Shown piece after piece: positions 1-64,000 of a DNA stretch of 64,000 bases; within the stretch, counting starts at the first letter, position 1; the number at the start of each line of letters is the position of its first letter. The notes under the pieces were generated by a model. The model saw only the letters and a program-made list of their open reading frames with translations. It had not been told where the DNA came from and did not search any database. A program made the position numbers and the translations under genes. Source of the DNA: Escherichia phage 4E8. The DNA is taken from sequence record OQ689734.1, one strand, 5' to 3'.

Positions 1-636
1 TTGCCAACAGGTATTGGCTTCTACAGTCAAGATGTTTCCCCATTCCCAGGAGGTAACGGAGCACCATACCCCTATGCAGAAATCATGACAATATCAGAAG
101 GAGGTCGTGGTGGCAATTGGTCTCAGATTGGTTTCTCTACTATTACCCACCAAGCTCCTCGGTATCGTCAAAGAACTAATGACCCAGCTTTGATCACTAA
201 CTGGAGAGACTTCTTGGTCAGAGACTTAAACACAACTGTGGATGTTAACGGTTTTGTTAAAATAGCATCCCCTATTGTCAAGCTTAAACCAGACGGCTCC
301 TCTGAAGTTAATGATCAAGCACAAGGCGTAATCACAGAAAGATTAGATGTTGGTGTTTATAAGATCTCTGGAGTCTTAGGTTTTAACTCCGACCCTTCTT
401 GGGGTGGTAATGGGGGTGGATTCTCTATTCCTCAAAACTCTAATGGACTTCCTTTACTGTGGGTGGATTATGAAGTGGATGAAGAAGGTGATATTACTCT
501 GAAAACTTATCATCGAACTCACGAGGGAGTTCCTTCTTTTGCAAGTAATGTAATAGAAGGTGTGGTGGATGGAGAACCTGTTGACATTCCAGAAGGACGT
601 TGGGTAGATCTTCGTGTAGAGATGCCAACCGAGTAA
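1..636 (+). CDS. virion/tail-fibre-like protein, C-terminal fragment (5' end outside window)
   Basis: ORF open at window edge; Gly/Asn-rich sequence; directly upstream of tail fibre genes. Confidence 0.5.
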   Translation: MPTGIGFYSQDVSPFPGGNGAPYPYAEIMTISEGGRGGNWSQIGFSTITHQAPRYRQRTNDPALITNWRDFLVRDLNTTVDVNGFVKIASPIVKLKPDGSSEVNDQAQGVITERLDVGVYKISGVLGFNSDPSWGGNGGGFSIPQNSNGLPLLWVDYEVDEEGDITLKTYHRTHEGVPSFASNVIEGVVDGEPVDIPEGRWVDLRVEMPTE

Positions 637-645
637 ATTAACAAT

Positions 646-664
646 GCTCCCTTCGGGGAGCTTT
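646..664 (+). terminator. UUCG-tetraloop hairpin, terminator-like
   Basis: gctccc-ttcg-gggagc stem-loop followed by TTT, then RBS AAGGAG of next gene. Confidence 0.4.
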
Positions 665-676
665 AAGGAGATTTAA

Positions 677-2863
677 ATGTCTAGAGAATTAATGCCCAAA
701 TCTGGGATAATGATGCCTCATGTTGTTATTAACCGAGATGCTGCAGTAGTGGGTGTATCTACTGTAGATGGGGCCGCTGGTGCTATCAACTTAACAGAAA
801 AATACCTTCAGAAGTCTGACGCTGAAGCAACCTATCAAACGAAAGCAGAAGGGGCTACTAAGCAATATGTAACCGACGCTATCAACCCCATTATGACAAA
901 TGCTCTTTTTAAAGATGACCCCTTTGTTAATAATGACACACCTATTCGCTCTGGCGGTGGTAATGGTGTTGAATCGGTAGATATGATTAAAGTCACCCCT
1001 GAGAACACCATCAAACTAGGGAGCTATGCTTCTTCTGTTCAGGGGGTTGAGATTCATTCTGCTGGTCGTCTTCAGGTTGTTGATCAGAACGATTCTGGAG
1101 TCGAAACTAAATATCCGGTATACTCCAAAAGATATCGCCCAGAAGTTGAGGATTTACCTTTCGCTTCAATTGGCTCCTATGTTAAAGACTCCAAAGGACG
1201 CACAATTGGTGTAACTCGTACTGGTATCAACTCTGATATCAAACAGTTTACGCAGAAGGTAACTTTCCAGCAACCTGTTACTATTCCTGATGCTGTAGGT
1301 GATTATGATGCAGTTACACTAAGACAGCTTCGTAACAGTGGTGGAGGTTCTGGTGGTCCTACCATGAGCGGTATCTCCAACTTTGGTATTGGTGATTTCC
1401 ATCTTCGTGATAGTCGTGCTTTTATCCCAGCTTTTGAAGTGTTATCTGACGGTCAGCTTCTAAATCGTGCAGACTATCCGGACCTGTGGGCTTATGCTCA
1501 ACTGCTATCCCCAATAACTGATGAGGATTGGCGCTCTTCTATGTATAATAGAGGTAAATATTCCACTGGTGATGGTTCTACTACTTTCCGCGTTCCTGAC
1601 AGGAATGGTATCCAAAGGAGTGGTGTTAATGGTTTTGTTGGGGAAGACTCTCTGGGAGCGCTGTATGGTCGAGGTGATGGTGGAGCTTCGGCTGCGAACG
1701 GTCTGGTATTTGATTCAGCTGCACCAAACATCTACGGCAACATTGGCGGCGTGGTAGCCTATGGGCAGACTGGTGCTATCGTCAGGGGGCAGGAAGAAAT
1801 GGCTTTGGCACCACAACCCACAACAGGCAATGGTGTTTTAAGAGTAAGTTTGGATGCGTCAAAAGTAAGCCCAATTTATGGTCGGTCAAACAGTGAAATC
1901 ATGGGTCGTAACTTTGTTGGTGTTTGGACTATTCGCGCTCATGGTGGTTTTACTGCTGCTAATACTTCTTGGTCTGTTATTGATAGTGACTCGACAGAGC
2001 CTGCATCCGGAACAGTTGTCAGGGGCGGTAGTGTCAAATCTGAATACAAGATTGGTACAAGCCCAAAATATCAAGCATATCTTCAGGCATATGGGAAAAT
2101 TGGTGGGTTAGCAATTGACCGAGGTGCAGTTCTATCAAACGGGGTACAGGAGTGGTTCTTTAATCAAGATGGGACTTTGTATTTCCCAGACGCAGAGACG
2201 CAAATTGGTACATTAAGGTCTGATGGCGCGTTACATATTAGCGCATACGTCAGGCCAAAGGATATCGTTGTAAATCCATTAAACTCTGTTGGGGTTGCAG
2301 CTTCAGAAAGAAACGCCATCAGAATGATCAACTACGCAAATGTACCAGAAGGGGGTTATATTAACTCAGTTGGTGGCGACTGGTACGACGGAACGTGGAC
2401 CCTCGGTGGGGTTAGGAGTGGTTCAACCTTATTGGACCGTGCACAGCTTAACGTCTATGATGGGCTTAGTGGCAGTGCCTCGTATTTATTCGGTTCTGAC
2501 GGCATAGCAAGGTGTCAGGAATGGCGAAGCACATCTGACGAACGGATTAAAAGCAATATTGAGCGTATCAGTGATCCACTCTCCAAGATGAAAAACATCA
2601 AGGGGGTTACGTGGGTTCTGGAAACCAACGGCTCGGTAGGGTACGGATTCATCGCACAGGACGTAGAGAAGGATTTTCCTGAAGCTGTATCAGAAATAAA
2701 GGCTTCACCAGTCACTCTGCGAGACGGGTCTGTGTTGGACAATGTAAAGTCAGTTAACACCTCGGGAGTTGCTGCTGCGTTGCACCATGAAGCTATTCTT
2801 GAACTTATGAAGCAGGTTGAAGATCTTAAGAAAGAGGTGTCAGAGCTTAAGTCTAGTAAGTAA
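677..2863 (+). CDS. tail fibre with C-terminal intramolecular-chaperone (S74-type autoproteolytic) domain
   Basis: AAGGAG RBS; C-terminal SDERIKSNIE...GVTWV motif typical of self-cleaving tail-fibre/endosialidase chaperone domains; Gly-rich repeats. Confidence 0.8.
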   Translation: MSRELMPKSGIMMPHVVINRDAAVVGVSTVDGAAGAINLTEKYLQKSDAEATYQTKAEGATKQYVTDAINPIMTNALFKDDPFVNNDTPIRSGGGNGVESVDMIKVTPENTIKLGSYASSVQGVEIHSAGRLQVVDQNDSGVETKYPVYSKRYRPEVEDLPFASIGSYVKDSKGRTIGVTRTGINSDIKQFTQKVTFQQPVTIPDAVGDYDAVTLRQLRNSGGGSGGPTMSGISNFGIGDFHLRDSRAFIPAFEVLSDGQLLNRADYPDLWAYAQLLSPITDEDWRSSMYNRGKYSTGDGSTTFRVPDRNGIQRSGVNGFVGEDSLGALYGRGDGGASAANGLVFDSAAPNIYGNIGGVVAYGQTGAIVRGQEEMALAPQPTTGNGVLRVSLDASKVSPIYGRSNSEIMGRNFVGVWTIRAHGGFTAANTSWSVIDSDSTEPASGTVVRGGSVKSEYKIGTSPKYQAYLQAYGKIGGLAIDRGAVLSNGVQEWFFNQDGTLYFPDAETQIGTLRSDGALHISAYVRPKDIVVNPLNSVGVAASERNAIRMINYANVPEGGYINSVGGDWYDGTWTLGGVRSGSTLLDRAQLNVYDGLSGSASYLFGSDGIARCQEWRSTSDERIKSNIERISDPLSKMKNIKGVTWVLETNGSVGYGFIAQDVEKDFPEAVSEIKASPVTLRDGSVLDNVKSVNTSGVAAALHHEAILELMKQVEDLKKEVSELKSSK

Positions 2864-2869
2864 TCTAGT

Positions 2870-2887
2870 AGCCCCTTCGGGGGCTTT
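2870..2887 (+). terminator. weak UUCG-tetraloop hairpin
   Basis: agcccc-ttcg-ggggct followed by short T stretch. Confidence 0.3.
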
Positions 2888-2957
2888 AGTAGTAAGTATG
2901 TTCAAGAAGTAATGAAACTACTATATCACAAAAGGAATACACATAGGAGATACGAAG

Positions 2958-3176
2958 ATGAAAATGATGAAACAAATTAGTTATGGGTTAGCTTGTGTTG
3001 CTACCGGTTTTGCTGTGTCAGTGGCTGTCCCTGTTAATGCAGTGCACCCCCTGGTCACGCAACCTGCACCAATCGAGAAGTTAAGTGCATCTTGTAAGCA
3101 GCGTACAATTCAGAATAACCTTGTGGTTATCTGTCCGGACTCTGATTCTAGTGCTCTGAGAAACATGCTTCAGTAA
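2958..3176 (+). CDS. small secreted or membrane-anchored protein (possible holin-like partner of endolysin)
   Basis: RBS GGAGA; N-terminal hydrophobic segment ISYGLACVATGFAVSVAVPVNA; immediately upstream of lysozyme. Confidence 0.5.
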   Translation: MKMMKQISYGLACVATGFAVSVAVPVNAVHPLVTQPAPIEKLSASCKQRTIQNNLVVICPDSDSSALRNMLQ

Positions 3177-3206
3177 TTTAGGGCTGACTGGAAAGGGAGG
3201 TGAGAA

Positions 3207-3698
3207 ATGGATAATGTCGCATTGCCACCGATACAACTGAGCTTAAGCCCAGACGGGATGGAATTCATCATGAAGCATGAAGGTATGAGAACTCGTGCTT
3301 ACCAAGATTCCGCAGGTATCTGGACGATATGTGTTGGGGCTACGCGCGATATGAATGGGTATCCAGTAAGACAAGGATTAACGTATTCTATAGAGGATTG
3401 TCTAGCTCTGCTAGATAGAGACACACAAGACTCTGTTCGTGCTACTCAGAAAAATATAAGAGTTCCTATGTTAGCTCACGAGTTTGATGCTGTCACTTCT
3501 TTCAATTTTAATGTTGGTGGTGGTGCTCTTTCAACCTCAAAACTTAGGAAAGTAATCAACGGGGACGTAAAGGGTGATGTTTATTCAGAGTTCTTACGTT
3601 GGGATAAGATAACTGTTAAGGGTGTAAAACAGCAGAGTCCGGGGCTTCACAATCGTAGGGTTGCAGAAGCAGACCTATACACCACAGGAAAATATTAA
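3207..3698 (+). CDS. endolysin, GH24 lysozyme (T4-lysozyme/lambda R-like)
   Basis: RBS GGGAGG; motif HEGMRTRAYQDSAGIWTICVG matches catalytic Glu / Asp / Thr region of phage lysozymes. Confidence 0.8.
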   Translation: MDNVALPPIQLSLSPDGMEFIMKHEGMRTRAYQDSAGIWTICVGATRDMNGYPVRQGLTYSIEDCLALLDRDTQDSVRATQKNIRVPMLAHEFDAVTSFNFNVGGGALSTSKLRKVINGDVKGDVYSEFLRWDKITVKGVKQQSPGLHNRRVAEADLYTTGKY

Positions 3699-3710
3699 TG
3701 GAGGTGCCTT

Positions 3711-4514
3711 TTGGCTATCGAAACAACTGCGGTAGTTACTACCGATTTAAACCCTCTGTACCCACGGGACAGGGATTATCTTTATGAAGGGGCTGCCCAG
3801 ATACGACTGGTCAAACAAGTATTAATTAACACCTTTCCTAACATCACAGAGCCAGTTCAACTTGACTCAGATTCTTTCAACATCTTAGCAAACAAGGTTT
3901 CCTTTACTGGAGATTCTATGGATGTTGGAGGTTTGACGATCAAAAACTTAACTCCGGGAACTGGTGATAAAGATGCTGTAACCAAAGGTCAGATGGAAGC
4001 TTTCATGTTAAACTGGATGCAGAATAAACTCTATCGTATTGGGGCTTACTATATCACTGAAGAAGATATCAACCCCGGAGATTCTAGCTCTCTTGGTTTT
4101 GGTTCTTGGGCTAAAGTAACTGGTGTTGTTATGGGTACTGGTGTTGTTAACCCTGATGGCTCTGTTCCTAATGCTCAGCGTGTAGAGTTCCAAGCAGGTG
4201 GTACTGGTGGTCGTGTATTTAACACAATTCGTGCTGACAACATGCCTCTGACTACAATCAATGGTTCTAGTTTTCAAGTTAGTTCTTATTCTCACTCACA
4301 TAATATCACAATGGGTCGTGGAGATGCTAGTGGTCACAACAGCAGTCCTAATTGGTATAGTCCGGGTGGTGGTTATACTCAGGTAACTGACACTAACACC
4401 CACTCTCACTCAATTACAGGTTCTGTTAGTTTTGGACGTGATGATGTATCAAGACAACCTATTAACACTTTGCCGCCTTTCAGAGCAGCGCATATCTGGA
4501 GACGTATTAGCTAA
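3711..4514 (+). CDS. tail fibre tip / receptor-binding protein with HxH repeats
   Basis: TTG start after GGAGGTG RBS; HSHNITMG and THSHSITG HxH motifs as in metal-binding tail-fibre tips. Confidence 0.6.
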   Translation: MAIETTAVVTTDLNPLYPRDRDYLYEGAAQIRLVKQVLINTFPNITEPVQLDSDSFNILANKVSFTGDSMDVGGLTIKNLTPGTGDKDAVTKGQMEAFMLNWMQNKLYRIGAYYITEEDINPGDSSSLGFGSWAKVTGVVMGTGVVNPDGSVPNAQRVEFQAGGTGGRVFNTIRADNMPLTTINGSSFQVSSYSHSHNITMGRGDASGHNSSPNWYSPGGGYTQVTDTNTHSHSITGSVSFGRDDVSRQPINTLPPFRAAHIWRRIS

Positions 4515-4523
4515 GGAGGAACT

Positions 4524-7500
4524 ATGGCGCTTTATCCAATAAAATCTTTAGGGGCTGTAGGGGTTATTGCTGACCAAGCTCCGACTGATTTAGCACCTAA
4601 TGCTTTCACTAATGCTATCAATGCCCGCTTTGTAGAGCAAAGAGTTTTTAAGACGGGGGGCAATGCCCCTCTTTCTTATGTAGAAGAAGATAAAGAGATT
4701 ACACCACTTTCTTTTATATCAATGCCTTTTGACTACTATAGTGCAGGTAATAGCTTTCTGATTGTTGGTACAGACAAAAAGCTATACAAGCTAACAGATG
4801 AAAGTTTGACAGATATTAGCCGAAAGGTTGCTACTGTCACAAAAAGAGCTTCCGCTTCTATTAAGATATATCCGGTTGTTTCTCAGATTGTTCCTAAAGA
4901 AACTTCTATTTCAATGAATTTCAATCAAACTAAAACCTTGGAAGTTTCTATTCTTCCTGAAGATGCTAACAACACAGCTTTAGTTTGGGAGGTTAGTAAT
5001 TCTTCTTATGGTAAAGTAGAAGCTGATACCGAGAACCCTAAAACTGCAACCTTGACGTCTTATGAAAAAGAAGGGAATTTAGTAGTTACTGTATCAACAG
5101 CTGATAAATCTATTAGTGCTCAGATTGCAGTAAACATCATAGACGGTGATTCTGGTATCTTCTTAAGTCAGGATACAATAACTGTCCGCAAAGGTGGTAA
5201 CACAACGCTAACTGCTGTTACTGGAAAAACTCCTGTAACTTGGGTCTCTAGTAATGCTTCTGTTGTGTCTGTAACACCTAATGCTAATACACTGACAGCT
5301 ACTTTGTCTGCTAATGGTGAGGGTACTGTAACAATAACTGCTGATAACGGAACTAAGAGTGCTTCTTGTCAAATTACTGTTATACCTCAGATAGACAGTA
5401 TCACTCTGAGTCAGACAAGCGTTCAAATGAGCAGGGGTACTCAGTATGTTTTAACTGCTACGATTAATCCTTCAGATGCTCCCAATAAAAGCATAACTTG
5501 GACTTCCTCTAATCCTGCCATTGCCACAGTTTCTGGAAATAGTACAGAAGCGGTAATAACAGGGTTACTAGCTGGGTTTACTGAAATCACAGCTGTTACT
5601 CAAGAGGGTGATAGATCAGCAACCTGTACAGTGAGAGTTGATTTAGCTGGGAGAATGATGCGAACTTCTGCAATGGCTTTATCAGAACCTGTTGTAGATT
5701 CTATACAAGAAGAAGAAACCAATAATACTCCTACCGAATCAGAAGAGGTTTTATATTTTGTTAATGAGCCATCTGGAGTTGATACCTCAGGAATGTATGA
5801 AGGTAACAACTTCTATGATTACTCAAACGTCAATGATATGGAAGGTTTTGCACGAGCTGCACTTATGTCCAGCGATACTCCGTTGCAATCTTTATCACTA
5901 GATATCATCGATGCCTCTCTTGATGTTGGGGAAGATATTGTAATTACAGCCAATGCTTTGCCTGAGGGAGAGTATTTCTATCAGTGGACAGTGGACAAAG
6001 CAGGATATGTTTCAACCACATCTACTACCGGGAAATCTCTAAAACTGACAGCTATTCGTAAAGGTGAGATCAAAGTTACTTGTACTGCTAGTCAAATGAC
6101 TCAGAAAGATTATGATGCTTTTGACGACTATCCTTGGTATCACACCATAATCTCTAACTGTGCAGTGGCTACCACTCACTATGAAACACCACAGGTCAAA
6201 GAATTTGAATCTGAGTATTTCGTAGATCTTCCGGGATGGGGTGAGCAAACAGTCGTTGATAATGATGGCAACCCTTCTGTTAAGAAATTTAACTGGAAGT
6301 GTGAGCGTATTCGTGCATTCAACAACAGACTTTTTGCTCTGAATATGAGGGAATCTAATGCATCTGGTGTAACTACTCACTACCCTCTAAGACTTCGGTG
6401 GTCGAATTTCGCTAACGAAAACAAAGCTCCATCTCTTTGGGATGATTATGCTTATGATCGTTTAACAACTTCAGACCTATCAGCAAACATTGTTGGTCAA
6501 ACTGAGGCTTTGGAAAATGGGTACGCTGGGTATATAGATTTAGCAGATTCTAACGGAAGCTTGATTGATGTACTTCCTCTGAAAGATTACCTTTTTGTTT
6601 ACACGGAGTTCGAAACCTACATTGGTTCTCCAACCAATAACACATATCAGCCCCTTATGTTTAAGAAGCTGTTTAATGACTCTGGCATACTTGCTCCTGA
6701 GTGTGCAGTTGAAGTCGAAGGTGGACACTTCGTAGTAACTCAAAATGATGTGATCTTACATAATGGTGCATCTAAAAAATCTATAGCATCTAACCGAGTC
6801 AAGAATCTTCTCATTAATGAGATCTGTCTAGTAAACCCTCTAGCTACTAGAGTTCACCTACACCAAGACAAGAAAGAGGTTTGGGTTTTATATGTAGGTC
6901 CGGGAGAGCCTAAAGAGAGTTTTGCTTGTAATAAAGCCGCTGTTTGGAATTATGAGTTTGACACTTGGTCTTTCCGTACAATACCATATGCTCAGTGTAT
7001 TGGGTTAGTCGATCCACCAGTTCTTGAGAGAGGTCCAATCTGGGCAGATTTTCAAGAGATCACTTGGGATGATCCCTCTATTAACCAATTAGTCTGGAGA
7101 AAGGATGCTAATAACTTCCGTCAAAGGATTACAATAGTTGGCTCTTTCCTGAAGGGATTCTATCAAGTGGATGTTGGTGCTCTGGACTACATCTATGACA
7201 GAACCAATGATAGGATTATAGAAAAACCTTTAGAAATGAGGCTAGAAAGAACTGGTATTGATTTTGATAGTGTCACTAACGAGTGGAATCAAAAACATAT
7301 TAATAGATTTAGACCTCAAGTCACTGGTACGGGTACTTATACTTTTGAAGTCGGTGGAAGTCAATTCTCAAACGAGTATGGACACAATCACTCAACTAAA
7401 GAGTTTAAGGTAGGCTCAGACCGTCATGTATCTGTGAGGCTGAACCATCCATACCTATTCTATAATGTTATAGATAATGATGTTAACAGTAATGCTTCTA

Positions 7501-7544
7501 TGAATGGTTTAACCATAGAGTTTAATGTTGGCGGTCGAAGATAA
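4524..7544 (+). CDS. large tail structural protein with tandem Ig-like (Big_2-type) domains
   Basis: AAGGAGG RBS; repeated ~80-aa T/S/V-rich modules (TVSTADKSISAQIAVNII, TVTITADNGTKSASCQITVI, TAVTQEGDRSATCTVRV). Confidence 0.75.
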   Translation: MALYPIKSLGAVGVIADQAPTDLAPNAFTNAINARFVEQRVFKTGGNAPLSYVEEDKEITPLSFISMPFDYYSAGNSFLIVGTDKKLYKLTDESLTDISRKVATVTKRASASIKIYPVVSQIVPKETSISMNFNQTKTLEVSILPEDANNTALVWEVSNSSYGKVEADTENPKTATLTSYEKEGNLVVTVSTADKSISAQIAVNIIDGDSGIFLSQDTITVRKGGNTTLTAVTGKTPVTWVSSNASVVSVTPNANTLTATLSANGEGTVTITADNGTKSASCQITVIPQIDSITLSQTSVQMSRGTQYVLTATINPSDAPNKSITWTSSNPAIATVSGNSTEAVITGLLAGFTEITAVTQEGDRSATCTVRVDLAGRMMRTSAMALSEPVVDSIQEEETNNTPTESEEVLYFVNEPSGVDTSGMYEGNNFYDYSNVNDMEGFARAALMSSDTPLQSLSLDIIDASLDVGEDIVITANALPEGEYFYQWTVDKAGYVSTTSTTGKSLKLTAIRKGEIKVTCTASQMTQKDYDAFDDYPWYHTIISNCAVATTHYETPQVKEFESEYFVDLPGWGEQTVVDNDGNPSVKKFNWKCERIRAFNNRLFALNMRESNASGVTTHYPLRLRWSNFANENKAPSLWDDYAYDRLTTSDLSANIVGQTEALENGYAGYIDLADSNGSLIDVLPLKDYLFVYTEFETYIGSPTNNTYQPLMFKKLFNDSGILAPECAVEVEGGHFVVTQNDVILHNGASKKSIASNRVKNLLINEICLVNPLATRVHLHQDKKEVWVLYVGPGEPKESFACNKAAVWNYEFDTWSFRTIPYAQCIGLVDPPVLERGPIWADFQEITWDDPSINQLVWRKDANNFRQRITIVGSFLKGFYQVDVGALDYIYDRTNDRIIEKPLEMRLERTGIDFDSVTNEWNQKHINRFRPQVTGTGTYTFEVGGSQFSNEYGHNHSTKEFKVGSDRHVSVRLNHPYLFYNVIDNDVNSNASMNGLTIEFNVGGRR

Positions 7545-7549
7545 CAAAT

Positions 7550-7580
7550 AGGGGCTTCGGCCCCTTTTATTGTTTTTTTT
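7550..7580 (+). terminator. rho-independent terminator
   Basis: aggggc-ttcg-gcccct hairpin followed by TTTTATTGTTTTTTTT. Confidence 0.6.
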
Positions 7581-7594
7581 AATTGGAGGTACTT

Positions 7595-8563
7595 ATGGGT
7601 GCTGGAGGTTTTCGAAAGAATACTGGTAGAAACAACACCACACTTCCGTACAATGTTGGTTTTCTAAACAATGTGCAGGATACAGAAACTTACAACGTTG
7701 CTGTCTATGATGAACTACAAAAAGTTAGTACAGCAACCAATCAAATGTTTCAAGCCATTGATGAAATACATGAAGAAATTGATGTTAGGATTAAAGCTCT
7801 TAATGCGATGAATCTTCAATTTGATGAACTTGAAAATAGAATTACTACAGAGATCGAAACAGCTATTGCTGATATTCAAACACAGATGGGTAACCTATCC
7901 ACTGAAGATATTTGGGATAATTCAGTACAACCGCCAGTTAAGCTAGAAAGTTCTATGGCAGGATTTAAGACCTCTATAGAAGGTAATGAGGTTAAGATAC
8001 AATCTGTTGAGGGAATCGTAAACCAGCAGGGAGAGGAAATTGGCTTAGTTCAAACAGAGATCTCTAATATCAACAGCAGCCTATCTTCTTATATGAAGCT
8101 ATCTGACTACGAGGCTACGTGGGGGGTTAACTCAAATGTCAACGGTAGGTATGCTGGTGTCAAACTAACTAACAATGGCACGAATAGTCAATTCCAAGTA
8201 ACAGCTAACAAGTTTATTGTCGGTGATGGTAACTCTGGTAACACTCCTTTTGTTTTTGAAGGTGGTAGAGCTAGAATGGAATTCGCTGATATCAAGAATG
8301 TCAACATTACAACTGCTCAGATTGCTAATGCTCGAATCCAATTTGCTCAGATTGATAACGTGTGGATTCAAGATGGACAGATTGCTAACCTTACTGCTAA
8401 CAAGATTACTGCTGGCTCTATGTCCGGTTCTAACTGGAGACTTACAGTAGGTGGAGATTTTGTAATGGGTGGTACAGGCGGTTCTCAGTTGTGGATGAAC
8501 GGTAATAGAATAGATTTTTATGATGGGAGTGGAACTCTTCGCATAAGAATAGGGAGTTGGTAA
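7595..8563 (+). CDS. tail fibre-like protein (coiled coil + beta-helix repeats)
   Basis: ATG 5 nt after GGAGGT (ORF track starts at an upstream TTG that lies on the RBS); repeats AQIANARIQFAQIDNVWIQDGQIANLTANKITAG. Confidence 0.65.
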   Translation: MGAGGFRKNTGRNNTTLPYNVGFLNNVQDTETYNVAVYDELQKVSTATNQMFQAIDEIHEEIDVRIKALNAMNLQFDELENRITTEIETAIADIQTQMGNLSTEDIWDNSVQPPVKLESSMAGFKTSIEGNEVKIQSVEGIVNQQGEEIGLVQTEISNINSSLSSYMKLSDYEATWGVNSNVNGRYAGVKLTNNGTNSQFQVTANKFIVGDGNSGNTPFVFEGGRARMEFADIKNVNITTAQIANARIQFAQIDNVWIQDGQIANLTANKITAGSMSGSNWRLTVGGDFVMGGTGGSQLWMNGNRIDFYDGSGTLRIRIGSW

Positions 8564-8564
8564 T

Positions 8565-9599
8565 ATGGCATATGGAATATGGACAAGACCTGTTGGTCCG
8601 GGTCCGGCGGCACCTGCTGACATTTACATCGATAGTGGTAGCACGTTTCCTCAACTCAAGAATAGAGTTAGCGGTAACTTTGCATTTAGTGGAAACATTT
8701 GTGACCTCCCTATAAACGGGTGGGATGGAAGTGGTCAAATAGTTATTGTCCCAACAGGCTCTGTGGTATGGGAAAGATATATACCGCCTAATGTGACCTC
8801 TGACGTATACTGGATAAATAACATCTCAGTTATTAATAACTCTACTTTTCGAGTTACTATGGATTATAATGTTAATGGGTGGATATTTGATATGGCTTTT
8901 AATGTGTATCAGATATGGCCTAGAGCTAATAGAAACTACGGAATTACTTTTTCTAACACAGCTGATTACTTCTCTATTTCTGACTCTGGTACTGTTGGTC
9001 AGTGTATCTGGGCTTGGGAAGGTGACATAAACGGCTCTCTTCAGATACCAGATATTGGAGGTTTTGATATGAGCCGGGCAACTGTTTATGCAAACTGGAG
9101 TCACGGAGGGGCTGGGTTGTTATATAACCCGTCTAACAGGGTTGTTTATGTGTACCAAAACAGGTCTCACGATAACAGTAACACAAACCAAACAGGCTAT
9201 ATTGGTGGTGTTAGGATTGCTGTTTTCTGCGATGGTTCTGGGGTACCAACTCACAACGGTGGCCTAAATATCTTTTCCCCAAATGGGTCTCAGTGCGTAT
9301 TCTCTACCTACAGAACCCCTTTTAGTGTTGAGGGGTTTATGCCTATGAGTGGAGGTAATACATCTCTGGCCTATCCAATGATACCACTGTCTTATGGGGC
9401 TGGGGCTATACGAGGAAGTGCTAGTGGTTGGTACTTTCAACACACAAGATCTCATATGATGAATGGATCTTCTTTTGGGACAGGGTATGGAAGAATGATA
9501 TACTCTTGGTCAAATCGGTATGATCTCGGTGGTGGGGGTGCTCTAGGATTAAGTATTCCGGTATTAGACGCCAAGAAGATTTTTAGAAGCATACAATAA
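8565..9599 (+). CDS. virion structural protein
   Basis: tightly coupled to upstream gene; Asn/Gly/Ser-rich beta-type composition. Confidence 0.6.
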   Translation: MAYGIWTRPVGPGPAAPADIYIDSGSTFPQLKNRVSGNFAFSGNICDLPINGWDGSGQIVIVPTGSVVWERYIPPNVTSDVYWINNISVINNSTFRVTMDYNVNGWIFDMAFNVYQIWPRANRNYGITFSNTADYFSISDSGTVGQCIWAWEGDINGSLQIPDIGGFDMSRATVYANWSHGGAGLLYNPSNRVVYVYQNRSHDNSNTNQTGYIGGVRIAVFCDGSGVPTHNGGLNIFSPNGSQCVFSTYRTPFSVEGFMPMSGGNTSLAYPMIPLSYGAGAIRGSASGWYFQHTRSHMMNGSSFGTGYGRMIYSWSNRYDLGGGGALGLSIPVLDAKKIFRSIQ

Positions 9600-9608
9600 G
9601 GAGAGGAT

Positions 9609-10406
9609 ATGGATAGGATTTTAGGAGTTTCAGAACTAGACCCACTGGTTCAACAAGCTGCTAAGAAGTATGGTATTCCTGCTGCTCTTGTTCATGCGGT
9701 GATTCAGAGGGAGTCTAGTGGTAAACCCTCTGCCGCTTCAGGAACAGGGCCAGTAGGATTGATGCAGATTAGTAAAGGCTTGGCTAAAGATTATGGATAT
9801 AAACTTGAAGATAGGTTAGACCCTGCAAAGAATATTGACATGGGTGCTAGATATTTAAGAGATAACCTGAAAGCTTTTGACGGCGATGTGAGGAAGGCTT
9901 TGGTGGGGTATTCAGAAGGGACTGGTGGTGCTAAGCAAATGTTTGCTGGTAAGAAAGGGTTTACACCTCAAGCTTTAGATTCAATGAATAATAAGCTGTT
10001 CCTACCATTCTTTGATAAGAATACAGCAGCGGCACAAGTGGCTAATCCTGTAGGTGCTTTGAAAGCAGTACAGCCTGTGGACCAGTTTGATTCTAATACG
10101 CTGACTAGAGAAGGTGCTGCAAACGCTCCTACTCAAGCAGAGATAGCTGCAAGCAAGGCTGGAGCTTTAGGTGGTCGTCCTGTAGAGTTTTACTCTGATG
10201 AACAATCTACTGGGGAAAATCAAAAACCTCAACAGAACTTTGGAAATGCTGTATTGGCAGCTGCTTCTATGCTTGCAGGAAAACAGCCTAACTCTCAAAC
10301 CGTACAGAGAGCACATGCCCCTACTCAAGCAGGTTCTCGATACAGTCCACAAACACAAGCCGTGCTGAGACGTTTGTCTAGCATAGGTACTGATATTTAC
10401 AGATAA
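9609..10406 (+). CDS. lytic transglycosylase (SLT domain), probably virion-associated
   Basis: AAGGAGAGG RBS; motif VIQRESSGKPSAASGTGPVGLMQI (catalytic Glu-Ser ... G-x-MQ). Confidence 0.8.
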   Translation: MDRILGVSELDPLVQQAAKKYGIPAALVHAVIQRESSGKPSAASGTGPVGLMQISKGLAKDYGYKLEDRLDPAKNIDMGARYLRDNLKAFDGDVRKALVGYSEGTGGAKQMFAGKKGFTPQALDSMNNKLFLPFFDKNTAAAQVANPVGALKAVQPVDQFDSNTLTREGAANAPTQAEIAASKAGALGGRPVEFYSDEQSTGENQKPQQNFGNAVLAAASMLAGKQPNSQTVQRAHAPTQAGSRYSPQTQAVLRRLSSIGTDIYR

Positions 10407-10415
10407 GGAGGACGT

Positions 10416-11468
10416 ATGTCTCTTTTCGGTTCTGCTCCTAAATCTAAGACTACGGTAGCTCCGTCTTCTCAGGTTGATGCTCTTCTGAAACAGATTGTAG
10501 CAAATGCTCAGGCTATGAATCAAAACGATCAAGGTTTTATTGGTCGTAACGTAGCGGGTTTTAATGAAAACCAAACAGCAGCTCTTTCTAATTTAGCAAA
10601 TTCTAACACACTCAACCAACTCAGTCAGATGTACACCCCTAGAACTCAACAAGGGTTGGACCAGATGAATGAGTTGGCTCAGAAATATCAAAACCTAGTT
10701 AATAAAGGTGGTATCACTGCTCAGGATGTTAATAATTTTAGCTCTGGATTGAATAGCTCTGCTTTAGCTAAGTCTACAGGTAAAGCTGCTGCTAATGTAT
10801 CTCTTGGTAATGGTTCTGATTCAGGTTCTCTTAGACGTGCTGCTGCTCAAGGTGCTGCTCTCTCTTCAGCGAATACAAACCTTTCTCGTTCTATTCAAGG
10901 TAAAAACATGGGTGTTAGCAATCTTATGAATAACAACTCCTATCAGCAAGGTTTGCTCAATGCTCAATCGGGTCTAGCAAATCAGAATCTGAATCTAGGA
11001 GCTGCTGGGGTACAAGCTGGTCAACAGGCAATACAGAATCAGCTCACTGCTGGGAATCTTCAACAACAGCAAGATCAACTCCAATCTAACAACAATTGGG
11101 AGAATGCTATTGGCAATCAGCAGTATGGTTGGAATCGGCTTAACAACCAGCTTAATGTATTAAACTCAGTAAGCCCAATGGCTGGGTACACCATTACTAA
11201 CAAAGGTGCTGCCCCTAATGTTTCACAACAAATCCTTGGTGCTGGGGTTACTGGTCTTGGTATTGCTGGACGTCTAGGTGCTTTTACCCCTAATCAGCAA
11301 ACTACTAATGCTTGGAACTCATACAATGCTTCTGGAGGTCAAGCTGGGATGGCTGGTCCTATGATTGGTGGCTCAAACCTGTCTCAACAGAATGGTCAGA
11401 GCAACTGGTTATCTACCGCAGGAAGTAATATCTTAGGTGGTGTTCTAGGAGCCTTTGGAGCAAATTAA
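10416..11468 (+). CDS. Q/N-rich internal virion protein, paralog 1
   Basis: AAGGAGG RBS; MSLFGSAPKSKTT N-terminus; Gln/Asn-rich; Gly-rich C-terminus. Confidence 0.7.
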   Translation: MSLFGSAPKSKTTVAPSSQVDALLKQIVANAQAMNQNDQGFIGRNVAGFNENQTAALSNLANSNTLNQLSQMYTPRTQQGLDQMNELAQKYQNLVNKGGITAQDVNNFSSGLNSSALAKSTGKAAANVSLGNGSDSGSLRRAAAQGAALSSANTNLSRSIQGKNMGVSNLMNNNSYQQGLLNAQSGLANQNLNLGAAGVQAGQQAIQNQLTAGNLQQQQDQLQSNNNWENAIGNQQYGWNRLNNQLNVLNSVSPMAGYTITNKGAAPNVSQQILGAGVTGLGIAGRLGAFTPNQQTTNAWNSYNASGGQAGMAGPMIGGSNLSQQNGQSNWLSTAGSNILGGVLGAFGAN

Positions 11469-11477
11469 GGAGGAGCT

Positions 11478-12446
11478 ATGGCTTTATTCGGTGGTGGGAG
11501 TAGCAAGACTACTTCTAAAATGACAAGACCTGACTACATTCAGTCCTATATTGATCAGTTGGTCAATCAGGTTAATAACACTAGTTCAGGCGATTATGTG
11601 TATCGAGAAAATGTTGGACTTAATCAAAACCAGCAAGAAGCTCTGAACAATCTATCACAATCTGGTGCATTAGGTGCACTTTCTTCTCAGTATATGGATG
11701 CTGCTCAATCTGGCTTAGGTTATCTAGATAACGCATACTCTGGATATAACAACCTATCTAACTCTGGTCAAATCACTGGAGAACAGATTGGTGCTCTTGC
11801 AGGCCAGCTCTATGACGACGAGGCTGTGCAAGCAGCTATTGCAGCGAATAATGAACAAACCCAACAGAGTTTGGCTAGGAATGCACTTCCTCAAATCTCT
11901 CAGCAGTTTGCTGGTCAGCAAGGTTCTGGTGCACGTATGGCTAAATCTTTTGCTCAGGGTGATGCTCTGAACCAGATGCAGAACACAGCAACTAATATTA
12001 CTAATAGTGCCTATGACTCCGCTCTAACCCAAGCACAGAACATTCTTTCTGGTAATAGACAAACACAAGCATCTGCTTTAGGTGGTTTATCTAACATTGG
12101 CTCCAATCTTGCTAATCTAGGAAACCAAGCTGGTCAGTTATCACAACAGCAAATGATGAATCAGTGGAATGCAGGACTGCAACAGCAGCAACAACAGCAA
12201 TCTGATTTGAACAATGCTTATGAGAATGCTCAGAATGCTGCTAATTGGGGTTGGCAGGATATTAACAATCAACTAGGTGCTGCCGGGGTTCTTAATGGGG
12301 CTTTAGGGACAACCACAACTACTAAAACATCTGGTGGTAGTGGAGGCTTCCTAGGTGGTGCTGCGAGTGGTGCTGCTGCTGGTTCAGCTTTTGGCCCTTG
12401 GGGTGCTTTAGCTGGCGGTGTTATCGGTGGATTAGCTAGCTCTTAA
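11478..12446 (+). CDS. Q/N-rich internal virion protein, paralog 2
   Basis: AAGGAGG RBS; MALFGGGSSKTTS N-terminus aligns with paralog 1 (shared NVAGFNENQ / NVGLNQNQ block). Confidence 0.7.
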   Translation: MALFGGGSSKTTSKMTRPDYIQSYIDQLVNQVNNTSSGDYVYRENVGLNQNQQEALNNLSQSGALGALSSQYMDAAQSGLGYLDNAYSGYNNLSNSGQITGEQIGALAGQLYDDEAVQAAIAANNEQTQQSLARNALPQISQQFAGQQGSGARMAKSFAQGDALNQMQNTATNITNSAYDSALTQAQNILSGNRQTQASALGGLSNIGSNLANLGNQAGQLSQQQMMNQWNAGLQQQQQQQSDLNNAYENAQNAANWGWQDINNQLGAAGVLNGALGTTTTTKTSGGSGGFLGGAASGAAAGSAFGPWGALAGGVIGGLASS

Positions 12447-12460
12447 TTAGGAGAATAATT

Positions 12461-14128
12461 ATGCAACAAACTTCTTATGCGTATCTTCGCAGTCAAGACC
12501 CAAGAAATCAGATTTATGGTGTTAAACAAGGGGCCGCTTCGGCCTCTCCATACATGGCAAGACCTGCTTATCCAGCTGCTGATGTTTCTATGTATAACCG
12601 GAGACCTCCTGCTTCTCCTGTAGGTTTGTCTTCTCTTGTTGCCAATGCTCAAGAAGACCAAGAAGCTATGTTAAATCCGGGATTTAGACAGCGCCTTATG
12701 GAAGCAGAGAATCAAGGAACTCCTACAAGCCTTCAGGGTATTGATATTGGTGAACCAGCTCCTGCTATGAATAACCCAGATCTATCCTCTGATGAGGGTC
12801 TACAAGCTGCTGGGTTGATGCCTAGTGACCCACTTCCTGTTACTCCTCCTCGTAAACCTCTGGAAGAAACAGATAAAGAGTTCTCTCCAGTTCAAGTGGA
12901 ACAGGCTCAGAATGTTATTAACACTTTAGCTAATAGTAATCCAGCTCCTGAAGGTATGGCTGGTGCAACTCGTGCTAAAGACCAAGAACGTATTAATAAT
13001 GATATTATGGAAGTAGCTAAAGCTAAAGACCCAGCACAAGCTTGGAATGAGCTTCAGAAGCAACCGTTCTATCAGAAGTCTAGTTTCTACACTGGCTTAA
13101 TGGGTGTTGGTCTTTCTATCATGTCAGGTAAATCCCCTATTGAAGCTTTCCAGATTGGTTCTGGCTTAGCTGCTCAGGATGAAACTAAACAACAACTAGA
13201 AGCCAATCGCGATGCTCTGTTAGAACAAGGCTACTCTCAAGATTCAGTTGCTGCTGCAATTGCTTCGGGAGATCCTTCTCTTCTCAAGATGCGTCAGATG
13301 AGTCCTCAGGAGAAAATGGCTCTTGCTGCTCAGGATGAAGAACGTGCCAATCGTGAGTGGGATAGACGTCAACAGATTCAAGAGAATTCGATGCGGGAAC
13401 GTGCTGCTGAAACTCGTCGTGCTGCTGAAGAACGTGCTAATGCTCAGTTCGAGAAACAGAAAGAACTTATTGGATATCGTGATCAAGTTAAAGCAGAGCG
13501 TGCAGAGAAAGCTGCTCAGAGCTTTACTTTCAACCCTAAAGAAGTTCGTCTGGCTCAGAATACAGCAGAAGGTACTGTTGCTAAACAGTGGGCAGAAAAA
13601 GCAGGTCTGTTTAATCAGTCTCACAAAGACTTGGATTTAGCTGACAAAGCTATTAAAGATAAGGATTATCAAACTGCTCGTTCTGCTTACATGCAGGCTA
13701 TCATGAACTCCGCAAGGGCAGAAATTGGTGCTAACCGCTCTCTCCAAGCTGATGACTTGGCTCACTTTGCAGAAGACCCGTCAATCTTTGTTAAGGTTGG
13801 TAATACTTGGTCCCTTAAAGCAGGTTATCGTCCTTCTGATGCTGCTCTATCATACGCTCGTAAGCAGGCAACTGTTGGTGCTACTTCCGCTGAGAAAGGT
13901 GTGAAGGATGCTAAGAAAGCAACGATCGAAGCGTATATCGGCTCTGGTATGGATAAGAAACGAGCGACAGCTCTTGTCAACCGTGCTATTCCTTCTGCTG
14001 GTTTCTATGACCCATTCGGTACGTTTGAGAGTGAAGCTGAAGCAGCTGTTGGTGGAGATGCTACAAATCCTCGACTAACAGGTGCTCTTTCTTCTTCAGC
14101 GGCAGATACGAGTTGGATGTTCCAGTAA
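12461..14128 (+). CDS. internal virion protein
   Basis: AGGAGA RBS; Pro/Ala-rich N-terminal half, charged coiled-coil C-terminal half. Confidence 0.7.
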   Translation: MQQTSYAYLRSQDPRNQIYGVKQGAASASPYMARPAYPAADVSMYNRRPPASPVGLSSLVANAQEDQEAMLNPGFRQRLMEAENQGTPTSLQGIDIGEPAPAMNNPDLSSDEGLQAAGLMPSDPLPVTPPRKPLEETDKEFSPVQVEQAQNVINTLANSNPAPEGMAGATRAKDQERINNDIMEVAKAKDPAQAWNELQKQPFYQKSSFYTGLMGVGLSIMSGKSPIEAFQIGSGLAAQDETKQQLEANRDALLEQGYSQDSVAAAIASGDPSLLKMRQMSPQEKMALAAQDEERANREWDRRQQIQENSMRERAAETRRAAEERANAQFEKQKELIGYRDQVKAERAEKAAQSFTFNPKEVRLAQNTAEGTVAKQWAEKAGLFNQSHKDLDLADKAIKDKDYQTARSAYMQAIMNSARAEIGANRSLQADDLAHFAEDPSIFVKVGNTWSLKAGYRPSDAALSYARKQATVGATSAEKGVKDAKKATIEAYIGSGMDKKRATALVNRAIPSAGFYDPFGTFESEAEAAVGGDATNPRLTGALSSSAADTSWMFQ

Positions 14129-14153
14129 TCTAAGACCTAAGTCCTATCTCTTA

Positions 14154-14164
14154 TAATGTATATA
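14154..14164 (+). promoter_or_regulatory. TAATGTATATA motif, candidate phage-sigma-dependent promoter element
   Basis: exact motif ~35 nt upstream of the 1481-aa gene start; same 11-mer recurs at 23855 (+) and 23782 (-), near-copies at 30561 (-) and 35382 (-). Confidence 0.4.
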
Positions 14165-14198
14165 GGAGGTAGGACATTTTTATTTATAAGGAGACGTT

Positions 14199-17100
14199 AT
14201 GGCTAATTTAAAATCGTGGGAAGAAGCTTCCAAAGCTCCTGCGTATCTGAATGCCTCTCCAGAGCAACAGGCTCAAATGAGAGAACAATACAAGGCAGCA
14301 GGGGGCACTATTCCTGAGACTCAACCACAAGAGCAACCACAACAAGAAGAACGAGGTGTTATTGGGGAGTTTGCTCAAGGTGTGTCTAACGCTCTTCAAT
14401 CAGGTGGTGCTAACATTGCAGCTAGTGCTGCTAAAGGTTTAGGTGGGCTGGTAGAGATTGGTGAAAACCTAACTGGTTCGGAAACAAGCTATGGTAAGCG
14501 CATTCAAGAGAACTCTAAGCAATTGCTGGAAGAACGCTTATCCAAGATAGAAGATGGTTTTGGTAAAACAGCTGGCCAGTATGCTGGTGTTGCTGCTGAT
14601 ATTGGTTTGACAGTTGCAAACCCTGCTGTTGCTGCTGCTGTTATCGCAGCTCGTGAAACAGGTCGTGCTTATGCTGATCAAACTCCTAAAGAAGATGAAG
14701 ATAAGTCAATCTTAGATGCTGCTCTTGTTGGTGGTGCTAACTACGCTGCTCAGAAGATACTTCCGGGCATGACTGGTACAGCTTCTACTACTCTAGGTCG
14801 TGTAGGACAAAGCGTAGCCTCTAACGCGGTTGCTGGTGCTAAGGGTGGTGCTATTGTTGGTGCTGCTGAAGCTCAGAACAAATATGGAGATGATACTACT
14901 CTAGCTAATGTCTTGGAAGGGGCTATTGAAGAAGGTGCACTCGGTGCCGCTTATGGTGGGGCGATTGGTGGGGTTCATGGGTTAATAAGTCGTCCTAGTC
15001 CTCAAGTGTTTGATCGTACTCCTGAGCATGTTAAGACTGACATTGCTGCTGAAGATGAGGCTATTCGTAAAGCTGCTAACGCTGATGAACTTCGTGAAGC
15101 CTATGCTAAAGCTGAGAATGCTAATGCTGCCTCTGCTTTAAACCTTCTGGATGAAAATGGTTTCCGAATCACAGATGCAGTTGCTATGGACTCTCCTGCT
15201 GTTCAGCGTATCTTAAATACAGACCAAAGTCGTGCAGAGAAGGCTGCTACGGTTCAGAAAGATAGCTCTAACGTTCCCGGTCTTAATCCTTTAGCTTCTC
15301 CTAAGAAGACTCAAGGTAAAGCTTTTGCTGACAATGAATACAACCAGAAACAAGCTGTGGCAATGAAAGATGCAATGGCTGACTACACTAAAGATAACAC
15401 CAAAGCCCTTACTGATGTTCTAGACAATCTAGACCGAGAGTTAGTAGCTCTGAGAGCAAGTGGTGATTTTACTGGTAGTGCTATTGACATTAAAAACCGT
15501 ACTCAAGCTGATCGTGATTTTATTGATGCTTATAAAACTTTTTACAGTGAAGCTAATCGTTTCAAAGCTCGTGATGGTGAAGACCTAAACAACTTCATTG
15601 ATAAAGCTACTCAGTTGCAGAAGCTCTCTGAAAATGTTTCTCCAGAAATGAAGAAGGCCATTGGTGGATTAAAGAAACTAAAAGGTATGCCTGAAGGTTT
15701 TAACCCTATCCAAGATGCTTTCACTCTGAATAATACAGCTAAGTTCATGAGTAACCAAGACCGTGGTTGGACCTCTCTGACTGATGACGGTTTTCGTGAA
15801 GCTCCGGCTCCTGTGTTAGTTAAGAATCCTCTCGGTGCAGCCAAGTATGTACTTAACCGCTTTACTTCCGATCGTGCTCGTGCTCAACGTGAGAAGCAAC
15901 AGTCAGCTAATAGTGAAGCTATCCGCTCTTTGGCTAGGGCTGATTTAGAAGTACAACGAGCTAGGACTCAGGCTGAAGAAGCAAGAGCAAAAATGGAAGA
16001 AGAACCAACCACAGAAGACATCAAATTCCGTACTCAAAATGATGCACCTTCCGAACCGGTTCGTGAGGAGCCTTCTGCTACTACTGTGACGGAAGAAATT
16101 CCTTCCTCTCCAGCTCCAACTGAAACACCTCTTACTGCGAGGGATTTGGTTGCTCAAAGACGTGCTCTCCAACAAGCAGAGCTTAGACGTCAAGAAGCTG
16201 AAGCTGCTCAGGCTCAAGAAAGTGCTACACCAGAACCTGAACCACAGCAAGAAGCTCTTACAGCTAGAGAATTAGTAGCTCAGCGTAGGGCTGTAGCAGA
16301 GGCTAAGAAACGTCAAGAGGCAGAAGAAGCAGAACGTGCTAAAGAAGCTCCTGAGGAAGCCGTAGAAGAGCCTAAAGAGAAACCTGAGCCATTACCTGCT
16401 CGTGCTCCTAAAGCTCCTGAGAAGGCTCCTGAGCCTGTTAAACCGTCACTTGGTGTAGAGCGTCTAGCTTCTATGTCAACTGCTGCTCGTCAAGCAACGA
16501 AAGACCGTGCTGATCGATTTGCTCGTTCTTTGTATTCGGCTGCTGCTAAAGCTAAAGCCACTGCGGAAAACTTCCTTTCTTACAAAGGAGATCCTAAAGA
16601 GCTTATGCGTCGTATCCGTCAGGAAGACCAAGCAAACAACACACAGCGTCATGAAGAGATGGCTAGAAATCAACTAGCTTCTCAGCAAGGCATTGCTTCT
16701 GCTAAATCTCAACATGTTCGTGCTTCTTTTGCTGATTGGGTGAAAGAACGTGGGTTGCCTTCTGATATCGCTACTAAAGCCTTACGGGCTGAAGAGAAAG
16801 GTTTAGGTGGGAACGTCACAAGTCTAGATTCACTGAAGCGAAGAGCTGAGCGTTTATATCAGAAACAAAGAGATGATGAGTTTGACCGCCTCTATCGAGA
16901 GGCTCTGGAAGAGAATAAAGCTTTTGATAAGAGAGATGCTCCTAAACTGGTAGACCAGAAGAAAGAGCTTCAGGATGAAATTGGTGCGTTGCTTGATGCT
17001 GAACCGTTACGTCCTGCTCAGAAAGATGCTATGCGTAGGATTATGGAAGACTTCGTGGAGAGTAAGTTTAAATCTTCAGAGAGAGCTGGAAGGGTTGAGG

Positions 17101-18644
17101 CTTTGGAAGTTGGTCAGATGAAGGATGTGTGGGATGGGTTTATTAATACCTATAACCGAGAAGTTAACATGTTCAACAAGGCTAACAAGAATTCTCAATA
17201 CGAAGCAGCAGCTAAACACTTGCAAGCACGTCAAGAACGTCTTGAGACGCTCCGTAACAGAGCTAAAGCTCGCAGTGATGCTAAGGCAGCCATGGAGGCT
17301 GAGAAGCAGTCCTTGGAGGCTATAGCGGCTCAGAAATCAGAGATAGAGAAGATGTTCAAAGAATTGCCTGAAAGTGTCAGAGAGGCTCAGGAAGGGCGTA
17401 CTTTGAAACAGCTTGCTGCTCACCATGATAAGAACTCTCCAGTACCACCAGAGCGTTTCCGTAGTATCATTGAACGTATTCACAACGCTGAGAGTGATTA
17501 CCTCGATCGCAAACGTCGTTTGACCGAAGCAGAGGAAGATGCTCGTGAAGCTAAGTGGAATAGGATGTATGAACAGGCTGAGGAAATGAACCGTAAGTTT
17601 GATATCGACTCTAGAGTGAAGAGAGATAAGGCTCTGAAGGAAGCTCAAGAACGAGAGAATGACTTAATGGCAGTTCAACGTCAGCGTGATGACATTCATA
17701 AGCGTTTAGTCAATACTCTGGAAGAGAAGGGAGTTTCTAGGGAAGATGCTGAAGCGTATGCTGGGTCTTACATGGATAATCGGTATGCTTTGTTAGAGAA
17801 ACCAATGACTCCAGTGGAACATCAGAATGCTCGTGCTCGTATTGAATCTGACGTAGAGAAGTTTGTTAAGAAATACGAAACAGCTACTCCAATCGAAAGA
17901 GAGATTGCTAAAGCAACTGGTGATGCAGATGGAAAACCTTCTGACTTAGATGCAGAAACATTAAAAGCTATTGAAGATGCTCGTAAAGTTGATTCCGATT
18001 TTAAGAAACTCTTAGATGAAGAGAAGGAAATGGAGAAGATTCGTTCAGCTCTACCTGAAGATGAAAGATCTCAGGCGAACTCTGATATTCTGGAAAGTAT
18101 TAAGAAACAGGAAGATGATTTTGCTAGCAAAGCAGAGAAAGCTTTTATTGAAGGGAAAGATTTGCAGGAGTTAGCAAGTGTTGCAGAAGTTCTAGATAGG
18201 GTTCATGGTGCAGACAAGGCTGGTAACAACCGTCGATTTGTACGTGCTCTACAGACTGCTGCCGAGAACAAGAAACGTTATGGGGATAATCCAGTGGCTT
18301 GGTTTAGTGCTGATGATTACTCTGCTATTGCGAAACTTGGTGCTGCTTCGGCAGGTGGTAACAAATCTCGAGCACTTGAGAAAATCTTTGGTTCTACAGC
18401 AGAACAAGCTAAAGGGAAACTTTTAGGGCGGGATGATGTAGCTAAGATTAGACGTGTGATTGAAGCGAATCCCAATGTTAAGATTCCTTCTTACAAGACA
18501 ACTACTCGACAAGAGTACATGCAGTTCTTGGAGAAGTATAATGACGAGGGAGAGTTGAAAGTCAAACGTGGTTCTCTGTCTGACAAGTTGGAGAGAGGTA
18601 AGCGTCAAGCTAAACTCCGTGTTAGAGTTCGAGCTAAGGAGTAA
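14199..18644 (+). CDS. large internal virion / ejection protein (1481 aa)
   Basis: AAGGAGA RBS; very long Ala/Glu/Lys/Arg-rich coiled-coil protein; internal tandem repeat LTAR[DE]LVAQRRA...RQEAE at ~16130-16330. Confidence 0.8.
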   Translation: MANLKSWEEASKAPAYLNASPEQQAQMREQYKAAGGTIPETQPQEQPQQEERGVIGEFAQGVSNALQSGGANIAASAAKGLGGLVEIGENLTGSETSYGKRIQENSKQLLEERLSKIEDGFGKTAGQYAGVAADIGLTVANPAVAAAVIAARETGRAYADQTPKEDEDKSILDAALVGGANYAAQKILPGMTGTASTTLGRVGQSVASNAVAGAKGGAIVGAAEAQNKYGDDTTLANVLEGAIEEGALGAAYGGAIGGVHGLISRPSPQVFDRTPEHVKTDIAAEDEAIRKAANADELREAYAKAENANAASALNLLDENGFRITDAVAMDSPAVQRILNTDQSRAEKAATVQKDSSNVPGLNPLASPKKTQGKAFADNEYNQKQAVAMKDAMADYTKDNTKALTDVLDNLDRELVALRASGDFTGSAIDIKNRTQADRDFIDAYKTFYSEANRFKARDGEDLNNFIDKATQLQKLSENVSPEMKKAIGGLKKLKGMPEGFNPIQDAFTLNNTAKFMSNQDRGWTSLTDDGFREAPAPVLVKNPLGAAKYVLNRFTSDRARAQREKQQSANSEAIRSLARADLEVQRARTQAEEARAKMEEEPTTEDIKFRTQNDAPSEPVREEPSATTVTEEIPSSPAPTETPLTARDLVAQRRALQQAELRRQEAEAAQAQESATPEPEPQQEALTARELVAQRRAVAEAKKRQEAEEAERAKEAPEEAVEEPKEKPEPLPARAPKAPEKAPEPVKPSLGVERLASMSTAARQATKDRADRFARSLYSAAAKAKATAENFLSYKGDPKELMRRIRQEDQANNTQRHEEMARNQLASQQGIASAKSQHVRASFADWVKERGLPSDIATKALRAEEKGLGGNVTSLDSLKRRAERLYQKQRDDEFDRLYREALEENKAFDKRDAPKLVDQKKELQDEIGALLDAEPLRPAQKDAMRRIMEDFVESKFKSSERAGRVEALEVGQMKDVWDGFINTYNREVNMFNKANKNSQYEAAAKHLQARQERLETLRNRAKARSDAKAAMEAEKQSLEAIAAQKSEIEKMFKELPESVREAQEGRTLKQLAAHHDKNSPVPPERFRSIIERIHNAESDYLDRKRRLTEAEEDAREAKWNRMYEQAEEMNRKFDIDSRVKRDKALKEAQERENDLMAVQRQRDDIHKRLVNTLEEKGVSREDAEAYAGSYMDNRYALLEKPMTPVEHQNARARIESDVEKFVKKYETATPIEREIAKATGDADGKPSDLDAETLKAIEDARKVDSDFKKLLDEEKEMEKIRSALPEDERSQANSDILESIKKQEDDFASKAEKAFIEGKDLQELASVAEVLDRVHGADKAGNNRRFVRALQTAAENKKRYGDNPVAWFSADDYSAIAKLGAASAGGNKSRALEKIFGSTAEQAKGKLLGRDDVAKIRRVIEANPNVKIPSYKTTTRQEYMQFLEKYNDEGELKVKRGSLSDKLERGKRQAKLRVRVRAKE

Positions 18645-18650
18645 ACAAGA

Positions 18651-18693
18651 GAAGCCCCCTTCCTGTAAAAAGGAAGGGGGCTTCTTTATTTCT
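18651..18693 (+). terminator. strong rho-independent terminator at convergence point (probably bidirectional)
   Basis: gaagcccccttcct-gtaaaa-aggaagggggcttc 14-bp stem followed by TTTATTTCT; A-run on other side. Confidence 0.65.
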
Positions 18694-18761
18694 AGATGTT
18701 AGAATCCATCAAATTCATCATACATCCCAATTTTCTTCTTCAAAGTCAATCATAAAACCTC

Positions 18762-19001
18762 CTAGATTAAATCGTAATACTTAATAATATCAGAGAGCTT
18801 AAACTCTCTAATGTCATTCTTGTCATTATCCCAAGCGGTCATTATCCAACAAGGTTTGCCCCCATTATGATAACGGGAAGAAGCAACTGAGGTTCGTATA
18901 GGAATAACGGAGCGGTCTGCAATCTCGCCTCTCCAGTTACGATAGCTAAAGCGAAGAGTTTGTTTCGTAGATACTTGATCATTTGTGCTTTCCTTGTTCA
19001 T
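18762..19001 (-). CDS. hypothetical protein
   Basis: ORF track gives 18762-19121 but that overlaps the upstream HNH gene by 98 nt; internal Met gives a non-overlapping start. Confidence 0.45.
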   Translation of the reverse strand: MNKESTNDQVSTKQTLRFSYRNWRGEIADRSVIPIRTSVASSRYHNGGKPCWIMTAWDNDKNDIREFKLSDIIKYYDLI

Positions 19002-19023
19002 GGATTCAAAGACTTCCTTTTCT

Positions 19024-19428
19024 TCAGGAGTCTCTAGATTTTTTAAATTCGCGTCTTGCATCGTTTTCTTCCTTAGTTTTAATCTTATGGCAGGGTTCTT
19101 TACACAAGACTTGAAAGCCATCTACTTCAACCAAAGCTCTTTCGATGATTTCATCCCAAGATGCTTCATGGTCCACTGGAACAATGGGATTGATGTGGTC
19201 AACAGCTACTTCCTTAAGAGGGTAGTCATTACCACACATGGCACACTTATAGTGCATTGCCAGCTTACCAGTCTTAGGGTTGATCTTGCGTTCTGTCTGA
19301 GCTTCTTTAAGAGAGTCAAACATAGGCTTCCACTTTCTAGTCAGAGAACGAATCCCTGACTTGATGAAGGAATTGTAACGTGCTTCAGTCCATGTCCCAG
19401 AGCACCTAGTCTTCTCAGCCTTCGCCAT
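19024..19428 (-). CDS. HNH endonuclease
   Basis: CAMCG...VDHINPIVPVDHE...LCKEPCH zinc/HNH motif; first ~56 codons of the track ORF look out of frame, start moved to MAKAEK. Confidence 0.65.
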   Translation of the reverse strand: MAKAEKTRCSGTWTEARYNSFIKSGIRSLTRKWKPMFDSLKEAQTERKINPKTGKLAMHYKCAMCGNDYPLKEVAVDHINPIVPVDHEASWDEIIERALVEVDGFQVLCKEPCHKIKTKEENDARREFKKSRDS

Positions 19429-19606
19429 AACCAACATCCATATCAGCATCTTCCCAAATACGTTTGTTAATACGATGTGATTCTTTTTCAGCACGAGGGA
19501 TACGTCCAGTACGACGATCAAATGCTTGATGTTTAATCTTCTGGTCTTTGCGAGACTCACGATTAGAGGAATTTTCATCATACGAACGATAATCAAACTT
19601 ACCCAT
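19415..19606 (-). CDS. small basic hypothetical protein
   Basis: Arg/Lys-rich 63-aa ORF, start overlaps stop of upstream gene. Confidence 0.45.
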   Translation of the reverse strand: MGKFDYRSYDENSSNRESRKDQKIKHQAFDRRTGRIPRAEKESHRINKRIWEDADMDVGYGEG

Positions 19607-20136
19607 TATTCAGTTCCTTCTGTTTTTAAGTAATCACGATCCATATAGTAGGTTTTAACGGAATCTTGAGATGGTGTTGGGTCAAAAACTACCAACATAC
19701 TCCCTTTTGTGTTTCCGTTAACAGGGACTCTAGTATCAGCTCTTACAAAACTAATACGTCCTCCTGTTATAAACATTATACTATTAGCATTTATCCTACA
19801 CTTATCAAACCATCGAACTGAAGTATCCGCTGGAATAAGTAGAACTGTTCCAACATTGTGGTCCTGTTGATTTCTAATTGCCAAGTCAACCCACGGTCCA
19901 ATATCTGAATATGGTGGATTACACCAAACATAACTACCTCTAAACACTTCAAAGTCATAAGTCAGAGCATTATCTTCCTCTGATATGAAAGTGCTAACTA
20001 GGTGATTGTCTTGACTTGCTGCAATATCACATACGAAGTGTTTATTCTTATTAACATAATTAAACAACCACTGAGGTGTTTGCCACAAATCTCTTATATC
20101 TACCGGAGTGTGTGAGCTTCTATAATCTGTTACCAT
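19606..20136 (-). CDS. dam: DNA N6-adenine methyltransferase (phage Dam-type)
   Basis: motifs WQTPQWLF and VWCNPPYS (NPPY catalytic motif IV). Confidence 0.8.
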   Translation of the reverse strand: MVTDYRSSHTPVDIRDLWQTPQWLFNYVNKNKHFVCDIAASQDNHLVSTFISEEDNALTYDFEVFRGSYVWCNPPYSDIGPWVDLAIRNQQDHNVGTVLLIPADTSVRWFDKCRINANSIMFITGGRISFVRADTRVPVNGNTKGSMLVVFDPTPSQDSVKTYYMDRDYLKTEGTE

Positions 20137-20948
20137 GTTTTATCCAACCAAGTCCATTCGAATAAGTCACCTTCAGCTTGTCCAACGAATAGCAATCGAG
20201 CATTTTCTAACATCTTAGCTTCTGCTTCTTCCTCGAACCTCTTATAGTATTCCATTCGTATAATATGATAAAGAGTCCACTTATCGAATACCTTCTCAAT
20301 AAGTTTGATAGCAGCTTTGCTACCAATACCCTTACGACGCATAACTAAATTACCGCCCCACATCATTTCAACTTTCTCACCACACCCGGGGATGTTATCT
20401 GTACTATCCCCAATCAACATCTGATAGAAGAAGTTCTGCCATGCTACTTCCTCTGATACATAATGAGGGGGTACTTCTTTCTGTCGTTCACCACAAGCCC
20501 AGCGATAATGCCATCCGGGAGTGATTAACAAATCCTTATCACGAGTACAGATGATTGTGTTCTTTTCTATACGCTGTCGTTCAGCGAGTGCATCATCTGC
20601 TTCTCTGCCAAACACTTCAACATACTGGTAATGTTCTTTGATATAATCACTAACGTTCTGCCAGTGATGAGGTCTTTCTCCCGGTGGTCGATTAGCTTTA
20701 TAACCTTGCTGCTTAGCAATATCAAACCGAAAATTACCACCTTCGCTGAAATAGAAGACAGTTTTCTCACAACCTGACCTTGCAATGATTACGTCAATTT
20801 TGTGTTGAAGGCGTTCGATCAAGAATCCATAATCAACTGGAACACGACCTGTGTCTAGGAAAGGATGCTCTTGTGTAAGAGCACCAACCTCATACCGTAG
20901 AACATCTGCATCCACAATTGCTACTTCAGGATAGATTACATCAGACAT
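20130..20948 (-). CDS. 5'-3' exonuclease / flap endonuclease (PIN-53EXO)
   Basis: DADVLRY, GREADD, TRDKDL, IGDSTDNIPG acidic motifs; start placed at MSDVIY to avoid a 35-nt overlap. Confidence 0.75.
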   Translation of the reverse strand: MSDVIYPEVAIVDADVLRYEVGALTQEHPFLDTGRVPVDYGFLIERLQHKIDVIIARSGCEKTVFYFSEGGNFRFDIAKQQGYKANRPPGERPHHWQNVSDYIKEHYQYVEVFGREADDALAERQRIEKNTIICTRDKDLLITPGWHYRWACGERQKEVPPHYVSEEVAWQNFFYQMLIGDSTDNIPGCGEKVEMMWGGNLVMRRKGIGSKAAIKLIEKVFDKWTLYHIIRMEYYKRFEEEAEAKMLENARLLFVGQAEGDLFEWTWLDKTW

Positions 20949-21537
20949 AGAGATCTCTCCGTGTCCTTTCAACAATCCAATTTAAATAATCTACTGCATC
21001 TTCTACGGTAGAGTCGTTTACTAAATAGTATGTGTTTCTCTGACTGCCTTCGATGTAAGAACGAGAGTCTCCTTCAAATGAGCAGTCATCACGAAGAATC
21101 TGAACTACCTGAACATGGAAATGCTCTTCCAGTTCTGAAACCTCTGCTTTGAATCCACCGTCAGAGAAGACGATAACATCTTTCTGCCCTAACAACTGTT
21201 GCTTGATACTACTAACAGCCAACTTACCCATACAGGTATCACCAAACATTGGCTTCAAGTAGCTCTCACTAGTTGCAATCATCAAATCTCGAACTGACTT
21301 ACCGCCCCACTCAGGACGGCTTCGTTCTTTCCATTCTCGGTCGTTGTACAGCTCCATGAACCCATAAAGAGGGAGACCTAATGCAGCAGCAGCCACTCGA
21401 TACATAGGCTCCTTAAAAGCCTTTACATGCGGTCTAAACTCATCATTACCAGTGGTCTTCTCTAACCAAGCATTAGCGATTGTATCTTTACCACAACCCG
21501 GAGGTCCATTCAGAATTACTACTAATGGTTTACTCAT
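20941..21537 (-). CDS. P-loop nucleotide kinase (dNMP-kinase-like)
   Basis: Walker A ILNGPPGCGKDT; ~200 aa. Confidence 0.55.
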   Translation of the reverse strand: MSKPLVVILNGPPGCGKDTIANAWLEKTTGNDEFRPHVKAFKEPMYRVAAAALGLPLYGFMELYNDREWKERSRPEWGGKSVRDLMIATSESYLKPMFGDTCMGKLAVSSIKQQLLGQKDVIVFSDGGFKAEVSELEEHFHVQVVQILRDDCSFEGDSRSYIEGSQRNTYYLVNDSTVEDAVDYLNWIVERTRRDLYV

Positions 21538-22187
21538 TATTGAATCATCCCTTGAAGATCTTCTTTATCAAAGTGCTTCTCTACTACAGCTTCATACAGA
21601 TCACGATTCTCTGCATAACGGCGATAGAAGGTTCCGTGTGAAATTCCCAGCTCCTGCTGGATGTGATCATGTGGGATACCGAGAAAGAGCATTGAGAACA
21701 TGCTTGCCATCTTACGGTTTTCCATAATATCACTCAAGTCTTGGAAGAAGAAAAAGATTCTAGATTCCAAGAACGGGTCTCCAGTAGAATCATGCTTATC
21801 CATCGCAATCTCTAAAGGACTTTCCCATGAATTCATCTCAGGAGGTCTAAACATATCAGCCTCTGGAATAGAGTAGATACGTCGGTCTCCAACTGTCTGA
21901 CGATTAGAACGAATCGACCAGATGATATTCTTGACACGATAAGTCATGTGCTCAATATCTTTTTCATCAGTGAGCAGAAGTTCTTCTTGCTTTGCAAATA
22001 CAAAACGCCAAGCGTTCAGTAACACTTCCTGAGCAACATCCTCTGCCTCGTGATAATCTTTAATGTCATACATAAAATACTTATGCACAACTTTCCAGTT
22101 CTCTCGATAAAATTCATCGAAGGTTGGATAATACTTAATAGGAATGCCATGAATACGATAGCGTGTAGGTGTTGTCTTTTTCTTCAT
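21537..22187 (-). CDS. phage-encoded sigma factor (ECF-like regions 2 and 4)
   Basis: [17 protein letters not shown] resembles sigma region 2; C-terminal [16 protein letters not shown] resembles region 4 HTH. Confidence 0.65.
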
Positions 22188-22211
22188 AAGTCATCCTTAA
22201 CTTACTTTACA

Positions 22212-22436
22212 TTAAACTACACAGAACAAATACATTGCTGTGTCAGGACAAGGGATGTGATCACTAGGTTGCCTAATTCTATCCCATTCATCATCTTCTG
22301 CTATATAATAAGCCCAATAAGACTCACCATCGTTGATGAAGAATTTGAATGTTCGTCCCCAAATCTGATTATTATGTTCCCATACTGCATGAAACTGAGT
22401 AACACCTTCTGGTATTGTAAGTTCCGCTCTGATCAT
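22212..22436 (-). CDS. hypothetical protein
   Basis: 74-aa ORF, stop overlaps start of downstream gene. Confidence 0.45.
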   Translation of the reverse strand: MIRAELTIPEGVTQFHAVWEHNNQIWGRTFKFFINDGESYWAYYIAEDDEWDRIRQPSDHIPCPDTAMYLFCVV

Positions 22437-22693
22437 TGTATCCCTCTCTCCTTGAGAGCTTTAAGCAAACCATTGTGGTTAGCGGCACAGGTTGTATAAT
22501 TATCCTGATACCACTCAAGTGTTGTTGCAAATGCCACTCCCTGTGCACTCTGAAGTAAAGGGAGGTCTACATCACACTCAGCTTTTAGGTTTGTTGGTAA
22601 GGGCACTAGCTGCCTGCTGTTGTCGCTCATTGAACAAGCTGACATACTCATCGCTAGCACACACATTGTAAAAAACTGGCTTAGTCTTTTCAT
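22433..22693 (-). CDS. o-spanin (outer-membrane lipoprotein, Rz1-like)
   Basis: signal peptide ending in lipobox-like AMSMSAC; Pro-rich; start embedded in 3' end of the i-spanin gene in another frame. Confidence 0.55.
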   Translation of the reverse strand: MKRLSQFFTMCVLAMSMSACSMSDNSRQLVPLPTNLKAECDVDLPLLQSAQGVAFATTLEWYQDNYTTCAANHNGLLKALKERGIQ

Positions 22694-22925
22694 AATGCAT
22701 CTCTTTGTAAACAGTTTCCGTGTTCTTCTTCCAGTTTGATAAACCAGTTAGAACTTTCTGAGCCACTTCATCAGCAGCCTTAGCTCTCTCAATCTCAATC
22801 TCTTGCTGTTTCTTCTCTTGGTCAAGAGCATTGCTGTCATTTCGATATTGCTCAAACTTGACACCACCAAAGAAAACCAGAGCTGTGAAGATTAAAAAAC
22901 CTATATTGTTTTGAAGCTTTTCCAT
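22578..22925 (-). CDS. i-spanin (Rz-like)
   Basis: N-terminal TM helix IGFLIFTALVFFGG then coiled coil; start at MEKLQ with GGAG RBS (longer track ORF would run into the terminator). Confidence 0.55.
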   Translation of the reverse strand: MEKLQNNIGFLIFTALVFFGGVKFEQYRNDSNALDQEKKQQEIEIERAKAADEVAQKVLTGLSNWKKNTETVYKEMHYEKTKPVFYNVCASDEYVSLFNERQQQAASALTNKPKS

Positions 22926-22934
22926 TTTAACTCC

Positions 22935-22961
22935 AACGAAAAAAGCCACCCGAAGGTGGCT
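22935..22961 (-). terminator. rho-independent terminator (minus strand)
   Basis: agccacc-ttcg-ggtggct hairpin followed by TTTTTTCG on minus strand, downstream of SSB gene. Confidence 0.6.
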
Positions 22962-22983
22962 AAGCTATTACAAGGAGAGATTC

Positions 22984-23724
22984 TTAGAATGGGCTATCAT
23001 CTTCTTCAAAGGTTGATTGCGGCTCTTCATTAATGGTAGGGATGCTTGGAGTAGCATCTTTCTGTTCAGTATCAGAAGCTTTAGTAACTTCACGACCAGC
23101 CAGAGGGATATTCTTAGCATCGTTAGCTTGAGTCAAGAGGTTACGTTGGAATGGGAAGATTGCTTGATAAGCAGCTAAGTTAGCATCAGTCTCAGCATAC
23201 GGTTCGAAGAAGATCAACTCACTACGAGGAGCACCTACCGCGTCACGATATTTAGTCGGGATTGGAGTGATGCTTTTAATGGAGTTTTTCTTCTCACCAG
23301 CTTTATTGGTGTAAGAGTTAACCAGAATGTTAACAGGCTGACCTAACAGCATATCTTTAAACCAACCCAAATCACCTTTCAGTGCTTGAACACTTGGGTC
23401 GATCATTTTAATCAGATTTAGAATACCAGAGTTCTTAGCTCGTGGGTTTACATCGAAAGATTTAAACTGGCAAGCAGGACGAGGGTCCAGAGATTTGCCT
23501 TCATTATCAGTCCCTGTTGCATCTACGCCAATCAGCTCAAAAGCTAAGTCCATACGGAAAGCTGGGTTCTTAGGGGTAACTGCTTTGGTCTTAGGGTCAA
23601 TCCAAGGGTCACGATTGTGAACACCTAAACCTACAACACGAACAATACGTGCTTCGTACTCACCATCAGGGATTACATCGTAGTTGGATTTACGGGATAC
23701 AGACAGTTCAGGGATCATAGACAT
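22984..23724 (-). CDS. single-stranded DNA-binding protein
   Basis: acidic C-terminal tail ending EEDDSPF (terminal Phe as in E. coli SSB DDDIPF and T7 gp2.5). Confidence 0.6.
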   Translation of the reverse strand: MSMIPELSVSRKSNYDVIPDGEYEARIVRVVGLGVHNRDPWIDPKTKAVTPKNPAFRMDLAFELIGVDATGTDNEGKSLDPRPACQFKSFDVNPRAKNSGILNLIKMIDPSVQALKGDLGWFKDMLLGQPVNILVNSYTNKAGEKKNSIKSITPIPTKYRDAVGAPRSELIFFEPYAETDANLAAYQAIFPFQRNLLTQANDAKNIPLAGREVTKASDTEQKDATPSIPTINEEPQSTFEEDDSPF

Positions 23725-23781
23725 ATTAATATTTCCTTATATAAATTTAAGATTGTTGCTCTCTTTGAGCGGTTTGTATAC

Positions 23782-23792
23782 TATATACATTA
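23782..23792 (-). promoter_or_regulatory. TAATGTATATA motif (minus strand)
   Basis: exact 11-mer read on minus strand in AT-rich ORF-free intergenic region. Confidence 0.35.
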
Positions 23793-23854
23793 CACTTATA
23801 CAGATAAGGTTCTATTATACTATAACCTTTTTGGTAGTAGATAATAACAAATAG

Positions 23855-23865
23855 TAATGTATATA
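23855..23865 (+). promoter_or_regulatory. TAATGTATATA motif (plus strand), divergent from the copy at 23782
   Basis: exact 11-mer; no + strand gene follows, so may drive an antisense or noncoding transcript. Confidence 0.3.
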
Positions 23866-24139
23866 TGGTATAGCTAGTAAAGCTATTGCAGGCTTGTATA
23901 TTGGGCAATTCATAGAATCCCTTGCAAGTACCGAAGGGCAGGAGCCACCTGCGAGATAAAAATAGAGAATTAAGGAATCCTTGATTTAGGTTGTAGGGAC
24001 TCCTAGGGACTTTGATTCTCTATTTAAAAGAATATTAATTACTTACTACCTAAATAATTAACTAACTTACTTAAACCAAATTCAAGAATAATAGATAAAA
24101 AGATTATTCCTAAGAAAGCTAAAAAGTAAAGGATATAAG

Positions 24140-24304
24140 TTACCATTCAAGTAAACCTTTAAAGTTAGTTTGTTCTACTATCCTCTGATAACGAAGATTA
24201 GAATCAGCTTGTTTCTTTAACATCTCATTATATTTATCTCTGATAGAGTCTTTATAAACTACAGGTTCTTTAAATAACGAGATCTTGTTCTTTTCTTCTT
24301 TCAT
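24140..24304 (-). CDS. hypothetical protein
   Basis: track ORF 24140-24388 overlaps phosphatase gene heavily; internal Met MKEEKNK reduces overlap. Confidence 0.35.
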   Translation of the reverse strand: MKEEKNKISLFKEPVVYKDSIRDKYNEMLKKQADSNLRYQRIVEQTNFKGLLEW

Positions 24305-24773
24305 CGAAAACCTTCCTAATCTCTTGCAGAGAAACAGCTTTATAATTAATTTGCTCCATTGATGTACAGAAATATCTCCAATCATCAATTACATGATTAT
24401 GGGTATGAGCATAAATATTAAACTTCCCTCTCATTTCATCAGTGTGAATAGGAATATGAGTTACCCAAAACTCTTTGTACTTATAATCACCACTGATGTG
24501 TCTAAAGACTTTCATCATATCAGGGAGAAGTTCTAATCTGTCATGATTTCCTAAGACAAGATGTTTCTCTCCTTTTACTTCAGCGATAATATCAAGTGCA
24601 TATTTCTCAAACACCCAATCACCTGTAAAGAAAGTTTTATCACGTTTAGTAACATGATCAAACGCTGCTAAGATAGCTTTGTCGTGTTCTTCAATACTAC
24701 TAAACTTCTTCCTAAAGTTACAGATGTTACGATGGCCTAGGTGACCATCACCTGCAAAATAAACTTCAGCCAT
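24270..24773 (-). CDS. metallophosphoesterase (calcineurin-like)
   Basis: GDGHLGH, TGDWVF, LGNHD, HTHNH metal-binding motifs. Confidence 0.7.
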   Translation of the reverse strand: MAEVYFAGDGHLGHRNICNFRKKFSSIEEHDKAILAAFDHVTKRDKTFFTGDWVFEKYALDIIAEVKGEKHLVLGNHDRLELLPDMMKVFRHISGDYKYKEFWVTHIPIHTDEMRGKFNIYAHTHNHVIDDWRYFCTSMEQINYKAVSLQEIRKVFDERRKEQDLVI

Positions 24774-24933
24774 TCTCGTATGTATCCTCATAATATGAGT
24801 AGTTGAAGGATTCAGCTTTCGTTTCAGCCTCCTCCATGTCGTCTGTTTCCAGAATCACTTTCCAGCCAGAACCATCAGGATACTCAGCTCCTTCGTCTAG
24901 CCAGACTTTATATCGTTTAGATAGTGCAACCAT
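24766..24933 (-). CDS. small acidic hypothetical protein (55 aa)
   Basis: sub-threshold ORF; stop TGA overlaps phosphatase start ATG. Confidence 0.3.
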   Translation of the reverse strand: MVALSKRYKVWLDEGAEYPDGSGWKVILETDDMEEAETKAESFNYSYYEDTYENG

Positions 24934-25120
24934 CGCAGATGTAATCTCCGCTTAGAGACTCTTGCAAGAGCCGGGATTGTTCATCTGATACTAACTTGTC
25001 AACCTCTTCTTTCAGAGCCATAAGGTCAACAAAGGTTAGTAGCTCGTGTCGGTCAGCAATCACTTGGTATTTGTAGTCATTAATATGTGGTGCGCTTTGT
25101 ACGACGTAAATATTAGACAT
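24917..25120 (-). CDS. hypothetical protein
   Basis: 67-aa ORF. Confidence 0.45.
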   Translation of the reverse strand: MSNIYVVQSAPHINDYKYQVIADRHELLTFVDLMALKEEVDKLVSDEQSRLLQESLSGDYICDGCTI

Positions 25121-25344
25121 TATAAGATCTCCCTTTGTTTAGCGTTAATGACTGACATTGCTGTGATTGGGTTGTTTGTTCCAAGATACTCTAGAACAGG
25201 TGGACTACTAACTGGTTTACCAGCCTCCACGTAATTCTTAACCTTTCCACCAAGAACTGCTAGAGAAGCCTGAGCTTCTGCTTCATCAGTATGAACTCGG
25301 TCAACTACTTTCTTTCCAATCTTATAAGTGTGAACCCAAATCAT
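25120..25344 (-). CDS. hypothetical protein
   Basis: 74-aa ORF, start/stop coupling with neighbours. Confidence 0.45.
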   Translation of the reverse strand: MIWVHTYKIGKKVVDRVHTDEAEAQASLAVLGGKVKNYVEAGKPVSSPPVLEYLGTNNPITAMSVINAKQREIL

Positions 25345-25493
25345 TTAACTTCCTCAATATCAACTAATTCAAAACTCCCTATTTCTTCACGCTGGATAAT
25401 CTCTTTAACCTTCTCAACAGCTTTAATAGGGTTCTCTTCTTCTACAACTTTACACCCCGATACGACGAGACTTCCTTGCCCACGGAGAAGCAT
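25341..25493 (-). CDS. small acidic hypothetical protein
   Basis: track ORF 25341-25577; internal Met start avoids overlap with small membrane ORF upstream. Confidence 0.35.
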   Translation of the reverse strand: MLLRGQGSLVVSGCKVVEEENPIKAVEKVKEIIQREEIGSFELVDIEEVK

Positions 25494-25522
25494 TCTTAAC
25501 TTATAAATCACTTTGTAATATT

Positions 25523-25702
25523 TCACCTTGATAAAACCCTTCCCCATTCCTTGATGTAACAGCGACCATCGACCCACTTGGTCTCTGATTTAAACTCTTG
25601 AGAGATTCTTGTTTCACAGTCTTCTTTGCTAGCATCCCCAAGAGCATCCATCACCCAAAGAAACAGAGCAATTACAATAGACCAGATTAGAAACTTCTTC
25701 AT
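25523..25702 (-). CDS. small membrane/secreted protein (59 aa)
   Basis: sub-threshold ORF MKKFLIWSIVIALFLWVMDALG...; ATGA overlap with stop of upstream gene. Confidence 0.4.
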   Translation of the reverse strand: MKKFLIWSIVIALFLWVMDALGDASKEDCETRISQEFKSETKWVDGRCYIKEWGRVLSR

Positions 25703-26091
25703 CGTATCACCAGAGGCTCTTCAGAGTACACAGGAGAGGCTATTTCTACCGGAGGTGCTGCTCTAAGGTCATTAAGCCTTACGCCCTTCAGCATACCATC
25801 TAGGTGGTCCATTTTAGGGATACCTACAGGGAAGTCATCAATCCAAACATCCACAAAGAAACCCAAGCTCTGAGTGACGGAATCCTTCTGAACACCATTG
25901 CAAAAGATAACAGGAATATCTAGACTTGCTGCATCTGCTAGAAGCTCCTCATTTGAATACCCATTAGGTTGAGCAAAACGATAGGTGACAATACGAACAT
26001 CATGTCCACGAGATTTCATAAGACCTACAATGTGGGTCCACATCTCTTTGTCCACTGTAAAAGTATCATCATAATCTAAACCAATATTCAT
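25699..26091 (-). CDS. small HAD-like phosphatase / nucleotidase (tentative)
   Basis: N-terminal DxDxT-type motif LDYDDT and later VWIDD. Confidence 0.45.
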   Translation of the reverse strand: MNIGLDYDDTFTVDKEMWTHIVGLMKSRGHDVRIVTYRFAQPNGYSNEELLADAASLDIPVIFCNGVQKDSVTQSLGFFVDVWIDDFPVGIPKMDHLDGMLKGVRLNDLRAAPPVEIASPVYSEEPLVIR

Positions 26092-26100
26092 ATTAGCCTC

Positions 26101-26130
26101 TTAGACAAGAAAAGCCACCCGAAGGTAGCT
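26101..26130 (-). terminator. rho-independent terminator (minus strand)
   Basis: agctacc-ttcg-ggtggct hairpin followed by TTTCTTGTCT on minus strand. Confidence 0.55.
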
Positions 26131-26375
26131 TATTTATCCTGTGTTTCCAGTTCGCTGATACGAACTTTCAAACCATTAATCTCAGCCTGAGCAGCTTCTA
26201 GTTTAATTAGAGCTTCTTCAGCGTCAGCTTCTGTTTGAAGAACCGCAGTGGTTAGTTCGTATAAAGCTTGGCGGAGAGAATCTTTGCCCATAGCATGAAT
26301 CTGTGCAACAAAGAATTGCTTACCTTCCGTGGTTTCCAAAGTCTCTTTTAATTCTTTAGATGTTAAAGTCATCAT
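26130..26375 (-). CDS. coiled-coil hypothetical protein
   Basis: 81-aa helical ORF. Confidence 0.5.
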   Translation of the reverse strand: MMTLTSKELKETLETTEGKQFFVAQIHAMGKDSLRQALYELTTAVLQTEADAEEALIKLEAAQAEINGLKVRISELETQDK

Positions 26376-26542
26376 TACTCCCTTTCATAAATTTTAAGAA
26401 CTGTACCGCCATCTGCTTCAATCTGAGCAACTACTTCATCGCGCTCTTCATCAGAATAAACCAGTTGGTTGTGAAATTTGCCTGTACTATCTTGGAAATA
26501 TACATTCCATTTTGGAGCAGGTTTACGAATCAAATCCATCAT
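26375..26542 (-). CDS. small hypothetical protein (55 aa)
   Basis: sub-threshold ORF with GAGGAG RBS; stop overlaps next start. Confidence 0.35.
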   Translation of the reverse strand: MMDLIRKPAPKWNVYFQDSTGKFHNQLVYSDEERDEVVAQIEADGGTVLKIYERE

Positions 26543-26673
26543 TGATCTTTCTCCTCTCGTTCAACCCATGTACGGAAAAGCTCCCCATACACTTTGGCAT
26601 CATCAAAACGTCCTTCTTCCTGTGCGAGTTTTTGTTGCTTCAAGCACCATTCAGAACTTTTTACTTCTTCCAC
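26539..26673 (-). CDS. small hypothetical protein (44 aa, GTG start)
   Basis: AAGGAG RBS 8 nt before GTG; TGA overlaps next ATG. Confidence 0.25.
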   Translation of the reverse strand: MEEVKSSEWCLKQQKLAQEEGRFDDAKVYGELFRTWVEREEKDQ

Positions 26674-26730
26674 TTCCTTGTCTCCTTAAAAAGAACTAAT
26701 CAATAAGACTAGTTCATTTCGTAATACGAT

Positions 26731-26922
26731 TCAGCTCTTCCACGGGAGGTTGATGGTTAAATTCTTAATGGAGAAATCTTTATCAGGAAACTCTTCCATT
26801 AACTCAGCCGCTTCTTGAATAGCTTTTCTTTCTGTGTTATAGATGCAGAAATGTCCATTACAGCAAACAATTGCATCTTTTGCTCCCGTAATGGCCCATG
26901 TTTCATGTACATGTCTAGTCAT
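26731..26922 (-). CDS. hypothetical protein
   Basis: 63-aa ORF immediately upstream of polymerase gene. Confidence 0.4.
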   Translation of the reverse strand: MTRHVHETWAITGAKDAIVCCNGHFCIYNTERKAIQEAAELMEEFPDKDFSIKNLTINLPWKS

Positions 26923-26939
26923 TATTCCTCCACTACAAA

Positions 26940-28787
26940 TTAGTGAGTGTGATTCCAGTTTAACCCAATCTTACAGTCAGATGCCAGAGGGCATTCCATT
27001 TTGAGATACTCACCTGCTTTACGAACACACTCTTCAGTGAGGGTACGAAGTTTGTTAACATCGTCACGATGTACAGTGAACTGGCCTTCATCATGCATGT
27101 CAATAACCTTCGCACAACGAACACCATCACGCTCAATCCATTTATTGAGGAATAGCATTGCATACTTCATAACAATCGCCCCAGCGCTCTGTAAGAGTGT
27201 ATTTAAGGCTTTATGGACCATAACCTTTCCAGTTGCATCTCTTCTCATTGTAATACGACGTCCATCCACACCGTAGATATATCCACTTTGTGCTTTCTCT
27301 GTCATACGTTCAATAAGGATTGCAATACAAGGATTCTCTGCTAAGAATCTTGCTCTCATGATAGCCCCTTCGTCAGAGCCTCCACCAACGATAGAACCGA
27401 GCTTAGCATCACCTGCACCATAGTTAAAGGCATATATAAACGTCTTAGCGTTATCACGAGTAGGAAGACCAGCAAGTTTTTGGTTATGTGAGTGAATGTC
27501 TCCTTCTAAAAGAATATCTCTGTACATAACAGCAGAAGCTAGACCGCGTTCAGCTTCTCGTTTCTTAGCTGGGTTGTTTTCTCGCTCTGCTTCAGCGAGC
27601 ATCTCACGACATTCTTTAATAAGGTAGTGAGCTAGCATCCTCAGCTCAAGACCAGAGCCATCGTAACCTAAGAAGATTTCACGACCAGCAGGTACATAGA
27701 ACTTATAGGCACCTACAGGTTTGTCTTTCTTGCCCGGTTTTCCCACTTCGTAGATAATGTTAGTACCTTTTCGTACGTAACACCCATCAGGGATATGGTT
27801 GGTAATGATGAAAGGATGGTTATGACTGTCGTCTGAGGAATAGTCAGATTGAAAAAGACTGCGGCACTCGTGACCAAACAAACCGCGAGAAGGAATATTA
27901 ACAACAATGCGATGTTTAAAACGAAATGTCGGAGTAGCGCAGCTATTAGCTTCGGCGGACAACTTACCATCTTTACGTTCCTTGTCGATAAGCCCGCTAA
28001 TCAAACCTAGCCTGTGAGCCGCTACAACACGTCTCTTAAGCAAGCTTCCTACACCCCCTAGCTCACCCCCAAGCCCCTCTTCAAGAGTCTCCTCAAGGTT
28101 TGTAGGGGCTGTGGGCCACTTGTTTGATGTAGCCAAAGCTTTTTTGATTTCATCAAAGGTTACAGGTTTCTTCCTATTCGGATTAAGACCTAAACCACTG
28201 ACGTAGGCTTTCATGTAGTTGACAGTGTGATAACGGAAATGTTTATCCAAAAATCTTCGGATATCAGCATCTATCATCTCCGCTATCTGTTTCTCTTTAG
28301 CATTACCTCGAATCCAAGCAGAATACCATGCAGAGTATGTACCATACTTCTTCATAGCTTTACGAATTTCAAAAGTATTCCAAGGTTTCTTAGAATAATT
28401 CCACTCTGGAGGTATAAAACCTTCATCCATCAAGGCTTCTTTAATACGTGCATCTTTTGATGGGTCAAAATCTACATACTCAACGCAAGTAAACGCCCCA
28501 CCGATATCTTCTCTTTTAAGACCAACCCTATCGCAATAGAGCTGAGGCCACTTCTGTAAAGCACCTGATTTCTTAAAAGGCTTAGCATAAGTTGAACCGT
28601 CCACCCGCATTTTGGGGAGGAGAGGAATCAGTTCTTTATCAATATTGACAATAATCTCTTTGAGAAGGTGAACAAACCACCGAGCGTTTCTTCTGTTGAA
28701 GTTGACTCCATGCTTCGCCTGTTTTGAGATTATATCAGCGACTGTCATCTCCGTTATGAAAGGTAACTTATCAGGGTTATCCATCAC
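26940..28787 (-). CDS. DNA polymerase, family A, polymerase domain only (no exonuclease domain)
   Basis: motif A YDGSGLELRMLAHY, motif B RDNAKTFIYAFNYGAGDAKLG, motif C VIDMHDEGQF. Confidence 0.9.
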   Translation of the reverse strand: MMDNPDKLPFITEMTVADIISKQAKHGVNFNRRNARWFVHLLKEIIVNIDKELIPLLPKMRVDGSTYAKPFKKSGALQKWPQLYCDRVGLKREDIGGAFTCVEYVDFDPSKDARIKEALMDEGFIPPEWNYSKKPWNTFEIRKAMKKYGTYSAWYSAWIRGNAKEKQIAEMIDADIRRFLDKHFRYHTVNYMKAYVSGLGLNPNRKKPVTFDEIKKALATSNKWPTAPTNLEETLEEGLGGELGGVGSLLKRRVVAAHRLGLISGLIDKERKDGKLSAEANSCATPTFRFKHRIVVNIPSRGLFGHECRSLFQSDYSSDDSHNHPFIITNHIPDGCYVRKGTNIIYEVGKPGKKDKPVGAYKFYVPAGREIFLGYDGSGLELRMLAHYLIKECREMLAEAERENNPAKKREAERGLASAVMYRDILLEGDIHSHNQKLAGLPTRDNAKTFIYAFNYGAGDAKLGSIVGGGSDEGAIMRARFLAENPCIAILIERMTEKAQSGYIYGVDGRRITMRRDATGKVMVHKALNTLLQSAGAIVMKYAMLFLNKWIERDGVRCAKVIDMHDEGQFTVHRDDVNKLRTLTEECVRKAGEYLKMECPLASDCKIGLNWNHTH

Positions 28788-28800
28788 CCACTCCTTATAA

Positions 28801-29154
28801 TTATTGGTATATTAAATCTGTGAATGCTTGGTTGTCTTCAACAATATCTAAAGCTTCATATGAATCAGCCAATTCATCCACATAAAAGACTGCTGGAACA
28901 TCTTCTGCTCGCTGTCTACGAGCTTCTCTCCGTTCGTTGCTGTTTCTCTGAACCTGTGCAAGTTTCATACCCCACACCTGCTCATATAACTCTGGATACT
29001 TGTCACTAACCACTACATAGTTTCGAGCTGGTTGGTTTCTATTAATCTTCGCTGTCAACTCAATAAACTGGCGAAACTCTTGAATAGAGAGGTTATCATG
29101 AATATTATCCCACTTGAGAACGCAGTGACGTTCTAGGCGTTGAGGTACTGGCAT
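28801..29154 (-). CDS. hypothetical protein
   Basis: 117-aa ORF. Confidence 0.5.
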   Translation of the reverse strand: MPVPQRLERHCVLKWDNIHDNLSIQEFRQFIELTAKINRNQPARNYVVVSDKYPELYEQVWGMKLAQVQRNSNERREARRQRAEDVPAVFYVDELADSYEALDIVEDNQAFTDLIYQ

Positions 29155-29157
29155 AAC

Positions 29158-29427
29158 TTACTCCAATGTAGGGAATGGTTTTAGGTTGTTCATGGCTGTA
29201 CGAACATCAGCACAGATTTCAGGGTCACGATAAGAGAGGAATTTACCATCCTTACCACGAATCATTACATTAGTCCGTGCTGTTTTATTAGGCAATAAAG
29301 AAATCCCTCCAATAAGATGGTTGGTAGGGTGTTGTCCTTGATTAACTTTGTAATCATGAGTCTGAGCGTCACCGTTAAAGAGATGATCACGAATTTGGAT
29401 TAAACTAATCTTCATATTATGCACCAA
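29158..29427 (-). CDS. hypothetical protein, tandem paralog a
   Basis: shares ARTNV-x-RG-DGKF-S-RD ... NLKPFP with the next gene. Confidence 0.5.
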   Translation of the reverse strand: MVHNMKISLIQIRDHLFNGDAQTHDYKVNQGQHPTNHLIGGISLLPNKTARTNVMIRGKDGKFLSYRDPEICADVRTAMNNLKPFPTLE

Positions 29428-29668
29428 AGTTAGGGAAAGGTTTCAGGTTTTCAATAGACTTAGCAATACGCTTAGGAACACTGCTATCACGGAAGGAGAT
29501 AAACTTTCCATCAGCACCACGAAGAGCTACGTTAGTGCGAGCTGATGTTTGGTTAAACTGAATCATCTCAACAGCACCTGTAACGTTTTCTACAGGGAAG
29601 GTGTAGCTTTCGGTTGCATTCTGAGAGGGGAGAAAATCAGTTACAGTGATATAAGTTACTTTAGACAT
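29417..29668 (-). CDS. hypothetical protein, tandem paralog b
   Basis: shares ARTNVALRGADGKFISFRD ... ENLKPFP. Confidence 0.5.
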   Translation of the reverse strand: MSKVTYITVTDFLPSQNATESYTFPVENVTGAVEMIQFNQTSARTNVALRGADGKFISFRDSSVPKRIAKSIENLKPFPNFGA

Positions 29669-29687
29669 ATTTATTACCTTAGGTTAT

Positions 29688-29720
29688 ATAAAAGAAAAGG
29701 CCACCCGAAATGGGTAGCCT
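29688..29720 (-). terminator. rho-independent terminator (minus strand)
   Basis: ggctaccca-tttc-gggtggcc hairpin followed by TTTTCTTTT on minus strand. Confidence 0.55.
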
Positions 29721-29724
29721 TATA

Positions 29725-30219
29725 TTAACTTGAGCTTAAAGCGTGTCTGATAGCTGTATGGCTTACACCAAACATTCTACCTAAAGCTCTTGTTCCAAAC
29801 TGAGCAGAACCTTTGACATAAAGATTTTTAACTCTTTTAACATCCTCTGTATTAAGTTTCATTCTAGGGTTTATGTTCCTGTGATGGCCTACATTAAGAC
29901 CTGTATCAAAAGAATGTTGAACATTCTCAGAAGCATCTGCCCACTCTAGATTCTCAATACGATTATCACTTTTTACACCATTCTTATGATTTATCTGAGG
30001 TTTGTTTTCAGGGTTAGGTATGAAAAAGGTTGCTATCAACCTATGAGCTTTCCATGACCTCCCTTCAAAATAAACCCTAATATAACCTTTAGTGTCTAAG
30101 TGGCCAGCCTCTTTACCCGGATGGCTCTTATTCCACTTAAGACCTTTTGAAGACGACTCTGTGTAAAACAGACGACCAGAATCTCTATCATAAGAGAGGT
30201 AGTCGGATATAGGAATCAC
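29725..30219 (-). CDS. HNH homing endonuclease
   Basis: GTG start; KAHRL...NP...INHKNG...DNRIENLEW HNH core plus C-terminal HTH-like LGRMFGVSHTAIRHA. Confidence 0.7.
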   Translation of the reverse strand: MIPISDYLSYDRDSGRLFYTESSSKGLKWNKSHPGKEAGHLDTKGYIRVYFEGRSWKAHRLIATFFIPNPENKPQINHKNGVKSDNRIENLEWADASENVQHSFDTGLNVGHHRNINPRMKLNTEDVKRVKNLYVKGSAQFGTRALGRMFGVSHTAIRHALSSS

Positions 30220-30530
30220 TGACTCAGCGCCCCCTTCCTTCCACCATTTGATTTTCCAGCACGATCTCCACTTTTGCCGCCGTTCGAGCGATTTCGAGAG
30301 ACTGATTCAACACGTAAGTTACTTGACGCATTAGAACCTCCCGACTTGATTGATCGTTTGTGTCCAACATCTTTACCTCGGACAGCAGCTTTTCCATCGC
30401 GCTTTTCAACGATGCGACGTGCACGGTGGCGCTGAGCATCTCCGCTCTTGCTACCAACACCTGTCTCACCCCTTGCGATTGCAGTTCTTCGTTCTTGTGC
30501 ATAATCACGTTTCGCCTTATCGGTCATCAT
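30216..30530 (-). CDS. basic Gly/Arg/Lys-rich hypothetical protein
   Basis: ATG with AAGGAG RBS; 4-nt overlap with HNH gene; a second full-length ORF (30224-30508) exists in another frame. Confidence 0.4.
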   Translation of the reverse strand: MMTDKAKRDYAQERRTAIARGETGVGSKSGDAQRHRARRIVEKRDGKAAVRGKDVGHKRSIKSGGSNASSNLRVESVSRNRSNGGKSGDRAGKSNGGRKGALSQ

Positions 30531-30560
30531 AACTCCTTAATATATCAGTGTACACTAAGG

Positions 30561-30571
30561 AGTATACATTA
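30561..30571 (-). promoter_or_regulatory. TAATGTATACT promoter-like motif (minus strand)
   Basis: ~30 nt upstream of the 30530 start. Confidence 0.3.
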
Positions 30572-30574
30572 TAT

Positions 30575-31312
30575 TTATGATTTTTCAGATTCCATTGCTT
30601 TAACAATAGCTTTACAGAAACCTGAACGAACAATATCATCCGATTCGCCATCTACTAGAGCGGCAAATTCAAATAACTGGTGACGGTAGATGAAATCAGT
30701 AGCCCAATCAAGACCGCTCTCACCACGCATGTCGTGCTGGTTAGTGTCCCCCATGCAGAACATCTGAGAGGTTTCACCAAGACGTGTCATGATTGAATAT
30801 GCTTCATCAGGAGTAGTGTTCTGGAACTCATCAACAATCACGATAGCATCGTTGAACGAGCGACCACGTAGATATTCCAGAGGTACGAACTCAATATTAC
30901 CATTACCTACTTGACATTCGTAGAAACCTTTACCGTAGCGCTGAGTAATAACATCAACGATTGGCATTAGGTATGGTTCAAACTTCTCACGAAGCCCACC
31001 GGGAAGTAATCCAAGACTATTACCCATACCAACAGCAGGTCGGCTTAGGATAATCTTCTCAATCTTCCCACTCTTCAGAGCATCAATCACTGTAGAAGTG
31101 ATTACGAAGGTCTTACCACAACCAGCAGGAGCATCTGTGAATACAACCTGTTTGGTTTTAATTGCATCAAGCAGCTCACTCTGGAATTGGTTCTGAGGTA
31201 CTACCGGCTTAGCAAGAACTACTTCTTCAAATTCCCGCTTTCCTTTCTTGGTGACGAGAGCTTCACGACGTAATTCTCTCCGTGATGCTTTCCGAGATTC
31301 TCTACGACTCAT
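30575..31312 (-). CDS. phoH: PhoH-like ATPase
   Basis: Walker A DAPAGCGKTF, Walker B IVDEFQN, PhoH motifs LPGGLREKFEPY and CMGDTNQHD. Confidence 0.85.
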   Translation of the reverse strand: MSRRESRKASRRELRREALVTKKGKREFEEVVLAKPVVPQNQFQSELLDAIKTKQVVFTDAPAGCGKTFVITSTVIDALKSGKIEKIILSRPAVGMGNSLGLLPGGLREKFEPYLMPIVDVITQRYGKGFYECQVGNGNIEFVPLEYLRGRSFNDAIVIVDEFQNTTPDEAYSIMTRLGETSQMFCMGDTNQHDMRGESGLDWATDFIYRHQLFEFAALVDGESDDIVRSGFCKAIVKAMESEKS

Positions 31313-31490
31313 TTCCTACCTCCGTGTTCTTCATATAAGAAGCTACAGGATTTACACTCTGAGCAATGGATACCTATAACCTTAATTTCGACAAACTTCT
31401 TATTCTTCCCTTTAGTCGGGGAGCCTTTGGCAAGCTCCCGTATTACTTTCGAGTCCAAATGGAGAAGAGTTGATTCACATTTAAAACATT

Positions 31491-31811
31491 TCAGATTGAT
31501 TTGTCCTTATGTAAACGGTATACTTCAGTAGCCATACAAGCTATACGCTCGTCATGTGGGAGATGCATACCAGTAGAGCCGTTCCATCCTTCGAACTCTG
31601 AATCAAAGAATCCAATAGGCTCGGGATACATCTCTTGCAAGGTGGTTAAGTCATCAGCCACTTGTTGCCACTTATCGTCAGACCAGATTGGGTCATCCAA
31701 CCAATAATACAAATAGGAGTGGATAAGCATCTGTGTTCTATGTCGTTTAATCACTTCAGCAGGACTAATCTCGTTTCCGTTACCAGTCCTAAATGTATTA
31801 TCATTGATCAT
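31491..31811 (-). CDS. hypothetical protein
   Basis: 106-aa ORF; SYLYYWLDDPIWSDDKW...EMYPE faintly resembles LigA Ia-domain signature (weak). Confidence 0.45.
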   Translation of the reverse strand: MINDNTFRTGNGNEISPAEVIKRHRTQMLIHSYLYYWLDDPIWSDDKWQQVADDLTTLQEMYPEPIGFFDSEFEGWNGSTGMHLPHDERIACMATEVYRLHKDKSI

Positions 31812-32021
31812 TTATTTAACCTCAACAATCCCAAGTTTCCAAACATATCCGGGAGCAGAGTCCTGTACGGCTCCATATTGAAGAACAGTATCACAAGCAT
31901 CACTATCTATACCATCAAGCATCAGCTGACCACGAGTAGGACGTTCTTTGTAATAGGTTACTTTGACTTCTGTGTCATGAGTCCGTTCACTAAAGCATAG
32001 ACTTAATTTGTAGATTCTCAT
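31812..32021 (-). CDS. hypothetical protein
   Basis: 69-aa ORF. Confidence 0.4.
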   Translation of the reverse strand: MRIYKLSLCFSERTHDTEVKVTYYKERPTRGQLMLDGIDSDACDTVLQYGAVQDSAPGYVWKLGIVEVK

Positions 32022-32497
32022 TCTAAAACCCTTTCCTCTAAATCATAAAAGATTTGATTTGTCCCATTGTTTTCAACAAGCACTGTCCCGTTATCTAACA
32101 GGGTAGTAACTTGTGAATAAGGAATGTTCTTTAACATCAGAGCATTGATGGTTGGCTTATTTTTGAAGTAAGCGACCGGCTCAACGTAGAAGGAAATCCC
32201 ACGACTTCCTTTGATTGGTGTGCTTGAAGACAGAACCCAAATCGTTTCTGGCTTGTCTACTTCCTTTTCAACACCAACCTCAACAAGCGAGTCAGCAGCG
32301 AAACCTACAGGACGACTAGAAGAGCCAAGCGCCCGAATAAATCCCGGTAATTTCGACATATTAGACCAACTACCAGTGTTTTCATTAAACACAGGTCTTA
32401 CATCACCATATGCCCAAACCAGATTATCACAGTCACGGGCTATGTATTTGGTCCAATCAGGAACATCATACTCTCTTCCTTCAAAAATAGCTTTCAT
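32018..32497 (-). CDS. hypothetical protein
   Basis: 159-aa ORF. Confidence 0.5.
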   Translation of the reverse strand: MKAIFEGREYDVPDWTKYIARDCDNLVWAYGDVRPVFNENTGSWSNMSKLPGFIRALGSSSRPVGFAADSLVEVGVEKEVDKPETIWVLSSSTPIKGSRGISFYVEPVAYFKNKPTINALMLKNIPYSQVTTLLDNGTVLVENNGTNQIFYDLEERVLE

Positions 32498-32692
32498 TTA
32501 GATAACCTTGTGCTTGTAGATGCTAGGGTTGAAGTAATGCAACCAGTTTATGTATTGTTTCTGTTCAAGGTAGTGTCTGCAATCATGACAAAAAGCATGA
32601 CCCAAACCTGTTTCCTCGTTCAGCTTGAAGTTGATAAGAAGCTTCTGCTTTTGACAGAAGCTACATGCTTTAGTGGGCTTCACGTAGTGCAT
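32498..32692 (-). CDS. small Cys/His-rich (zinc-binding?) protein
   Basis: CSFCQK...HAFCHDCRH; start moved from 32806 to internal Met to limit overlap with thyX. Confidence 0.35.
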   Translation of the reverse strand: MHYVKPTKACSFCQKQKLLINFKLNEETGLGHAFCHDCRHYLEQKQYINWLHYFNPSIYKHKVI

Positions 32693-33320
32693 CCCATGAG
32701 ATTGGGAAAAGTTTACGAAGCTCTTCATCAACAGTTGATGCGAACACTCGTACTTCATACTGAGCATGGTCGGACAGTCGCTGACGACATAACTCTGACC
32801 AGCCATATAAAGAACCTGTCCACACCCACTCAGTGATCATACCTTGAGGTAGAACGAATCGGGCTTGCTCTGGAGCAATAAACTTAATCAACTCATCATA
32901 TGACTCAAGAGCTGTTTCATATGCCCGATTAATCAGAACTAGTGCAGAGTTTTGCGCTCCTGTGGTGAGGAGATTCCCCGCACCTGCATGGAGGTCCGAA
33001 GGTCTTTCAAAAATCTCTTTAGGGATGAAGAGTTCAACTGCTCCATCTTTATACCGCCGGGACATTTCGTTCCACGAGAATCCAACTTGATGCTTGCCCA
33101 GCTGTCTCGCAATTGCGATTGGCGCTTTGCATCGGAAGCTAATTGTCGGATGGCGGAATGGTGTGACATGCTTTTCTCTGGCAAGGAACTTGATAAGGCG
33201 TTCATCTCGTTCATTTAACTCTCCTTCACGAGTAACCCCAAAGGAAACTCGAGCTGCATTAACAACAGATTTATCAGAACCCATTGCTTCAATTAGTGTT
33301 GCTTGTAATTGTTCGTTCAT
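32670..33320 (-). CDS. thyX: flavin-dependent thymidylate synthase (ThyX-like)
   Basis: FRHPTIS ... SWNEMSRRY resembles the ThyX RHR...S...SxRY signature. Confidence 0.65.
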   Translation of the reverse strand: MNEQLQATLIEAMGSDKSVVNAARVSFGVTREGELNERDERLIKFLAREKHVTPFRHPTISFRCKAPIAIARQLGKHQVGFSWNEMSRRYKDGAVELFIPKEIFERPSDLHAGAGNLLTTGAQNSALVLINRAYETALESYDELIKFIAPEQARFVLPQGMITEWVWTGSLYGWSELCRQRLSDHAQYEVRVFASTVDEELRKLFPISWDALREAH

Positions 33321-33334
33321 CCTTGAATTCTTCC

Positions 33335-33550
33335 TTAGTAATGAATCTTTTTATAAACCATGTTGCTTCCACTTTCTGTTTCAATCCCTTTCTGGATTGT
33401 AATCTTAGAAGCACCAGTGTTAACAATTTTTAAAGCTCGCTTAAAGCGGCGAGCCTCTTTCCGTGTGGAGTATGTTGAGAAGCTAGGGATTGTGCTATCA
33501 AAATTAAACCACTTAACTACCCAAAAAGTAATCCAAGGTTTCTTTTCCAT
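33335..33550 (-). CDS. small protein, RKEAR-family paralog 1
   Basis: STRKEARRFKR and C-terminal KKIHY shared with three paralogs at 35417-36038. Confidence 0.5.
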   Translation of the reverse strand: MEKKPWITFWVVKWFNFDSTIPSFSTYSTRKEARRFKRALKIVNTGASKITIQKGIETESGSNMVYKKIHY

Positions 33551-33551
33551 A

Positions 33552-33827
33552 TTAAATACCTTTCAGAGCCGTGTCTAAAAATGCACGGAGATTAGATTCA
33601 GTTTGCATACCTGATAAACTATAATGAGCACCACTATTCTTATCAGGTACGACAAAGGCTGGGATACTGCGAACACCATATTCAATGGCTCGCTCTCGAC
33701 CATCACCTTCAGAGATATTTACTTCTTCAACTTCTACACTGTAGTCAGCCACAACCTTCTTAAACACAGGAGCCATAGCTGCACATGGAGCACAGGAATT
33801 ACTATAAAACTTAATTACTTTACTCAT
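33552..33827 (-). CDS. thioredoxin-fold protein
   Basis: FYSNSCAPCAAMAPVF CxxC active site; ATG with AAGGAA RBS (track ORF begins at upstream TTG). Confidence 0.65.
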   Translation of the reverse strand: MSKVIKFYSNSCAPCAAMAPVFKKVVADYSVEVEEVNISEGDGRERAIEYGVRSIPAFVVPDKNSGAHYSLSGMQTESNLRAFLDTALKGI

Positions 33828-33828
33828 T

Positions 33829-34005
33829 CTATTCCTTGTTAATAAACAGATTGATATGACGCTGGGTAGCAGGAACAACAATAAAAGATTTATACTGACC
33901 TTTTGCTAAGTCATGAGCAATCTTCTTTGTCTGACCAAGACCCATCACACAGCCACTAACGATAATGGCATGTGCTTGTAATTCTTCAGGTAGGTTTAGT
34001 TTCAC
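33829..34005 (-). CDS. small hypothetical protein (58 aa, GTG start)
   Basis: sub-threshold ORF with AAGGAA RBS; fills gap between membrane-protein gene and thioredoxin. Confidence 0.3.
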   Translation of the reverse strand: MKLNLPEELQAHAIIVSGCVMGLGQTKKIAHDLAKGQYKSFIVVPATQRHINLFINKE

Positions 34006-34017
34006 TCTTTGGGTTCC

Positions 34018-34203
34018 TTATAGCATACAAAGAATAATAACAAGAGGTAGTGTTATAGCAAAATGTACCAGAACAACACTACCAAGCTTGATAGCTTTAA
34101 CATCCTCTTCTGCTGGGTTTTCTTTAATTGCTAAATTTCGAGCTTTATATATAACAGTACCAACTATTAATGACCACACGGCCCACACAATCAGTGAAAT
34201 CAT
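34018..34203 (-). CDS. small two-TM membrane protein, tandem paralog a
   Basis: IVWAVWSLIVG...KENP...IKLGS pattern shared with the next gene. Confidence 0.5.
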   Translation of the reverse strand: MISLIVWAVWSLIVGTVIYKARNLAIKENPAEEDVKAIKLGSVVLVHFAITLPLVIILCML

Positions 34204-34212
34204 ATCAAACCC

Positions 34213-34434
34213 TTATGCAGTCAACAGGTGGAGAAGGAAAGGAATGACAACAGAGAAAACTACCAGAGCAATGCTACCATGTTTAATAGGTTTAGCATCA
34301 TTCGGATTCTCTTTAAGCATCTGTTTCTGAGCCAGATAAACGATACCACCAACAAGAATTGCCCACACAGACCATACGATTGCTGAAAACATATTCATAT
34401 CCTTATAAAGAAGTTCGCCCCACCTCTTAAACAA
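34213..34434 (-). CDS. small two-TM membrane protein, tandem paralog b
   Basis: IVWSVWAILVG...KENP...IKHGS. Confidence 0.5.
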   Translation of the reverse strand: MFKRWGELLYKDMNMFSAIVWSVWAILVGGIVYLAQKQMLKENPNDAKPIKHGSIALVVFSVVIPFLLHLLTA

Positions 34435-34455
34435 AGAGACAGGGCGGAGGTTTGA

Positions 34456-35031
34456 TTAGTAAGACACATCACCACTGGAGTGGGACATGTTGCTCTTGAC
34501 GAAGTAACAGAACTTGCCAAGACCTTCATTGATTTCTTGAAGCATACTCTGATCAACTGGATAGGTGCACAAGTCTGAATCAAACTCGTCCATCTTCTCA
34601 ATGATACACATAAGAGTCATGCACATGTCGGAAAGCATGCCGTCCATGTCGAGATCAGCGTTACCTTCTCGGAACCAAGCATGACCTAAATAATTACTAG
34701 CAGTAGCATCCACTTTAACACAATGAAAGCGCATACGCTCTGCTATTCGGTCGCCTGCCTCACGAGCATAATCTTCTAGTTCATCGAACATACCATGAAC
34801 ACCTTGGAAACCAGCTCCAGAGACGTTCCAGTGGTAGTTCTTTGCTTTGATGTGTAGAAGTTCAAGATTAGCTTGCACACCACACAAGATGTGTTCTAAG
34901 CTGTTACCGCTAATCAGTTTATTCATTCCCTCAAGACGAGAGATAGAAGAGTCAGCAGTAGAGAATGGGTTGCTAGAACCCACTCGTGTTAGTTCTGGTA
35001 AGTCGAAGACATTATTATGCATTAGGTGCAT
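34456..35031 (-). CDS. Dps/ferritin-like protein
   Basis: LHIKAKNYHWNVSGAGFQGVHGMFDE...DRIAERM matches the Dps ferroxidase-centre helix pattern. Confidence 0.6.
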   Translation of the reverse strand: MHLMHNNVFDLPELTRVGSSNPFSTADSSISRLEGMNKLISGNSLEHILCGVQANLELLHIKAKNYHWNVSGAGFQGVHGMFDELEDYAREAGDRIAERMRFHCVKVDATASNYLGHAWFREGNADLDMDGMLSDMCMTLMCIIEKMDEFDSDLCTYPVDQSMLQEINEGLGKFCYFVKSNMSHSSGDVSY

Positions 35032-35344
35032 CCCCTTCTAAGTTAGTTGAATTAGCTACATTACGAGCAATGTTATCCATGACCTGTTGTGTGATAACAA
35101 TGCAATTCTGAGGGTCTACTGATTTAGAACGCCCCATTTCAGGGTCATAGACTTTGACTCGCTTGGCTGTTGAGCCAGTAACTTGCAACACTTTGAGAAG
35201 ATAACCTTGATTTCCAATAGACCATGCAACAACATCACGATTCTTGATATAACGACCAAGCATATCACGATGATAGAACTGCTGCATAACTTTAGCTTTG
35301 CTAATCTCTTCGGCTGGCGGAGCCACTTTACTCAAATCTAACAT
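35015..35344 (-). CDS. hypothetical protein
   Basis: 109-aa ORF. Confidence 0.5.
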   Translation of the reverse strand: MLDLSKVAPPAEEISKAKVMQQFYHRDMLGRYIKNRDVVAWSIGNQGYLLKVLQVTGSTAKRVKVYDPEMGRSKSVDPQNCIVITQQVMDNIARNVANSTNLEGDAPNA

Positions 35345-35381
35345 TTCACTCTCTCCTGTTCAATACAATATTCTTATACTG

Positions 35382-35392
35382 TATATACATTT
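35382..35392 (-). promoter_or_regulatory. AAATGTATATA promoter-like motif (minus strand)
   Basis: one mismatch from TAATGTATATA; ~38 nt upstream of the 35344 start. Confidence 0.3.
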
Positions 35393-35416
35393 GAGAGTGA
35401 TCATATCTACTACCAA

Positions 35417-35626
35417 TCAGTAGTAAATTACTTTAGACATAAAAGAACCAGTGTTAGGGTCTTCATACCAGCGATGTATGTCAGCGCTTTTTACTATTGT
35501 GCCCAGAATCTTCAACTGTTTCTTAGCAATACGAGCCTCTTTGCGAGTGTCAAACAATTTGATGCTATCTTTTCTCGTGTGTTGATCAAGATCCCAAACA
35601 ACACGAATCGCCCACATCTTTTTCAT
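35417..35626 (-). CDS. small protein, RKEAR-family paralog 2
   Basis: DTRKEARIAKK ... SKVIYY. Confidence 0.5.
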   Translation of the reverse strand: MKKMWAIRVVWDLDQHTRKDSIKLFDTRKEARIAKKQLKILGTIVKSADIHRWYEDPNTGSFMSKVIYY

Positions 35627-35841
35627 TAGTAGTGCACCTTTCCGCTGATATAAATACGGCCTGAGGTATACTCATAGCCCTTGAGAATCTTAACAGAGGT
35701 AGTGGAGCCATCGTTTAGTGCACAGATTGACTTCTTAAGATTGCGTGCATCTTCTCGTGTCTTCTGGTAGGTCATGGTCACACCCCCACTCTTCCACTCT
35801 GTTTTAACTAACCAAACTATTTTCATAAGACCTGCTCTCAT
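35626..35841 (-). CDS. small protein, RKEAR-family paralog 3
   Basis: KTREDARNLKK ... SGKVHY; start/stop overlap with neighbours. Confidence 0.5.
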   Translation of the reverse strand: MRAGLMKIVWLVKTEWKSGGVTMTYQKTREDARNLKKSICALNDGSTTSVKILKGYEYTSGRIYISGKVHY

Positions 35842-36038
35842 TAGTAGTACACCTTGCTTCCAGCCATGAACGCCCCTGTCGAGCTTATCATGGCTTTGCT
35901 GATAGTAACTTTCTTACACCGTAAACATACCTTCCAATTCTTTTTACAGATTCGAGCTTCTTGTCGAGTGTTACAAAAAATAGCCGAAGATATTTCTTGA
36001 GTGTTGTTGTCATAAACACGAACACACCACTTTTTCAT
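35841..36038 (-). CDS. small protein, RKEAR-family paralog 4
   Basis: NTRQEARICKK ... GSKVYY. Confidence 0.5.
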   Translation of the reverse strand: MKKWCVRVYDNNTQEISSAIFCNTRQEARICKKNWKVCLRCKKVTISKAMISSTGAFMAGSKVYY

Positions 36039-36241
36039 TTTACTAAACCCTTCATGTAATCGTAGAGGTTGTTAGAAGCTTTGCCCCATTCGACATGCTT
36101 CTTATCCATGTAATCCTTAAAGATTTCTCTATTATTTTCGACACACGTATCATACTGCTGACACGCTCTGCCAAATGTCATAGCTGTTAACTGAACCTCA
36201 GTAGTTAAACCTTTAAGTTCTTGAAACTCTTCTTCAGTCAT
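36035..36241 (-). CDS. hypothetical protein
   Basis: 68-aa ORF. Confidence 0.45.
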   Translation of the reverse strand: MTEEEFQELKGLTTEVQLTAMTFGRACQQYDTCVENNREIFKDYMDKKHVEWGKASNNLYDYMKGLVK

Positions 36242-36775
36242 TTAGACACCCTTAGAAGCAACTACACCCTCGCTACCATTATAGCGACCCTTAACTGCAT
36301 AGGAATGTTCACCGGCATGTGAATGCTCAAACATTACCATCTGACCGACACGCATACCAGCACGAACACGTAAGCTGTGGTGCTTGGTTACGTTGTGGAA
36401 TTCGAACGTCAGCTTGCTATTATTAAACCCAGCGTCTGCCCACCCGGCGTGAAGGTGGTTCAAGCCACAACGAGCCATTGAGGAGCGGAGTACAAACAGA
36501 CTTGAGAGGTTATCTGGAAGGTTAAATTCTTCCATTGAGTGAGCTAAGAAGAACTGTCCCGGAGTGATGACAATACCATCTTCAGGGATTTTCACCTCTT
36601 TCCACTTGAGGTTTTCTTTAGCATCAATATCAACAATGCCGTCAGCCTGTTCTTCAACAAGGATAGTATCACCAATACGGATATCCACACTAGCAGCGTT
36701 AACATATTTATGCTCCGCATCTAAAAAGCCATTATCAATAACGCTGTGTAATTCTTGAGAACCTAAAAGACTCAT
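36242..36775 (-). CDS. dcd: dCTP deaminase (dUTPase-fold)
   Basis: SSMARCGL, AGWADAGFNNSKLTFEF, GMRVGQMVMF match the dCTP deaminase core. Confidence 0.8.
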   Translation of the reverse strand: MSLLGSQELHSVIDNGFLDAEHKYVNAASVDIRIGDTILVEEQADGIVDIDAKENLKWKEVKIPEDGIVITPGQFFLAHSMEEFNLPDNLSSLFVLRSSMARCGLNHLHAGWADAGFNNSKLTFEFHNVTKHHSLRVRAGMRVGQMVMFEHSHAGEHSYAVKGRYNGSEGVVASKGV

Positions 36776-38190
36776 GAGTTTCTGTTTCCTTGTACAGATG
36801 ATGCCAAATTGTTAATCATGTTACGAGCTGTTTCACGAGACAGTGTAACACCTGCTAAGTTACTATCAAGTTCACCAACCATTTCACGAGCAGCAGATCG
36901 TAGTTCTGCACCAAGTGCAGTATTAGAGTGAGCCAAACCATTACGACGACTATAAGGGCGAGGGGCTTCGTTAGCGTCATTAGCTAAAGATGCAAAGCCA
37001 GTACGAGCAGCTTCACGAGCCGCTATCGCTGCTACTTGATCTTCCATATGGGTTGGCACATCACCAACTTCTACACGTTCTATATCACTAGCACGTAGAC
37101 CCTGAACAACAGAGCTTACTGTTTCCCATGAACGACGAGAACGCTGTAAATCTCCCATTGACGGAGAAGAAGCAGGACGAATAGTTACCCCACCTGTGTC
37201 ATGAGTTACATGCCATGTATGGTTGTGGGTGTCCGTCCCAGAAGATCGTGCACTACCAAAACTGCCAGTGAAAGTGTCACGTCTGTTAGTTCCTGGAGTC
37301 CAAGGTTGTGTGATTGCTTCAGCACCGATAGTAACTAACCCACTAGACCATTCTGTCTGTAGGTTAACTTCTTCATCCAGATAAATATGACCTACTTCCG
37401 GAGGAATATTTAATGCAACCTCCATCATCTTCAAGGTATAATGACGACGTTGATTCTGATACAAGTTTACACCAGCCATAGGTCCAACTAGATCACTGAT
37501 AAGATGAACTTCTGGCTCACCAAAAGCACCCATCGCAAGGTGCATGTATTCAGTAGAACTGCTATAAACTGCAACAGTTGCTTCAGGCCACTTTTTGTGA
37601 ACATATTTCATTTCACGACTTGATACTACAGGAATGTCACGAGTATACGACATTGCAAACAAACCTTCATCTGACACATACATGTCATCAAGAGTCATGA
37701 AACCCTGACAGATCATAGGGAAGCGACCACATAGAGTGTTCATATCCAGAGGAAGGTTAATCATCATCTGAATCTTCACTTCATCAATCTCAATTTCCAG
37801 AATCTCTTGGAAAATGAAAAGTGCATCAGCGTAAGTTGCTCCGGTGATAGGCTGAGCTAAGCGAGATGTAACTTGAAGCCCCTTACTCTCTGTCCAAGAC
37901 AAGAAGTTGTCAAGGAACAGTGCAGCATTACTTACGTTAGCAGGGCTGTTTTCCTGACGAGTGTTCCAACGTAATCCTCCTTGAACTAGGAAGATATCAA
38001 CATCATTCGGAGTTCGGTTTTGGAAGAACGTATCACGAATAGCACCACCTGCAATAACAGGGTAGATACCATCAGGAACTACGTTGTCTCTGATCAGATT
38101 GCGAATCAGATCAAGCCCTACGCTGAGGGCTTCTCCTTCTTGAAGGTTTAATTCAGACAATGGAATCTTAATCATTTCTACATTTTCCAA
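36772..38190 (-). CDS. pol-beta-superfamily nucleotidyltransferase (CCA-adding / poly(A)-polymerase-like head), 472 aa
   Basis: [10 protein letters not shown]-x9-NDVDIF matches the GGAVRD...DxD head motif; remainder without recognisable motifs. Confidence 0.55.
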
Positions 38191-38726
38191 TTTAGAGATG
38201 GGGGATTCTTATAATCAAATCCAGCCATTTGACAAAGACACATGTAAACTTTAACTGTCAAGTTAACGTCTTGCTCACAATAGGTGAACATGTCTTCAGT
38301 GAATGCGTCCCATGCCTCCTCCTGTTCTCCATAATCTCCTTTCAGCTCCCCAAGAAACTCGCCCCATTGTCTGAGGCCGTGACCACGAGGGCCATGTCTA
38401 GGGTCGCCTTTGGGGTATTCTGGACTATCACCAATACGGTCAGGCTTGAGATATCTACTCAGGCACAAAGTATCGAAGACGTTAAAGCGAAAAGGTATCA
38501 CATGAGAATAAAACTTAAACAAAGCAGGAAGGTCAAAATCAATAATATTGTGACCTATTACTACATCAGCCTCTTTCAGTTTGTGTAGTGCTTCTTCAAT
38601 TTGGTGAGGGCGATACCCCCACCGCTCTCCAGATAATACATCAAATATCCAGATACACCAGACATTCTGAATACCATCATAGAGATTATCCCCCTCAATA
38701 TCAAACGCATACAGTTTCTTTACCAC
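38178..38726 (-). CDS. 3'-5' proofreading exonuclease (DEDDy), stand-alone
   Basis: Exo I FDIEGD, Exo [10 protein letters not shown], Exo III YCEQDV. Confidence 0.8.
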
Positions 38727-40510
38727 GGACGTGCCTCCCCTTCTTGTGCAAGTAAGGAAGCTGCATCCTCTCCATTGGTAACGGTAAAAGGATGCTCTTC
38801 ATCAACTTCATGATCTTCTCGTTCTACAAGACGACCTGTTTCATTGATGTATTTGGTATAGCAAACCCCTGTCTGTCCATAGTTACGCTCTTTGAGCAGT
38901 CGTATGATTGACAAGTTTTTACCTAACCCATCCGCTTGTTTGTTACGTTCAAAACCAATAATACACTGACACCAGCGCATCAATGAACGTGAACCAGTAA
39001 ACTGTACTTCTTTAACCTGACCACCTTCTTCGTGAGGTGCACCACCTGCCGGAGCGTTCAAGTGAGATAATACAAAAGCAGTGAAGTCTAATTCCTTACA
39101 CATACCAGCAAGCTCTGAAGCAATCTTGCTGATTTCTGTGTTTACCTCAGATGGGGTTAAGTGAGATACCAATGCAGTGATGTTATCAAGAATGATAAAT
39201 TTACACTGATTCTCAACTACCCAAAAGCGAATACACTGCTTAATGTCTTCCCACTCGTTCTGCCCAAAATTGTCATACAAGAAAAACTTATCAGCGTATC
39301 GAAGTGCTTCATCTCGTAGCTGGCTTTCTTCGTACTCAACATCTGGTCGGTGGAATGGAATAGATGCAGATTTACCTGCAATGTTCTTAACAGACATGCC
39401 TACCTTCTCTTCCAAGAAGAAGCCACCACCATTAAAACCATGCTCAAGGCAAAGCCATGCTACTAGTTCGTGTGCGATTAAGGTTTTACCTGAACCAACA
39501 CCACCGCCGATTGCAACCATCTCTCCCCAACGAATACCAAAGGTCATGTCGTTAAGAGTTTTCCACGGATAAGGAATACCCCATTCCGCTTTCTTCAGAG
39601 CATCTTCGAGGCAATCAAAAACTGTAACAGCGCCGGCAGGAGATTCCCGCTTAGCTGAATATTTCAGATTGTTGAAAAGCTCTTGACCTCTCCCTGCAAG
39701 TAACATGTCGTTTGCATCTTTGATTTCCTTTTCTTGTCCGTTATAAGTGAACGTACCTTTTGGAATCCTTGCAAACTTAACATGCGGGTACAGAGAACGA
39801 CCCTTAGTTAAAGCAATCTCACCTGCATCATCATTGTCCATGCAGAGTACAATCTCCTCGAAACCATTAATAAAATCACGGTTTCTTGATAATACAGAAG
39901 AGATTGAACCTGCACCGAACGGAAGAGAGACGCAAGCAGGTTTGATGTTAGTTGCGTTTGTAAACGCGGTAAGTACGTGGAACCCAGACATACAAGAGAG
40001 AGGATCTTCAAAGATGAAGAGTTTCTTGTTGTATACGTCACCACGTTGTGCTTGAGCCATACCAAACAAGTCGGCTTCTTTCACATTACCTACATAATAG
40101 AACTTCTTGCTGTCTAGAAGTTTTACTTCATATCCAACAATGTTCCCATCACGTTCACGAGGGAAGAAGTAGCTGTCAGGAGTTTGACCATCTGTTTGGC
40201 TTAAACCGATACGGCATCCATAACGTTCAGATACAGCTTTAGGAATTAAGCGACGAGTCAACTCTCCCTGAGGAAGCTCTAAGCAATCGTCTAAGACTTC
40301 TCGGAGTTCTTCAGGGGACAGCTCTTTCTTTTCATTAGGAGTGGGCGTCGTTCCTTTCTCGAAGATTTCATACGCACCACATCTGTTACATGAACCCCAC
40401 TCCTCACCGGACTCTTCATTTCGGAAGAGAATCATGTGATTGCGGGTCTTATCACGACCATGAGAGATACACTCTTTACAGCCTGTGTCTCCCAAAATGA
40501 TCTTTGACAT
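38720..40510 (-). CDS. DNA primase-helicase (T7 gp4-like)
   Basis: N-terminal Zn ribbon CKEC...CNRC, TOPRIM acidic motifs (CMDNDDAGE), helicase Walker [10 protein letters not shown]. Confidence 0.9.
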
Positions 40511-40545
40511 GCTCTATCCTCCTTGGAATTCCTTGAGCAATCTTC

Positions 40546-40752
40546 TTAGTAAAACGATCGTATTTCTTCCCACACATCATCTTGCAAGTTTCTAAAACCC
40601 TGCAAGGTTTGCTTTGTTCTGTGAATAAATTCTTCAGAGTGCTTGTCGGGTGTGAGCATACTGACAAACTTTTCATAGCGATTAATCTTCCACCGCATCT
40701 TCAAGTAGTCAGATTCCAGCTTTCTTAACTTCTGCCTGTCAGTTACTGTCAT
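40546..40752 (-). CDS. hypothetical protein
   Basis: track ORF 40546-40848 overlaps upstream gene by 110 nt; internal Met start used. Confidence 0.35.
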   Translation of the reverse strand: MTVTDRQKLRKLESDYLKMRWKINRYEKFVSMLTPDKHSEEFIHRTKQTLQGFRNLQDDVWEEIRSFY

Positions 40753-41170
40753 CCTTCTCACCTGCCAGATATGCTGTCCAGTCACCAGATTCAACCAGAA
40801 CATCTTGTTCTTCGTCGATGTGATAAATCCACGCTTCCACAGTTTCACCGCTGTCCAATAATACTGGAATCAGTGTACGCTTGTAAAAGGTGTATGGGTT
40901 ATCATTACCACGATGACCTTCCAGACCGTCATACGGACCTTCCAGACCAGCTTGGGTTGTTTCAAAGACTTCTACACGAACAGGCTTACCATTGCTGTCA
41001 TGCTCCAAAGATACACTTGGGAAGTATGCTGTGCAATACTGATACAGGTTACAGTTGTTTACTGTCCACCCTTCACCAATAGACACACCACCTGCACGAG
41101 CATTGATAGCGTGGTTGTGTTGACCTTTACGAAGAGAACCATACGTTGCAACTAATACTTTATCAGACAT
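40739..41170 (-). CDS. gamma-glutamyl cyclotransferase-like (AIG2/GGCT fold) protein
   Basis: N-terminal VATYGSLRKGQHNH (YGSL-x-G motif) and downstream conserved Glu region. Confidence 0.6.
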   Translation of the reverse strand: MSDKVLVATYGSLRKGQHNHAINARAGGVSIGEGWTVNNCNLYQYCTAYFPSVSLEHDSNGKPVRVEVFETTQAGLEGPYDGLEGHRGNDNPYTFYKRTLIPVLLDSGETVEAWIYHIDEEQDVLVESGDWTAYLAGEKDDSN

Positions 41171-41174
41171 TACA

Positions 41175-41372
41175 TTACCTTTTGTTTAAAATTTCTTTTG
41201 TACAAGAAGTCCCGTTACACACGAGAACTGTTTGAGTTATAGAATCGACAACTGTTACATGGCTGCCGCATTGAGTTATGATTTGACCTCTCCCTGAATC
41301 TTTAGAGATGCATTCATCAGCGGCGATCGCTGACACACTGAATAAGGAGAGGAAAAATAGAATCTTTTTCAT
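41175..41372 (-). CDS. small secreted Cys-rich protein
   Basis: signal peptide MKKILFFLSLFSVSAIA; six Cys in mature part. Confidence 0.5.
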   Translation of the reverse strand: MKKILFFLSLFSVSAIAADECISKDSGRGQIITQCGSHVTVVDSITQTVLVCNGTSCTKEILNKR

Positions 41373-41378
41373 GGCTGC

Positions 41379-41795
41379 TTACCAATCATGTTGGAAACCA
41401 GAATATCCAGAGAAGATGATTGATCGGATTGGCTTTTCAGGGAATTCTTCAAAACATCCCTTAATGGCTTTCTTGGTTTCATCAGAAATTGACTCTTTTT
41501 CACCAAACCAGTATTCTTCAAAAATATCAGAGAAGATATAAGTTCGGTATCTTTCCAAGTCATAAAAACCTTCCACTGCACTTGTAACAGCTCTACTAAT
41601 TACACTTGAAGCTACAGGAAATAAGTCACCGTGTTCCAGAAACAAGCACCAACGATCAAAGAGAGGAATCTCTTCATCTTTCAGAAGACTTTCTAACTCT
41701 TCCTTTGCCTCTTTCTTGTGCTTATCAAAGAGGTTTTTGGAATACTCTACATCTAAGATACGACTTTTAAACATATCCAGTTTATTATTAACCAT
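41379..41795 (-). CDS. hypothetical protein
   Basis: 138-aa ORF. Confidence 0.5.
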   Translation of the reverse strand: MVNNKLDMFKSRILDVEYSKNLFDKHKKEAKEELESLLKDEEIPLFDRWCLFLEHGDLFPVASSVISRAVTSAVEGFYDLERYRTYIFSDIFEEYWFGEKESISDETKKAIKGCFEEFPEKPIRSIIFSGYSGFQHDW

Positions 41796-41852
41796 TTTAC
41801 AACCTCTAGTTAAATTCGAACTAGCCTCCTCTTTCGAAGAGGCTAAAGCAAA

Positions 41853-42038
41853 TTATTCTACTTCGAAGTGTTTGATCACACCAGTCAGTACATCAGATTG
41901 GAACGTACCTACTAGCTCTGTGCCTCGGAAAAAGTTAACACTTGTTCCAAGTGATTCAAAGCGATCTGCTTGAATGTCCAGAGATTGAATATTTCCTTCT
42001 GCTGACATTGTACGAAACATGATTGTGTATTTATTCAC
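41853..42038 (-). CDS. hypothetical protein
   Basis: 61-aa ORF. Confidence 0.4.
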   Translation of the reverse strand: MNKYTIMFRTMSAEGNIQSLDIQADRFESLGTSVNFFRGTELVGTFQSDVLTGVIKHFEVE

Positions 42039-42277
42039 AGACTTGTTACTCCCTTATCTGCTTGTGCAATTGCGATGATACGCTCAGCACATTCCATTGA
42101 ATATTTATCACCTCGTTTGAGGAAGGTGATGATTGCAGAGAACTGATTACCAATCATTCTCTTATTTGTGATACCAAACTCTTCACAGAGTTGGTTGATA
42201 GCTTTACGAGAGCCTACAATCAGAGGCTCTTTTTCTTCGGTCATTCCACGGCTGATCAAATCTTCGATAGACAACAT
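42035..42277 (-). CDS. hypothetical protein
   Basis: 80-aa ORF, ATGA coupling with downstream gene. Confidence 0.45.
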   Translation of the reverse strand: MLSIEDLISRGMTEEKEPLIVGSRKAINQLCEEFGITNKRMIGNQFSAIITFLKRGDKYSMECAERIIAIAQADKGVTSL

Positions 42278-42303
42278 TACAAATTCCTTTTTGTTTAATT
42301 TAA

Positions 42304-43539
42304 TTACAGAGTTACTGCTACTTCGCTACCTTCAACACTGACAGACTCTAACTTGCGAGGGTTATGAATCTGGACTGGATTGACCGGAACGTTCCAACCA
42401 CTGCGGTAGAAGTTACGACCATCACAGAACAGGATGACATTGGCAGACATTGCATTCGGTTGCAGGTTGTTGTGGACATGACGGATATTTGCAATCCAGT
42501 AGCCACGAGACAAAGTGTAGCCAGTAGGTGCATTACGAATAGTTTGAGTATTCATCTGACCTTCCAGTTGCATTTCTTCAGGAACCACATCAACTGAATC
42601 AATCGGCTGTGCTACTTGTCCTTCCAGTGCAAAGTTTTCATCATCAGCACTTTCAATATCATCCACCAACTCACCGTCTCCATCTTCAATCGGAGTCTGG
42701 TAAACCACTTTATACTGAGGAGTATAGAGAGGGTTCTGAGCTTTAACAAACTCAAGAATGTTATGACGGTAGGTATCCAGAGTTGTACCAGTCAGGCCCG
42801 GTGCTGTATTAACTTCCAGTACCCACGCTTCTTGACCTTTGGTGATAATATCAACTGCACCGAAATCCAGACCCATTGATTCAACAGCTTTCACCGCATT
42901 GATCAGAGAGGCGTCATTCGGAGCATCTGTGAAGGAGCTTGAGTAAACCCAGCCAGTGTGGTGATTACGAATATCTTCACGATAGTTAGGGTCTTCTCGA
43001 TAACCGTTGCGACGAATCTTCTTCTGAACATAGGTGATTACACCTTTGAACACATGGACACGCCACTCACGACGTGGGCCTTGAATGCCTTTAGTGTACA
43101 GTTCAGCTCGACCAAGACCATCACCCGGTTCTACAACAACAATGCCCGAACCAGAGTGACCAGTCAGCTCATGGCGCTCATACACAATATTACCAGTGTT
43201 TGACCACTCTTGAGCAGTCTCTTGAACATCTGTGTATTCCACAGTTTTAACACCTGCTTGGTCCATCACGCTGAAAGCACGACGTTTGTTCGCTGCCATA
43301 TGTAAGGCTGCGGTACGGTTAAGGACGGTTGCAGAACCAAAGAATGATTCAGGATAGCGACGGTTCCCGTAGTTAACAACCACATCACCTTCACGAGAAC
43401 GCCAGCGGCTATTCTCTGAAAGAAGACCCATCACGTTAGCATTGATGCGTTCATCACGGATAGTATCACTGATAGCAGATACTAGAGCGTTAACAGAATC
43501 AGACGGGCCATACGGAAGAACACGGATACGAGTAGTCAT
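42304..43539 (-). CDS. ATP-grasp ligase (RimK / glutathione-synthetase-like)
   Basis: EWRVHVFKGVITYV and GLDFGAVDIITKGQEAWVLEVNTAPGL match the ATP-grasp C-terminal signature. Confidence 0.7.
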   Translation of the reverse strand: MTTRIRVLPYGPSDSVNALVSAISDTIRDERINANVMGLLSENSRWRSREGDVVVNYGNRRYPESFFGSATVLNRTAALHMAANKRRAFSVMDQAGVKTVEYTDVQETAQEWSNTGNIVYERHELTGHSGSGIVVVEPGDGLGRAELYTKGIQGPRREWRVHVFKGVITYVQKKIRRNGYREDPNYREDIRNHHTGWVYSSSFTDAPNDASLINAVKAVESMGLDFGAVDIITKGQEAWVLEVNTAPGLTGTTLDTYRHNILEFVKAQNPLYTPQYKVVYQTPIEDGDGELVDDIESADDENFALEGQVAQPIDSVDVVPEEMQLEGQMNTQTIRNAPTGYTLSRGYWIANIRHVHNNLQPNAMSANVILFCDGRNFYRSGWNVPVNPVQIHNPRKLESVSVEGSEVAVTL

Positions 43540-43541
43540 TT

Positions 43542-43772
43542 TTAGATACCTTTTAGTTTAAGGATTTCGTTACGACAGGATTGAATTTTAGCTTCGATTG
43601 CCCAATACTCAGCGAACATTTCGTCTTCTTGGGCATCGCTTGGAGAGTCGATTAAGTTAAAAGCAAACGGATACAGCTTTCGCTGCTCCGTTACCAGTTG
43701 TTGAAGTCGGAGTTGTTGATACTCCAGCATTGTCAGGTGAGGCTTAGCTCCCTTGCTTGACATGAGGCTCAA
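43542..43772 (-). CDS. hypothetical protein
   Basis: 76-aa ORF. Confidence 0.45.
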   Translation of the reverse strand: MSLMSSKGAKPHLTMLEYQQLRLQQLVTEQRKLYPFAFNLIDSPSDAQEDEMFAEYWAIEAKIQSCRNEILKLKGI

Positions 43773-43977
43773 CTTTAATCCCCTTCATTTTAACATAGTC
43801 AGCCAACACGTTATTGATAACGGTTGGAAAAGGGATTTCTACTGGAGAGTCAACCAGCTTCCCAATACCTTCTTGCATCCACTTCTGGATTGCTCGGAGG
43901 TTATCACATCCTGTGCTTGTCATCGGAATACGGCGGGTAGTTACCACGTTATCCAACATCAGTTTACGAACTTCCAT
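43744..43977 (-). CDS. hypothetical protein
   Basis: 77-aa ORF. Confidence 0.45.
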   Translation of the reverse strand: MEVRKLMLDNVVTTRRIPMTSTGCDNLRAIQKWMQEGIGKLVDSPVEIPFPTVINNVLADYVKMKGIKVEPHVKQGS

Positions 43978-43988
43978 AACTATACCTC

Positions 43989-45992
43989 TTAGTGTTTACC
44001 TTTACAGTAATCTGAATTACAGATCACCCTGTTTTCTTTGTTCAGTGAGCAAGTTTCTGCATCACGCCACGGAATTTGTTTATAACAGACTGCACAAAAC
44101 CCAATTGAAGTCCAGAGGGCTTTTGTAAACTCAGCTGTTCGTTGTCCATCGTAACTGACAACTGTTTTTCGGAGAGAGGTTGACTTTTCTGGAAATGTCT
44201 CCGCTTTCTCAGCGGGTACCTCCTTTGGGGCATTCTTTGGACCATAAACAGAGATGGCATAAGTATCACCACCACGTTTTTCCAAATACGAATTAGGAAC
44301 ATCTGCAAGTGTGATGTCCCCTGAACGTTTTGCTGAGCTGACCATTACAATCATACGGCTAAGCATACGTTCATCAACACGAACAGCTACTTCAGGACGA
44401 CGTGGGTTGGTTGTGTCTACTGCTTTAGTCCAAATATAACCTTCAGATAGAGTAACATTCTTTACTTTATCTTTGATTTCTTTGGAGCAGATATAACAAA
44501 CGTCTTCACCACGAAGTTTACTCATTTCATTGTCAAACTCGAAATCAGTCTTGACTTCACCACAGATAGCACATACACCCAAAGGCACATCTTCTTCCTC
44601 TTCAGAGGTTTTAGATAACGCTTCGAAGCATTCTGGATGCCAGTATGCCTGATAAGCAAACACAGCCTTACGAGCATCTTTCCAGTCAATGTGCTTATCA
44701 CAACCACCACAGTCACCATGAGAGTGAGATTCCCAGAACTTACGAGTGACTTCTACACCATTCTTAGTGATGAAGGAGTCCTCTGCATCAAAAGGGATAT
44801 CATCATCAAAATCAGCAGTAGTGCTTTGAGGCTCCTTATCTGTAGCATCAACAAACAGCCCTGAAGTTAGTACGAGGCGAATCATACTGTCCACTTCGGA
44901 GATACAAGCAATCGTCCCGCGATATACTACCTTTGGGTTTTCAAGAGCCTTAAGATATTCATCTTTGGCTACGTTGTGAACATCCCCTTCGACATACTCT
45001 TGAGCTTTATCATCGTAGATGTAACCAACCATCTTACCACGATCTGTGTTGTTATAAGCATGGAACTCGTGAGGAATAATATCCACACGACCATCACGAC
45101 GATAAGGAAGACCACGATCGGCAGCCAGTTTGTTCTGGTCTTCAATCGCTTTACGACGACGAATGTCTCCGCTTGTCACGCCGGGCTTGTCGTCTTTGTT
45201 TCCGTAAATGTCGCTTGTGCTGCTGCTTGATTTGTTTGTCTGTTGGTTCTGATAAAGAGAGGAGTTCGAGTAATAGCCGCCCCAGCGACTCGTTACCGTA
45301 AAAACCGGAAGCGTGTGCTCCACCTCTTGAACCAGAGTCATACGACTGTTAGACACATCAAAGATATACTCAGTTCCCACTTTACATTCGAAGTGGTCAT
45401 TGATACGGTTCTTATGGGACTTAGAACGCTCTAAAATCCACATAAGCATAGCTTCTTCAGAAGCTCCAAACCAATCCAAACCACAGCGGGCTAGGTGGAA
45501 AGGACGCTCATCATTACGGATAATGTGAAGTGTGTTGTCTTTAGCATCATGCCAAATCAAAGTGAATGCACCATCCAGTTTTTGGATAGTCTCTGCTGCT
45601 CCAATGGTGTTAATTGAGTGGCAGATGTTTTCACTATCAACTTCGAAACGCTTACTGTCAGGAAGGAGATCTTGATCTAACAGGGTTCCATTATGAACCA
45701 GAGTAATATCCCCGTAAGTAAATGGGTGAGCATTTCGAGCATTGACAGCCCCACGAGTGGCATGTCGGCTGTGACCAACAATCCACGAAGGAGGAACTAC
45801 GTAGTTCGTAAGCCCTTTGGTAATATTTGTATATTCTGTCTGGAGCATAAAAGCATAAGAAGGAAGAGCTTCTTTATAAGAGAAGACTTGCTTTTCACCT
45901 TTACGCTGACCAAACACACCAGTTGAGTGCTGTCCACGGAAAACACCAGCATACAGAAGTTGGTTGAAAATGTCCAAATCTGCTGAGGTCAT
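43989..45992 (-). CDS. class-II (Ntn) glutamine amidotransferase domain fused to a Cys-rich zinc-ribbon C-terminal region, 667 aa
   Basis: FRGQHSTGV and HSRHATRG...NAHPF...LVHNGTL GATase-II motifs; several CxxC pairs in C-terminal half; true start is probably ATT at 46020-46022 (see findings). Confidence 0.75.
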   Translation of the reverse strand: MTSADLDIFNQLLYAGVFRGQHSTGVFGQRKGEKQVFSYKEALPSYAFMLQTEYTNITKGLTNYVVPPSWIVGHSRHATRGAVNARNAHPFTYGDITLVHNGTLLDQDLLPDSKRFEVDSENICHSINTIGAAETIQKLDGAFTLIWHDAKDNTLHIIRNDERPFHLARCGLDWFGASEEAMLMWILERSKSHKNRINDHFECKVGTEYIFDVSNSRMTLVQEVEHTLPVFTVTSRWGGYYSNSSLYQNQQTNKSSSSTSDIYGNKDDKPGVTSGDIRRRKAIEDQNKLAADRGLPYRRDGRVDIIPHEFHAYNNTDRGKMVGYIYDDKAQEYVEGDVHNVAKDEYLKALENPKVVYRGTIACISEVDSMIRLVLTSGLFVDATDKEPQSTTADFDDDIPFDAEDSFITKNGVEVTRKFWESHSHGDCGGCDKHIDWKDARKAVFAYQAYWHPECFEALSKTSEEEEDVPLGVCAICGEVKTDFEFDNEMSKLRGEDVCYICSKEIKDKVKNVTLSEGYIWTKAVDTTNPRRPEVAVRVDERMLSRMIVMVSSAKRSGDITLADVPNSYLEKRGGDTYAISVYGPKNAPKEVPAEKAETFPEKSTSLRKTVVSYDGQRTAEFTKALWTSIGFCAVCYKQIPWRDAETCSLNKENRVICNSDYCKGKH

Positions 45993-46099
45993 GTTGCCGC
46001 CAGCTAATACGATACCACAAATTTTCTAATCCACCTGAAGGGTAAACCCTTTCATCTAATTAACCTTTAAATGCGCCCTGTATAAGAGCGCCCGTTGTG

Positions 46100-47200
46100 T
46101 TACAGCAGTCGTTCTAATTGCATTTCCAGATGGTCTGGAATATAACCAGTGACGTTATCATCACTGCTACCTGATTCACGCATCAATGCAAACATGTGAC
46201 GAATTTCACGAACCGTTGCGATTCGAGTGCTTTCAATCTGAGGGGTGTAGTAGGTCATGATCTCTTCGTAGACACTGTTGGCATTACCGCGCACATATCC
46301 CAAGAAACCATAGAAGTCATTCATATCACGTAAGTTGATAAGGACTTCACCATCAGGGCCAGTCTGTTGCACACGAACACGACCAACCAAAGTTACAGAT
46401 TGCTCACGACAGAAGAGAATATCACGAGCAAGACGATACCCTTCAGTGAGATCACTGTCTCTTGGAGTATAGTCTAGGGGTAGATGTTGAATCATAGGAG
46501 CGAAGCGCAGCTCATTCAACTTCTCAACATAAGCTTCATTGTCTAAATCTGCATATTCAACAGCCAGTTTCTTGAGAACCAAGAAGCGGTTGACCAGATT
46601 CAGAAGTTGGCTCTTTTTCCACTTCGGCTCTGAGATACGGAACTCAACAGAACCAAATTGAGATAGAGGCAAAAGATTAAGGGAGGTATATTTATCCCAG
46701 CTATTAACAAGAGAGTGGAAGAAAGCTTCCCCGTCTCGGTTGAACGCTGACGAAGCATTCATAACTTGTGCTTGAACGACAGCAAAAGCTGGACAGAAGT
46801 TGCTACGATAGCGATGGTATCCAGAACATTTGAACATCATCTTTTCATAGAACGTCCATCCAAGAATAACTTTCTTAAGGATATTACTATCAGCGTCACG
46901 CATATCCATATGAACGTGAGTGGAGCAGCGCCAAGTTCCCTCGGCTCCAGAATCCTGTACTGCTTCACTCAGATTGTTAATAGCACGAAGTAATTCTTCA
47001 CCGTTGTAAGGTCGTGCACATACTAATTCACAACCATCACGAAGAGAGCCATCTTCAGTACAAACCCACATATCAGCGTCAATGTCAGTTGTACCTTCGA
47101 CTTCTAACTCAATACCAACACCACACTGAAAAGCAATACTTGGATGCGGTTCAGATAAGCGAGGGTTACGGTATCCAAAAACTTGTGCTACGGTTGTCAT
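46100..47200 (-). CDS. GCS / glutamine-synthetase-like amidoligase (COOH-NH2 ligase type)
   Basis: GVGIELEVEG ... DGSLRDGCELV ... STHVHMD pattern typical of the amidoligase / GCS2 superfamily. Confidence 0.6.
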   Translation of the reverse strand: MTTVAQVFGYRNPRLSEPHPSIAFQCGVGIELEVEGTTDIDADMWVCTEDGSLRDGCELVCARPYNGEELLRAINNLSEAVQDSGAEGTWRCSTHVHMDMRDADSNILKKVILGWTFYEKMMFKCSGYHRYRSNFCPAFAVVQAQVMNASSAFNRDGEAFFHSLVNSWDKYTSLNLLPLSQFGSVEFRISEPKWKKSQLLNLVNRFLVLKKLAVEYADLDNEAYVEKLNELRFAPMIQHLPLDYTPRDSDLTEGYRLARDILFCREQSVTLVGRVRVQQTGPDGEVLINLRDMNDFYGFLGYVRGNANSVYEEIMTYYTPQIESTRIATVREIRHMFALMRESGSSDDNVTGYIPDHLEMQLERLL

Positions 47201-55829: not shown

Positions 55830-55858
55830 AGCCCTCTGATAAACACAAGGGCTATAAG
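55830..55858 (-). repeat. conserved hairpin element, copy 2
   Basis: ATAGCCCT-loop-AGGGCTAT 7 nt after stop of 55865 gene; flanks (CTCACAT...GTTACT) conserved with copy 1. Confidence 0.5.
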
Positions 55859-55864
55859 TCGGTG

Positions 55865-56176
55865 TTACTTAACTGCTTCCATCATTTTACGAACGTTATC
55901 CACACCTTTCTGAATCAAAGGCAGGAACTCATCACCCAAATTAGAAGGCAGAAGACTTAAGCTTCCAGTCTTGATGCCACGACATGCTGACTCTACTTCT
56001 TCCGGAAACAATGTCATATTAAACCACGGAGATTTAATCTCTACTGTAAACCCGGGATTGTATCGGCTCTCACTGTGGTCAAACTCCAGATAAGTAACAC
56101 CAGGACAATGTTTTATTTGAGCACGAATTGTTACAGTAGGCTTACACATCACAAAAGAAGAAACAAACATAATCAC
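55865..56176 (-). CDS. hypothetical protein
   Basis: 103-aa ORF. Confidence 0.5.
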   Translation of the reverse strand: MIMFVSSFVMCKPTVTIRAQIKHCPGVTYLEFDHSESRYNPGFTVEIKSPWFNMTLFPEEVESACRGIKTGSLSLLPSNLGDEFLPLIQKGVDNVRKMMEAVK

Positions 56177-56430
56177 TTACCTTTATTGGTAATCACTGCA
56201 TCAGGGATAAGGACTACAGGAAGATCTGAAGCGAGTTTCATAACCTGATTAGTACTTAAACTAAGTACAACTGTTCCAGAATCTTTCTTGTTTGACTCTG
56301 TTACGTGTGGAGTAAATAAACCAACAACCAAATAGTGACCGAAGCGTGTAGCTTTAACTTGGAACACGTCCCCAAGCTTTAAATCACCCACTGTAAGATC
56401 TGGGTCTTTCAACTCAAGATCAATCTTCAT
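56173..56430 (-). CDS. small protein, GDVF-family paralog E
   Basis: LKLGDVF...YLVV...VVLSLSTNQVMKL. Confidence 0.5.
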   Translation of the reverse strand: MKIDLELKDPDLTVGDLKLGDVFQVKATRFGHYLVVGLFTPHVTESNKKDSGTVVLSLSTNQVMKLASDLPVVLIPDAVITNKGK

Positions 56431-56680
56431 CTTTAACCTCGATGTTAGTTATGTGAAGATCACTGCGTACTTGGCAAACTTCATCCCGTTTAAAAGGCAT
56501 GAGCTTTCCAGTTACCACATCAACACAGTTGACATAATTGTCTGCGTACAATGAGTCGGTTCTAATGTAAAGGGACTCTTTACGCTCAAATAGAACCCCC
56601 GGCTTTATATTATTTAAGCGAAGCATTGTACGGTTAGATTTAATATTAACCTTCACTGTTGATCTCCTGTTGCTTGGCAA
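56420..56680 (-). CDS. small protein, GDVF-family paralog F
   Basis: IKPGVLF...LYIRT...VNCVDVVTGKLMPF; real start probably an internal GTG/ATG (track ORF overlaps upstream gene). Confidence 0.45.
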   Translation of the reverse strand: MPSNRRSTVKVNIKSNRTMLRLNNIKPGVLFERKESLYIRTDSLYADNYVNCVDVVTGKLMPFKRDEVCQVRSDLHITNIEVKDED

Positions 56681-56951
56681 TAGCTACTTGCAAGTCTTCA
56701 TTAGCACGAGCAAGGCGTTTAACTTCATGATCAAGGCTGATAAGGCGCTTATTTCTGTCTTCAACCTGTTCAACCAGATCAAAAAGCTTAACTCTCACCT
56801 TTTCTGTATACATCTCCTCTACTTTAACCAGACTGTTATAGCGACGTTCCCAGCTGGCTGCTTTGTTTCTTAGGATAATAAAACCCAACACAGCAACAGT
56901 TAACAGCAATACAAGTAAGAATTTATATACTTCAATACTCATCTTATTCAC
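56646..56951 (-). CDS. TM-anchored coiled-coil protein (FtsB/spanin-like topology)
   Basis: N-terminal TM helix FLLVLLLTVAVLGFIIL followed by heptad-rich helical region. Confidence 0.5.
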   Translation of the reverse strand: MNKMSIEVYKFLLVLLLTVAVLGFIILRNKAASWERRYNSLVKVEEMYTEKVRVKLFDLVEQVEDRNKRLISLDHEVKRLARANEDLQVAIAKQQEINSEG

Positions 56952-57140
56952 CTTTAAAGTAAGTTATTATAAGAAATATTATTTAGAATTATTATTTTCT
57001 AAACATAATTTCTATAATCTTTTTCAGAGGTCTATATACAGTCATTACCCCTAGTTCCAAATTGCTTCCACTTTTCAGCGACTATTTTCTAAGTGGCTGT
57101 TTTATAAGGGAATTTAGTTTGTCAATTCTGGCACCTATGA

Positions 57141-57527
57141 TTATTCATGAGCATCATTATTGAACACTAAATCACCACAATACATCGGATTGGTGTACCA
57201 CTTTGGCACCCCCTCGCTCTTACTCTGAAAGTAGGTTCCACTATACAGAGGAACATAGTTCTTCTTGAGAGCACGTCTAGCAAGCTGCTCGCTTTCTCTT
57301 ATGGCTTGTTTAGTCATAGGATTATCATCACGAATCAGCTTTACGTAACGCTTAAAAGGTTTCTCCTTTCTAAGTAATACAGGAATCCACTCAAACTGGT
57401 TCTTTTGTCTTATCACCTGTTCAGCGGTCAGTTTTCGTTGTGACATTCTGTTTATTACGGTATCCGCAACTAATGCTTTACATGCGGTTGGCTGATTCCC
57501 TGCCTCATAATAAATAGTCAATGTCAA
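57141..57527 (-). CDS. SleB/CwlJ-type cell-wall hydrolase domain protein
   Basis: IYYEAGNQPTACKALVADTVINR matches the Hydrolase_2 (SleB) N-terminal signature. Confidence 0.6.
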   Translation of the reverse strand: MTLTIYYEAGNQPTACKALVADTVINRMSQRKLTAEQVIRQKNQFEWIPVLLRKEKPFKRYVKLIRDDNPMTKQAIRESEQLARRALKKNYVPLYSGTYFQSKSEGVPKWYTNPMYCGDLVFNNDAHE

Positions 57528-57660
57528 AAGTAGCTGGGCCGTTGTTATCAGAACTTACTACCCCCCTATTCTATGGGTACAAAAAAGCCCCAGCCGTAGC
57601 CGGGGCAAACCTGAAAGCAATACATGACTATTGCAGTAAAAACACTCGTAAATGCGCTTA

Positions 57661-57691
57661 CGGCAACGACAAAAGCCGCTCAAAGGCGGCT
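57661..57691 (-). terminator. terminator-like hairpin (minus strand)
   Basis: agccgc-tttgag-gcggct hairpin followed by TTTTGTCGTT on minus strand. Confidence 0.4.
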
Positions 57692-57767
57692 ATGTGGAAG
57701 CTTCAAATGGGGAGAGGGCACGGGGCACAGAGAAACGTCACAGTAGCTGCAAAGAAGCCTCTCGCTA

Positions 57768-58211
57768 TTACTTAACTCTCGCTTCCTTGATGGGGTCAAT
57801 GTATTTTTCGACTCCCCATTTGTGCTGACTGTCAGCGTAGAAAACATCAGGTGCACACTGGCTTGTTTTAGGGAAGGCTTGCGGGTCTTTGGTGCTCCCT
57901 TTAAACTTCTGTTTACCACGGGTGCGACCATTACAGAAGATTTCTAACTTCTTCTCTTCTTCTGTTTTAGCACCCCCGCTCTGTAACAAAGATCGTTTAT
58001 GATCAGCTAACAATAACGCATCAGCACGATGAACGCGATGGCCTACACGTTTTGCCACACTAGAAGGAATATGAGATTCAGCCTCAGCCCTTGCAGCACG
58101 ACGTTTTAAACTACGCTTACTAACGTGATTAGTTGCCTTCGGTTTCTCTTTCTCCAGTTCAGAGATAGCAAAACAACGCCCGCCCTTCATGCTGATTTTA
58201 GATTTAGCCAC
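57768..58211 (-). CDS. basic hypothetical protein
   Basis: 147-aa Lys/Arg-rich ORF. Confidence 0.5.
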   Translation of the reverse strand: MAKSKISMKGGRCFAISELEKEKPKATNHVSKRSLKRRAARAEAESHIPSSVAKRVGHRVHRADALLLADHKRSLLQSGGAKTEEEKKLEIFCNGRTRGKQKFKGSTKDPQAFPKTSQCAPDVFYADSQHKWGVEKYIDPIKEARVK

Positions 58212-58280
58212 AATCTTATTCCTTTTAGTGATAAATTATATCGGGCAAGCCCATCGTAGGGATAGGCTTGAACAAACAAT

Positions 58281-58490
58281 TCAATCAAGTAAACTAAATG
58301 ACTTCCAACTGCGCAGCAGGATTGTACCATCATCCAGAGTCACGCATAACTTTAACAGTTTCTTGTTAGCACTGCTCACCGTTGTAATTTGTCCGGTTGT
58401 GCATTTACCTTTATTGCTATAAAGATATATAACACGACGACCTAACAGACGAGATGGAGCTTTCTTAAATTCAGATATATTAGTTATCAT
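58281..58490 (-). CDS. hypothetical protein
   Basis: 69-aa ORF; ATGA overlap with upstream gene. Confidence 0.45.
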   Translation of the reverse strand: MITNISEFKKAPSRLLGRRVIYLYSNKGKCTTGQITTVSSANKKLLKLCVTLDDGTILLRSWKSFSLLD

Positions 58491-58711
58491 GATGCTTGAT
58501 ACCTTTGAATGTGTTCAATACGGGTTGATTGAGCAAATGACGCTTTAACAGCCATTTTCCTAACTTCTTCTTTACGCTGGTTAGTGTGTACAGTATCCCA
58601 GTGGTTGTTATCACGTTGGCGCTGTAATATCTTACTACATTTGCGATGGTTTCCCGTGCTGCGATGTTTCTCACAAATAGGACACTTGCCAAAATTGCTA
58701 CTGAATATCAT
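58487..58711 (-). CDS. small zinc-finger-like protein
   Basis: CPICEKH...HRKC; chosen over overlapping frame 58480-58692 because both ends make 4-nt coupled overlaps. Confidence 0.45.
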   Translation of the reverse strand: MIFSSNFGKCPICEKHRSTGNHRKCSKILQRQRDNNHWDTVHTNQRKEEVRKMAVKASFAQSTRIEHIQRYQAS

Positions 58712-58935
58712 TTTCTCAATCCCAACTTTCTTAAGATACGGCCTAACGTTGTTTCTTGCGTGATAATATAGCTGATCGCTTCACGTTCCAACGTTTCAAC
58801 CTTCATTGGCGACGGATACCATTCACCGGTAATAATACATTTACATTCAACGCCATACTTTTTAGATAGGCGGTAATGTTGACCGTTGACAAGGTTTCTA
58901 TAAACCGTGGTATGCGTAATTAACATGATCATCAC
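58708..58935 (-). CDS. hypothetical protein
   Basis: 75-aa ORF. Confidence 0.45.
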   Translation of the reverse strand: MMIMLITHTTVYRNLVNGQHYRLSKKYGVECKCIITGEWYPSPMKVETLEREAISYIITQETTLGRILRKLGLRK

Positions 58936-59037
58936 CTTTGATTAAATTCTTTGATTAATGCACTGAATCAATGCACTGATAAAAGAAAAGGCGCTACCCG
59001 TTAAGATAGCGCCTTATGTTTATTTAGATTGTCTTAC

Positions 59038-59946
59038 TTATGCCACCTGACGTGCCGCCATAATCTCAGCCGCTTTACGCAATACTTCTTCCTCTTCTGC
59101 TTTCGCCGCTTGTTCGGTACGGGTAGCAACCGTTGAAGAGATACGACCGCGCAGATTATCTAACTTTTCCTGCATAGCTGTAACAGCTTTTTCCATTTCA
59201 TCAGCGTATGAATCGAGTGATTCTAATTCCTTGCTTGATGCGTTCATCAGATAATCGTCAGAGATCGCTACCGTTGAAGCCGTGACTTTCTTGATGAGTG
59301 AATCAAAGGACTTTTTAACTTTGCCGACTTCTTCACTCAGGGCGATAGTATTGTCACTGGTAGCGCCGTTACGCTCATCAGCCAACAATTTTGCTTCAAT
59401 ACGGATTGCATTCAATCGTTCGACCAGTGCATAAATATCCTGATTAAAATCCTCTTTAACTTTCGCCGGGATTTGCAGGTGTGCCGCGACGTTATCGTTA
59501 CAGCCTTTAAAGAAGTTAGGATTATCGACTTCAATTTCATCACCCTTTGCAAATTTTTCGAAAGAGTTTGACCAGCGAGCGCGGTTTTGTTCCATTTTCG
59601 CCTTGATTTGCGATTCTTTCGCACCTTCTTTCGCTTTCGCCTCACCTTCCAGATTAATCCACTTCTTACGACCGTTCGCCGCCTCGGTGTTATATTTGAT
59701 AGGAGTTAAGAAGGTAATTGCAGTGGCGATCACATCCATATCGCGGAAACGTTCAGTTAACAGAAAATCGATCGCTGCCTGCAATACGTCTAACTTTTTA
59801 CCGTTGCTGCGGAAGTGCTGCAAATGACCTAACAAGAAGTTAGAAACATCTTGCTTAATCGCCGCGTTATTGCTACGGATATTGTTAGCCAGTGCATTAA
59901 AACCGGATTCGTTAACCAGATTAAAGATTTTAGCCATGATATTCAC
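59038..59946 (-). CDS. hypothetical protein, 302 aa, compositionally distinct
   Basis: long ORF with visibly GC-richer codon usage than the rest of the window; Ala/Lys/Glu-rich helical C-terminal half. Confidence 0.6.
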   Translation of the reverse strand: MNIMAKIFNLVNESGFNALANNIRSNNAAIKQDVSNFLLGHLQHFRSNGKKLDVLQAAIDFLLTERFRDMDVIATAITFLTPIKYNTEAANGRKKWINLEGEAKAKEGAKESQIKAKMEQNRARWSNSFEKFAKGDEIEVDNPNFFKGCNDNVAAHLQIPAKVKEDFNQDIYALVERLNAIRIEAKLLADERNGATSDNTIALSEEVGKVKKSFDSLIKKVTASTVAISDDYLMNASSKELESLDSYADEMEKAVTAMQEKLDNLRGRISSTVATRTEQAAKAEEEEVLRKAAEIMAARQVA

Positions 59947-61265
59947 CTTTCAATTGTAAGGGCACTATGCCCCGCTCTCTATGAGCTTTTTAAGCCATTA
60001 TTGACTTATCGATAACCACTCATTTTTAAGTAGTTATTGATAAGTAAGGGAGTCTTATCAGGAGTTAACCTTGCTCCCTTATTATCTGCGATGTTTCATC
60101 TGGTATCTTTAATTAGTCGCTATAAACTAAGCCGACCTGATAGCGATGATCAATCATCACAATAAGGCAGTGTGCCCGACTCTAATTAGTTACTTTATTG
60201 TAACCGTCGGTAATATCGTTTACTTTGCTTTCGCTCCCGCCTATCCTTTTATACTAACTCTCAATCGCTAACCATCGCCCACTACGGGAGGTTATTGCGA
60301 AAGAGTCATTAGCCGTCTAATATTCCGACGTTTTATATCTTTCGGCAAGTTTACTACATAACCCGACTATGTACTTTCATCTTATGATGAATCTCAAGCC
60401 GTTCACATCGTAAACGTTCACACTAAACCTTATTGTTAAATAGCAATTTGCCACTTTTTAACCATTCCCCGCCGCTCTCAATTGAGCGTTAATTCGTCGG
60501 GCTTGTCTACCCTGATTCACTTCTTCCACCGTAGCGCCTTGTTAGCGATGGCCGCCGCTACCCTTTAACCGTGGGCGATTAGCTTAAGCCTTTGCGTGCA
60601 CTCGATGAGTCCGCTTATCAGTGGTGACGTTTCCAGTTAAGGGATTGTGAGATTGTTTTCTCTGATAGTCTAGAGAATCTCACACCGTTTTATCTGGTAT
60701 GCTTTCCGATGGTTATTATCATCAAGCATATTCAACCGATATAGGAGAATGTTTAAATTGTTAAAGAGCGGTAAATCTATCAACGTGCTTTCTCACGTTA
60801 TGCAACTGTTAGCCGTTGTTACGCTTTTCACTGAAGCGGTGATTTGCTTAAGTGTGCTCATTATGAATCATGCTGATTTAGCTGTCAACCGCTTTTTTAA
60901 TCTTTTTCGTCGTTCCCTTTATTGGGAGGATATATCAATCAGCTATATTTGATTGAAGATTAAGCGGTAATGCTTAACCCATGATTCATATTTTTAAAGA
61001 GCATTTAGCCTTTTATAGTGTCTGCTAATCACTGCATCATTAAAGGCTTACTTATTCATTAACGGGGCGCCTAAGCCCGAACTACTCGCTGCACTATGTG
61101 CCACCTTTCCCGCGATACGTTGATTTGGGAACTAGTTAACGTTGTTTTGTTAACTTGTGGTTAGTATGGACTACTTTAACCACGTTTGCAACCTCTTTTT
61201 TATCATCTTCTTTTATTCCGTTCCCTTATCTCGCTTGAATCTATGCGAAAGGGCAAGATGATAAG

Positions 61266-61281
61266 TTTTTAAAGAGCGGGG
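61266..61281 (+). repeat. TTTTTAAAGAGCGGGG direct repeat, copy 3 of 4
   Basis: exact 16-mer repeated at 61376; shorter versions at 60761 (TTAAAGAGCGG) and 60991 (TTTTTAAAGAGC). Confidence 0.5.
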
Positions 61282-61375
61282 ATCTTTTGATTCATCGCTG
61301 AATATGTGCTCATTATACGTTAGGCTTTTCAGTTGTCAACATTCTTTTCAGAATGTTTTTCACTTTCCAGCCTAC

Positions 61376-61391
61376 TTTTTAAAGAGCGGGG
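61376..61391 (+). repeat. TTTTTAAAGAGCGGGG direct repeat, copy 4 of 4
   Basis: identical to 61266-61281. Confidence 0.5.
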
Positions 61392-61620
61392 CAATTTCTT
61401 GCCTTGTATGTTTTACATCGTACCCGATGAAATGAAGTATACACTAATCAGATGAGGTTGCAATAGGGTAAAGCAAATTATTTTAAACTTTTTTGAAAGG
61501 TGGGAAGTATAAGAGAATGCGCGCGGGATAACATACGCAAAACAGGCTGTAAATCACTTTCTAACGTCCTGTAAGCCATCCTAACGAGCTAAAAGGGAGT
61601 AAGGCATACAATCACCCTAT

Positions 61621-61647
61621 AAATGAAAAAAGCCTCACAGTGAGGCT
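61621..61647 (-). terminator. rho-independent terminator (minus strand)
   Basis: agcctcac-t-gtgaggct hairpin followed by TTTTTTCATTT on minus strand, downstream of 61725 gene. Confidence 0.55.
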
Positions 61648-61724
61648 CATAGGGAGGTTTTAAAGCATTAAGTAAATTATGACCATAGGCATGACTACGG
61701 CACAATATAGGAGAAAGATTAAGC

Positions 61725-62102
61725 CTATGGATTTGCACATTGACCATTACCGGATGCTATTTCATTCATTGACTCATCAAACAAGGTTAGGGATGAGCGC
61801 ATCAGATGATCAATCATGACTTGTTTACCAGTGGTTTCATTTACCAGTTGAATAGTTTTATCATATGATTGTACATGATCGAAATCATTTACATGTAAAA
61901 TAATAACCTTAGGTGACTGTTTACCGGTATCATAATTTTCTATAAGATAGGTACATTGCAAGCCTTCGATAGTCTTAGGCGTGAATGTTGCAGCCTTAAC
62001 ACTACCTATAGACGATAGGAGAACGCCCAGCAGGAGAACGACAAGGAAAAAGCCCACGAATACTTTTACTACAAATTTGATAATACCCATGATAATAATC
62101 AC
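61725..62102 (-). CDS. membrane-anchored hypothetical protein
   Basis: N-terminal TM segment FVGFFLVVLLLGVLL. Confidence 0.5.
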   Translation of the reverse strand: MIIIMGIIKFVVKVFVGFFLVVLLLGVLLSSIGSVKAATFTPKTIEGLQCTYLIENYDTGKQSPKVIILHVNDFDHVQSYDKTIQLVNETTGKQVMIDHLMRSSLTLFDESMNEIASGNGQCANP

Positions 62103-62187
62103 CTATAGTTAGAGAATATAAGAATAAAGCATATCAGCGACAAATAGCGCCACTGTAGCGACGAACAAGCAACGCCAAAAATAATCA

Positions 62188-62457
62188 TTAATCATCGTTG
62201 CTACCCTCGCCAAAAAAGGATATACTGATTTGTTCCACTTCTTCCAGCGACAGGAGAATCCCGCGTTGGGCTAAATACTTTCCAACAGTCAGATAGTCCT
62301 GTACTAAACAGACAACAGGAAAGCGGATAGTCTGTATTTCACCCTTAGAAAGAAAGGATAGATAGCCAACGTCGACTGATTCATCAAAGGATAACGTAAC
62401 GCCACCGTAATTATGCGTGTCAATCAATGCAATAGTTTCATTTCCCATTCGTAACAT
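62188..62457 (-). CDS. hypothetical protein
   Basis: 89-aa ORF. Confidence 0.45.
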   Translation of the reverse strand: MLRMGNETIALIDTHNYGGVTLSFDESVDVGYLSFLSKGEIQTIRFPVVCLVQDYLTVGKYLAQRGILLSLEEVEQISISFFGEGSNDD

Positions 62458-62704
62458 CCTCGATTAGCCCGTGATTGAGCAGGTTAGCCAGCGATAATCC
62501 ACCGTCAAAATAAATTGAGCGGAAATCATCGCGGTTAATTTCAAGATCAGCAAACATTAGCCAATTTTTAGCCTGCTTAAAATCCATCTTGCAAAAAGTG
62601 ATAATAGGAACTGTTAACTGACCATCTAGGGTGTTAAACATAATTTCGGAACGACCGACAAAACAAGAAAAACCATTAGCAAACTTAACTTCTTTGATAG
62701 CCAT
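62438..62704 (-). CDS. hypothetical protein
   Basis: 88-aa ORF. Confidence 0.45.
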   Translation of the reverse strand: MAIKEVKFANGFSCFVGRSEIMFNTLDGQLTVPIITFCKMDFKQAKNWLMFADLEINRDDFRSIYFDGGLSLANLLNHGLIEDVTNGK

Positions 62705-62730
62705 TATTTACACTCCCAAAAATAGGTTAT

Positions 62731-63222
62731 TTACTTACTAGCCTTAATGCAGTTGGCTAAATTAACGTGAACGGTATAAACAGCGTTATCAGCGTTATTG
62801 TAAACAGTAGTCGCAATCATCGACTGATTAACCGGGCCATAACTCACTAGATTGGTTACAGCTTTAACGTCTTCGTAACGTTGTACAGTGCCAAATGTAA
62901 CCATATCCGCATCGTTATCAGTACGCTTGAGAACTAGATCACTGTTAGGCTGATTGTCTAGTGTTTTGGTACTAACGACCAGACCATCACGGGAAACGTT
63001 ACTAAATTTAACCTTTAAAACGACTTGATTGGTGTCACTATCCGCACCGTTGCAAATCATCCAACCCTTATCAATGGAACTAGCGAAAACGTCAGCGGCA
63101 TTAGTTGCAGGAGCAGGACTAGCGATAGCCTTATCAGAAAAAGAAGTTACCAGTGCACTGACACCGATGACTGTAACCAGCGCATAACTTGCCAGATTAA
63201 CAACCTGCATCACTTTCGCCAT
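62731..63222 (-). CDS. secreted/periplasmic hypothetical protein
   Basis: signal-peptide-like N-terminus YALVTVIGVSALVTSFS...AIASPA. Confidence 0.55.
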   Translation of the reverse strand: MAKVMQVVNLASYALVTVIGVSALVTSFSDKAIASPAPATNAADVFASSIDKGWMICNGADSDTNQVVLKVKFSNVSRDGLVVSTKTLDNQPNSDLVLKRTDNDADMVTFGTVQRYEDVKAVTNLVSYGPVNQSMIATTVYNNADNAVYTVHVNLANCIKASK

Positions 63223-63399
63223 TTTTGTTACTCCTTAGATAGAATCAATTAACTATCGCCACTATATATTAAAGGAAAGGACTGTCAACCATTTATTTTC
63301 TAACTTTCTCATAACTCACTGAATCAAAAAGGAATTTAATTTACTAAACTTTCTTACTCAGAGCATAGTTTACTACTTCTATTGTTACACTATCACATA

Positions 63400-63930
63400 A
63401 CGCCAGACATACGGGGAGAACAGGCCGCATAAACAGACCAACGGGGCAACGGTACAACGTAACCAGCACGGGGGAAGGATAAACGGGTGGGTTATAATGT
63501 AATGTTGTTACATGATGCTATTGTTAGCGGCTTGCGGAAGTAATATACCAATCAAATAATTCACTCATCAAACTATCACGCACTGCGTGCAACGCTGAAA
63601 AAGAAAGTAATAAAAGAAACAATTAAAAGAATGATAATAACATCAATTATTAAACCCAATCTAACTATTACATACATCATTAATCCACTCATAATCATTA
63701 CACTAATCATTATTTACATTCAAACTATGGGGCGATGTGATAGGTAGTATTAGTCTACCCTTTACTAGTTCGTCATCAGTTCGTTATCAGGGCTGGCCTC
63801 TCATACCCTCCCAATTAATGAGTGAAATAAACGGGGTGAAAGTAATGGGTACTATATTACACGGGGCATTATTAACACGGGATAGGACACGGGGGAAGGT
63901 TAGGACGTTCAGGCATGTTCACGGGGAAAG
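63400..63930 (+). repeat. ORF-free region with dispersed CACGGGG / AACGGGG direct repeats
   Basis: CACGGGGGAAGG at ~63468 and ~63888, CACGGGGAAAGG ~63912, AACGGGGCAACGG ~63442, ACGGGGAGAAC ~63410. Confidence 0.45.
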
Positions 63931-64000
63931 GAGGAAGTGAGGGAATAGCCACAATTTTAATGAGGACTCCCCCTTTTTAGGAAACGCGCGGCGAGCACCT

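What the first reader, a model, noticed from the sequence alone, without database searches (positions are those of the whole stretch)
59947..61724. A 1.8-kb ORF-poor region with direct and inverted repeats (early control region, origin or noncoding RNA locus)
Only one small and doubtful ORF (60749-60952) exists here on either strand, in an otherwise tightly packed genome. TTTTTAAAGAGCGGGG is repeated exactly at 61266 and 61376, with shorter versions at 60761 and 60991. There is a near-perfect inverted repeat CTTATCGATAAC...GTTATTGATAAG at ~60008-60048, a TAAGGGAG/CTCCCTTA pair at ~60046-60082, and a GTGAGATT...AATCTCAC pair at ~60641-60678. Sigma-70-like -35/-10 pairs follow two of the direct repeats (e.g. 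TTGATT-N18-CATTAT after 61281). This looks like a host-polymerase early promoter cluster, a replication origin, or a locus for structured RNAs.
Basis: seen in the sequence. Interest (0 to 1): 0.6.

Follow-up and report, generated by a model that had tools for sequence, protein, structure and literature searches.

The report
Giant structured early RNA with boxA

Summary
The window is a phiEco32-like (Gordonclarkvirinae) coliphage, and the gap lies between homologues of phiEco32 genes 125 and 124, both on the minus strand. There are four exact matches to the functional consensus GYTCTTTAANA within 630 bp, and one copy is 16/16 identical to the rrnG boxA plus spacer. Each follows a minus-strand sigma-70 promoter, two of them strong (12/12 and 11/12 consensus matches). 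Downstream lies about 1 kb that is not coding (no 3-periodicity; the one ORF is broken in relatives). It is as conserved as the neighbouring gene (0.87 pairwise identity against 0.70 at third-codon positions). It folds into about 50 helices, with 95 base pairs changed on both sides (shuffles 42 ± 3; slid controls 10–19). It matches no Rfam family, no E. coli genome and no other phage group. The promoter cluster is already published. The boxA cassettes and the large RNA appear undescribed. The RNA's function is unknown, and no origin features were found.

The parts
61630..61648 (-). Intrinsic terminator (GAGCCTCACTGTGAGGCTT + T-run) ending the upstream early operon (gene 125 homologue)
   Evidence: Annotated as a terminator at the homologous place in SU10 and SU7.
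61436..61463 (-). P_C, a weak sigma-70-like promoter (TTGCAA-16-TATACT, 9/12)
   Evidence: This part of the spacer is variable among relatives.
61376..61403 (-). Hairpin GGCAA-GAAA-TTGCC (61403->61390) followed by boxA-1 GCTCTTTAAAAA (61387->61376)
   Evidence: Relatives lengthen the stem on both sides (GGCAAG-GAAA-CTTGCC).
61312..61339 (-). P_A, a perfect sigma-70 promoter TTGACA-16-TATAAT (12/12); transcription start inferred near 61305
61003..61202 (-). Indel-prone segment, present in about half of the relatives; other lineages carry a promoter here instead
   Evidence: SU10 promoter at 73668.
60991..61002 (-). boxA-3 GCTCTTTAAAAA, conserved in the 27 of 28 aligned genomes whose fetched segment reaches it
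60860..60888 (-). P_B, sigma-70 promoter TTGACA-17-CATAAT (11/12), with TTGAC and CATAAT invariant in 28 genomes; transcription start inferred near 60853; equals the SU10 promoter listed at 73511
60782..60838 (-). Three leader hairpins. The last (60799-60782, loop AGAAAG) has 3 covarying pairs and sits about 12 nt upstream of boxA-4, in the rrn-like boxB-hairpin position
   Evidence: (helices 9-11).
60754..60778 (-). Invariant 18-mer AGATTTACCGCTCTTTAA with boxA-4 and spacer. GCTCTTTAACAATTTA (60769->60754) is 16/16 identical to the rrnG boxA-spacer
60463..60751 (-).
   Evidence: (helices 15-29).
60435..60462 (-). Invariant hairpin containing the boxA-like GCTATTTAACAA. It fails the critical C4 position, so it is not counted as a functional boxA
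   Evidence: (helices 30-31).
60161..60434 (-). RNA domain II, closed by helix 60434-60427 / 60168-60161; the richest in covarying pairs
   Evidence: (helices 32-43).
60088..60160 (-). RNA domain III, a long irregular hairpin of 18 + 7 pairs
   Evidence: (helices 44-45).
59959..60084 (-).
   Evidence: (helices 46-51).
59935..59951 (-). Shine-Dalgarno AAGGTG (59949->59944) and ATG (59937->59935) of the gene 124 homologue. It is predicted to pair with AUUUACC next to boxA-4 (60776-60766 with 59951-59941); both sides are invariant, so this is a hypothesis only
   Evidence: (helix 13).

Best explanation
The gap is the promoter and leader region of the main early operon, read on the window's minus strand. 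It is organised like an E. coli rRNA operon leader or the T7 early leader. An intrinsic terminator ends the first early operon. After it come tandem cassettes of a sigma-70 promoter, a small hairpin and a consensus boxA. Host RNA polymerase starts at these promoters. NusB/NusE(S10), with NusA, NusG and SuhB, bind boxA on the nascent RNA and make elongation resistant to Rho. Without this, Rho would terminate within more than 800 nt of untranslated RNA and silence gene 124 and the early genes behind it. The RNA transcribed after the last boxA (about 60750 to 59960) is not a passive spacer. It is a conserved RNA of about 800 nt folded into three closed domains plus terminal hairpins, kept by purifying selection on its base pairs. 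It is therefore a functional RNA in its own right. It is most likely either cut out of the primary transcript as a stable RNA or RNP that acts early in infection, or a cis-acting platform controlling gene 124. Shown here: motifs, strand, conservation, non-coding character, covariation, clade restriction. Inferred: transcription in vivo (backed by published promoter work on relatives), Nus binding, the anti-Rho role, and any function of the RNA.
For: Genome identity and context. Minus-strand promoters of 12/12 and 11/12. P_B is invariant in its hexamers across 28 genomes. Published sigma-70 promoters occupy the same spacer in SU10 and phiEco32. boxA: the consensus was verified in PMC2724277 and PMC5725501. 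GYTCTTTAANA occurs 5 times in 64 kb against 0.65 expected, 4 of them on the minus strand of the spacer. One copy is 16/16 identical to the rrnG boxA-spacer. Every genome has 2-4 promoters, each followed by a boxA, mostly 49-175 nt downstream. Hairpins precede boxA (p about 1e-5). The one early promoter that directly precedes a translated gene has no boxA. boxA is known to protect long untranslated RNAs from Rho (PMC7665894). Not coding: no 3-periodicity (p 0.28-0.99, against about 0 in gene 124), and the ORF is broken in relatives. Selection: 0.874 pairwise identity over 1056 nt with almost no indels, against 0.70 at gene 124 third-codon positions and 0.71 in the variable upstream spacer. Structure: 267 pairs with 88 compensatory; 317 pairs in 51 helices with 98.0% of cells paired; 95 pairs changed on both sides against 42 +/- 3.4 in shuffles (0/500) and 10-19 in slid controls; 32 of 51 helices covary. 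Strand: consensus fold -501 against -438 kcal/mol, and G.U/A.C cells 772/61 against 501/208. Single-sequence z-score -6.5.
Against: No expression data were available. The two primary phiEco32 papers are not held, so the 5' and 3' ends, processing and stability of the RNA are unknown. The relatives are close (75-94% identity), so covarying cells partly reflect shared ancestry. Single-sequence z-scores do not separate the strands (-6.5 against -7.5). The RNA sense strand is G-rich over much of the body, so it may be a poor Rho substrate anyway. rrn-type boxA complexes do not read through intrinsic terminators. P_C is weak in this window, and boxA-3 has no promoter of its own here. The predicted helix pairing the boxA-4 flank with the gene 124 Shine-Dalgarno has no covariation (helix 13).
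Confidence: 0.78

Rival explanations
1. It is only a long structured 5' untranslated leader of the gene 124 mRNA. The structure serves in cis for mRNA stability, RNase processing or control of gene 124 translation, and no RNA acts in trans.
For: The RNA is always directly upstream of gene 124, at a fixed distance (boxA-4 lies 826-865 nt from the ATG in 23 genomes). RNA and gene co-occur in the same 97 records. No terminator separates them. A predicted anti-SD/SD helix closes the whole fold. In T7 the same position holds an RNase III site that shapes the gene 0.3 mRNA (own knowledge; sequence).
Against: About 50 helices and 800 nt conserved as tightly as a protein gene is far more than known cis leaders need. 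The closing helix has no covariation support.
Confidence: 0.3
2. It is a Nus-factor sponge. Abundant early transcripts carrying up to four consensus boxA copies (depending on the start site) titrate NusB/NusE away from host rrn operons and contribute to host shut-off.
For: There are 4 consensus boxA copies in this spacer, and relatives carry 5-7 boxA-like sites when the conserved C4-variant site is counted. All lie behind very strong promoters. Competition for NusB by boxA transcripts has been reported for lambda (own knowledge; not checked here).
Against: It does not explain the conserved 800-nt fold downstream. One boxA per promoter is exactly what plain anti-termination needs. Nothing here measures titration.
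Confidence: 0.1
3. It is a replication origin, or a primer-RNA locus where transcription from the strong promoters primes DNA synthesis, as at the T7 primary origin.
For: It is a large non-coding region with strong promoters. T7's origin lies just downstream of promoters (own knowledge). There is a small local wobble in GC skew at 60.6-61.6 kb.
Against: The spacer has no iterons, no DnaA boxes and no AT-rich dip (GC 0.37-0.45). The genome-wide skew flips at about 19-20 kb instead. Tolerance of G.U on one strand only and the boxA sites point to an RNA-level function.
Confidence: 0.05
4. It is a DNA-level entry signal. The region would pause or stage genome internalisation after the first ~2.7 kb has entered, like the T5 first-step-transfer stop region, or would serve as a T7-like internalisation promoter cluster.
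For: It lies about 2.9-4.2 kb from a physical genome end (terminal repeat annotated in PAS59). It follows a short first operon that ends in a terminator. T7's homologous A1-A3 region is called an internalisation signal.
Against: Compensatory base-pair changes with strand asymmetry are not expected for a duplex-DNA signal. There is no direct evidence on which end enters first.
Confidence: 0.05
5. It holds hidden protein-coding genes: small ORFs, or a gene read through recoding.
For: One 67-aa ORF on the + strand and several ORFs of 25-52 aa. One record (EK5) annotates seven tiny ORFs here.
Against: There is no codon periodicity of substitutions anywhere in 61300-59950. The 67-aa ORF is broken in relatives. 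It has no PHROG match.
Confidence: 0.02

Closest known systems
E. coli rrn operon leader (P1/P2 promoters, boxB hairpin, boxA, boxC; rrn anti-termination complex)
   Same: Tandem strong sigma-70 promoters. A hairpin followed by boxA on the nascent RNA. One copy is identical over 16 nt to the rrnG boxA plus spacer. A long, highly structured, untranslated product. A possible leader/trailer helix enclosing the product.
   Different: It is encoded by a virulent phage. Every promoter has its own boxA. The product is unrelated to rRNA (no Rfam or E. coli match). The transcript runs on into protein-coding early genes.
Phage T7 early leader (promoters A1, A2, A3, then boxA, then RNase III site R0.3, then gene 0.3)
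   Same: A podophage early region with three tandem host promoters followed by a consensus boxA (ACGCTCTTTAACAATCTGG in the T7 sequence printed in PMC11863960) ahead of the first early gene.
   Different: T7 has one boxA and about 100 nt holding an RNase III hairpin. Here about 800 nt of conserved multi-domain RNA fills that position. There is no sequence similarity.
boxA leaders of CRISPR arrays (Stringer et al. 2020, PMC7665894)
   Same: boxA placed upstream of a long non-coding transcript to prevent premature Rho termination.
   Different: The product there is a repeat-spacer array that is processed into crRNAs. Here it is a single large unique fold.
Lambda nutL/nutR sites (N-dependent anti-termination)
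   Same: A phage-encoded boxA just downstream of early promoters. The CGCTCTTTAAAAA copies resemble nutL boxA-spacer (cgcucuuaaaaauuaa).
   Different: Lambda has boxA followed by a boxB hairpin that binds N. Here the hairpins precede boxA, the boxA is the full rrn consensus (extra U), and no N-like factor is known.
Large ornate RNAs GOLLD, ROOL and OLE
   Same: Large size (several hundred nt to about 1 kb). Many covarying helices. Association with phages (GOLLD, ROOL). Function unknown.
   Different: No match to their Rfam models. Found in virulent E. coli phages. Transcription signals are recognisable. It is contiguous with an mRNA.

Membership tests
boxA (NusB/NusE anti-termination site, rrn type) | Match to the functional gamma-proteobacterial consensus GYTCTTTAANA, including the critical C4 | tested here: met
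   Four exact matches on the minus strand at 60759-61387. There are 5 in the whole 64 kb against 0.65 expected. Consensus taken from PMC5725501. The fifth look-alike (GCTATTTAACA) fails C4 and is excluded.
boxA (NusB/NusE anti-termination site, rrn type) | Lies in the transcribed strand downstream of a promoter, near the 5' end of the transcript | tested here: met
   In 23 genomes each strong promoter is followed by a boxA 49-290 nt downstream, mostly 49-175 nt. In the window P_A precedes boxA-2 by 62 nt and P_B precedes boxA-4 by 119 nt (measured from the -35 start).
boxA (NusB/NusE anti-termination site, rrn type) | rrn-type flanks: an upstream hairpin (boxB position) and the spacer ACAAUUUA | tested here: met
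   boxA-4 plus spacer is 16/16 identical to rrnG. A covarying hairpin sits upstream (helix 11). Hairpins are enriched upstream of all copies.
boxA (NusB/NusE anti-termination site, rrn type) | Binds NusB/NusE and suppresses Rho-dependent termination | not testable with these tools
   This needs ChIP or EMSA, boxA C4T/T6C mutants, nusB/nusE hosts and bicyclomycin.
Sigma-70 early promoter | -35 and -10 hexamers with 16-18 nt spacing, conserved in relatives | tested here: met
   12/12 and 11/12 matches on the minus strand. The P_B hexamers are invariant in 28 genomes. The same promoter is listed for SU10.
Sigma-70 early promoter | Initiation by host holoenzyme in vivo or in vitro | not testable with these tools
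   Reported for the phiEco32 early promoters by Pavlova et al. 2012, as cited in PMC4281155 and PMC8948821. The primary paper is not held.
Structured non-coding RNA | Base pairs kept by compensatory substitutions beyond controls | tested here: met
   95 pairs changed on both sides, against 42 +/- 3.4 in shuffles (0/500) and 10-19 in slid controls. 98.0% of cells paired against 34-46%.
Structured non-coding RNA | Not protein-coding | tested here: met
   No 3-periodicity. The only ORF is broken in relatives.
Structured non-coding RNA | Transcribed and accumulating as RNA | not testable with these tools
   No transcriptome of this phage group was found.
Known Rfam families (GOLLD, ROOL, OLE, HEARO, group I/II introns, RNase P, 6S, tmRNA, rRNA, r-protein leaders and others) | Score at or above the family's gathering threshold | tested here: not met
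   No hit at E <= 1 over 58500-63000. At E <= 10 only chance hits of 7.6-21 bits against thresholds of 34-167.
Lambda-type nut site | boxA followed 3' by a boxB hairpin that binds an N protein | tested here: not met
   The consensus fold places the hairpins 5' of boxA. 3' of boxA-4 there is only a weak, invariant 5-bp A-U stem (helix 14), not a boxB-like hairpin. An N-like protein was not searched for.
Replication origin | Iterons, DnaA boxes, an AT-rich unwinding element, or a strand-skew switch | tested here: not met
T7-type early leader | An RNase III processing site between boxA and the first gene | tested here: inconclusive
   Long helices exist (for example helix 44, 18 pairs), but RNase III sites cannot be recognised from sequence with these tools.

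The most novel reading that the evidence does not exclude
phiEco32-like phages carry a miniature 'rRNA-style operon'. Host Nus-factor anti-termination is recruited to synthesise, and perhaps to chaperone the folding of, a new class of giant ornate RNA (about 0.8-1.0 kb, about 50 helices). This RNA is released from the early transcript and acts in trans as an RNP, decoy or self-assembling particle in host take-over or anti-defence. That would be relevant because the BASEL study reports this phage group as highly resistant to tested defence systems (PMC11990801).
Probability: 0.35. Interest if true: 0.88.

Novelty: new variant of a known kind. Interest (0 to 1): 0.72.

Why it matters
Large structured RNAs of unknown function are rare, and most come from uncultured or hard-to-handle organisms. 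This one sits in virulent E. coli phages that are in culture. Several BASEL-collection isolates (Bas86-Bas94) infect E. coli K-12 with restored O-antigen. Genetics, RNA-seq, chemical probing and cryo-EM are therefore directly feasible. The locus also shows a virulent, non-lambdoid phage using the host rrn anti-termination machinery without a known phage cofactor, with one boxA per promoter. It explains how more than 800 nt of untranslated RNA can precede a long early operon without Rho polarity. In practical terms, about 100 deposited genomes leave this 1-2 kb unannotated or fill it with spurious small ORFs.

Tried and rejected
1. Hidden coding was rejected by the periodicity test and the broken ORF.
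2. Known RNA families: two Rfam scans gave nothing, and there is no tRNA or tmRNA here.
3. Host or prophage origin: there is no blastn match in 5,426 complete E. coli genomes, and a second RNA-body motif is absent from 185,579 species genomes.
4. Wider distribution: the invariant 18-mer found 51 loci in the viral and metagenome collections, but only 13 are true homologues, all phiEco32-like. The rest are about the number expected by chance for an 18-mer.
5. Distant C3 podophage 7-11 has no boxA and no comparable gap.
6. Replication origin was rejected for lack of any origin feature.
7. Gene 124 product as an RNA partner: no Pfam or PDB relative, and the AlphaFold model has pLDDT 50, so no fold search was run.
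8. 'boxA-5' was first counted as a boxA, then excluded because it fails the critical C4 position and lies in a hairpin.
9. Literature: the Pavlova 2012 and Savalia 2008 papers could not be read. No held paper links phiEco32 with boxA. None of the Kuravirus, SU10, BASEL or 7-11 papers read mentions a non-coding RNA in phiEco32-like genomes.
10. A covariance-model search was not built, because no more distant candidate sequences were available to search.
Full report
What the window is. The region matches 97 phage records at 75-93% identity, all Escherichia or Shigella phages of the phiEco32 group (Gordonclarkvirinae: Kuravirus, Nieuwekanaalvirus, Suseptimavirus). The closest is KBNP1711 at 93%. 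The gap lies between homologues of phiEco32 gene 125 (61725-62102, minus strand) and gene 124 (59038-59937, minus strand). It sits in the leftward-transcribed early region, about 2.9-4.2 kb from a physical genome end. Relatives leave the same 1.3-2 kb unannotated, or in one record fill it with tiny ORFs.

Checking the observation. The only ORF of at least 60 aa is 60749-60952 (+). The 16-mer is exact at 61266 and 61376, and degenerate copies are at 60758 and 60990. The three inverted repeats are present. Its 'CATTAT' overlaps the reverse complement of a minus-strand -10 box.

Strand and signals. The strong promoters are on the minus strand, the strand of both flanking genes: TTGACA-16-TATAAT (12/12) at 61339->61312 and TTGACA-17-CATAAT (11/12) at 60888->60860. 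A minus-strand intrinsic terminator at 61648->61630 closes the upstream operon. On this strand the direct repeat reads CCCCGCTCTTTAAAAA, and the copy at 60769 reads GCTCTTTAACAATTTA. The literature gives rrn boxA as UGCUCUUUA and the tested rrnG boxA-spacer as CACugcucuuuaacaauuua (PMC2724277). The phage copy is therefore identical to it over 16 nt. The functional gamma-proteobacterial consensus is GYTCTTTAANA, with C4 critical (PMC5725501). It occurs 5 times in the 64-kb window against 0.65 expected (0/100 shuffles reach 5). Four of the five are on the minus strand between 60759 and 61387 (related tests). A fifth look-alike (GCTATTTAACA, 60444->60433) fails C4 and lies in a hairpin, so I do not count it.

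Cassette architecture in relatives. In 23 genomes the spacer holds 2-4 promoters scoring 10-12/12. Each is followed by a boxA, mostly 49-175 nt downstream. The number of cassettes varies between genomes. The last cassette (P_B, then boxA-4) and the distance from boxA-4 to the gene 124 ATG (826-865 nt) are essentially fixed. The 36 nt upstream of boxA copies fold more stably than control positions (-5.9 against -4.4 kcal/mol, p about 1e-5). The hairpin sequences are diverse and some show compensatory changes. This is the rrn order, hairpin then boxA. The first early promoter (63288->63261, 11/12) directly precedes a translated gene and has no boxA.

What is already published. The SU10 genome paper states that, like phiEco32, there are three sigma-70 promoters in the spacer between its genes 120 and 121. 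Its supplementary table lists ttgacagcgaaaacaacatgattcataatgagcaca, which is my P_B (PMC4281155). The early-promoter reading is therefore known. None of the accessible papers on this phage group mentions boxA, anti-termination or a non-coding RNA. The two primary phiEco32 papers are not held.

Non-coding but under selection. In an alignment of 22 relatives, 61002->59947 (1056 nt) has 0.874 mean pairwise identity and almost no indels. The figures for comparison are 0.918, 0.947 and 0.701 at codon positions 1, 2 and 3 of gene 124, and 0.71 in the variable upstream spacer. Variable sites show no 3-periodicity anywhere in 61300-59950 (p 0.28-0.99), whereas gene 124 is strongly periodic. More distant members keep homology from window 61281, which is the start of the CCCCGCTCTTTAAAAA motif containing boxA-2, while the sequence upstream is replaced.

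A large structured RNA. A sequence-only alignment of 28 non-redundant members (A1) gives an RNAalifold consensus of 267 pairs, 88 of them with compensatory double changes. With ribosum scoring the structure has 317 pairs in 51 helices. On that structure 98.0% of cells are standard pairs, against 34-46% when partners are slid by 1-3 columns. 95 pairs have changes on both sides, against 42 +/- 3.4 in column shuffles (0/500) and 10-19 in slid controls. 420 cells are double-changed against 105. 32 of the 51 helices carry at least one covarying pair. The minus-strand sense is favoured: -501 against -438 kcal/mol, and 772 G.U with 61 A.C cells against 501 and 208. Single-sequence folding gives -279 kcal/mol (z -6.5) for the sense strand and -251 (z -7.5) for the antisense strand. 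The fold has several parts: three leader hairpins before boxA-4; domain I (60751-60463); an invariant hairpin; domain II (60434-60161); domain III (60160-60088); and five 3' hairpins up to the gene 124 ribosome-binding site. A predicted long-range helix pairs AUUUACC, next to boxA-4, with the gene 124 Shine-Dalgarno (60776-60766 with 59951-59941). Both sides are invariant, so this remains a hypothesis (helix 13).

Not a known RNA, not host-derived, clade-restricted. Rfam 15 gives no hit at E <= 1 and only chance hits at E <= 10. There is no blastn match in 5,426 complete E. coli genomes. Gene 124 homologues occur in the same 97 phage records. An invariant 18-mer and a second RNA-body motif recover only phiEco32-like genomes from IMG/VR and metagenomes, and nothing from 185,579 species genomes. 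Salmonella phage 7-11 has no boxA and no comparable gap.

Mechanism. Rho terminates untranslated RNA, and boxA-bound Nus complexes prevent this at rrn operons and CRISPR arrays (PMC7665894). A leader of 916 nt (from P_B) to about 1370 nt (from P_A) ahead of a long early operon needs exactly such protection. T7 supplies a podophage precedent: promoters A1-A3 are followed by ACGCTCTTTAACAATCTGG before gene 0.3 (sequence printed in PMC11863960). I therefore read the locus as an rrn/T7-like anti-terminated early transcription unit whose leader has become, or carries, a large functional RNA. Whether that RNA acts in trans after processing or in cis on gene 124 cannot be decided here.

Rivals. An origin is unsupported: there are no iterons, DnaA boxes or AT-rich dip, and the skew flips at about 19-20 kb. 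A Nus-factor sponge and a DNA-entry signal are possible additions, but neither explains the conserved fold. Hidden coding is excluded.

Limits. There are no expression data. The relatives are close, so covariation counts include shared ancestry. RNA ends and processing are unknown. The function of the RNA is unknown. Prior description in the two unread primary papers cannot be ruled out.

Noticed in passing
window 61725-62102 (-) and 62438-62704 (-): The 125-aa and 88-aa early proteins match PHROGs labelled 'terminase' and 'polymerase', and many relatives annotate them that way. They are tiny, have no Pfam match, and the first has a hydrophobic N-terminus. These look like propagated mis-annotations.
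   Followed up: partly
window 61003-61202; loci L002-L023: The number of promoter-hairpin-boxA cassettes differs between genomes (2-4 promoters). A ~200-nt segment is present in only about half of them. The cassettes seem to duplicate and be lost as units.
   Followed up: partly
L009 2167-2367; L012 2667-2867: SU7 and PAS59 carry a 66-aa gene in the variable upstream part of the spacer, where the window has only promoter cassettes.
   Followed up: no
L017 (phage LAMP), alignment A1 columns ~727-810, equivalent to window ~60340-60290: LAMP replaces about 80 nt inside RNA domain II with unrelated, longer sequence while the rest of the fold is kept. This looks like a tolerated variable arm.
   Followed up: no
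window 60687-60700 and 60093-60106; 60675-60689 and 60389-60403: Two short motifs recur within the RNA: AUACCAGAU(A/G)AAAC and AACGGnnUGAGAUUC. They could reflect an internal duplication or repeated binding sites.
   Followed up: no
window 63261-63288 (-): A strong sigma-70 promoter (TTGACA-16-TATAGT, 11/12) directly upstream of the 163-aa gene. It matches the SU10 promoter 'upstream of CDS125' and has no boxA after it.
   Followed up: partly
window 32126-32136 (+): A lone exact match to the boxA consensus (GTTCTTTAACA) far from the spacer. Its context was not examined.
   Followed up: no
window 54415-54491 (-): A tRNA-Arg (anticodon TCT) gene in the early/middle region.
   Followed up: no
window ~19000-20000: The GC skew changes sign here, presumably at the boundary between the rightward late genes and the leftward middle/early genes.
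   Followed up: no
window 60060-60071, 60473-60488, 60139-60160: Several conserved hairpins carry palindromic loops or stems (UUAA, AAUU, GAUGAUUGAUCAUC). These could mediate loop-loop contacts or oligomerisation. This is purely an observation from the sequence.
   Followed up: no

What the first reader, a model, noticed from the sequence alone, without database searches (positions are those of the whole stretch)
63223..64000. ORF-free right end with CACGGGG-type repeats, possibly a genome terminus or packaging region
The last ~780 bp have no ORF of 60 aa or more and carry at least eight dispersed copies of (A/C)ACGGGG(G)(A/C)A, including CACGGGGGAAGG twice (~63468 and ~63888). Reiterated G-rich motifs next to early genes resemble terminal-repeat or packaging-signal regions and early-promoter arrays in other podophages. 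The window may end close to a physical genome end.
Basis: seen in the sequence. Interest (0 to 1): 0.5.

Follow-up and report, generated by a model that had tools for sequence, protein, structure and literature searches.

The report
Phage genome end with repeat arrays
The last 780 bases are the right physical end of a phiEco32-like coliphage genome, holding a roughly 206-base terminal repeat, early promoters and two arrays of a short G-rich motif that probably guide genome cutting and packaging; this layout is ordinary for the group, though the arrays appear undescribed.

Summary
The window is the last 64 kb of a phiEco32-like podophage (Gordonclarkvirinae). Base 64000 aligns with the last base of the phiEco32 and YF01 genomes, whose 193-bp direct terminal repeats (DTR) were mapped experimentally. 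By homology the DTR copy here is 63795-64000, about 206 bp.

ACGGG occurs 9 times in 63411-63925, all on the + strand (0.18 expected; no local shuffle reaches 9). The copies form cluster A (63411-63487) and cluster B (63831-63925, inside the DTR). They sit on a roughly 15-bp lattice and are separated by an AT-rich spacer.

All 13 relatives examined have the same two-array layout. The motif changes by lineage: ACGGGG, ATGGGTA, TATGGATA and ACTATG. Where the outer cluster could be read clearly (ACGGGG- and ATGGGTA-type phages), it carries the same motif as the DTR cluster. Motif cores are better conserved than the spacers between them.

The motifs are not promoters. Separate sigma-70-type promoters lie on the minus strand.

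T7 has the same layout (CCTAAAG inside its DTR plus the adjacent SRL array). I infer that the arrays are protein-binding lattices for concatemer-junction processing and packaging. The binder is not identified: the array type does not track the small terminase. This is a new member of a known kind, of modest interest.

The parts
62731..63222 (-). Last gene of the genome and first gene of the rightmost early operon. It encodes 163 aa with a signal-peptide-like N-terminus.
   Evidence: ORF. It matches phrog_21410 and phrog_36409 with no Pfam hit. Homologues are the last gene in phiEco32, YF01, IME267 and FH3.
63261..63288 (-). Sigma-70-type early promoter, TTGACA-16-TATAGT (11 of 12 consensus positions), driving the terminal operon leftwards.
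   Evidence: Found. Both hexamers lie in blocks that are invariant or nearly so across 13 relatives. The SU10 paper places one promoter upstream of the last CDS (PMC4281155).
63409..63492 (+). Cluster A: four oriented copies of the motif, with the A of ACGGG at 63411, 63441, 63468 and 63483. Spacing is 30, 27 and 15 bp, and GC is 56%.
   Evidence: Every ACGGG-type relative has 3-4 copies at about 29-30 bp spacing. In AnnaHegner_Bas87 it is replaced by an ATGGGTA-type array.
63486..63531 (.). A 46-bp segment present in the window, EP335, KarlSchell and AnnaHegner but absent from Kuravirus. It contains TATAATGTAATG and the palindrome ATGTAA-N5-TTACAT.
   Evidence: Alignments. It has 2 mismatches to the gp36 promoter motif TAATGTATA, so it is not counted as a promoter.
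63542..63571 (-). Candidate second early promoter, TTGATG-18-TATATT with TG before the -10 element. Cluster A lies between it and the promoter at 63261-63288.
   Evidence: Found (9 of 12 positions). The block TGCGG.A.TAATATACCA is conserved in all relatives. It is unproven.
63496..63794 (.). AT-rich spacer (32% GC) between cluster A and the DTR. It holds conserved blocks: ACGCTGAAAAAGAAAG at 63592-63607, TACATACATCATTAATCCACTCATAATCAT, and CAAACTATGGGG.
   Evidence: Composition and conservation. An ACRCTGAAAAG-like A-tract block also occurs in 7-11, P59 and PJNS034.
63795..64000 (+). Right copy of the direct terminal repeat, about 206 bp by homology. It starts GGCCTCTCATACCC and ends ...GGCGAGCACCT at the physical end.
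   Evidence: The phiEco32 DTR is its last 193 nt and is identical at both ends. YF01 carries a repeat_region annotation. The boundary is confirmed by the SU7 and IME267 record starts and the Paul record end. The window is longer than phiEco32 by one extra motif unit, shared with EP335, KarlSchell and KBNP1711.
63829..63930 (+). Cluster B: motif array inside the DTR, at 63831, 63845 (ATGGG), 63861, 63877 (ACGGGA), 63889 and 63921, on a roughly 15-bp lattice. The + strand here has 42 G and 14 C.
   Evidence: Identity to the Kuravirus clade is 78% at the cores and 45% at non-core positions.
63955..64000 (+). Conserved terminal block TTTTAATGAGGACTCCCCCTTTTTAGGAAACGCGCGGCGAGCACCT, the likely terminase cleavage or recognition site at the right DTR boundary.
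   Evidence: Nearly invariant in all relatives. A CCCCCTTTT core is retained in 7-11, Proteus phage P59 and PJNS034. It is the 'highly conserved region ~130-170' of the DTR noted in PMC9965538.

Best explanation
The region is the right physical end of a linear phiEco32-like (Gordonclarkvirinae) phage genome.

Reading inward from the end it contains: (i) one copy of a short direct terminal repeat, 63795-64000, whose last 45 bp are a family-wide conserved block ending at the cut site; (ii) inside that repeat, an array of 5-6 copies of an oriented motif A(C/T)GGG(G/T)(A/G) on a roughly 15-bp lattice; (iii) a 300-bp AT-rich spacer; (iv) a second array of the same motif; (v) one or two sigma-70 promoters that fire leftwards into the first early operon.

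Inferred mechanism. After replication the genomes are joined head to tail through the repeat, as in T7. The motif arrays inside the repeat and next to it act as a binding lattice for a multimeric DNA-binding protein, most likely the terminase holoenzyme through its small subunit (the phi32_6 family). That protein marks the concatemer junction and positions the two strand cuts at the repeat boundaries, both of which read ..GCT|AG(C/G)C.., so that the repeat can be duplicated and one genome length packaged.

What is shown: the terminus and DTR identity by homology, the arrays with their orientation, lattice and conservation, and the change of motif between lineages. What is inferred: protein binding, the identity of the binder, and the role in packaging.
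For: Terminus
- The window's last base aligns with the last base of phiEco32 and YF01.
- The phiEco32 DTR is verified as identical at both ends, and the YF01 DTR is annotated.
- EP335, KarlSchell and other circularly collapsed records continue straight from this base into the left-end unique sequence AGGCACACTCGGTCAAAT....
- The left DTR boundary coincides with the starts of the SU7 and IME267 records and the end of the Paul record.
- Published mapping of 193-bp DTRs and blunt ends: PMC9965538 and PMC4281155.

Arrays
- Strong enrichment confined to one strand.
- The same two-array layout is present in 13 relatives.
- Cores are more conserved than spacers.
- Units are gained and lost between lineages.
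- A spacing of about 15 bp recurs in the window, KarlSchell, AnnaHegner, 7-11 and P59.

Link to the terminus rather than to any gene
- In distant phages that share the terminase (TerL about 60% identical, TerS about 50%), an array of a different short motif lies just upstream of the same CCCCCTTTT terminal block. The motif is TATGGATA in 7-11, ACTATG in P59, and TCACACGG/GGGTA in PJNS034.
- In the ACGGGG- and ATGGGTA-type phages, both clusters of a genome use the same motif.

Precedent
- In T7, checked here, CCTAAAG occurs 3 times inside the 160-bp DTR and at least 12 more times at 13-bp spacing just outside it. The early promoters A1-A3 follow at 498-750.

TerS candidate
- phi32_6 lies directly before TerL. 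Its best PDB matches are the PaP3-type small terminases (E about 0.1).
- The same assignment is made in PMC9965538.
- PaP3 TerS binds its own end sequence specifically in vitro (PMC7672466).
Against: - No binding data exist.
- The array type does not follow the small terminase. IME267 has an AnnaHegner-type TerS (E33/T36/T40) and is 92-97% AnnaHegner-like across TerS, TerL and the replication genes, yet it carries ACGGGG-type arrays in both clusters.
- TerS is 92% identical between phages with different motifs.
- Cluster A lies about 300 bp from the DTR, not adjacent to it as the T7 SRR array does.
- The function of the T7 repeats is itself unsettled (my own knowledge).
- The left end of this genome is outside the window. 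The repeat at both ends, and its exact 206-bp length, are therefore inferred from relatives.
Confidence: 0.55

Rival explanations
1. Replication origin. The two arrays would be iterons for an initiator and would flank an AT-rich unwinding region. Nearby early promoters would activate it by transcription.
For: - The anatomy fits: oriented short repeats on both sides of a 300-bp, 32% GC spacer with A-tracts.
- Conserved blocks in the spacer persist even where the motif has changed.
- Promoter-like sites lie next to it.
- The motif in 7-11 is 7-8 of 9 identical to the DnaA box TGTGGATAA.
Against: - One array lies inside the DTR, so it is duplicated at the far end without the AT-rich spacer.
- No initiator-like protein was found among the adjacent genes.
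- The replication genes of IME267 are AnnaHegner-like while its arrays are not.
- The window motif matches a DnaA box at only 4 of 9 positions, and only two 1-mismatch DnaA-like 9-mers occur in the region.
- In all lineages the arrays track the terminal block, which fits an end function better.
Confidence: 0.13
2. Sites for a factor encoded by the neighbouring terminal early operon, or carried in the virion. Such a factor would act at genome entry or early transcription, for example in end protection, ejection pausing or control of the first promoters, and not in packaging.
For: - The arrays are inherited as a block with the last five genes, not with the terminase. In IME267 the swapped block is the last 2.6 kb plus the DTR. 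In the window it is the last 11 kb.
- The 89-aa product of 62188-62457 is 90-96% identical in all ACGGGG-type phages but 42% identical in AnnaHegner.
- The arrays lie between the end and the inward-facing promoters, as in the leading end of T7.
Against: - The co-inheritance can be plain physical linkage.
- None of the five products has a recognisable DNA-binding domain.
- These genes have no detectable homologues in the flanking DNA fetched for 7-11 or P59, which nevertheless have arrays.
Confidence: 0.15
3. No sequence-specific reader. The arrays would be a minisatellite-like product of slippage and gene conversion, or would act only through DNA shape (phased G-tracts alternating with AT-rich steps, or R-loop or G-quadruplex formation when transcribed rightwards).
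For: - Unit gain and loss between lineages.
- All copies within an array are homogenised.
- Strong G over C strand bias (42 G to 14 C in cluster B).
- Viable phages combine one TerS type with either motif.
Against: - Cores are clearly better conserved than the bases between them (78% against 45%).
- The layout persists across two phage families while the surrounding sequence is unalignable.
- No stable local structure was found at the DTR boundary (z = -0.24).
- G-runs are 10-25 nt apart, which is poor for quadruplexes.
Confidence: 0.12
4. The G-rich motifs are themselves an array of early promoters.
For: They lie next to early genes at the genome end.
Against: - The motif has no -35 or -10 hexamer.
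- All copies point away from the early genes, which are on the minus strand.
- The promoter-like sites found are separate elements at 63288-63261 and 63571-63542.
- There is no good match to the phage sigma motif TAATGTATA in 63300-64000.
Confidence: 0.02

Closest known systems
Direct terminal repeats of phiEco32-like phages (phiEco32, SU10, Paul and YF01; 192-193 bp)
   Same: - The sequence is homologous over the whole repeat.
- It has the same end nucleotide, the same left boundary, the same conserved block at repeat positions about 130-170, and the same position next to the leftward early genes (PMC9965538, PMC4281155).
   Different: - It is about 13 bp longer because of one extra motif unit, shared with EP335, KarlSchell and KBNP1711.
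- The first CCCTTTTTTA of the SU10 internal repeat is not kept here (CACAATTTTA).
- The papers I could read describe the conserved block and the T-run repeat, but not the ACGGGG arrays or the second array outside the repeat.
Phage T7 terminal repeat with internal short repeats and the adjacent SRL/SRR arrays
   Same: - One short oriented motif occurs both inside the DTR and in a separate array outside it.
- Spacing is regular (13 bp in T7, about 15 bp here).
- Both sit between the genome end and inward-facing host-polymerase early promoters.
   Different: - There is no sequence similarity (CCTAAAG against ACGGGG).
- The T7 outer array starts 15 bp from the repeat; here it lies 300 bp away, across an AT-rich spacer.
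- T7 uses its own RNA polymerase in junction processing (noted in PMC4281155), which these phages lack.
Terminase recognition repeats: lambda cosB R sites, P1 pac hexamer clusters, SPP1 pacL/pacR boxes (from my own knowledge)
   Same: Several copies of a short motif are grouped in clusters around or beside the cleavage site, and are thought to load a multimeric small terminase.
   Different: - Those systems make cohesive ends or headful cuts, not an exact short terminal repeat.
- Binding by TerS is demonstrated there and untested here.
- Here the motif type does not covary with TerS.
Iteron-type origins (lambda ori, P4 ori/crr; from my own knowledge)
   Same: Oriented short repeats lie next to an AT-rich stretch, and there are two separate clusters of one motif, as in P4 ori and crr.
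   Different: No initiator gene was identified, one cluster is part of the terminal repeat, and the position is tied to the genome end in all lineages.

Membership tests
phiEco32-type short direct terminal repeat (genome end) | Sequence homology to an experimentally mapped DTR, ending at the same nucleotide | tested here: met
   Window 63795-64000 aligns with the 193-nt DTRs of phiEco32 and YF01, and all three end at the same column.
phiEco32-type short direct terminal repeat (genome end) | Conserved left boundary of the repeat | tested here: met
   The window's GGCCTCTC at 63795 corresponds to the first bases of the SU7 and IME267 records and to the base after the end of the Paul record.
phiEco32-type short direct terminal repeat (genome end) | The same sequence is present at the left end of the same genome | not testable with these tools
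   The window starts about 12.5 kb from the left end, and no record of this exact phage is in the collections.
phiEco32-type short direct terminal repeat (genome end) | Defined physical ends in virion DNA | not testable with these tools
   This needs reads or virion DNA. It has been shown for relatives only (PMC9965538, PMC4281155).
T7-like repeat arrays at the terminal repeat (intra-DTR repeats plus SRL/SRR) | One short motif in a single orientation, both inside the DTR and in an array outside it | tested here: met
   Cluster B lies inside the DTR and cluster A outside it. All copies are on the + strand and none on the - strand.
T7-like repeat arrays at the terminal repeat (intra-DTR repeats plus SRL/SRR) | Outer array directly adjoining the DTR | tested here: not met
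   Cluster A ends at about 63492 and the DTR starts at 63795. In T7 the gap is about 15 bp.
T7-like repeat arrays at the terminal repeat (intra-DTR repeats plus SRL/SRR) | Sequence relatedness to the T7 repeats | tested here: not met
   The motifs differ: CCTAAAG in T7 and A(C/T)GGG(G/T) here.
Small-terminase recognition sites | Specific binding by the small terminase | not testable with these tools
   This needs biochemistry. TerS is encoded outside the window.
Small-terminase recognition sites | Motif specificity changes together with the small terminase | tested here: not met
   IME267 combines an AnnaHegner-type TerS with ACGGGG-type arrays. TerS is 92% identical across motif types. Across the larger distance to 7-11 both differ (TerS 50% identical), which is uninformative.
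Iteron-type replication origin | Repeats next to an AT-rich unwinding stretch | tested here: met
   Clusters A and B flank a 299-bp stretch of 32% GC.
Iteron-type replication origin | A cognate initiator gene, or host DnaA boxes | tested here: not met
   The five adjacent genes have no Rep or initiator family match. The window motif matches the DnaA box at 4 of 9 positions, and only two 1-mismatch DnaA-like 9-mers occur in the region.
Sigma-70 early promoter array | -35 and -10 hexamers within each repeat, oriented towards the early genes | tested here: not met
   The promoter-like sites are separate and lie on the minus strand. The motifs are all on the + strand.
Known structured RNA | Match to an Rfam family | tested here: not met
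   No match in 63000-64000 at E up to 1.

The most novel reading that the evidence does not exclude
The arrays may be read by a specificity factor that has not been recognised, rather than by the terminase. This factor would be encoded in the terminal five-gene early operon, or packaged in the virion. Array and reader would then form a separate end module that recombines independently of TerS and TerL. That would explain why phages with near-identical terminases carry ACGGGG-type or ATGGGTA-type arrays.
Probability: 0.12. Interest if true: 0.6.

Novelty: new member of a known kind. Interest (0 to 1): 0.3.

Why it matters
How phages with short exact terminal repeats recognise the concatemer junction and duplicate the repeat is still poorly understood, even for T7.

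This group offers a clean comparative handle:
- a fixed terminal block;
- two cut sites with the same short sequence;
- motif arrays that have switched identity several times, while the terminase stayed almost unchanged in at least one natural recombinant.

That makes array-swap and binding experiments straightforward to design. For annotation, it fixes the genome end and the repeat for this phage. It also shows that the ORFs called across this region in some relatives' records are probably spurious.

Tried and rejected
- **TerS covariation.** Residues 33/36/40 (NNQ against ETT) looked linked to the motif type in four phages. IME267 breaks the link.
- **Recombination breakpoint at cluster A.** The first BLAST table suggested one. 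Direct comparison shows instead that the whole right-hand 11 kb is KarlSchell-like.
- **'Terminase' gene near the end (61725-62102).** It is a 125-aa protein with a hydrophobic N-terminus, a PHROG label only and no Pfam match. I do not treat it as a terminase.
- **Phage sigma (gp36) promoter at 63493.** It has 2 mismatches to TAATGTATA, and 1-mismatch matches across the window are at chance level.
- **Structured RNA.** None found.
- **Hairpin at the DTR boundary.** None found.
- **DnaA boxes.** The resemblance is good only in 7-11, not in the window.
- **EcoN5 and IMEP8 loci.** They turned out to carry an internal copy of the promoter and 163-aa gene cassette, not the terminus.
- **IMG/VR scan with the terminal block.** It gave only 4 loci.
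- **Primary phiEco32 papers.** Savalia 2008 and Pavlova 2012 are not held in the library. I cannot exclude that they mention the repeats.

Full report
**What the window is.** The last 20 kb and the last 778 bp match about 100 phiEco32-like coliphages of the Gordonclarkvirinae. The genome is a mosaic. Positions 2872-52073 are 92-98% identical to AnnaHegner_Bas87, and 52790-64000 are 87-97% identical to KarlSchell_Bas89. The window begins in the tail-fibre genes, about 12.5 kb from the left end. The terminase genes and the left end are therefore outside it.

**The terminus.**
- An alignment of 63200-64000 with the right ends of phiEco32 and YF01 ends in the same column for all three (...GGCGAGCACCT against ...GGCGAGCGGCT).
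- The last 193 nt of phiEco32 are identical to its first 193 nt. YF01 carries a 'direct terminal repeat' annotation over the same stretch.
- These ends were mapped experimentally: by restriction digests, primer walking and subcloning for phiEco32, by full-length nanopore reads for YF01, and by sharp read drop-off with blunt ends for SU10 (PMC9965538 and PMC4281155).
- Records assembled as circles (EP335, KarlSchell and others) run from this base directly into AGG(C/T)(A/C)CACTCGGTCAAAT..., which is the sequence that follows the left repeat in phiEco32.
- The left boundary of the repeat maps to window 63795 (GGCCTCTCATACCC). The SU7 and IME267 records begin at exactly that point, and the Paul record stops one base before it.
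- I therefore read 63795-64000 as the right copy of a roughly 206-bp terminal repeat. It is longer than the phiEco32 repeat by one motif unit, which EP335, KarlSchell and KBNP1711 share.
- Both boundaries lie at ..GCT|AG(C/G)C.. in nearly all relatives. In FH3, for example, the boundaries read GTGCT|AGCC and CGGCT|AGCC. This suggests two cuts at the same short sequence; that is inference.

**The repeats.**
- ACGGG occurs 9 times on the + strand and never on the - strand in 63400-64000. From the rest of the window 0.18 are expected, and no local dinucleotide shuffle out of 5000 reaches 9.
- A weight matrix trained only on Kuravirus sites puts 6 of its top 9 hits in the whole window into this region.
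- The copies form two clusters. Cluster A is at 63411, 63441, 63468 and 63483. Cluster B is at 63831, 63861, 63877, 63889 and 63921, with a degenerate ATGGG at 63845.
- Gaps are close to 15 or 30 bp. For cluster B, R = 0.92 at a period of 15.0. The same period appears in KarlSchell (14.5) and AnnaHegner (15.0), and 15-bp gaps recur in 7-11 and P59.
- Between the clusters lies a 299-bp stretch of 32% GC with conserved blocks.

**Comparative evidence.**
- All 13 related termini examined have the same two-cluster layout in one orientation.
- In cluster B the motif cores are 78% identical between the window and the Kuravirus clade, against 45% for the other positions. Against the two sister phages the figures are 98% and 80%.
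- AnnaHegner_Bas87 and SU7 carry a different motif, (A/T)(T/C)GGGTA(A/G)G. AnnaHegner has it in both clusters at 14-15 bp spacing; for SU7 only the DTR array was seen.
- In phages of another family that share the terminase (TerL about 60% identical, TerS about 50%), an array of yet another short motif sits just upstream of a recognisable CCCCCTTTT terminal block. The motif is T(G/A)TGGATA(G/A) in Salmonella phage 7-11, ACTATG(G/C)A in Proteus phage P59, and TCACACGG with GGGTA in PJNS034.
- The arrays therefore track the genome end, not any particular gene. They are under selection at the cores, and in the ACGGGG- and ATGGGTA-type phages both clusters of a genome use the same motif. This is the signature of binding sites for a sequence-reading protein.

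**What they are not.**
- They are not promoters. The sigma-70-type sites are separate, on the minus strand: TTGACA-16-TATAGT at 63288-63261, conserved in all relatives, and a weaker extended -10 candidate at 63571-63542. This agrees with the single promoter upstream of the last gene reported for SU10 and with the validated right-end early promoters of 7-11.
- There is no good phage-sigma motif, no Rfam match, no hairpin at the boundary, and no conserved ORF. The 67-aa GTG-start ORF at 63737-63940 is absent from most relatives.

**Mechanism.**
- The nearest worked example is T7, which I checked directly. CCTAAAG occurs three times inside its 160-bp repeat and at least twelve more times at 13-bp spacing at positions 175-340. 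The host-polymerase promoters A1-A3 follow at 498-750.
- The layout here is the same, mirrored at the right end. By analogy with T7, and with terminase recognition repeats in lambda, P1 and SPP1 (my own knowledge), I take the arrays to be a lattice that loads a multimeric protein at the concatemer junction and positions the cuts at the two boundaries.
- The obvious candidate is the small terminase. The phi32_6 family lies directly before TerL. Its best PDB matches are PaP3-type small terminases (E about 0.1). PMC9965538 makes the same call. PaP3 TerS binds its end sequence specifically in vitro.

**The negative test.** If TerS read the variable positions of the motif, TerS and array type should change together. 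They do not.
- IME267 is 92-97% AnnaHegner-like over TerS, TerL and the replication genes, and it has the AnnaHegner-type TerS residues. Yet it carries ACGGGG-type arrays in both clusters.
- What is swapped in IME267 is a block made of the last 2.6 kb, the intergenic region and the repeat. In the window the KarlSchell-like block is the last 11 kb.
- The five genes in that block therefore co-vary with the array type. The 89-aa product of 62188-62457 is 90-96% identical in all ACGGGG-type phages and 42% identical in AnnaHegner. This may be plain linkage. None of the five has a DNA-binding signature, and they have no detectable homologues in the flanking DNA fetched for 7-11 or P59.
- Two readings remain. 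TerS may read only the shared part of the motif (A-Y-G-G), possibly helped by its AT-hook-like GRPKGSRGK segment.

**Rivals.** An origin with iterons fits the anatomy, but not the placement of one array inside the repeat or the lack of an initiator. A role in entry or early control fits the linkage, but has no candidate protein. A purely structural or neutral array fits the homogenisation, but not the core-specific conservation across families.

**Verdict.** The terminal repeat is already known for this phage group. The motif arrays are not mentioned in the papers I could read, but they are a close analogue of the T7 repeats. This is a new member of a known kind, of modest interest.

Noticed in passing
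window 59850-61720: An ORF-poor 1.8-kb spacer inside the early arm. A terminator-like hairpin on the minus strand (61648-61630) follows the 125-aa gene. Consensus sigma-70 promoters then lie on the minus strand at 61339-61312 (12 of 12 positions) and 60888-60860 (11 of 12). This matches the promoter-rich spacer between genes 120 and 121 described for SU10. It is left unannotated in the AnnaHegner, KarlSchell and IME267 records. No Rfam family matches it.
   Followed up: partly
window 52073-52790 (breakpoint); whole window: The genome is a mosaic. The left 50 kb of the window is AnnaHegner_Bas87-like (92-98% identity) and the right 11 kb is KarlSchell_Bas89/EP335-like (87-97%). The tail-fibre region at the window start is also divergent.
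   Followed up: partly
window 61725-63222 (minus strand): The five small terminal genes are inherited as a block with the repeat arrays and the DTR, independently of the terminase (IME267 compared with AnnaHegner). The 89-aa acidic product of 62188-62457 is unusually conserved (90-96% identity) among all ACGGGG-type phages, but only 42% identical in AnnaHegner.
   Followed up: partly
window 61725-62102 (minus strand): A 125-aa protein with a hydrophobic N-terminal segment is labelled 'terminase' through phrog_13168, and this label appears in several GenBank records. It has no Pfam support, so the label looks like a propagated mis-annotation.
   Followed up: partly
L021/L022 (Salmonella phage 7-11, record positions about 850-1000): The terminal array motif of 7-11, T(G/A)TGGATA(G/A), is 7-8 of 9 identical to the E. 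coli DnaA box TGTGGATAA. The 7-11 record is also not cut at its physical ends: a block resembling the phiEco32 terminal block lies near record position 1200.
   Followed up: no
L004 1697-2170 and its homologues in the KarlSchell (L020), AnnaHegner (L018), E20-1 (L028), IME267 (L029), SU7 (L030), 7-11 (L022) and P59 (L026) loci: The putative small terminase carries an AT-hook-like segment, GRPKGSRGK (GRPKGSRNK in 7-11 and P59, GRPRGSRGK in IME267). It is otherwise conserved across these phages. This may matter for how the protein reads arrays whose cores are each preceded by AT-rich bases.
   Followed up: no
window 63223-63382; L023 and L024 (EcoN5, IMEP8): The promoter and leader of the 163-aa gene, together with the gene itself, occur at an internal position in EcoN5 and IMEP8, with further genes between them and the end. 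This cassette appears to move as a unit.
   Followed up: no
window 63767-63788: A tandem 11-nt duplication, AGTTCGTCATC/AGTTCGTTATC, lies immediately before the DTR boundary. It is not present in the relatives aligned.
   Followed up: no
L009 +300 to +530; L028 and L029 +230 to +420 (left-end unique region, outside the window): Beyond the left repeat, relatives carry further short repeats: GCCTTAAC/GGCCTTTATG, CCCCTTTAT, TTATCAGAGG, and more A(C/T)GGG copies. 7-11, P59 and PJNS034 have TGGCAT and TATCAGTGTA repeats in the same place. This may be a third array on the other side of the concatemer junction.
   Followed up: no
window 54418-54491 (minus strand): A single tRNA gene (Rfam RF00005, 59 bits), at the position of the tRNA-Arg annotated in relatives.
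   Followed up: no
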